32,000 bases of DNA, taken from NCBI RefSeq assembly GCF_000015945.1, contig NC_009033.1:30001-62000 (forward strand), written 5' to 3'. Source of the stretch: Staphylothermus marinus F1. GTDB lineage: Archaea > Thermoproteota > Thermoprotei_A > Sulfolobales > Desulfurococcaceae. Below are positions 1 through 32,000 of this stretch, piece after piece. The notes below the pieces were generated by a model. That model was not told where the DNA came from. It saw only the letters and a list, made by a program, of their open reading frames with translations, and ran no database searches. Each line of letters begins with the position of its first letter. Position 1 is the first letter of the stretch. The position numbers and the translations under genes were made by a program.

Positions 1-1
1 G

Positions 2-139
2 TGTTCCTTCGAAGAAATATATTGGCTTATACTCCTTCGTCAACAATATATGGTTCACGTCTTCGAGAGCATATCTTATATCCCAATGAGTCGGAGCTTC
101 CTGTAAAACGATTATTTTCCTACCTATCCTTGCAATCAC
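2..139 (-). CDS. Probable 5' end of a leftward gene that runs off the window (partial, product unknown)
   Basis: The minus-strand frame is open from 214 to the window edge. GTG at 139-137 is preceded by GGAAGGTGG (154-146), Shine-Dalgarno-like with a 6-nt spacer. The translation VIARIGRKIIVLQEAPTHWDIRYALEDVNHILLTKEYKPIYFFEGT looks more protein-like than the plus-strand ORF 1..189. Confidence 0.35.
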   Translation of the reverse strand, partial: MIARIGRKIIVLQEAPTHWDIRYALEDVNHILLTKEYKPIYFFEGT

Positions 140-312
140 AAGATGCCACCTTCCATTTTCTATTGAAATATAATCATATAAAGGTATAATATAGTATCTT
201 GTTTGCCTTAACTCTCAACACTAGATTGTAGGGACATATAGGATATATTTATTAATATATGTTTAACGGTGATTAGATATTGACTATCGAAATAATATGG
301 TGGCGATATGTA

Positions 313-837
313 TTGTCGTTTAATCTAATGATAACACATGAGCCGGGGCTTGAGAATTATCGATACGTATTATCTATTTTGAGAAGTATTATAGGGAACT
401 ATAGAGTTGTGGATGCGGGGACCTCGGTCATATTATTACAAGTCGATGATCCATATAAAGCTGTAGAGGAGTTAAGGAAGAAAAAAGAAGAACTAAGTAT
501 AATATATCGTGCTATACCAATCGATGTAATTGTTGATCCATATGTTGAAATTGTTGCCGAGAAATCAGCCGAGCTAGCCGAGAAAAAGATCCCAGAAGAT
601 AAAACGTATCGGATAAGTCTAAGAGGCAGACTCTACTGGCAAGAGACCCGTATGCCTGCTCACTCTCTAGACGCTATAAAAGTAATTGCTGAAAAAATTA
701 ATAGGCAAGTATCGTTGACTCATCCAGATTACGTAGTCTATATTCGCAGTGTTAGATTATATCATAGAAAAAGAGTTGCAACAATAACTGTTACAACACC
801 AGATAATATTTTGTCTCTAAAGTCTAATCGCCCTTAA
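313..837 (+). CDS. THUMP-domain RNA-binding protein (small archaeal COG1818-like)
   Basis: ORF 280..837. The N-terminus FNLMITHEPGLE and the C-terminal pattern SLTHPDYVVYIRSV...VATITV resemble stand-alone THUMP proteins. The start is uncertain: TTG 313 (after GGTGG), ATG 328 or TTG 280. Confidence 0.55.
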   Translation: MSFNLMITHEPGLENYRYVLSILRSIIGNYRVVDAGTSVILLQVDDPYKAVEELRKKKEELSIIYRAIPIDVIVDPYVEIVAEKSAELAEKKIPEDKTYRISLRGRLYWQETRMPAHSLDAIKVIAEKINRQVSLTHPDYVVYIRSVRLYHRKRVATITVTTPDNILSLKSNRP

Positions 838-1212
838 ATAATCGTCGTTTCTAACCAACTGGCTCAACACATCACTTACAACTCTCTGAGGATCAACTAG
901 TAACAATAGTTCTCCCAGCGCCATTTTAACAGCTAATTTTATATCCTCCGGATCCTTTAGCTTCTCTTTTATTCCTCTCTCCTTATTCACATAGTATGGT
1001 ATTCCATCTTCTATTATAACTCCCTCCTCTACATCGTAGATCATATTGTTTTTCTCTTCGAAAAATCCTACAACATATAGTTTTCTAGGTTGTAACTTGC
1101 ATAAGTTAATTATTAGGTCTGCATAGAAACTTAGGTATTCATCTTCCAGTTCCTTTCTTTTTATTCTTAGTTTCTTAGCTTCTGAACTGTATTTTCTCAG
1201 AAACAATTTCAA
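817..1212 (-). CDS. Hypothetical protein, 131 aa, charged and cytosolic-looking
   Basis: ORF with balanced composition. GAAGGAG lies immediately upstream of the TTG start; the alternative TTG at 1206 has better spacing. It overlaps the convergent upstream gene by 21 nt. I recognise no family. Confidence 0.5.
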   Translation of the reverse strand: MKLFLRKYSSEAKKLRIKRKELEDEYLSFYADLIINLCKLQPRKLYVVGFFEEKNNMIYDVEEGVIIEDGIPYYVNKERGIKEKLKDPEDIKLAVKMALGELLLLVDPQRVVSDVLSQLVRNDDYLRAIRL

Positions 1213-1391
1213 CTCCTTCTATCTGAGTATTAATATTTACATTTGTTTTTAATATTTTCAATAATTTTATATTTTTTGCTAATAGTTACTTATACAATAT
1301 TTTTTGATTAATAGATTAATTATTGATCCCGGAAATTAAAACAAAAAATCATGGAATCTGGTTATGATTCTAAACTGGATCTGATCTACTA

Positions 1392-2003
1392 TTAGATTTT
1401 CCCTATTGGGAACACATATAGGACTAGATATTTATTGTTTAGTCCAATTATAGTCTTGATTTGCTCATCATTAAATGCTCCTACAGCAACTGTTCCCAGC
1501 CCTAGATTTGTGGCGGCCAAGTATATGTTTTGACCAATATGTCCTGCCTCCATATAAATGTATCTAAACCCTCTCCTACCATACCACGAGGTTGTTCTTT
1601 CATAAACAGCTGTTATAACAATATTTATCGGTGCCTCTAATACCCATTTCTGATTTAAACATGCATAATATAGTTTCCTATTTTGATCACCACTACGGAT
1701 TAATATAATACTATGGGTTAATGGATCATAATAATAGATTCCAGGCTCTAAACCTATTACGCCATTTTCTCTAACAAATACAAAGATCTCCATTGGATAA
1801 GTTGCACCAGCCGAAGGAACGGTTCTCCTTCTACAATCTTCATCTATACATCCATAAGAGCTCCATAAAACCGTTGATAGCTCATTTAACGCTAATGGTT
1901 CTTTTCGGTATTTTCGATGGCTTTTCCTCTCGGATATAATCTTTAATAAACAAGTCTCGAATGATGGTTCAGGTAGTTTTATCTTAGGCTTAGGCATTTT
2001 CAT
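1392..2003 (-). CDS. SagB-type dehydrogenase / nitroreductase-superfamily protein
   Basis: It carries RKSHRKY near the N-terminus, PSAGATYPMEIFVFV and YYYDP, then a C-terminal nitroreductase-like GHIGQNIYLAATNLGLG. These are typical of the SagB/ThcOx subgroup. The second ATG at 1997 has better GAGGG spacing. Confidence 0.7.
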   Translation of the reverse strand: MKMPKPKIKLPEPSFETCLLKIISERKSHRKYRKEPLALNELSTVLWSSYGCIDEDCRRRTVPSAGATYPMEIFVFVRENGVIGLEPGIYYYDPLTHSIILIRSGDQNRKLYYACLNQKWVLEAPINIVITAVYERTTSWYGRRGFRYIYMEAGHIGQNIYLAATNLGLGTVAVGAFNDEQIKTIIGLNNKYLVLYVFPIGKI

Positions 2004-2051
2004 CCCTCATCAATTGTTATATTTATATTCTCATACTTATATAGAGCAAGA

Positions 2052-2726
2052 ATGAGGGAAACAGTATTGCTCAGAGACATATTGCCTGAACAAATTATTA
2101 TTTTGCTAAACGAACTAGTGGATAAACTAAGTGATTTGACTAGTTCCTTCCTAGATGCTATTAAGTTATTAAATGAGATGAGAATTGGCGAGGCACGCAA
2201 AAAATTAAGGGATACAATGAAAATTGAGAGTGAAGCAGACATTGTTAGGAAGAAAATAATTGATTTACTCGAAGAATCCAGAATAGATCCAGGGTTCAAA
2301 GAGGACTTCTTTCATCTCATTAAACGAATAGATTCTGTTGCAGACTGGATCAAGGAAGCCGCCCGCGAACTAATAATCATACCGTACCTCGAGATTCCAC
2401 AACCAATCAGGGAAGGTATAGAGAAACTTATAGATAAAGTTGTTAAATTGGCTGAGAAGGTGAACAAGGCAATAAAAAGTGCAATGAGTGGAGAATATGA
2501 AGAAGCAGTAAGGTTGATAAATGATATAGAGAGGTTAGAAGAAGAAGCTGACCAAGTAAATCTAGAGAATCGAGGAAAACTCCTCGAATATTCTGAACAA
2601 CTTAAACCGTTTACATTAGCATTACTTATTCATGATCTAAACCAAGATCTCGAGGAAGCAGCGGATTCATGTGAAGATGTAGGAGATTATTTGCGAGCAC
2701 TAATAGCGAGTTGGAAGAAAATATAA
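2052..2726 (+). CDS. DUF47 / PhoU-like helical protein (TIGR00153-type, putative phosphate-transport regulator relative)
   Basis: 224-aa all-helical acidic protein with two repeated halves. Each half contains an E..AD motif (IESEADIVRKKI and LEEEADQVN), as in COG1392 proteins. Confidence 0.55.
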   Translation: MRETVLLRDILPEQIIILLNELVDKLSDLTSSFLDAIKLLNEMRIGEARKKLRDTMKIESEADIVRKKIIDLLEESRIDPGFKEDFFHLIKRIDSVADWIKEAARELIIIPYLEIPQPIREGIEKLIDKVVKLAEKVNKAIKSAMSGEYEEAVRLINDIERLEEEADQVNLENRGKLLEYSEQLKPFTLALLIHDLNQDLEEAADSCEDVGDYLRALIASWKKI

Positions 2727-2835
2727 TTGTCACGTCATAATTAATTCATTTATTTATTTTAGTTTAATACATATATTTATTAGATCTATGAATACATTAT
2801 TGTAGATATAGAAGTCGTATTGTGCCTTAATAACT

Positions 2836-2863
2836 CCATAACTTATAAACCATAACTTATAAA
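2836..2863 (+). repeat. Perfect tandem duplication of the 14-mer CCATAACTTATAAA (each unit carries a TTATAAA TATA-like core)
   Basis: Read directly: 2836-2849 equals 2850-2863. It lies 55-82 nt upstream of the ATG at 2918. An 11-nt copy, CCATAACTTAT, recurs at 5730-5740. Confidence 0.9.
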
Positions 2864-2917
2864 AATACTTTCTAATAAAGAAGAAAAATTAAAAGAAAAA
2901 CGTTAGGAGGACGGAAA

Positions 2918-3634
2918 ATGATGAAGCTAAAAATAAGAGATCTATCGATAATATTATCATTTTCAGCATTGGTTCTAGTATTATCAGTGATACCTGCTTT
3001 TCCAATAATAGGATTTAGTGGGGCAATCACGCTCGGCGCATTATCAGGAACTATCATAGGATTGTTTCTTAATCCCTTCCATGGATTACTAGTTGTAATT
3101 ATTTCGTTAATACTTACTCCACTAGTGAATCCAAGCATAGTTGGTTTGTTGGGGTACTTTTATTTCCTCCCGCTGATCTTATCATGGATTGTATCGTTGA
3201 CATTCAGAAAATATTCCCCACTATTATCATTAGCAATACTATATACAGGATTGCTAGGATTTGCACTAGCACATATATTCTTTATAGACAAGTACATTGA
3301 ATACCTATACTATGACGGGGTAGTTCCGATAGCTTATCTTGTAATATATTATTTGTTTAAACAAAAAGTTCCCATGCTTAAAGAACTAGGAGCTATTATA
3401 TATGGTGTATTAGCTGACCATGTAGGAGGCAGTCTTGGATTCTCAATAATGTATCTCTATATAGTTAAAGAAATAGATAACTTGTTCTCAGACATTAATA
3501 TATATAATTTCTGGATAAGTATATGGAAAAGTGTAGCATATATTTATCCCGTTGAAAGAACGATACTGATATTGATAGGTGGAATAATATTATTACCAGT
3601 ATTGAAACCGTGGAGAAAATTCTATCAATCATAA
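2918..3634 (+). CDS. Polytopic membrane protein, putative ECF-transporter S (substrate-capture) component, substrate unknown
   Basis: GGAGG at 2905-2909 precedes ATG 2918. The N-terminus KIRDLSIILSFSALVLVLSV is typical of S components. It has about 6 hydrophobic helices and sits directly upstream of a double ABC ATPase and a small membrane protein. Confidence 0.45.
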   Translation: MMKLKIRDLSIILSFSALVLVLSVIPAFPIIGFSGAITLGALSGTIIGLFLNPFHGLLVVIISLILTPLVNPSIVGLLGYFYFLPLILSWIVSLTFRKYSPLLSLAILYTGLLGFALAHIFFIDKYIEYLYYDGVVPIAYLVIYYLFKQKVPMLKELGAIIYGVLADHVGGSLGFSIMYLYIVKEIDNLFSDINIYNFWISIWKSVAYIYPVERTILILIGGIILLPVLKPWRKFYQS

Positions 3635-3662
3635 CAGCTAGTCATAAATTGGATGATTAAGA

Positions 3663-4871
3663 ATGGCAAATATACTAATTAATAATGTTAGAATAAAATT
3701 AGATGAACAAATTATAATACCTGAAAACTTAGAGGTTCATGAACCTTCTCAAAACTTGTACGTGGGGAAAACTGGAGCAGGTAAGACTATTCTTTTAAAA
3801 ACTCTTTCAGGCATAGCCCCTGATCTTTACAATATAGTAATTGAGGGAGAAATAGTTGTAGATGGAAAAAACTATTACATCCCACAAGAACCATGGATCA
3901 TTAATGTTGGAAAAACGGGAATTGAGGAATTAATTTATACAATTTACTATACTAATAAGAAGAATACATCATTGTTTAAACAATTAGATCAGCACAAATA
4001 TATGTTAACAAAAAGGATCTCCGATATGAGCTACGGTGAAAGAAGAGTGTTAGAAATTTTGAAGACAATCATTTACGATCCAGACATAGTCTTTTTCGAC
4101 GAGCCCTTTGAAGCTCTTGACCCTCGAAACAAAGTAATGGTTTCCGAATTATTAAAGGAGCTAGTTAGTCATGGAAAAATAATTATTGCTACGGCGAAGA
4201 CTAGATTAGATGGATGGAAAACATATAGAATCAATTCCATAAAGAAGCGCCAAATAAATATAGATGACCTCGAACAAATTGATCCACAAAGCTCTGGGAG
4301 AGGAAAAATAACTATTAAAAACGCATATATAAGAAGAGGTAAAAGAAAAATATATATTCCCCAAATAGATCTAAGGCCTGGAGGCTCAATAACAATTATC
4401 GGTTCGAATGGTGCAGGAAAAACATCGATACTATTGGGTATTAGCGGGGTTTTAAAAATACATGGTTACCATGAAATAAAAGGCAATATAGGCTTTGTCC
4501 CAGATGATGTATCGATGATTTTCTCATGGAGCGATACAGAAACTGTAATAAAAGAACTTTGCAGTAGCAACGATGATTGTTATAGGAGTTCTATAAGAAT
4601 TCTCAAGAACCTAGGAATTAAAATAGAGGATAGATTCTTCTATGAACATAGTGATGGAGAAAAAAGACTAATAATACTAATTCCTCAACTGATGAAGAAT
4701 CCTGACATATTATTAATTGATGGAGGACTTGAATACATAGATTATGAGAAGGCAAAAGTTGTAGAAGAACTCATATATAAATTTCTAAATAGCGGAGGCA
4801 TTGTAGTATCTACTCTGCCGAGTGGTGAAGAACTCCATGTTATTGAAGGGTTACATTTATCTACTCCTTAG
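3663..4871 (+). CDS. Duplicated (two-domain) ABC ATPase, highly divergent ECF-A-like
   Basis: It has two Walker A motifs (GKTGAGKT, GSNGAGKT) and two degenerate signature motifs (MSYGERR, HSDGEKR). Walker B is IVFFDEP in domain 1 but ILLIDGG in domain 2, which lacks the catalytic Glu. I found no H-loop His in either half. Confidence 0.75.
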   Translation: MANILINNVRIKLDEQIIIPENLEVHEPSQNLYVGKTGAGKTILLKTLSGIAPDLYNIVIEGEIVVDGKNYYIPQEPWIINVGKTGIEELIYTIYYTNKKNTSLFKQLDQHKYMLTKRISDMSYGERRVLEILKTIIYDPDIVFFDEPFEALDPRNKVMVSELLKELVSHGKIIIATAKTRLDGWKTYRINSIKKRQINIDDLEQIDPQSSGRGKITIKNAYIRRGKRKIYIPQIDLRPGGSITIIGSNGAGKTSILLGISGVLKIHGYHEIKGNIGFVPDDVSMIFSWSDTETVIKELCSSNDDCYRSSIRILKNLGIKIEDRFFYEHSDGEKRLIILIPQLMKNPDILLIDGGLEYIDYEKAKVVEELIYKFLNSGGIVVSTLPSGEELHVIEGLHLSTP

Positions 4872-5373
4872 ACTGGCTGTCATAATTAGTTTTCTTTATT
4901 TGTATTTCACAAATATGTTGTTTCCCGAATTACTGCCTATAGTGATCTTTTTTGGTTCATACATTATTTATAAAATTAGGGGTTTTCAATCAATGTTTTC
5001 TTATTTGATCGGTTTAATGATTATTTCTATAATCATATTAGTAACGAGCAATATCTACGGTGTTCAATTATATAATTTATTCAGCTATCTATATATCTAC
5101 TCATTCGTGATCCCTGTTGCAATAACGATTACCCTTGCTGAAATTTTAGTATTTATTAAAATTGATAAGCTGAGATTTATATTGTATCTATTAGTTGTTC
5201 TAAGAATATATTCATTATTATTAGAACGATTCTGGAGAACAATAGAGTTTTACCGAGTATACTATAATGGAAAATTCCTGATCTATAGATATGCATTAAG
5301 AAGCTTACTGGGTTCATTGCCTTATATTATTAGAAGTATTGCCGAATACTTATACATAAATGTTAAGAGATAA
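4837..5373 (+). CDS. Small polytopic membrane protein, possibly a divergent ECF T component
   Basis: Very hydrophobic ORF overlapping the end of the ATPase gene. An Arg-rich cytoplasmic stretch, LVVLRIYSLLLERFWRTIEFYR, could correspond to EcfT coupling helices. The assignment rests on context only. Confidence 0.4.
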   Translation: MLLKGYIYLLLRLAVIISFLYLYFTNMLFPELLPIVIFFGSYIIYKIRGFQSMFSYLIGLMIISIIILVTSNIYGVQLYNLFSYLYIYSFVIPVAITITLAEILVFIKIDKLRFILYLLVVLRIYSLLLERFWRTIEFYRVYYNGKFLIYRYALRSLLGSLPYIIRSIAEYLYINVKR

Positions 5374-5719
5374 GTTGTTCACTTATATCAATTATGTATT
5401 TAGGATCTACTTTTTCACCTATTATTCTAACGCCTTCTATTTCTAATAGTTTTTTCTTAACATTTTTACCGCCTACACTATAGCCTCTGATCGATCCATC
5501 CGAGCTTATTACTCTATGGCATGGAATTATTATTGGTTTCTTATTTTTCTTCAATGCTATTCCAACTAATCTCGGATGGACACCTAAAACTTTAGCAATT
5601 GATTTATAAGTTGTAACTTTTCCTATGGGGATCAACATTGTCAATATATAAATTGCTTCATATAGTTCTTTTTTATCTGCTTTGCGAAGAAATCCCTTAT
5701 TTGGCTCTAAGACAAGCAA
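5363..5719 (-). CDS. ogt: Short methylated-DNA-protein-cysteine methyltransferase family protein (MGMT C-terminal domain only)
   Basis: It has the active-site motif IIPCHRVI and a helix-turn-helix segment IPIGKVTTYKSIAKVLG. At 118 aa it has no N-terminal domain. The in-frame start is TTG. Confidence 0.75.
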   Translation of the reverse strand: MLVLEPNKGFLRKADKKELYEAIYILTMLIPIGKVTTYKSIAKVLGVHPRLVGIALKKNKKPIIIPCHRVISSDGSIRGYSVGGKNVKKKLLEIEGVRIIGEKVDPKYIIDISEQLIS

Positions 5720-5843
5720 TCATACCCACCCATAACTTATTCTTTCATGCAACGTAATCGTATATAGTTTCTTAATAGATTATTGATGAGAAACTATTAC
5801 GTCCCAGTTACTATATTTTAAGAATAGAGTGTTTCAATTAGTA

Positions 5844-5856
5844 ATAACCTGGTTAT
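5844..5856. promoter_or_regulatory. Candidate operator in the rubrerythrin promoter: palindrome ATAACC-T-GGTTAT flanked by two direct GTTTCAAT boxes
   Basis: The palindrome is at 5844-5856. GTTTCAAT occurs at 5831-5838 and 5872-5879, bracketing the AT-rich TATA-like stretch 5859-5871. The rbr ATG is at 5911. Confidence 0.25.
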
Positions 5857-5910
5857 CAATAATTATATTATGTTTCAATGAGAAAATATTAATAGCTAAG
5901 GTGGTGTTTT

Positions 5911-6471
5911 ATGGTAGCTCCTAGGCCCATGACTAGAGATGCGTTAATGTCAGCTTTTGGCGGGGAATCTATGGCGCATATGAGGTATTCAATATTTGCA
6001 GACATTGCTGAAAAAGAGGGTTTTCCCAATGTAGCCCGTTTATTCAGAGCGATAGCGTTTGCTGAAAAAGTTCATGCAAGAAATCATTATCAGAGACTTG
6101 GAGAACTAGATACTGATGCTAAAGTTGTTGCTGGAGCTCCGTTTGGTCCAGGAAATACATCTAAGAATTTAAGCCTAGCTATTCGCGGAGAAGAATTCGA
6201 AATAAATGAAATGTATCCAACATATATTAAAATAGCAGAGTCTCAAGGAGAAACACAAGCAGTCATAAGTTTTAAATGGGCTCTCGAAGCAGAAAAGATA
6301 CATGCAGAATTGTATAAGAAAGCTAAGGAATATGTTGATAAGGGAGAGGATATGCCGATAGATGGTTATATATGGATTTGTCCAGTTTGCGGCTTTACAT
6401 ATGTAGGTAAGGAGCCTCCACCTAAATGTCCAATATGTGGTGCACTAGGAGAAAAATTTGTTAAATTCTAA
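5911..6471 (+). CDS. rbr: Rubrerythrin
   Basis: A ferritin-like diiron four-helix region (ESMAHMRY, AEKVHARNH, EEFEINEMYP, EAEKIHAELY) is followed by a C-terminal rubredoxin-like CPVCG...CPICG. AAGGTGGTG lies upstream of the ATG. Confidence 0.9.
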   Translation: MVAPRPMTRDALMSAFGGESMAHMRYSIFADIAEKEGFPNVARLFRAIAFAEKVHARNHYQRLGELDTDAKVVAGAPFGPGNTSKNLSLAIRGEEFEINEMYPTYIKIAESQGETQAVISFKWALEAEKIHAELYKKAKEYVDKGEDMPIDGYIWICPVCGFTYVGKEPPPKCPICGALGEKFVKF

Positions 6472-6642
6472 ACATCTATTTACTAATTTTTTACTATATT
6501 GTTGAATCATATATTATAAATGATCTTCAGGCTTCATTTACCAATTGATCTATTTTATTTGATCAATGCTAGTTAGTAAAAGTTTTAATTATATTAGTTA
6601 ATCTTATTCTTGGTGGTAAAGAGTTCATGGAGGGTGTTGAGA

Positions 6643-8610
6643 TTGCAGTATCTGAGACTAGTCTCATCGATGCTTGTGTTTCTTATTATATTATCGGCTA
6701 TATTCATGGTGAATGCTTACCCTGCTAATATCACTATTCACACTTTTAGAAAGTCGGTTGTAGTTTATGCTCCCGCAGTTACACGCAGTGGTGAGGGGGC
6801 TGTTCTCCGAGTAAATCTTACAATTGTTTATCCAGGTTCTGGAATGGTATATTTTTCTGCGAGACCCCTTGTTGAACCAGATACCCAAGCAACAGCACGT
6901 ATTGCAGCATATGTTGCTTCCACAGTTACCGGCCAAAATTTTTACTCCTATGACTACTACGTAGTTATGACTAGTAATTCTCTCGTAGTTGGAGGACCGA
7001 GTGCGGGCGGGTTAATGACTATTGGGTTTATATCTTTGTTTCTGAATAAGACATTGAACCCTAATGTAACGATGACTGGAATGATAAATCCTGATGGAAG
7101 CATTGGCCCCGTAGGCGGGCTTCTCGGAAAACTCCATGCTGTTGCTAAAAGTGGGTTCAAGGTTTTCTTAATACCAGTTGGTCAGAGAATAGTTTATGTC
7201 GAGAAAAGAATTGTTAAGAGGGTTCTCTGGGGATATTATGAGACAATTAAATATGTGCCAGTAGACCTTGTTAAGGAGGGTGAAAAACTTAACGTAACAG
7301 TTATTGAAGTTGGCAACATCTTTGACGCTATGAAGTATTTCCTCGGAGTAAATGTGAAGCCTATTAAGAGCTCGAAGATAATAATGAACAATACTGTTCT
7401 CAACATCATAGATAAATTTGCATGGGAAAACTATGTTAGATCAATGAATTTATTCAATGAATCTAAGAAACTCTTTAACCAATTAGACTTGTTCACTAGA
7501 ATACAGCTATACGATCAGATCAAAAATGTTGAGAAAATGAATTATCAGTTGAAACAATTGATAGATGAGAACTTATCTATCGCATCTTTTATTTATTCTA
7601 ATAAAGTGCTTAAAGAAAACATTTACATAAACTGGCTATATAAATCAATTCTTGGAAAACTAAATTTAGAAAACACTATCTCAATGATTAATGAGACTAT
7701 AAAAGATCTCCACGATAAATTATCTACTACTGGTCCAGGATTAAATCCTCTATTAATTGAATCACATGGATTATATTTTCAAGCATTAACGAATTATATT
7801 GAATTGCTCAGTAAAAACAATGCATCATTTACTACTGGCGATATCGAAAAATTAGCTGATGTAGCTGTTAAGCTATACTTCTCTGATCAATTACTCAATA
7901 TATCATCAATGTTTAGCAAGAAATATATAAACATAACTGATTCGTTCATGACTTTGTATAGTTTATCTGATTCAGTTGTTTCATATGCTTATAGCTTAGC
8001 AAACGATATTGGAGGTGGAAACCAATATATAGTTGAGGCACTAAATTATTTCCAGGATGCTATAAATGCTTATACAACTAATTACACGGTAGCATCAATA
8101 GGGTTATTGATAGATAGTATCGTGTATGCGGATATAGGGATAGAGACGCTTTTTATACAAAACAATACTGTTTATTCAAATATAACTATGTATCTAATGA
8201 GAGAGCATTTAATCTATTATAATCTCACAACAATCAAAGATTATATGAACTATACATTCATGGCTAGTAATCAATATATGTATATTAATGACTATGTGGA
8301 TTCCATGTATACATTATTAAAAGGGATAATGTACGCCTCCATATTCATGTCAAATAATACATCATTAAACATAGTTGAAAATACAGTGTTTCTTCCATCT
8401 AGTACTCCAGTTAATAATCCAAATAATAGAACCGAAACACCTACTAGTAGATCAACATCTAATAGTACTAGAATAAACGAGATCAATACAAATATACAAG
8501 ATACGGTATACTACGTTTTAGGATTAATCACAGGCTTCGCACTCGGTTTAATAACGTATTATATCTACTCAGTCACGAAGAGAAAGAAAGGAGAAAGTCT
8601 CAATATATAG
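6643..8610 (+). CDS. Secreted, C-terminally membrane-anchored Lon-like S16 serine protease domain protein (archaeal COG1750-type)
   Basis: The Lon proteolytic-domain motifs GGPSAGG (catalytic Ser) and GKLHAVAKSG (Lys) are present. There is an N-terminal signal-like segment MLVFLIILSAIFMVNA. A roughly 400-aa Asn/Tyr-rich region carries about 20 N-x-S/T sequons, followed by a Thr/Ser/Asn-rich linker and one C-terminal TM helix plus KRKK. The start is uncertain: TTG 6643 after GGAGGGTG, ATG 6670, or the ORF start at 6610. Confidence 0.7.
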   Translation: MQYLRLVSSMLVFLIILSAIFMVNAYPANITIHTFRKSVVVYAPAVTRSGEGAVLRVNLTIVYPGSGMVYFSARPLVEPDTQATARIAAYVASTVTGQNFYSYDYYVVMTSNSLVVGGPSAGGLMTIGFISLFLNKTLNPNVTMTGMINPDGSIGPVGGLLGKLHAVAKSGFKVFLIPVGQRIVYVEKRIVKRVLWGYYETIKYVPVDLVKEGEKLNVTVIEVGNIFDAMKYFLGVNVKPIKSSKIIMNNTVLNIIDKFAWENYVRSMNLFNESKKLFNQLDLFTRIQLYDQIKNVEKMNYQLKQLIDENLSIASFIYSNKVLKENIYINWLYKSILGKLNLENTISMINETIKDLHDKLSTTGPGLNPLLIESHGLYFQALTNYIELLSKNNASFTTGDIEKLADVAVKLYFSDQLLNISSMFSKKYINITDSFMTLYSLSDSVVSYAYSLANDIGGGNQYIVEALNYFQDAINAYTTNYTVASIGLLIDSIVYADIGIETLFIQNNTVYSNITMYLMREHLIYYNLTTIKDYMNYTFMASNQYMYINDYVDSMYTLLKGIMYASIFMSNNTSLNIVENTVFLPSSTPVNNPNNRTETPTSRSTSNSTRINEINTNIQDTVYYVLGLITGFALGLITYYIYSVTKRKKGESLNI

Positions 8611-8710
8611 TTTCTTCTTATCCATAGTTAAAGTTGATTATATTTTATTATAGGGTAAGCTAATTAAATTAATATATAGATATAGAGTATAAATCTAAAT
8701 GGTGATCTAG

Positions 8711-9874
8711 ATGAAGATGCCGTCTTTTCAAGTCTACAATGGGGGAGTTAAATTATTCTTTGGCATAAACGTTATTGGTAATGCTGAGGAATTCATTAAA
8801 GCTTATAAAAGAATATTGTTAGTTACAGGTCGTAGATCAGCAAAGATTTCCGGCGCACTTGACGATGTAACCAGTATTTTGGATAAGCATGGAATAGAAT
8901 ATACCGTATACAATGATATAGTGCCCAACCCTATAGTGGAGAATGTTGAGGGGATTGTGAAGGCTTATAAAGAATTTGGAGCTGAGGCTATTATTGCTAT
9001 AGGTGGTGGTAGCATTATTGATTCTGCAAAAGTTGCTAGGCTAGTTATTAGTGGTGGTGGTAGCGTTGTTGATTATTTATATGGTAGAAAACCGTATCCT
9101 GAGAAACTACCGTTTCTCCTCGCAATTAATCTAACTCATGGTACTGGTACAGAGATTGATAAATATGCTGTTGTAAGCATTGTGGAGACCAAGGAAAAAA
9201 TAGGGATAAGTGCTGGTTATCCTAACGTATCAATTGATGATCCAAGATATACGAGGACTCTTCCAAGAAACCAAACAATATATACATCTATAGATGCGTT
9301 TGCACATTCTGTTGAATCAGCAACATCTACACGGTCCAGCCCATATACATGGTTGCTTGCTGAAGAAGCGATTAAGCATATAGTGAAGCATCTTCCCAGA
9401 GCACTGGAGAAACCAGATGATCTAGAAGCACGGTATTGGCTTCTATACGCATCAATGATTGCTGGAATAAGCATTGATCACGGAGTAACCCATATAGGAC
9501 ATGGATTAGAGCATGTATTTAGCGGGTTCAATCCTAAACTGCCCCATGGAGCAGGACTAGCTATATTATATAAAGCATTATTACAGTTCTTCTATAAATT
9601 AGATCCCGAAGTAATGGCTAGAATACTAAAACCATTAGATCCAGAGTTAAAGCCTAGAGTAGAAGACGCTGAAAAAGCACAGAAAGCATATAATAAGTTC
9701 CTCGAAGAGATAGGATTTAATGAGTCATTCTCTACGTATGGATTCAGCATCGAAGACGTTAAGGAAGCAGTAAAGTTCTATTATGAAAACGAGAAAATGA
9801 AGAGGTATCATGGATTAGCGCCTAAATTACCGAGTCGTGAAGATTTAGAGAAATGGTTAACTTCCCTAATATGA
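8711..9874 (+). CDS. Iron-containing (type III) alcohol dehydrogenase family protein
   Basis: It has the GGGSIIDSAKV nucleotide-binding motif and the His-rich metal site region HGVTHIGHGLEHV...PHGAG. GGTGAT lies 4 nt upstream of the ATG. Confidence 0.85.
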   Translation: MKMPSFQVYNGGVKLFFGINVIGNAEEFIKAYKRILLVTGRRSAKISGALDDVTSILDKHGIEYTVYNDIVPNPIVENVEGIVKAYKEFGAEAIIAIGGGSIIDSAKVARLVISGGGSVVDYLYGRKPYPEKLPFLLAINLTHGTGTEIDKYAVVSIVETKEKIGISAGYPNVSIDDPRYTRTLPRNQTIYTSIDAFAHSVESATSTRSSPYTWLLAEEAIKHIVKHLPRALEKPDDLEARYWLLYASMIAGISIDHGVTHIGHGLEHVFSGFNPKLPHGAGLAILYKALLQFFYKLDPEVMARILKPLDPELKPRVEDAEKAQKAYNKFLEEIGFNESFSTYGFSIEDVKEAVKFYYENEKMKRYHGLAPKLPSREDLEKWLTSLI

Positions 9875-9981
9875 GAATATAATTTTTTTATTTTAATAAA
9901 GAAGTATTTATAACTCGTCATAATTATTAATTGATAAAATATATTAGGAAACCTATATATATTCTTAAATCGGTGAAGTAT

Positions 9982-10359
9982 ATGAAGAGGTTCGGAGACC
10001 TAATCTATACTCCTGAAACAGCATCTGGAGAAGCTATAACTAAGGTAGAATCCCATACACCAAAAATCGAAGCACCAGACAAGGTTAAAGCAGGTGAGCC
10101 ATTCAAGGTAAAAGTGAGTGTTGGACCGCATCCTAACAAGGTTGAACATAGTATTAGATGGGTAGAGCTCTACTTTGAGGAGGAGGGAAGAGCGTTCAAC
10201 CCTGTTCTTCTAGGCAGAGCTTATTGGACTCCAGTATATGTAGAGCCACAAGTAGAATTCACTGTTAAACTCGAGAAGAGCGGAGTCCTATATGCTATAA
10301 TATATTGTAACTTGCATGGTCTATGGGAAGCTCGTAAGGAAATTAAAGTTGAAAAATAA
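9982..10359 (+). CDS. sor: Superoxide reductase (1Fe-SOR / neelaredoxin type)
   Basis: Motifs: ESHTPKIE (E-x-H-x-P), HPNKVEHSIRWVELYF (two His ligands) and YCNLHGLWE (Cys-x2-His). ATG 9982 follows GGTGA and gives about 125 aa, typical for 1Fe-SOR. Confidence 0.85.
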   Translation: MKRFGDLIYTPETASGEAITKVESHTPKIEAPDKVKAGEPFKVKVSVGPHPNKVEHSIRWVELYFEEEGRAFNPVLLGRAYWTPVYVEPQVEFTVKLEKSGVLYAIIYCNLHGLWEARKEIKVEK

Positions 10360-10382
10360 ACATGCATAGGTGATAAATAAGT

Positions 10383-10715
10383 TTGGACTTAAACAAATCT
10401 TCTTTTTTAAATAGTAACGAAGTTAAGAAAATTGTTTCAAAAGCAATAGATTTATACAACAAGTTTAGAGCACCTGAAGCAAAAGCTGTACTTCTAGAAA
10501 TAAACGGTGATAAAGTAAAGATCTTGTTTGAGGGATCATTTTGTTTTACCTGTGGAATAAGGGATTGGGTTGAGGACATGGTTTATGTTTTCGAAGACCT
10601 AGGAGTTGAAGCTGAGTTAATAGAGTATCTCGAACCAGATAATGAAACAGAAAATATTAGAGTTGGTGTTTTTAGAATTAAGGGATATAAAGCGGGGGAG
10701 GGGGTCCCAGATTGA
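10383..10715 (+). CDS. Small CxxC protein, weak Nfu/NifU-C-terminal-like pattern; function unknown
   Basis: AGGTGAT lies 8 nt upstream of the TTG start. The segment VKILFEGSFCFTCGIRDWVEDMVYVFEDL resembles the V.V.L.G.C..C....TL...IE..L pattern of Nfu domains. It overlaps the downstream Lrp gene by 4 nt. Confidence 0.45.
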   Translation: MDLNKSSFLNSNEVKKIVSKAIDLYNKFRAPEAKAVLLEINGDKVKILFEGSFCFTCGIRDWVEDMVYVFEDLGVEAELIEYLEPDNETENIRVGVFRIKGYKAGEGVPD

Positions 10716-11152
10716 TTGATGAAATAGATATGAAGATATTGAAAATACTTATGGAAAATGCTCGAGCTACATACAATGAGATAGCTAAAAGAGTTGGTTT
10801 AAGCGATGTAGCAGTAATTAAGAGGATTCGGAGACTTGAAAAAGACGGCGTTATTAAGAAATATACTATAATAGTTGATCCCAAAAAGCTTGGATACAGT
10901 AAAGTATCAATTACAGGAATAAATGTTGATCCAGCCAGTCTTTTCAAAGTAATTCAGGTTCTCAAAGATAAGCCATATATTAAATATATTGCAATAACAT
11001 CCGGTGATCATTCACTAATTGCTGTAATCTGGGGTAAGGATAGTAATGATATTATGCGTATTCATAAAGAAATAGAGCAACTTGAAGGTGTGCAAAAACT
11101 TTATCCGAGCATAGTTCTTGACGTAATTAAAGAGGATTGTCCTTTACCCTAA
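10712..11152 (+). CDS. Lrp/AsnC-family transcriptional regulator
   Basis: N-terminal HTH (DEIDMKILKILMENARATYNEIAKRVGLSDVAVIKRIRRLEKDGVIKKY) plus a C-terminal RAM-like domain. GGGGAGGGGG lies 7 nt upstream of the TTG start. Confidence 0.85.
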   Translation: MIDEIDMKILKILMENARATYNEIAKRVGLSDVAVIKRIRRLEKDGVIKKYTIIVDPKKLGYSKVSITGINVDPASLFKVIQVLKDKPYIKYIAITSGDHSLIAVIWGKDSNDIMRIHKEIEQLEGVQKLYPSIVLDVIKEDCPLP

Positions 11153-11160
11153 TATGCATG

Positions 11161-12525
11161 TTATTCTCTAATAATGCTTAAAGCTTTATATACTACTTCT
11201 ACGGGAGTTTTTCCAAGCACTCTTATCATTGCTTCTTTACCAACATCTCCAGTATCATAGATTATGTCTGGAACTCTTTTCACTTTCTTAAAAGCTGTTT
11301 CCATAATCCAAGGAATACTTCTACCTTCTACTAGGCGGACTTCTTCTGGTTCATTTCTACGATCAATATATACTACAATATATCCTTTCTTCTCCGCTCT
11401 CTCTACTAGTTTCTCATCATATTTTAAATTCATAGCTGATCTAATACTTGGATCGTATTTCATAGCTGTTAGTACTAATCTAGCCATATGACTTGAAGCC
11501 CCAAACTCTACTGGCCCAACAATTTTTACTCCGTCACCATACCTAACTATTCTCCCTTTGACTCCTGCAACATCATTTATTGTCTCAGCATACCTAGGAT
11601 CTATGGCCATTACTAGATTAGAACCTGTTTCAGGAATGTATTTATTGAAGAGCTTCTGGTTTTCAATTATGATCTTTAAAGCTTCTTTTACGGATTCGAT
11701 GACGTGATACTTCATTGCAGGTATCTCGATCCAAGCCATTGGATTAACGGGGCAAGCTCCTCTTCCCACTTTAACTCCATACTTAATAGCCATTGTTATG
11801 AATTTCTTAGCGGTTTTAACGGCTTTAACAATATCTCTGCCTTTAGCAAGCTCTACGGCTATTGCGGCTGAGAATGAACAACCTGTACCATGTGTACATC
11901 CATCCACTATTCTTGGTGCTCTAAACTCGTAGAATTTACCATTATAATACATTATATCAATAGATTCCTCTCCTACCTCAATATGTCCTCCTTTAACTAT
12001 AGCTGCTGTAGCCCCCAGTTCTTCAACAATGTATTTTGCAGCTTTTCTAGCATCCTCGAAATTATTGATTTTCATACCAGTAATTTTTTCTGCTTCATGT
12101 TTATTTGGAGTGATTACAGTAGCTATTGGTACCATATACTTTATGAGTGCATTCATTGCTTCTGGTCTCAAAAGTGGAGCACCGCTTTTAGCTATCATTA
12201 CTGGGTCAACTACCAATGGGAATCCAAGCTTTGAAACAGTTTCAGCCACGGCTCTAATAATTTCGGAATTGCTAAGCATACCTGTTTTACCAGCATCAAT
12301 ACCTATATCCTCCCATACAGTAATTATTTGTCTAGCAACCATTTCTGGAGGTAAATCATGAATACCAGTCACTTGATAAGTGTTCTGAGCTGTTACACTA
12401 GTTAAGGCAACAACTCCGTGAACTCCTAGTGCAGCAAAAGTTTTAAGATCAGCCTCTATACCAGCTCCACCACCAGAATCACTACCAGCAATCGTTATAG
12501 CTATAGGATATAATTTCTTTTTCAT
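11161..12525 (-). CDS. thiDN: Bifunctional ThiD (HMP/HMP-P kinase) - ThiN (archaeal thiamine-phosphate synthase) fusion
   Basis: The N-terminal ThiD motifs are [18 protein letters not shown] and [13 protein letters not shown]-terminal domain of about 180 aa follows, as in archaeal ThiDN. ATG 12525 is preferred over the upstream ATG 12558. Confidence 0.85.
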
Positions 12526-12527
12526 AG

Positions 12528-12551
12528 AACACTCCCTCTTTGAGGAGTGTT
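12528..12551. promoter_or_regulatory. Palindrome AACACTCC-N8-GGAGTGTT in the divergent thiDN / ykoD-like promoter region; candidate operator
   Basis: Read directly: arms at 12528-12535 and 12544-12551. It lies between the TATA-like ATTATATATT of thiDN and its ATG. An extra GAGGAGTG half-site at 12599-12606 sits just before the ATG of the ATPase gene. Confidence 0.35.
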
Positions 12552-12616
12552 TCATCAATATATAATTTAGTTATCAAAATATATATAACTTGATTATCGA
12601 GGAGTGGTAGAGAAAC

Positions 12617-14077
12617 ATGATAAAGTACAGTATCAACGCTGCCGGATACGTTGAGAACGAAAAAATACTGGAAAACATCTTAGGAGAGGTAAGCCCTGGA
12701 GAAACAATAATAATGGCTGGTCCATCAGGCTCTGGTAAAACAACATTATTGCTTACATTAACAGGTGTATTAACGAATCTCCTAAATGGATGGGTTAAAG
12801 GAAAAGTTCTTATAGATGATCTAGATCCGTTACAAGATAGTGATTTCACAAATATACCTTATGTATTAGGAGCTGTTCTACAAGACCCAGATAAACAAAT
12901 AGCAATGCCTACACCACTAGACGAAGTATCTTTTCAACTCGAAAACCTCGGATATAATGAGGAGGAAGCACAACGTCTGGCATTTTTAGCATTGAAAAAA
13001 TATGGGCTAGAAAAAAAGGCAAATATGCATGTCGAATACTTATCAGGGGGAGAGAAGAGGAGGCTAACATTTGCATCAGCAACCGTTCATGATCCCAAAG
13101 TGTTATTTCTAGATGAGCCTACAGCATCTGTTGATCCATGGGGAATAAAGCAGATAAGAGAATTTATAGTGGAGGCTGAAAAGAGAAACAAGACGATAAT
13201 AATAGTTGAACATAAACTAAAATATTTCATGGATATAGTTGATGAAATACATGTTCTTAGAAGGGGCAAGCTTGAACGAGTGTATAGGAAAGAAGAGATG
13301 ACAAACGAAGTTCTAGATCAACTTGAAGAAATGGGTATTGATGCGAAATCTCCACATATTCTGCCTTCTAGGCCCGTTAAGAATAAGATAATACTGAAAA
13401 CACGCAATCTAACAATCGGTTACCCTAATAGTGAAGTATTGGTAAAAGATATTGATTTAGAGCTTCATGAAGGCGAGATTGCAGTAATTGTTGGACCTAA
13501 TGGATCAGGTAAGACAACTCTTCTCAAAACATTAATTGGTGCAATTCCTGCGATTGATGGAGAAATATACTATTCAGGAGAGAAACTTGTTTATCGTGGG
13601 AATAAATTGTTTAAAGGACTATTTTATGTACCACAACAACCAGACTATTTATTCATAGAAACAAGTCTTGCAAAGGAAATATTAGAACTAGCTAAGAAGA
13701 CAAGAACCGATCCAAAGATTATTGCTGAAAAAATACCATGGTTTAATGAGTTGAAAAATACGAGCCCATATAATCTAAGCCATGGTCAACGTAGATGGTT
13801 GTCAATTATAATTGCTTGGGTGTACAAGTCTAGGATTATATTATTGGATGAACCAACAACGGGTCTGGATTATTCTTTATTTAAGGAGTTAAAGAGGTTG
13901 ATTAATAAACTTAGGGATATGGGTTTATCATTTATAATATCAACTCATGATCCAAGAGTTGTTGGGGAACTAGCTGATACCGTTTATTATATGGATCCTA
14001 TTTCTAGAAGACTTGACCTTAGGGATAAGGAGGAAATTGTTGAGCTATTAGAAAGAATTGCGGGTGTGTTATTTTGA
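12617..14077 (+). CDS. ykoD: ECF-transporter duplicated ATPase (EcfA-EcfA' fusion, YkoD-like)
   Basis: It has two complete ABC cassettes. Walker A: GPSGSGKT and GPNGSGKT. Signatures: LSGGEKRR and LSHGQRRW. Walker B: LFLDEPT and ILLDEPT. H-loops: VEHK and STHD. The fused architecture and thiamine-gene neighbourhood match ykoD. Confidence 0.8.
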   Translation: MIKYSINAAGYVENEKILENILGEVSPGETIIMAGPSGSGKTTLLLTLTGVLTNLLNGWVKGKVLIDDLDPLQDSDFTNIPYVLGAVLQDPDKQIAMPTPLDEVSFQLENLGYNEEEAQRLAFLALKKYGLEKKANMHVEYLSGGEKRRLTFASATVHDPKVLFLDEPTASVDPWGIKQIREFIVEAEKRNKTIIIVEHKLKYFMDIVDEIHVLRRGKLERVYRKEEMTNEVLDQLEEMGIDAKSPHILPSRPVKNKIILKTRNLTIGYPNSEVLVKDIDLELHEGEIAVIVGPNGSGKTTLLKTLIGAIPAIDGEIYYSGEKLVYRGNKLFKGLFYVPQQPDYLFIETSLAKEILELAKKTRTDPKIIAEKIPWFNELKNTSPYNLSHGQRRWLSIIIAWVYKSRIILLDEPTTGLDYSLFKELKRLINKLRDMGLSFIISTHDPRVVGELADTVYYMDPISRRLDLRDKEEIVELLERIAGVLF

Positions 14078-14769
14078 GGAGGCCTTCTTCATCAATATTA
14101 TTTATATATGCATTGTTTGTTTCTCTACTAGCATATGCTTATAGAGACCTATATGATCTATTGGTTATTGGTTTGATTAATCTTGTATTAGGGGTAATGT
14201 ATGGTTATAGATACAAGTTGTTATGGTTATTGTTGATTCTAGGCTTATGGGGAACATTCATAAATGCTTACACAGTTTCGAATACAGGTAGTATAGTGGT
14301 TGATTGGGGTTGGATAACTATACGTGAAGGTGCTTTAACAGCTACAGCCGCAATTTTTATGAGGCTACTATCAATAGTTGGTGCTACACTCTTCTTCATA
14401 GGTAACTCTACTCCTTCAGAACTAGTGAGATCGCTTGTATCAGAACTAAGAATCCCTAAGGGTTTAGCCTTTTCAATATCGTATGCTTTACGACTAATAC
14501 CTTTAATGAAGAAAGATTATGAGGAAATAAGAATTGCTAGATTAGAGCGTGGATATAGAAGAATACCGTATTTACCCAATGATTTAAAATCATTTCTATT
14601 ACCACTACTAAGTATTGCTTATGAGAGAGCGGTTTGGGCAGGAATAGCTGTGGAGCTGAAAGGGTTTAGGCTGAGGAAAGTAAGGTATAGAAAAATACGT
14701 ATCAGGGTTCCAGAGATTATTGTATTTGCTTTGTTAGCAATACAAGTTATTGTTCCTTTAATGTTTTAG
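14074..14769 (+). CDS. ykoC: ECF-transporter T component (CbiQ/EcfT family, YkoC-like)
   Basis: The start overlaps the ATPase stop (TTGA). It is a polytopic protein with the characteristic EcfT region ALRLIPLMKKDYEEIRIARLERGY. Confidence 0.75.
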   Translation: MRRPSSSILFIYALFVSLLAYAYRDLYDLLVIGLINLVLGVMYGYRYKLLWLLLILGLWGTFINAYTVSNTGSIVVDWGWITIREGALTATAAIFMRLLSIVGATLFFIGNSTPSELVRSLVSELRIPKGLAFSISYALRLIPLMKKDYEEIRIARLERGYRRIPYLPNDLKSFLLPLLSIAYERAVWAGIAVELKGFRLRKVRYRKIRIRVPEIIVFALLAIQVIVPLMF

Positions 14770-15573
14770 TTTTTTCAAATAATCATCTATAAGATCAGCT
14801 ACTTTCCTGCCTGAAACAAGCATTCCTCCAAAGATAGGGCCCATTCTATGAGTATTATATAGTTCAGCAACACTCATACCGGTAACGAATAATCCTTTAA
14901 CAACCATACCTGTTTTCTCAACAACCTCTTCTTCACCAATCCAAACATTCTGACTAGACATTCCAGGAACATTTATTTTGAGCTCCGGATGTCTTTTAGC
15001 AAGTATTCTCAATAATGATCCATCATGACCTGTTGCATCAACAACAGCTTTAGCCTCCACATAGAATGGATCAACATGCCAACCAGCCTCGAAAATAGGT
15101 GTCCAATTAATAAGCACTCCTCTAACAACTAGATCTTCTCCTCTACCACGCGTAATTAAATCCTCAACTACAACACCAGGCCATATTATTGCACCATTCT
15201 CAATAGCATTAGATGCTAATTTAACAGCTAACTCACTCGGATCAATAACAAAAAGCCCATCTCTAACCTTATTAATCCTTGCACCCGCCTCTCTAGCAAT
15301 CTCTGCTGCCTCACCATCCTCTAATAACCCAATTGGTAAAAGCATTGATCCCCCTCTCATCCCTCCTCCAACACCAAGCATTCTCTCGAGAACAACTACT
15401 TTGTAGCCTTTCTCGCCTAGTTTCCAAGCAGCTGTTAATCCTGAGGGGCCTGCACCAACAATTACTACATCTACACGGACAATTTCTGATAGTTTCTTGT
15501 GCAATGCATCAATCAATGTTTTAGCAAGGTCTCCTTCGCTCAGTTCATATAGTTTTTCGGGGAAGAACTTCAT
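14758..15573 (-). CDS. thi4: Thiazole synthase Thi4 family (archaeal thiamine thiazole biosynthesis enzyme)
   Basis: It has the FAD/NAD fold VVIVGAGPSGLTAA, then VVDATGHDGS and GMSV....HRMGPIFGGMLVSG, typical of Thi4. ATG 15573 is preceded by GAGGGG with an 8-nt spacer. Confidence 0.85.
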   Translation of the reverse strand: MKFFPEKLYELSEGDLAKTLIDALHKKLSEIVRVDVVIVGAGPSGLTAAWKLGEKGYKVVVLERMLGVGGGMRGGSMLLPIGLLEDGEAAEIAREAGARINKVRDGLFVIDPSELAVKLASNAIENGAIIWPGVVVEDLITRGRGEDLVVRGVLINWTPIFEAGWHVDPFYVEAKAVVDATGHDGSLLRILAKRHPELKINVPGMSSQNVWIGEEEVVEKTGMVVKGLFVTGMSVAELYNTHRMGPIFGGMLVSGRKVADLIDDYLKKLKH

Positions 15574-15657
15574 ATATTGTTCCCCTCGCAAATATTATTA
15601 CTCGGTTATTATATAATTAATAATCAGGTTATAATATGTTTTACCGGGTGGACACAT

Positions 15658-16197
15658 ATGAGCGCTGGGAAGCTAAAATATACTGTGATCGACTACACTA
15701 TTCTAGGAGTAGTAGCTGTAGTAGCGGGCTTAATATTCTATGCTACATGGTTCATATACTATGCAGCAGAAGCTGTTGGCGGAAAGATACTTGCTAGAAT
15801 AGTATCTTATGGATTATGGTTTATCGGCGCACCACTAGCAGCATCAATGATAAGGAAGCCATTATCAGCTTTTCTAGGCGAAACACTTGGAGCACTAGTA
15901 GAAACAATAATCCCCACAGCCGGTGGATTCACAAACCTAATATATGGTATTGCTCAAGGCTTAGCGTCTGAGGCAGCGTATGCGTTATTCATGTATAGAA
16001 GATACGATCCATATATAGGAGCGTTGGCAGGTGCCTTTGCAGCATTTCCATGTGTAGCATTAGATGCAGTGTTATTCGGTGAAATAGCATCTCCAGAAGT
16101 AATGACCCTATGGCTAATAGCGGCAATTGTGAGTGGAGCAATATATGGATTCGTAGGATCAGTTGTAGGATTTACGGTAACCAAGAGAAAAATGTAA
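15658..16197 (+). CDS. ykoE: ECF S component, YkoE-like (predicted HMP/thiamine-precursor capture protein)
   Basis: About 180-aa membrane protein starting MSAGKLKYTVIDYTILGVVAVVAG after GGGTGG. The assignment combines the general S-component topology with its position between thi4 and tenA and next to the ykoDC-like genes. Confidence 0.6.
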   Translation: MSAGKLKYTVIDYTILGVVAVVAGLIFYATWFIYYAAEAVGGKILARIVSYGLWFIGAPLAASMIRKPLSAFLGETLGALVETIIPTAGGFTNLIYGIAQGLASEAAYALFMYRRYDPYIGALAGAFAAFPCVALDAVLFGEIASPEVMTLWLIAAIVSGAIYGFVGSVVGFTVTKRKM

Positions 16198-16201
16198 TAA
16201 T

Positions 16202-16237
16202 TGATCTCGAGGAAAATCTGAGATCACATTTGTTTTT
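16202..16237 (+). terminator. Hairpin (TGATCTC / GAGATCA) followed by a T5 run just after the ykoE-like stop codon
   Basis: Stem 16202-16208 pairs with 16220-16226, with an 11-nt loop and TTTTT at 16233-16237. Archaeal termination mainly needs oligo-T, so the role of the hairpin is uncertain. Confidence 0.3.
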
Positions 16238-16267
16238 CATTAAACACTCATATCTAAAAATATATGG

Positions 16268-16936
16268 GTGAGGCCATTGCAGATTACACAGAGGCTAAGA
16301 GAAGAGGCAAGTAGTATATGGAATAAGATATTCAAACACCCCTTCGTAGTCGAGCTCTTCAAGGGTTCTCTGCCAATAGAAAAGTTTAGGTACTATGTTA
16401 TTCAAGACTATAATTTCCTTATCGGCATGACTAAGGCGTTTTCATTATTGGCATCTAAAGCTTATGATTATGAATTGTTAAGAGAAGCATTATCGCTAGC
16501 ATATAGTGATGCAACGATCGAAATGGATAATTACCTAAAACTACTAGATAAACTAGACTTAACCATAGAAGATGTCTTAAACACTGAGCCAGCACCTACA
16601 AATACAGCATATGTTAACCATATATTATCAACTTGTAGTCTAGGAACATCCATAGAATGCCTAGTCTCAACCCTACCATGCTTCTGGACCTATATGGAAA
16701 TACCTAGAGTAAACAATGATTTAATCATGGAAAATAAGAACCCAATATATATAGAATGGATAAACACCTATAGATCAAAAGAATATATTGAATTAACAAC
16801 TAAACTAATAAATTTAGTAGACAAGTATGCAGAACACATAGATTACAATAAGCTGAAAAGAATATTCATATTGAGTAGCCGATACGAATACATGTTCTGG
16901 GACATGGCCTACAATATGGAGAAATGGCCAGTATAA
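16268..16936 (+). CDS. tenA: TenA-family aminopyrimidine aminohydrolase (thiaminase II, thiamine salvage)
   Basis: Motifs: HPFVVELFKGSLPIEKFRYYVIQDYNFL and the C-terminal YEYMFWDMAY, typical of TenA. The start is GTG 16268, or TTG 16277 just after GGGTGAGG. Confidence 0.85.
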   Translation: MRPLQITQRLREEASSIWNKIFKHPFVVELFKGSLPIEKFRYYVIQDYNFLIGMTKAFSLLASKAYDYELLREALSLAYSDATIEMDNYLKLLDKLDLTIEDVLNTEPAPTNTAYVNHILSTCSLGTSIECLVSTLPCFWTYMEIPRVNNDLIMENKNPIYIEWINTYRSKEYIELTTKLINLVDKYAEHIDYNKLKRIFILSSRYEYMFWDMAYNMEKWPV

Positions 16937-17532
16937 ATAAAACATAAAACACAGCATTTTCAGCAAGAGGTTTCTAATCTGCTAAGCATGTATTGAATTA
17001 AATTTATAAGTGGTCAATGGTGAAAAGCTGATTAATATTTTTATAAAAATATACCGTCAAGTTTTTAATAGTTCTTAACCAGTAGCGGATCATTATTATT
17101 TATCATATAAATATAAATACCAATATGTAGTGGATTGGCTAATTATTTATAGTAGACCTCCTCAATAAATGCTCTCGACATAACCAATTTAATTTGCTAA
17201 GGATTCCTTAACTAAATAATATTCCATTAATACATGCAAGTTCGGAACACTTATTAAAAATTTATAAACTATTAAGGGAGAAGCCCCAGCAAGTATCCAA
17301 AATAACCAAAAAATAAAGCACGGGCAACCACAGACTAGACATGCAATCAACTACCTCATAAACTAAATAACCATGAAAAATGCTCCATACAGCAATTCCT
17401 GATTGAAGGGCTAAACACATAAATGCGTGGTCGCAGATATGGGGATTTCTTCTGGACGGGATTAAAACAAAAACCCTCCCACATCCTTAGAACAGCATCA
17501 TATTAAATACTTGATAAATTTATAATAGAAGA

Positions 17533-17824
17533 GGCAGGGTTGGAACACTCCATAAGAGGCCCAACCCCGTAAAGCACTAATTATAACCCCCCGCTCAAGC
17601 CAAAAGACCCCTTAAGAAGCCCCAACAACGACTCCCCCGGGGAGGAGACTCAACGCAGAATCATGCAAACCTAGACCCCCGGGGTGAATCTAGGCTTGCA
17701 CGATCCTACGTTGAGCCTCCGAGCCGTTGTTGGGGCTTCCCTTGGGGCCTTATCGGCTTGTTCGAGGGGTTGGGACATTGTTAATTTTTGGGGTTAGACC
17801 CCTTATGGAGTGCTCCCAACCCTG
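17533..17824 (-). ncRNA. Candidate novel structured RNA: 292-nt GC-rich rod-like hairpin of unassigned class
   Basis: Hand pairing of 17533-17674 against 17688-17824 gives 98 Watson-Crick pairs. A further 14 positions are A/C on the plus strand but G-U on the minus strand; none goes the other way. GC is about 55% by hand count within AT-rich flanks. There is no ORF, and a TATA-like box lies upstream on the minus strand. Confidence 0.6.
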
Positions 17825-17849
17825 CTGTTTATTTTATTGTTGTCAGTTT

Positions 17850-17858
17850 GTTTTTTAA
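17850..17858 (-). promoter_or_regulatory. TATA-like box (TTTAAAAAA on the minus strand) positioned for transcription starting at the base of the hairpin
   Basis: The minus strand reads CCTTTAAAAAACA. The box centre is about 30 nt upstream of 17824, compatible with a start site 2-4 nt before the first paired base. Confidence 0.35.
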
Positions 17859-18330
17859 AGGCTCAGGCTCATTAAGTGTGCATTACTTGGCTATAGGATA
17901 AATATTGAATACTGAGTCGGCACGGGGCGGTAGAAAGTTTAGCTTACTATTGATCTGACAAGAGATCTGTTCAAGTAACAACGTACCAATATAGGATCCA
18001 GCATTGATAAATGATCATCCAATCTAGCCAAGCTACTAGATATCTATAATGATCCTTGAAAGCGACTCAGACAGGCATAGTTGGGATTCTTCAGACATAG
18101 GTTCATCTCGACTTGCATGATTCCCTCCGCAATATTATCCTGCAAGAGCCATTACCTGCGATTTATTAAGGAAAGTTTGAAACTCTATGAATTAATGGAA
18201 ATTTATGTTTATCAGGTTTGGATTTTACGCAGACATCCCTATTACGCTCCACAAATTAAGAACATTTTCAAACGTAATAATTTATGTAAATGAATAATAT
18301 TGTTTTTATTGGCTTAAATAGTAGTAAAAT

Positions 18331-19452
18331 TCAGCCAACGTTTATGCCTAGCAGTATTGATGCTAGTAAGCCTATTAGGTACGTTAACCCAGCTGCTCCT
18401 AATCCTCCAATTAGTAGTTCTATTATTTTCTTCTTTATGTTTAAACCAGCTGATAATGCTATTATGAACCCTACCATGCTGAGCATTAATCCTGCGAATA
18501 ATAGTGATAGGGGCAGAGATATTATTATTGGTAATCCTAGGAAGTAGGGTATTAAAGGTATTATTGCTCCAACTATGTAGAATAAACCTGTTATTAATCC
18601 TGATTTTGCAGGATTTTCTATCATTACCTCTTTTATACCATATTTTTCCTCGACAACTAGTTTTCTAAGCAATTCCTTGTTTCTAGATGCATCGCTCAAT
18701 ATTTTATCAACAGTATCCCTAGAGTACCCTCTTGAGGATATAATCTTAGATAGAGTTTCAACTAGTTTATCCGGTATACTCTTAACGGCACTAATTACTC
18801 TATAAAGAACGCTCATTCTAACTTCTCTCTGAGCCTTCACACTAATATATGCTCCTATACCCATAGATAGAGAACCTGCTATTCCAACTATGAGCCCGCC
18901 AAGCGCAACATTTAACGGGTTACCGTATGCTCCAGCTAAACCTGCTGAAACAGATAATATTTCTACTAATCCATCATTCATTCCTAAAACAGCATCCCTC
19001 ACATGGTCTAGGAACTCCTTGATCTTTGATTCCTCCTCTATGAAGCTTTCTTCATGCATTAATTCATCGGCAACGATCTTTTTCAGCCATTCTTTTTCTT
19101 CATCACTTAACTCGGAAGACTCGAGGAGATCAGCATACATTTTAATCGCTTCAGATTCACCAGATTCTAGTAGTTTTAGTGTTAATCCAAAACCTATTAC
19201 TGGAAATAATAGCTCATATATGAAAACCTTGGTTTTACTAGGCTTAATCTTCGCTGGATCCACACCGTATTTTCTCAGGATTCGTGCCCAGAAACCAGCG
19301 TGTTCCGCTTCCATACGTGCTATTTCTAGTAATTTCTTAGATATTGGTTTATCTTTTAATTTACTGGCTATTAATGAGTATATTGCTGCGGATTCTAGTT
19401 CGTCCCTATATGCTTTTTTAACCTTAACAATAAAGTCACTGCTAACATTCAA
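18331..19452 (-). CDS. Ferritin-like (erythrin) domain fused to a VIT1/CCC1 iron-transporter domain (Er-VIT1 / MbfA-like)
   Basis: The N-terminal diiron-type helices are DELESAAIY, EAEHAGFW, GESEAIKMY and DELMHEE. A VIT1 membrane domain follows (RDAVLGMNDGLVEILSVSAGLAGA plus C-terminal TM helices). The gene starts 3 nt after the fprA stop. Confidence 0.8.
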   Translation of the reverse strand: MNVSSDFIVKVKKAYRDELESAAIYSLIASKLKDKPISKKLLEIARMEAEHAGFWARILRKYGVDPAKIKPSKTKVFIYELLFPVIGFGLTLKLLESGESEAIKMYADLLESSELSDEEKEWLKKIVADELMHEESFIEEESKIKEFLDHVRDAVLGMNDGLVEILSVSAGLAGAYGNPLNVALGGLIVGIAGSLSMGIGAYISVKAQREVRMSVLYRVISAVKSIPDKLVETLSKIISSRGYSRDTVDKILSDASRNKELLRKLVVEEKYGIKEVMIENPAKSGLITGLFYIVGAIIPLIPYFLGLPIIISLPLSLLFAGLMLSMVGFIIALSAGLNIKKKIIELLIGGLGAAGLTYLIGLLASILLGINVG

Positions 19453-19455
19453 ATA

Positions 19456-20676
19456 TTATTCACCAAGTATTTCGAGAAGCTTATTTGTTGCTTCGACTAT
19501 TTTATCTCTGAACTTATCTATTTGTCCAGCTCTAAATTCTACTACATCAACTACTTCGAACCCATTATTTGTTAGTAGTTCTCTTATTTTCTTTCCAGCG
19601 ACCCCTCCCCATCCATAATTAGTTATAACGAGGACTTTCTTATTCTTGGGTATTTTCTCTATTATCAAGTCTAATATGTATCTCATTAATGGAAATATTG
19701 AAGCTTCATATGTTGCTGTTCCAAGTATTATAGCTGAGGAATTCAATAAGTCAGCTAATAGATCACTATATTTATCCCTATAATAGTCTAGGAAACGATA
19801 TACTTTGTAGAATGCTTTTTTCTCATCAAGCACTTTAACAGCTTCTTTAACAGCTTTATCAACGAATCCATACATTGATGAATAAACTACAACTATCTTT
19901 TTCTTCCCACTAACACTTGTTCCCCTACTCCATGAGTGATAATATTTCATGATTATATCTGGGTTTTTCCATATGATACCATGTGCTGGAGCAATCATTT
20001 CTATGTTAAATCCTAGTGATTCTAACTTGTTTAATGCTTTCTCAATCCAAGAAGCATAGTGACCTATAACTGTTGCAATATATTTCCGAGTATAGAACAT
20101 ATATTCTTTGTGTTCTTCGGGGCTTAGTTCTGTATCATATATTTTATCGAGAATATTATATGATCCGAAAGCATCACATGTTAATAGTACATGGAGATCC
20201 TCAATATAGGTCATTATTGTTTCAGGCCAATGCAACCAAGGAGTATATATGAATTGTAACTTGTATTCTCCAATCTCTAATACCTCATTGTCTTTAACAG
20301 GCTTGAATTTTGGCTTAACATTATAGAATGATTCGATCATTCCCTTAGTAAGCGGGTGACCAAGAACTAGTATTTCAGAGTTTATTTCTAATAAGTCCTT
20401 TATAGAGCCGCTGTGATCGGGCTCCATATGGTGAATTATAAGGTATTTGATCTCTTTTGGATCAACTATTTTCTTCAACTCATTAATAAATTCTTTACCA
20501 TAAATGTGTTTCCATGCATCAAACAATACGTATCCATCCTTTGTCTTTAAAAGGTACGCATTATATGTTATTCCTTCGGGTATATACCATAATCCTTCAA
20601 AGTATTTGATTTGATCATCATCTATTCTTAACAGGTAGAATCCAGGTTTGATCTCTACAGTGTAGGTTTTAGGCAT
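19456..20676 (-). CDS. fprA: Flavodiiron protein (A-type flavoprotein, O2/NO reductase)
   Basis: A metallo-beta-lactamase-like domain with HHMEPDHSGS is followed by a C-terminal flavodoxin-like domain (KIVVVYSSMYG). ATG 20676 follows AGGTGAT, so it is preferred over the ORF start at 20700. Confidence 0.85.
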   Translation of the reverse strand: MPKTYTVEIKPGFYLLRIDDDQIKYFEGLWYIPEGITYNAYLLKTKDGYVLFDAWKHIYGKEFINELKKIVDPKEIKYLIIHHMEPDHSGSIKDLLEINSEILVLGHPLTKGMIESFYNVKPKFKPVKDNEVLEIGEYKLQFIYTPWLHWPETIMTYIEDLHVLLTCDAFGSYNILDKIYDTELSPEEHKEYMFYTRKYIATVIGHYASWIEKALNKLESLGFNIEMIAPAHGIIWKNPDIIMKYYHSWSRGTSVSGKKKIVVVYSSMYGFVDKAVKEAVKVLDEKKAFYKVYRFLDYYRDKYSDLLADLLNSSAIILGTATYEASIFPLMRYILDLIIEKIPKNKKVLVITNYGWGGVAGKKIRELLTNNGFEVVDVVEFRAGQIDKFRDKIVEATNKLLEILGE

Positions 20677-20783
20677 AGGATCACCTTGTAAATTAAGCAT
20701 AGCTCATTTAACTAATAAAGTTAGGGTTCATTAATAATATTTAGTTATAGATAAATAAAGTGTTCTATATAAAGATAAACATT

Positions 20784-21878
20784 TTACTTTATTTTTCTCT
20801 TCAAATATTTATTGATCCATTCCATGTCTATGTATTCAGCGAATAGTTTTGTTAGCTTCGCAGTATTTAATGCATCTTCTAGATTCAATACTTCTACTGG
20901 TGAATGAATATATCTTGTCGGAACAGATAATGCGCCTGTTGGGACCCCCTCCTTTGTTAACTGTATTATTGTTGCATCAGTTGTTCCACCAGTTAATACT
21001 TCCAATTGATACGGAATATTGTGTTTTTCAGCTAATTGTATAAGGGTATCTTTGATTGCTGGGTGAGCTATTAATCCCGAACCAGATCTTCCATCCATAA
21101 CTTTGATAGCAGGGCCTTTTCCTAGCTTGGTTATTTGTTTTGATTCATCAACTCCAGGTATATCTGCTGCTATGGTTACATCTAGTGCTAATCCAACGTG
21201 TGGTGTTATAGAATATGCTGCTACTCTAGCTCCTTTTAATCCAACTTCCTCCATAACAGTTGCTACAGCGTATACGTCTACTTTGGGTTTTTCAAGGTTC
21301 TTGAATGCTTCAATCATAACCGCTACACCGATTTTGTCATCAAATGCTCTACCAGTTACAACATTTTCTGAAAGCTTCGCGATATTTCTCTCAATAACAG
21401 CTACTGATCCAACAGTTATACCTAGTTTCTCTGCTTCCTCCCTACTAGAAGCACCTATATCTATGAATAAGTCCTCTATTTGTGGAGCTTGTTTAGCCTC
21501 CTCCGGCTTCATAATATGGGGAGGCTTCATACCTATTACTCCGCGAACATATTCTCTTCTTTTAGTTTTTATAAGAACTCTTTGTCCCGGCAATATAACT
21601 GGGTTCCACCCACCTATTGGTGTAAATTTGAGGAATCCAGTCTTTGTTATGTGATTTATCATTAAACCGATCTCGTCCATGTGAGCAGCAATCATTAACC
21701 TGCCTTCACCACTCCCCTTTTTAACAGCGATCACGTTTCCTAGTGAATCAACCCATATCTCATCAGCGTATGGTTTAAGCAATTCTATTATAGTATTTCT
21801 AATTTCATCTTCATGACCAGAGGGAGAAACTATATTGGTGAGCTTTTCAAGTGTTTCATATATTTCATTTTTATTCAT
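20784..21878 (-). CDS. M42 family (TET / FrvX-type) aminopeptidase
   Basis: Motifs: SPSGHE, AAHMDEIG, RAFDDKIG, MEEVGLKGA and HSP near the C-terminus, typical of M42 tetrahedral aminopeptidases. ATG 21878 follows GGTGGT. Confidence 0.85.
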   Translation of the reverse strand: MNKNEIYETLEKLTNIVSPSGHEDEIRNTIIELLKPYADEIWVDSLGNVIAVKKGSGEGRLMIAAHMDEIGLMINHITKTGFLKFTPIGGWNPVILPGQRVLIKTKRREYVRGVIGMKPPHIMKPEEAKQAPQIEDLFIDIGASSREEAEKLGITVGSVAVIERNIAKLSENVVTGRAFDDKIGVAVMIEAFKNLEKPKVDVYAVATVMEEVGLKGARVAAYSITPHVGLALDVTIAADIPGVDESKQITKLGKGPAIKVMDGRSGSGLIAHPAIKDTLIQLAEKHNIPYQLEVLTGGTTDATIIQLTKEGVPTGALSVPTRYIHSPVEVLNLEDALNTAKLTKLFAEYIDMEWINKYLKRKIK

Positions 21879-22029
21879 AGATACCACCAGGAGACTATAT
21901 GAATATAACAACGTTATATAATTTATACTAGAAACATATTAAACTTAATTGTATTAGCGCTCAAAGAAAATGATTCGAATATTATTATTAAAAAAGAATT
22001 CATTATGATTTCAGCCGAGACTATCTATG

Positions 22030-22737
22030 TTATTTCTGTAGTTTAGCGGCTCTCTCAAGCCATTTACGGACTTCTTCAACTTCTTCTTTCGGCACTACCC
22101 CTTCTTCGTAGCAGAACCACCAGTCGAAGCACTTGTATTTCTTCAATCTCTCTTCTGCCTCCTTAACTGTTCCTGCAGGTGGTACAATTACTGAGTCACC
22201 TATTAACTCGTTGTTCGGCCAGTTGGCTGGTGTCGCTCTACCATACTTATCTGTTATTTGAATTGCCTTGACTAATCTAAGGATCTCATCAATATTTCTA
22301 CCATTGTCTAGTGGATAGTAGATAATTGCTCTAATAATTCCATTAGGGTCAATGACAAATACGGCTCTAACAGTATGTGTTGAGCTCGCAGCGTGGAGCA
22401 TTCCTAGTTTGCTAGCAACTGTTCCTCTGGGATCAGCCATTATTGGGAACGGTATTTCTACACCTAACTTCTCCTTTATCCATTCAATCCATTTAATATG
22501 GCTGAAGTTGCTGTCAACACTAAGACCTATTAATTCAGTGTTAAGCTTCTTGAAGTCTTCATATCTCTTAGCGAATGCTACGAACTCGGTGGTACATACT
22601 GGTGTGAAGTCTGCTGGGTGGCTGAATAAGACCCAGTACTTACCTTTAAAGTAATCTGGTAGCTTTATTTTTCCATGTTGTGTAACTACTTCCATTTCAG
22701 GGAATTTTTCTCCTATAAGAGGAATTGTTCCAGGCAT
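22030..22737 (-). CDS. Peroxiredoxin (archaeal Prx6-like thioredoxin peroxidase with C-terminal extension)
   Basis: The peroxidatic motif is [14 protein letters not shown]. The C-terminal arm carries CFDWWFC, as in Aeropyrum-type peroxiredoxins. Confidence 0.9.
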
Positions 22738-22750
22738 TTCCTGTTCACCT

Positions 22751-22817
22751 TTCCTAAATATTCTTTATCGTATTCTTAATATTAACCTTCTAATATATAA
22801 ACCTTTTCATTTAGGAA
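22751..22817. promoter_or_regulatory. 9-bp inverted repeat (TTCCTAAAT / ATTTAGGAA) bracketing the peroxiredoxin core promoter
   Basis: The arms are at 22751-22759 and 22809-22817. The TATA-like TTTATATATT (minus strand, about 22792-22801) lies between them, and the prx ATG is at 22737. Confidence 0.25.
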
Positions 22818-22910
22818 TCTTAACAAAATAATTAAAAATTAATAGCCAAAAAATAATACAAGCTATAAATAAATATATTGAATAGATTCTGTGAAACCGA
22901 AGTGATATAG

Positions 22911-23132
22911 ATGAAAAAGATCAAATGCCCCTATTGCGGATACGAAGGAGATCCAAAGGAGTTCACATTCATATATGAATCAGTCCTATACCTAGCTGAT
23001 CACGAGGTATTACCTGAAGAGAGGGAGAGACCCATAGTGGTTGTTTGTCCAAAATGTGGAAGAGGATTTTTCCTCGAATCACCATATAAGAAGCTTGTCG
23101 AAAAAATAAAGACAGAAGATTACGAAAAATAG
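22911..23132 (+). CDS. Small zinc-ribbon protein (73 aa), function unknown
   Basis: Two CxxC pairs (CPYCG and CPKCG) are spaced about 40 aa apart, and the composition is charged. I recognise no family. Confidence 0.5.
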   Translation: MKKIKCPYCGYEGDPKEFTFIYESVLYLADHEVLPEERERPIVVVCPKCGRGFFLESPYKKLVEKIKTEDYEK

Positions 23133-23247
23133 GTAACTCTCGTATAACATGGTTTTTTGTTCTATAGTTTTTCTATAACTTTTATATATGTGGTCCATAG
23201 TAATACCTTATTATTGATCATAGAGTAGTATATTATAGGTGATCTAT

Positions 23248-24069
23248 ATGAGTGTGGGAGACATTTTCACGACACCACTACCATTCCTTGGTTTTAGCCT
23301 TTATCAGTTAGTAGTATTCATAGTAGCGTTGGTAATAGGTATAATTATTGTAAGAATTGTTGCTAATATATTGAAGAAGACAATGGATAAACTAAAAACC
23401 CCACCACTAGTTTCCGGATTAGTTGTCAGCATTATAAAAGTAATTGGCTATATATTAGTTATTCTATCAGTACTGCCAATTCTTGGAATAGATACTAGCG
23501 CAGCAGGTTTAGGTTTATCCGCAGTTATTGGCTTAATACTAGGCTTCGGATTACAGGATACATGGGCTAATATGGCTGCTGGAGTATGGTTAGCTGTGAT
23601 AAGACCGTTTGATAAAGGGGACTATGTTCAAGTAGCTGGTTATTCGGGCATAATTCATGGTATTGGAGTAATGTCTACTACCCTGAAAACATTTGACAAT
23701 GTTGTCATAACTATTCCAAACAAGAATATATGGGGTGCACCTATAGTAAATTATACTAGGGAAGATACTAGAAGAGTAGATCTTGATGTTGGAGTAGCTT
23801 ATGGAACAGATCTAGATAAAGCTATAAATGTAGCGCTTGAAACAGTTAAAAAGCATCCGAAAGTATTAGAGGAACCAGCTCCCCAAGTAGTTGTGACACA
23901 ACTAGCTGATTCATCAGTAAATCTACAAATAAGGGCTTGGACAAAAACTTCTGACTATGGAGCAGTAAAAGCTGATCTCACTAAGATGATCTATGAAGAA
24001 TTCAGCAAAGCTGGCATAGAGATACCGTTCCCACAGCTAGATGTACATATACGTGATATGCCTAAGTAA
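23248..24069 (+). CDS. mscS: Small-conductance mechanosensitive channel (MscS family)
   Basis: Three N-terminal TM helices are followed by the conserved pore and beta-domain region GFGLQDTWANMAAGVWLAVIRPFDKGDYV...TIPN. AGGTGATC lies 3 nt upstream of the ATG. Confidence 0.85.
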   Translation: MSVGDIFTTPLPFLGFSLYQLVVFIVALVIGIIIVRIVANILKKTMDKLKTPPLVSGLVVSIIKVIGYILVILSVLPILGIDTSAAGLGLSAVIGLILGFGLQDTWANMAAGVWLAVIRPFDKGDYVQVAGYSGIIHGIGVMSTTLKTFDNVVITIPNKNIWGAPIVNYTREDTRRVDLDVGVAYGTDLDKAINVALETVKKHPKVLEEPAPQVVVTQLADSSVNLQIRAWTKTSDYGAVKADLTKMIYEEFSKAGIEIPFPQLDVHIRDMPK

Positions 24070-24163
24070 TACTTTTTTTATATATAGTTTTCCCCGCCTT
24101 TTTATTATTCTTTTATTTAGTTGATGGAAAGATTTATTATGATCTATTTATAAATCTGATCCT

Positions 24164-25831
24164 GTGGGTGGTAATACCTTGTCTTTAATCAACGATGATA
24201 AAACACTCACTAAATATGCTGGTAGCACAGAACTGGGGCTTTTATGGAGTATGCCTTTTAATGCTCAGATTAGAGATGTTATTTATCAGTATATAGATTA
24301 TGTTAAAGGATTTGAGGATAGTATTATTGATTCATGGCCTGTCCAGAGGCTTAGATATGTTTACCAACTACAAACAGCTCATTTCGTATATCCTTCAGCA
24401 ACTCATACACGTTTCAACCATAGCTTAGGAGTTATGCATTTATCATATAAGTATATGAATCAATTACTAAGATCCATTACTAAATATAGTGATAGAGGGA
24501 CAGATAAACTCAGAGAGGTGTTGAGTAAGTCAAGGGAAGCTGTAATAGCCGCTAGAATTCTTGGATTACTGCATGATATAGGTCATGGACCATTTAGTCA
24601 CGCATTTGATACATATGTTTATAAGAATAGAGATTTTCTAGGATACAGGCTGGGAAACCATGAGCTCTTAGGCTATATTATTTATAGGGATTATTTACGG
24701 GATGAAATAAGGAAAACTATTACAAATCATAATGATGTCTTGGGTGTGGATGTGGATTTTGTTATTGATATTCTTGATGAATCTCTGAAGCCTCCTCTAG
24801 GAATGAAAGATCATACCGATCTGGTTTCTAAGAATATTATTAGGCTAGATGAATTCTATGTGCCTAGACCTGATAAAGCTATACATGGAATAGTAAGGCT
24901 TGTTGTTAGAGACTATATTTATACATCAGATATAATTGATTATCTAAGGAGAGATAGCTACTTTACCGGCTTACCTCTTGGAAACATAAACGATGAATGG
25001 TTAATAAGAAATACCTACTTATTAGAGCATCACGGATTACTTGTTCCAGCAATATCTACTAAGGCTGTAGACGACTTAGTTAGGTTATTGAATGCTAGAA
25101 AAATGATGTACAAGAATGTTTATCTACACCATGTAAATATAGCGTTTGATGAAACAATTGGTTTCCTGCTAAACTGCCTAAGAGACTATATAGCAGGTAT
25201 TATAGATAAAATGTTGGAGTCAAGCGATAATCTAAGACTATACTTGTCCCTAACAGATTATAGCATATATGGGCTTCTACAAATGATAATGGCTAGAGGC
25301 GATATTGGCAATCTATGCAGAGACTATAGAGAATTAGCGAGGCAAAGCCTCGAAAACCTCTTCATACACCGTAAACCAGCGTGGAAAAGACTTGATACAT
25401 TCATATACGATTTAAGGAGCGCAAGACATATTTTCAGCAACAGATTCGGCGATATAATGCAGAAAGCTATTAGAGAAACCATTAAGAGAGAGATTGCACA
25501 AGAACTCGGAGCTAAGGGGTTCAGTGAAGAGGATGTAAGAGTGGTGATAGAGTCTATTAGTATATATCCCTCAGCTAGTAGGGAGATAATCAAGTATTTA
25601 TTACTAGCTAAGCTAAGAGATGAGAAACCAATAGATGTTAGAGAAGAAAACCCTGATAGATTCGCGGAGAAGAACGGCTTAATACCTGAAGCCTTATTTA
25701 TTGTTTACCTCAACCGTAACAAGTATCGTAAATTAATAGAAGAAGAATTGAATAGAGCTAGATACATTGTTATCGATATATTAGAGGATGCTATAGGAGG
25801 TAAAATCAAGGAGGCTCCGGAGACAAGCTAA
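24164..25831 (+). CDS. HD-domain phosphohydrolase, SAMHD1/dGTPase-like (COG1078 family)
   Basis: VQRLRYVYQLQTAHFVYPSATHTRFNHSLGV and LLHDIGHGPFSHAFD closely mirror the SAMHD1-type HD core. The downstream DYLRRDSYFTG motif is also present. The start is GTG 24164, or TTG 24179 after GGGTGGT. Confidence 0.8.
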   Translation: MGGNTLSLINDDKTLTKYAGSTELGLLWSMPFNAQIRDVIYQYIDYVKGFEDSIIDSWPVQRLRYVYQLQTAHFVYPSATHTRFNHSLGVMHLSYKYMNQLLRSITKYSDRGTDKLREVLSKSREAVIAARILGLLHDIGHGPFSHAFDTYVYKNRDFLGYRLGNHELLGYIIYRDYLRDEIRKTITNHNDVLGVDVDFVIDILDESLKPPLGMKDHTDLVSKNIIRLDEFYVPRPDKAIHGIVRLVVRDYIYTSDIIDYLRRDSYFTGLPLGNINDEWLIRNTYLLEHHGLLVPAISTKAVDDLVRLLNARKMMYKNVYLHHVNIAFDETIGFLLNCLRDYIAGIIDKMLESSDNLRLYLSLTDYSIYGLLQMIMARGDIGNLCRDYRELARQSLENLFIHRKPAWKRLDTFIYDLRSARHIFSNRFGDIMQKAIRETIKREIAQELGAKGFSEEDVRVVIESISIYPSASREIIKYLLLAKLRDEKPIDVREENPDRFAEKNGLIPEALFIVYLNRNKYRKLIEEELNRARYIVIDILEDAIGGKIKEAPETS

Positions 25832-26241
25832 ATAGATTTGCTTAATCTCTCACTTATTAATTGAGCCTTCATGGTTAGAGATAACAAATACTTGAATACG
25901 GCTTGTGAAACTATTTTATGTCCATCAATATCATCGCTGGGACACTTATCTATTGTAAGTCTCCCATTGCTACATTCAATAATTAATCCTTTACGAATAA
26001 GGTTTTCAACAATATAATCAATTTTCTCAGAATAAACACCTGTTATTGATATGCTCCAATGCATAAAGTTTTCATCAATACCATCCATTAAGTAGACAAG
26101 ATTATGTAGTAGGCTCCTAGTAGGCTTATATTCTCTTATCAGCCACATTACAATATCCTGCAACGCCAAATACTCAACACCCTCTCCAAATATTAGAGTT
26201 GAAGGAAATAAAAAATGGTTTGAAACAATAATACTGATCAA
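25828..26241 (-). CDS. Hypothetical cytosolic protein (137 aa), last gene of the ABC-2 operon
   Basis: The ORF begins 5 nt after the permease stop and overlaps the convergent HD gene by 4 nt. I recognise no family, and the start codon (TTG) is uncertain. Confidence 0.4.
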   Translation of the reverse strand: MISIIVSNHFLFPSTLIFGEGVEYLALQDIVMWLIREYKPTRSLLHNLVYLMDGIDENFMHWSISITGVYSEKIDYIVENLIRKGLIIECSNGRLTIDKCPSDDIDGHKIVSQAVFKYLLSLTMKAQLISERLSKSI

Positions 26242-26246
26242 GCAGG

Positions 26247-27047
26247 TTAGTACATGCCTACAGTTTTAGGTCCTTCTTTTAAGAGCTTAACCATTTGATG
26301 CTTAAAGTATACTAGTGCTATTATTAGAAAAACTATATCATATATGATTCCTATAAAACACTCAGATAAGAGATCAATTATTGAAGGTGTTCCGAGCAAA
26401 CCATACCTTAATATTTCCGCGGGATAACTGTAGGGGGTAAGTAAGGCGAATACTTGTAGAGGATATGGAAGTCTTGATAATGGTGTTAAACCTCCTGTTG
26501 CTATTGGGAGAATCCATCCAATAAACTCCATTACAGGACCGCTTGTTCCAACAGCAATAGTGGTTCCACCGAGAATCATTGCGTGAGCGAATAATACTGT
26601 GAAGAGCATTATTAGTCCTAAAGCAAGCATTAATGGATCATTTATAAATGTTAAGGGGGGTCCAACTAGGACAGTTAATAATGTATAAACTGTTATTAGT
26701 GCGAATCCAAGCCATGTAAAACTTATAGGTATAATTCCTATGTAGTGTAGGAATATGCTTCTACCACTAAGTATTACGTGTTCTAACATATTATTCATCA
26801 TCAACCATCTAAGCTCCCATGCCCAATCCCATGTAGCCATACTATAAGACATGAATACTAGAACAGCCGCGAAAGCATATCCAGATATGATTTGACTAGA
26901 TTCTCCAGGTGGAGCGAAGAGCATTATTGGTGCAATGAATAGTGTCATCCAGAGAGCCATAGATACTAATCCATATGTTAATCCATGACTCCTAAGTAGC
27001 TCGGCTGTAAAATATGCTTTCAAAACAGCCTTTACTGCTTCAAACAA
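26247..27047 (-). CDS. ABC-2 type transporter permease
   Basis: Six-helix hydrophobic protein directly downstream of a paralogous permease and a DrrA/CcmA-like ATPase. Confidence 0.7.
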   Translation of the reverse strand: MFEAVKAVLKAYFTAELLRSHGLTYGLVSMALWMTLFIAPIMLFAPPGESSQIISGYAFAAVLVFMSYSMATWDWAWELRWLMMNNMLEHVILSGRSIFLHYIGIIPISFTWLGFALITVYTLLTVLVGPPLTFINDPLMLALGLIMLFTVLFAHAMILGGTTIAVGTSGPVMEFIGWILPIATGGLTPLSRLPYPLQVFALLTPYSYPAEILRYGLLGTPSIIDLLSECFIGIIYDIVFLIIALVYFKHQMVKLLKEGPKTVGMY

Positions 27048-27053
27048 TTAATT

Positions 27054-27857
27054 TCACCTCACGCCTTCCTTTAGTTTCTTGGTTTCCCAATAATTAATCG
27101 ATCTAACACCTAGAGGTGCATATAATATAAACAATGCCGTACCTATACCGATCAACATCAATGCATATGATAGCTCTAATGTATGGGTAAGCATTCTCTG
27201 AACAATCTCAACTATATGGCTTGAAGGAATCATATATGCAAATATGAGGCCGGCTAGAGGCATCATATATCTTGGATAATATGCTCCAAGCAGTATTAGG
27301 AGAAGAGGCCTAATAATATTAATTACTCTCCAATGCTCCCCTCCACTACCATATACTAGCCCCATAACTATCATTATTGGTGTAGTGAAAAAGATGGCGG
27401 CTATTGTTGCTAGTAAAATAACCGCTAACCCGCTCCATAACCCCTCTAATCCATAAAAGTAAAGATATACAGGTATAACACTTGTTAAACCAGTAATTAT
27501 TACTAATATGAGTCTTGGAATAGGTATAGCAATATATTTATAGAGTCTTGGCAACGGGCTAAGTATAATGTATGGAAGAGTCCCCATCCATTGGTCAAAA
27601 TTTGGCCTCCACAATAAATCATCACTTACACCAAGAATAGACATGAGTAGGAAGCCGCTTGTCAAGAAAAATAGTTCTGGTTCAACACCTATTTTCTCTA
27701 TAAAAACTTGTCTACTACCAATAGAATAACCAATTAATACTATGAATAATGTGAGAATATATGGAAAAGCAATAAACATTAATAGAACAGATTTTCTACG
27801 GATAATATCTCCATATACAAACTTCATTTCAGCCCATATTAGAGAGGCTAAGCTCAT
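27054..27857 (-). CDS. ABC-2 type transporter permease
   Basis: Polytopic membrane protein whose start overlaps the ATPase stop by 4 nt. It is similar in size to the downstream permease. Confidence 0.7.
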   Translation of the reverse strand: MSLASLIWAEMKFVYGDIIRRKSVLLMFIAFPYILTLFIVLIGYSIGSRQVFIEKIGVEPELFFLTSGFLLMSILGVSDDLLWRPNFDQWMGTLPYIILSPLPRLYKYIAIPIPRLILVIITGLTSVIPVYLYFYGLEGLWSGLAVILLATIAAIFFTTPIMIVMGLVYGSGGEHWRVINIIRPLLLILLGAYYPRYMMPLAGLIFAYMIPSSHIVEIVQRMLTHTLELSYALMLIGIGTALFILYAPLGVRSINYWETKKLKEGVR

Positions 27858-28852
27858 TGTTTAACGCCTTTCTCAGCAAAATATATAAATACATCTTCGA
27901 GAGTTGGCTCCTCAATTTTTAAAGAAATAATGTCAAAACCATTATTGACAAGCTTCTTAAGCAGAACATCTATGATCTCCTCAGGCTTGTAAACTTGTAC
28001 TTTAACATTATATAATCCATCAGTTGGCTCAATGGATACTTTCTCAGCGTTTATACCTGAGAAGATCGAGTCAATGCTTCCAACCCCTCTAATAATGAGG
28101 TTAATGGTTTTAATCTCAGGTATTGTAGCTTTTAACTGTTCAGGAGTTCCCTTAGCTACTATTCTTCCCTTATTAATCAGTATTATTCGATCACAAACTA
28201 TTTCCGCCTCGAACATGTTATGAGTGGTGTATAGTACTGCTTTACTCTGCTTATGTGCTAGAGTTTTCACTAATTCTCTAATACGCCTAGCACTTGGGGG
28301 GTCCAAGCCTAGGGTTGGTTCATCTAAGAGTAGAACAGGTGGATCGCGGAGTAGTGCTCTAGCAAGGTTAAGCCTTGCCTTCATTCCTAAACTATATTCT
28401 TCAAATAATCTATCACTAGCTCCGAGCTTTTCGAGCTCTAAGAGTTCCAGCAAGTATTCTACTCTTTTCTTAAGCTCTTTTCCCTTCAACCCATATAATG
28501 CTCCAAAATATTCAAGATTCTCTCGACCTGTGAGTTTTCCATAAAATCCCTTCTCAACTGTAAGCATTACTCCTAGTTTTTCACGTACTTTTTTAGCCTC
28601 ATTAACAACATGGTATCCATACACCCATGCATTTCCTTCATCGGGTATTAGAAGAGTTGATACTATTTTTACAGTGGTTGTTTTTCCTGCCCCATTAGGC
28701 CCTAGTAACCCGACGACTTCTCCTTCATAAATTTTAAAACTTATACCGCGAAGAGCTTCTACTACTTGTTTCTCGCTTCTAAGTAATCCTTTCCTCTTCT
28801 TGGTTATGTATTTCTTCTTTAAGTCTTCAGCAACTATTGCTTCTCTCCGCAT
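27854..28852 (-). CDS. ABC transporter ATP-binding protein (ABC-2 / DrrA-like exporter subfamily)
   Basis: Motifs: Walker A GPNGAGKTT, signature YSLGMKARL, Walker B LLLDEPTLGLD and H-loop YTTHNM, plus a C-terminal accessory domain. AAGGTG lies 7 nt upstream of the ATG. Confidence 0.9.
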   Translation of the reverse strand: MRREAIVAEDLKKKYITKKRKGLLRSEKQVVEALRGISFKIYEGEVVGLLGPNGAGKTTTVKIVSTLLIPDEGNAWVYGYHVVNEAKKVREKLGVMLTVEKGFYGKLTGRENLEYFGALYGLKGKELKKRVEYLLELLELEKLGASDRLFEEYSLGMKARLNLARALLRDPPVLLLDEPTLGLDPPSARRIRELVKTLAHKQSKAVLYTTHNMFEAEIVCDRIILINKGRIVAKGTPEQLKATIPEIKTINLIIRGVGSIDSIFSGINAEKVSIEPTDGLYNVKVQVYKPEEIIDVLLKKLVNNGFDIISLKIEEPTLEDVFIYFAEKGVKQ

Positions 28853-29040
28853 TAGGTGGCACCTTTCCCACTCTATTCTTCAACTGTATCCTTGTTTAGC
28901 CTTAATAGTTGTTATGTGTATTGTATTAGGCATTCTTTGTAGGATCGACTCTACATATTTACTGGTAAGAAAACATTTATCATGTAATAATTGTTATTTT
29001 AAAAGAGTAATGAACAGCTTGTATAGAGGAGTTGAGGGGT

Positions 29041-32000
29041 TTGCCGATCATTGGAAAATTGAAGGGACAATATGATCCACATAAAGTAGAGGAATGGGTT
29101 AAAAGATTTTGGGATGAGAATCAAATCTATAAATTAGTTAAGGAGAAATCAGATAGATCTATTCTTAGATTCAACTTTATAGACGGCCCACCTTATCCAA
29201 GCGGTGATGTCCCTCATATTGGTACAGCTTGGAATAAAACGTTAAAAGACATTGTCCTCCGCTATAAACGTATGCGGGGATACAACGTATTTGATAGGCC
29301 GGGATATGATTGTCATGGTTTACCGATAGAGGTTAAAGTTGAACAAAAGCTTGGTGTTAAGGTTAAACGAGAAATAGAAGAAAAAATCGGTGTGGACAAG
29401 TTTGTTAATGAATGTAAGAAACTAGTTTTTAACAATATTAAGAGCTTGACTAAATGGTTTAAAGAACTAGGAGTTTTCATGGATTGGGAAAATCCGTATC
29501 TAACCCTTAGAGATGAATACATAGAGGCTGGATGGTGGCTTATAAAGAAGGCGGCTGAACAGGGATTATTGGATCGGGAGGAGCGCGTGGTTTATTGGTG
29601 TCCGCGATGCTCAACTACTCTTGCAGAATATGAGGTTGAATACAAGGTTTTAACTGATCCAAGTATTTATGTGAAATTCCCTGTTAGGAGTAGGGAGAAA
29701 GAGTACTTACTTATATGGACAACTACTCCATGGACTCTTCCAGCAAATACTTTCGTAATGGCTCATCCAGATATAACATATGTTCGTGTAAGAGTTGGTG
29801 AAGAAGTATATATTCTAGCCAAGCCTCGGCTGGAAAAGGTAATGAGCGAAGCTGGAATTAAGGAATACGAAGTTCTCGAAGAATTTCCCGGTAAGAAGCT
29901 TGAGGGGCTAGAATATGATCATCCATTAATAGATATTGTTCCATTACAGGAGAAGCTGAGCAAGTATCATAGAGTAGTTATGGCGCCTGAATTCGTAACA
30001 ACAACTGAGGGAACAGGACTAGTTCATGGAGCACCGGGGCATGGTATGGAAGATTTCACAGTTGCTAAAAAGATTGGAATAGATTTTATTGCTTCACCAA
30101 TAGATGATGAGGGCAGATTCACTAATGTAGCAGGTAAATATGCTGGTAAAAAAGTTAGAGAAGCAAATCCCGAAATAATAAAAGATTTAAAGGAGAGAGG
30201 GGCTCTTCTACACGCGTCACAAATAACACACAAATACCCTGTTTGTTGGCGCTGTAAAACACCCATAGTTATGAGAGCTACTAAGCAATGGGTACTTAGA
30301 GTAACCAAGCTAAAAGAGAAATTGATTAATGAAGCGAAAAAAGTTAACTGGATACCTGACTGGGCACTTGACAGAATGATGCACATGCTCGAAAACTTAC
30401 AGGACTGGGTTATAAGTAGGCAGAGATACTGGGGGACACCACTACCTATATGGGAGTGTCCTGAAGGACATAGAATAGTTGTTGGAAGCATTAATGAGCT
30501 CGAGAAACATGGGGGTAAGAAGCCTAAGGAGCTTCATAGACCATGGATAGATGAAGTAGAGATAAAATGTCCAATATGTGGTAGACCAATGAAACGCGTG
30601 CCTGATGTAATGGATGTATGGTTTGACAGCGCCATCTCATTCTATGCAGCTAATGGTCATCCGGAAAAGCTTCGTTTAGAAGATGTTATATTAGACTTTA
30701 TAGTGGAAGGCCATGATCAAATACGTGGATGGTTTTTCTCACTACTACGAGCAGGAGTCCTGGGTTTCCAGAGTAAACCATATAATACGGTCTTAGTTCA
30801 TGGATTCGCATTAGACGAGCATGGTAGAGAAATGCATAAGAGTCTAGGAAACTATGTTGGAACAGATGAAGCTATTGAGAGAGCCGGCAGGGACCCGTTA
30901 AGGTTCTGGGTTAGCCAAAACACTGTATGGGAGGATCTAAGGTTTTCTTGGAGAGGCATAGATGAGATACGCAGAGACCTAGGCATTGCATGGAACACAT
31001 TCGTTTTCGCCTCCACATATATGAACCTAGACAAATATGATCCTCTTCAGCATAGAATAGATGATTACAAAGAGTTTTTGAGATACGAAGATAAATGGTT
31101 ATTATCACGCATTAATAGTATTGCTAAAAAAATAACGGAAAGCTTGGAGAAATACTATATACATGAAGCAGCTAGAGAACTCCGCAAATTCATAGTTGAA
31201 GATGTTAGCCACTGGTATATCCGCTTAATAAGACCGCGTGTATGGGTCGAGGAGAACACACCTGATAAATTAGCAGCTTATTCAGTTTTATACTATGTTT
31301 TAGAGAAATGGTTGAGAATGATGGCTCCATTCACACCATTCCTAGCCGAGAAAATATATCAAGAAGTCTTTAGGAAAGCTAATCCCGAACTACCATTATC
31401 TATACATTTACTTGATTGGCCAAGCATTGATGATGAATACATTGATGAAGACTTGGAGAAAATAATGAATGTTATTAGGGAGATCTATGAAGCAGCAGCT
31501 GCTGCTAGAATGAAGGCTGGAATAAAGCTTCGCCAACCAGTAAAATCCCTCACAGTCTATACGGATAGGGAAAGAATAAGAGAAGTAACCAGGAAGTATA
31601 GTGGATTACTTGCTAGATTAGTAAATGTTAGAAAAGTAGAGGCTAAACAAGTAGCTGAAATAGGGAAGATAGTGAAATACAAGGTTTCACCGATCTATAG
31701 AGTTATAGGCCCGCTATACCGTAAGCTAGCAAAGAAGGTAATCAATTATATTATGGAAAACCAGGAGAGCATAGCTAGAGATATTATAAGGAAAGGAGAA
31801 CACACAGCATATATTGAAGGACAAGAAATTAAATTAACAAAAGAACAAGTGTTAATTACACCATCATATGTGGAAGGATACAGTGTTGAAGAAAGAGAAT
31901 GGGGAAGTGTAGCTATAGATACTAGGCTCAGCAAAGAAGAAATAGCAGAAGGACTAGCAAGAGATATCATAAGAAGAATACAAGTAATGCGTAAAGAAAT
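29041..32000 (+). CDS. ileS: Isoleucyl-tRNA synthetase (3'-truncated by the window edge)
   Basis: The frame is open from 29014 to the window end and is absent from the ORF track because it has no stop. It carries the HIGH-type motif PPYPSGDVPHIGTAWNK, the editing-domain TTTPWTLPAN, KMSKS-type EMHKSLGN, and Zn-type CPRC / CWRC / CPICG. The start is assigned to TTG 29041; TTG 29032 is also possible. Confidence 0.9.
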   Translation, partial: MPIIGKLKGQYDPHKVEEWVKRFWDENQIYKLVKEKSDRSILRFNFIDGPPYPSGDVPHIGTAWNKTLKDIVLRYKRMRGYNVFDRPGYDCHGLPIEVKVEQKLGVKVKREIEEKIGVDKFVNECKKLVFNNIKSLTKWFKELGVFMDWENPYLTLRDEYIEAGWWLIKKAAEQGLLDREERVVYWCPRCSTTLAEYEVEYKVLTDPSIYVKFPVRSREKEYLLIWTTTPWTLPANTFVMAHPDITYVRVRVGEEVYILAKPRLEKVMSEAGIKEYEVLEEFPGKKLEGLEYDHPLIDIVPLQEKLSKYHRVVMAPEFVTTTEGTGLVHGAPGHGMEDFTVAKKIGIDFIASPIDDEGRFTNVAGKYAGKKVREANPEIIKDLKERGALLHASQITHKYPVCWRCKTPIVMRATKQWVLRVTKLKEKLINEAKKVNWIPDWALDRMMHMLENLQDWVISRQRYWGTPLPIWECPEGHRIVVGSINELEKHGGKKPKELHRPWIDEVEIKCPICGRPMKRVPDVMDVWFDSAISFYAANGHPEKLRLEDVILDFIVEGHDQIRGWFFSLLRAGVLGFQSKPYNTVLVHGFALDEHGREMHKSLGNYVGTDEAIERAGRDPLRFWVSQNTVWEDLRFSWRGIDEIRRDLGIAWNTFVFASTYMNLDKYDPLQHRIDDYKEFLRYEDKWLLSRINSIAKKITESLEKYYIHEAARELRKFIVEDVSHWYIRLIRPRVWVEENTPDKLAAYSVLYYVLEKWLRMMAPFTPFLAEKIYQEVFRKANPELPLSIHLLDWPSIDDEYIDEDLEKIMNVIREIYEAAAAARMKAGIKLRQPVKSLTVYTDRERIREVTRKYSGLLARLVNVRKVEAKQVAEIGKIVKYKVSPIYRVIGPLYRKLAKKVINYIMENQESIARDIIRKGEHTAYIEGQEIKLTKEQVLITPSYVEGYSVEEREWGSVAIDTRLSKEEIAEGLARDIIRRIQVMRKE

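Follow-up and report, generated by a model that had tools for sequence, protein, structure and literature searches.

Introduction

Archaeal non-coding RNAs outside the universal ones are poorly charted. To our knowledge almost none of those described is a long, near-perfect hairpin, because Archaea have no dsRNA pathway that we know of. The closest precedents in the Archaea are the SRP (7S) RNA and the Hgc RNAs, the latter reportedly described by Klein, Misulovin and Eddy in 2002 as GC-rich structured non-coding RNA genes of AT-rich hyperthermophiles. Outside the Archaea, long imperfect rods are found in bacterial 6S RNA, of which we know no archaeal counterpart, and in eukaryotic hairpin-RNA and pri-miRNA genes; we know of no dsRNA-dicing pathway in Crenarchaeota. 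The hyperthermophile Staphylothermus marinus belongs to the Desulfurococcales and has a GC content of 35.7%; five IS607-family elements and a ~260-nt MITE in 14 copies are reported from its genome (PMC2678158).

The element analysed here occupies positions 17533-17824 on the minus strand of a 32-kb stretch of the S. marinus F1 genome (hereafter the window), between TenA/Smar_0054 and VIT1/Smar_0055, and it resembles each of these RNAs in part. Like the Hgc RNAs it is a GC-rich intergenic island that is structured, non-coding, narrowly distributed and equipped with a putative promoter of its own, but it matches no Rfam Hgc model and consists of one almost uninterrupted 122-bp stem, which makes it much longer and simpler. 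Like archaeal SRP RNA it is ~300 nt long, rod-like and GC-rich, with its 5' and 3' ends paired; unlike SRP RNA it is unbranched, lacks the helix 6/8 fork, the Alu-domain helices 3/4 or loops and the GNAR tetraloops, and gives no match to the Archaea_SRP model even at E <= 10. Its resemblance to bacterial 6S RNA is superficial and lies in the long, imperfect rod, the pairing of the ends and the single large internal loop, a shape that suggests decoy or scaffold action; however, it has no Rfam 6S match, and its loop lies near the base rather than at the centre, is AU-rich and is partly paired. As an analogy only, it may be likened to eukaryotic hairpin-RNA and pri-miRNA genes in its apparent origin by inverted duplication, its near-perfect pairing and its more constrained 3' arm; it differs from them in that a search of the window revealed no target complementarity and that its host belongs to a clade without a known dicing pathway.

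No known RNA family was recovered at the locus. A search of the whole window against Rfam 15 returned no match at the gathering score, and a search of 17300-18050 at E <= 10 returned only two noise matches, mir-1305 (E 4.8) and Ysr197 (E 9.8), in keeping with the view of an initial annotation, made from the sequence alone, that the element is novel. Archaeal RNase P RNA, rRNA, and C/D and H/ACA sRNAs were considered and set aside, as none of the Rfam models matched. ARAGORN found no tRNA, and split-tRNA halves were sought with ARAGORN and with a T-arm pattern and none were found; the published split tRNA-Lys of S. marinus lies at 1.28 Mb. The element is mentioned in no paper that a literature search retrieved.

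Genomic context and distribution of the element

The VIT1/rubrerythrin gene (18331-19452, minus strand), the protein product of which is 100% identical to ABN69168 of S. marinus F1, converges on the TenA gene (16268-16936, plus strand), and the two are separated by an ORF-free spacer of 1.4 kb that contains the hairpin. The initial annotation had placed the DNA among the Desulfurococcales, correctly. The locus tags used here, Smar_0054 (TenA), Smar_0055 (VIT1) and Smar_0066 (IleRS), were taken from the supplement of the genome paper. A search of genome contigs with the VIT1 protein gave a Thermoplasmata MAG as its sole match.

The element is present in two species (four sequences), namely in strains of S. 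marinus and in S. hellenicus. In three Logan assemblies of S. marinus-like strains it is found at the same site with 98.3-100% identity; two of these show AG->GA in the 5' arm, a swap by which an A-U and a G-U pair trade places and both remain intact. In S. hellenicus, where VIT1 is 88% identical and the gene order is the same, a 1350-bp spacer holds an orthologue of the hairpin at the same site. Good alignment of that spacer is confined to a 540-nt block (84% identity), which begins ~20 nt upstream of the putative TATA box, runs through the hairpin and ends ~200 nt beyond it; the 450 nt from VIT1 to the promoter cannot be aligned between the species. In a third Staphylothermus-like lineage (L009), the VIT1 of which is 83% identical, the gap between VIT1 and TenA measures only 60 nt. 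As this close relative lacks the whole spacer, the spacer was either inserted in the S. marinus/S. hellenicus clade or deleted outside it, and the genus can do without the RNA. In relatives with VIT1 at 70% identity, the neighbouring genes differ.

The position of the hairpin between two convergent genes would suit a bidirectional terminator or insulator, although this is the least credible of the explanations that were weighed and has next to no probability in our estimate. The hairpin lies 500-600 nt from the stop codon of either gene, archaeal RNA polymerase terminates at oligo-T and has no need of hairpins, L009 manages with its 60-nt spacer, and a 122-bp hairpin with a putative promoter of its own far exceeds what a terminator requires.

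The minus strand is predicted to fold into a single hairpin

Folding was performed with ViennaRNA, and minimum free energies (MFE) and z-scores against shuffled sequences were computed for the 311-nt stretch 17525-17835. On the minus strand, 17533-17824 forms a single unbranched hairpin of 122 pairs, comprising 105 Watson-Crick (WC) pairs, 17 G-U pairs and no A-C pair, in both the MFE and the centroid structure. The MFE is -212.6 kcal/mol (z = -23) for the minus strand against -158.6 kcal/mol (z = -11) for the plus strand, and at 92 °C the minus strand keeps 113 pairs (-40.8 kcal/mol) against 67 for the plus strand (-21.2 kcal/mol); from 37 to 100 °C, the stability of the minus strand is far above that of the plus strand. 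The 5' and 3' ends of the hairpin pair with each other, the two arms are 71% identical when compared as DNA repeats, and GC content is 55.5% in the hairpin against 35.6% in the whole window. A conserved ORF was looked for in the hairpin and none was found.

The wobble pairs are distributed in one direction only. The initial annotation had listed 14 A/C oppositions of the plus strand as potential G-U pairs of a minus-strand RNA; all of them are such pairs, although the coordinates given were 1 nt too low (2 nt for the first), and the left-arm positions are in fact 17545, 17557, 17560, 17562, 17591, 17607, 17614, 17615, 17631, 17648, 17656, 17659, 17663 and 17669. Three further G-U pairs, at left-arm positions 17602, 17676 and 17677, bring the split to 17:0 in favour of the minus strand (binomial p = 1.5e-5), and none runs the opposite way, as the annotation had held.

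The remainder of that description was largely borne out. The imperfect inverted repeat is real and folds as one hairpin, the GC enrichment (estimated at ~55% against about one-third around it) and the lack of an ORF agree with the values above, and the expectation that the minus strand would be the more stable holds at every temperature in the range computed. The irregularities of the stem are broadly as first described, except that the two 1-nt bulges had been placed at 17812 and 17753 (Table 1); the 9-nt insertion corresponds to an unpartnered copy of the motif CCCCGGGGG, and the 13-nt loop (17675-17687) is obtained once the weak U-G pairs that flank the shorter apical loop melt. The AU-rich internal loop (about 15x16 nt) lies ~35 bp from the base of the hairpin and ~85 bp from its apex, and a short helix within it covaries, reading AAU/AUU in S. 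marinus and GGU/AUC in S. hellenicus (columns 104/304 and 105/303).

Table 1. Features of the hairpin locus, in window coordinates
Feature	Position	Strand	Basis
Hairpin RNA body	17533..17824	-	Fold, pair conservation with S. hellenicus, statistics
Putative archaeal-type promoter: TATA box TTTAAAAA (17859-17852) and upstream BRE-like CTGAGCC	17852..17866	-	Sequence, conservation
1-nt bulges	17815, 17752	-	Fold
Two 2x2 purine loops	Hairpin stem	-	Fold
AU-rich internal loop, 5' side	17772..17789	-	Fold
AU-rich internal loop, 3' side	17569..17584	-	Fold; holds invariant GUGCUUUAC
Apical loop ACCCCGG	17679..17685	-	Fold; unpaired probabilities at 92 °C
CCCCGGGGG motif 1, apical, includes self-complementary CCCCGGGG	17676..17684	-	9-mer count; conserved in S. 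hellenicus
CCCCGGGGG motif 2, unpartnered bulge in 3' arm	17634..17642	-	Fold; conserved in S. hellenicus
Conserved non-coding, weakly structured tail 3' of hairpin	17334..17532	-	Alignment to S. hellenicus
Candidate terminator, first strong T-run TTTTTGTTTT after hairpin	17464..17473	-	Sequence; inferred from oligo-T termination

Changes between species preserve pairing

The S. hellenicus sequence, folded independently, adopts the same rod (-211.7 kcal/mol), and pairs were counted after correction of a 1-nt MAFFT misalignment at the base of the stem. The independent MFE structures have 114 pairs in common. Between the species 20 of these have changed, every one without loss of pairing in the minus-strand sense: 18 have switched between WC and G-U, and 2 have undergone double compensatory change. 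On the full S. marinus structure, 23 changed pairs are kept and 2 are mismatched, against 6-12 kept and 18-27 not kept in controls in which the 3' partners were slid by 1-3 columns. Among the predicted pairs of the adjacent tail, 13 are changed, with 7 kept and 6 broken (3 of them by GC->AC), and the difference between hairpin and tail in kept and broken pairs is significant (Fisher p = 0.0015). True double compensatory changes number 2-4, all from one deep comparison between two species.

A neutral palindrome without RNA function could in principle acquire such a pattern through strand-biased mutation, as the initial annotation had itself cautioned, or through gene conversion from arm to arm. 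Deamination proceeds strongly at about 90 °C, conversion from one arm to the other can look like compensatory change and only two species are available; nevertheless, we consider this explanation very improbable. The 18 WC/G-U switches include both structure-neutral kinds of transition, 10 C/U opposite G and 8 A/G opposite U, and split 18:0 (p about 1e-5). Transitions that would create A-C oppositions are absent from the 114 shared pairs (2 appear in the uncorrected alignment) and are frequent in the tail on the same strand, and strand-biased mutation is therefore not the explanation. Gene conversion would erase G-U pairs, yet 11 are fixed in both species. The hairpin is also 86% identical between S. 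marinus and S. hellenicus, far above the 67% of the four-fold sites of the VIT1, TenA and ODP genes; the sequence is therefore constrained as well as the structure, most strongly at the apex and in the basal 3' arm. On the evidence of fold and substitution pattern, the element is very probably a genuine minus-strand structural RNA under selection. The reading of the initial annotation is thus supported, the computational checks that it proposed having turned out in its favour.

Invariant segments and the CCCCGGGGG motifs

Two segments of the hairpin do not vary between the species: a 40-nt run at the apex that encloses the apical loop (P about 0.002 at 14% divergence), and a 33-nt run in the basal 3' arm that begins at GUGCUUUAC. 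Single changes number 15 in the 5' arm and 6 in the 3' arm. The 9-mer CCCCGGGGG occurs twice in the window (expected 0.01), each time in the hairpin, and both copies are kept in S. hellenicus, the invariance of the 18 nt that they comprise having P about 0.07 at 14% divergence. The second copy sits 33 nt from the apical one and has no counterpart in the 5' arm. The two copies are the best conserved and least helical parts of the element. The CCCCGGGG duplex has a computed energy of -5.8 to -7.4 kcal/mol at 92 °C; being self-complementary and able to hold a duplex at this temperature, the CCCCGGGG sites could mediate RNA-RNA contacts, or they could be a protein site that a rigid rod presents.

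A putative promoter, a conserved tail and the extent of the transcript

The minus-strand box that the initial annotation had noticed ~30 nt upstream of the hairpin, TTTAAAAA, is conserved in S. hellenicus; as an 8-mer it has five occurrences on the two strands of the window (64 kb). Archaeal promoters have a TATA box centred near -26/-27, and from the position of this box and the usual spacing, initiation is predicted at about 17829-17825. The first paired base of the stem is 17824, so that transcription would begin at the base of the hairpin stem; stable structural RNAs typically start in this way, with the 5' end at the foot of the stem that closes them. Termination at the candidate T-run TTTTTGTTTT, 60 nt past the stem, would yield an RNA of about 360 nt. 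In S. hellenicus this run is weakened to T4, which makes the 3' end uncertain; the RNA might measure ~360-450 nt and have the hairpin as its 5' domain.

The tail that follows the hairpin is ~85% identical to S. hellenicus, against 67% at the four-fold sites of the flanking genes, and may be part of the hairpin transcript or a separate element. Inspection of the tail in S. marinus and S. hellenicus found no conserved ORF, and no fold is conserved between the two species. Its AUGAUGC was considered as a C box and discarded, since S. hellenicus has not kept it. An alternative pairing between the 3' strand of the hairpin and the tail was also rejected, being weak, with one compensatory change but three broken pairs.

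These observations bear on whether there is a longer transcript that starts with the structured hairpin and continues through the tail and perhaps a 53-aa Cys-rich hydrophobic ORF on the same strand (17350-17189). The hairpin would then have a cis-acting role, stabilising this transcript or controlling its processing or translation. The tail matches the hairpin in conservation, no strong conserved terminator precedes it, and the ORF, the distance and weakening of the first T-run and the single compensatory change in the alternative pairing would all fit such a leader. We nonetheless consider a leader unlikely, given that the small ORFs are disrupted in S. hellenicus by a stop codon, a frameshift and a 65-nt deletion, that the tail lacks a conserved fold, that the alternative pairing is broken at three positions and that the two ends of the hairpin pair together, as they do in stable stand-alone RNAs. 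A stand-alone RNA is the likelier form, and the element is probably an independently transcribed minus-strand gene for a non-coding RNA, in which a putative BRE/TATA promoter would drive expression of a thermostable hairpin of ~122 bp.

Relationship to the MITE-like repeats of S. marinus

The inverted-repeat architecture of the hairpin raises the question of whether it is a foldback or palindromic relic of mobile DNA, either MITE-like or derived from the single-stranded origin or hairpin of an integrated plasmid or virus. Any role of such a relic would be at the level of DNA or ssDNA, and it might have none. In the Logan assemblies, two F1-like contigs stop precisely at an insertion, ~2 kb beyond IleRS, that a third strain lacks, and the contigs leading toward the TnpB locus Smar_0083 likewise end ~2 kb past IleRS. 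The terminal sequence of this insertion (...CCAAAAATAAAGCATGGGCAACCAC) recurs at another contig end and, in degenerate form, at 17285-17333 of the window, and a MITE-like repeat remnant is found at about 17128-17333, ~200 nt from the hairpin, which lies outside it. The proximity of this degenerate copy, the 14 MITEs of about 260 nt in the genome paper (PMC2678158), the absence of the 1.4-kb spacer from L009 and the resemblance of the arms to an old inverted duplication all favour a mobile origin, and ssDNA also tolerates, and is stabilised by, G-T pairs. A 14-nt motif is common to the hairpin and the MITE-like repeat; however, the similarity is not significant, its score being reached by 7 of 100 shuffles (with ~110-200 nt of the repeat compared), and alignments of the hairpin arms to the repeat all have z < 3.5.

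Other observations speak against such a relic. Neither the window nor ~60 kb of additional Staphylothermus DNA contains a second copy of the hairpin, and no target-site duplication was found, the flanks (...AAATAAACA / hairpin / CTCTTCTATT...) containing no direct repeat; the extra copies and duplications by which the initial annotation would have recognised a MITE are thus not seen in these sequences. Contigs in Logan are assembled with k = 31 and stop at repeats. The hairpin lies mid-contig in each of the three short-read assemblies, which argues against near-identical copies, and the contigs break at the MITE-like repeat instead. There is no presence/absence polymorphism at the hairpin borders, as all S. 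marinus strains and S. hellenicus possess the hairpin, and L009 lacks the whole 1.4-kb spacer and not the hairpin alone. BLASTN against phage and plasmid collections gave no match to the hairpin, nor did scans of viral contigs with three 19-mers (one apical, two from the arms) and two R/Y patterns (two-motif and basal), and the two-motif pattern had no match in metagenomes. The basal R/Y pattern did match two metagenome contigs (L016 and L017), which were rejected as unrelated GC-rich sequences with no other similarity. A dead element would not be expected to keep 20 of 20 changed pairs or a conserved putative promoter placed at the base of its stem. The hairpin therefore resembles the ~260-nt MITE of S. 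marinus (PMC2678158) in its inverted-repeat architecture, its variable spacer and its position beside a repeat remnant, and differs from it in being single-copy in the data examined, in lacking a target-site duplication and significant similarity to the stretch of the repeat that was compared, and in a structure that appears to have been selected after speciation. A mobile relic is accordingly quite improbable, if less so than a neutral palindrome.

Discussion

The element is best filed, with moderate confidence, as a lineage-restricted orphan among the GC-rich structured RNAs of hyperthermophiles, one that is undescribed in the literature found. The gene probably arose from an inverted duplication within a 1.4-kb spacer that is present only in the S. 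marinus/S. hellenicus lineage. Its putative BRE/TATA promoter (17866-17852) would start transcription at the first nucleotides of the stem, and the RNA would fold on itself into the ~122-bp hairpin and remain folded at a growth temperature of about 90 °C. Since the duplication, selection would have allowed only those changes that preserve pairing, in the form of WC/G-U switches and double changes. The resulting rod may serve as a thermostable scaffold or decoy whose specificity would reside in its sequence-invariant parts: the 40-nt apex with the GC-only CCCCGGGG in its loop, the second CCCCGGGGG in its bulge and the invariant basal 3' strand. A protein could recognise these determinants, or a second molecule of the RNA could contact them through loop-loop or loop-bulge pairing.

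Action as a scaffold or decoy through the CCCCGGGG sites is the function that we consider most likely, although we put it forward tentatively. After this reading we rank, in descending order, the cis-acting leader, the foldback mobile relic, the neutral palindrome and the terminator. The ~120-bp hairpin might alternatively be a dsRNA-type regulator, a broader proposal to which we give about as little weight as to the mobile relic and which takes three forms. As a 6S-like decoy, the hairpin could be bait for a nucleic-acid-binding machine; through self-association, its two GC-only palindromic CCCCGGGG sites could build higher-order assemblies at 90 °C; and as a dsRNA-processing substrate, it could feed an as yet unknown archaeal dsRNA pathway, with the conserved 3' arm as the active product.

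The general importance of the element is limited by its two-species range and its dispensability in L009, unless a mechanism emerges. Its structure is nevertheless unusual for Archaea and its structure-preserving evolutionary signal is clean. If expressed, the RNA, in a cell that grows near 90 °C, would count among the most stable natural RNA duplexes on record, and would offer a handle on the dsRNA binders of Crenarchaeota.

Divergence of the TenA-VIT1 spacer and the sequence 3' of the hairpin

The spacer between TenA and VIT1, which holds the candidate minus-strand ncRNA hairpin (17533-17824), varies between lineages. In a related lineage whose VIT1 is 83% identical, 60 nt stand in place of the entire 1.4-kb spacer, and the 450 nt adjoining VIT1 (17865-18290) are unrelated in sequence between S. 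marinus and S. hellenicus. The 200-nt non-coding tail adjoining the 3' end of the hairpin is ~85% identical between the same two species, a value far above the 67% at four-fold degenerate sites of the flanking genes VIT1, TenA, and ODP. Comparison of the tail between S. marinus and S. hellenicus revealed no conserved ORF and no conserved fold. A possible alternative pairing on the minus strand (17471-17543) would join the hairpin's basal 3' strand, CCAACCCUGCC, to the tail segment GGGAGGGUU and is the source of a weak mir-1305 pseudo-hit; in S. hellenicus, this pairing carries one compensatory change (A-U to G-C) and three broken pairs.

The composition of the hairpin arms is strongly asymmetric: C and A predominate in the 5' arm, which has runs of the CCCCAA type, and G and U in the 3' arm, which has 5-6 runs of G4+. 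CG pairs number 41 versus 21 GC, and AU pairs 33 versus 10 UA, and between-species changes are 2.5x as frequent in the 5' arm as in the 3' arm. In S. marinus and S. hellenicus alike, AT-rich inverted repeats of 22-29 nt flank both sides of the stretch that directly follows the hairpin on its 3' side, and these may reflect chance in AT-rich DNA or may be the ends of another small element.

Features of the spacer, its repeats, and the wider neighbourhood (L007, S. hellenicus locus; L009, related lineage; L013 and L014, Logan contigs with the repeat at their ends)
Feature	Window	Strand	Other loci	Remark
TenA-VIT1 spacer	16937-18330		L007:6123-7471; L009:3800-3859	
Non-coding 200-nt tail	17334-17532	minus		adjoins hairpin
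AT-rich inverted repeats	17506-17527 / 17252-17273		L007 6959-6987 / 7290-7318	
Degenerate repeat copy	~17128-17333		L014:1-113; L013:1-126	clearest 17285-17333
Peptide-reading stretches	17189-17350	minus	L013:1-126, L014:1-113 (reverse strands)	
Oxidative-stress cluster	5911-6471, 9931-10359, 18331-20700, 22030-22737			
Thiamine block (ThiD/ThiN, ECF transporter, Thi4, TenA)	11161-16936			splits oxidative-stress cluster
PIN-domain/MazE-type antitoxin gene pair			L013:4123-4808; L014:1203-1888	just past right end of window

Wider gene neighbourhood

The surrounding oxidative-stress genes encode rubrerythrin, a desulfoferrodoxin-type SOR, a VIT1-rubrerythrin fusion, an ODP/flavodiiron-like protein, and peroxiredoxin. 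In three more distant relatives with VIT1 at 70% identity (L010-L012), the thiamine block does not adjoin VIT1, which is followed directly by AsnC and SOR. The PIN-domain/MazE-type antitoxin pair lies directly downstream of IleRS.

A MITE-like repeat near the hairpin

The terminus of the repeated element reads ...ATCCAAAAYAACC(A)AAAAATAAAGCAYRGRCAACYAC. F1-like strains carry a further copy inserted ~2 kb past IleRS, an insertion that is the exact break point of two Logan contigs, and strain ERR15087784 is without it. A MITE of ~260 nt has been described in the S. marinus genome paper (PMC2678158), and the repeated element in the spacer is probably this MITE.

Copies of the repeat translate as small, hydrophobic, Cys-rich predicted peptides (LIACLVCGCPCFIFWLFWILAGASPL..., GCSCLCFIFGCFGCYGYLQGLPPF..., GCPCFIFGCYGCFGRLVGFAL*). 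In the window copy, the ORF begins at a TTG and spans 53 aa; it is disrupted in S. hellenicus. The predicted peptides may represent a real peptide family or may be no more than repeat sequence.
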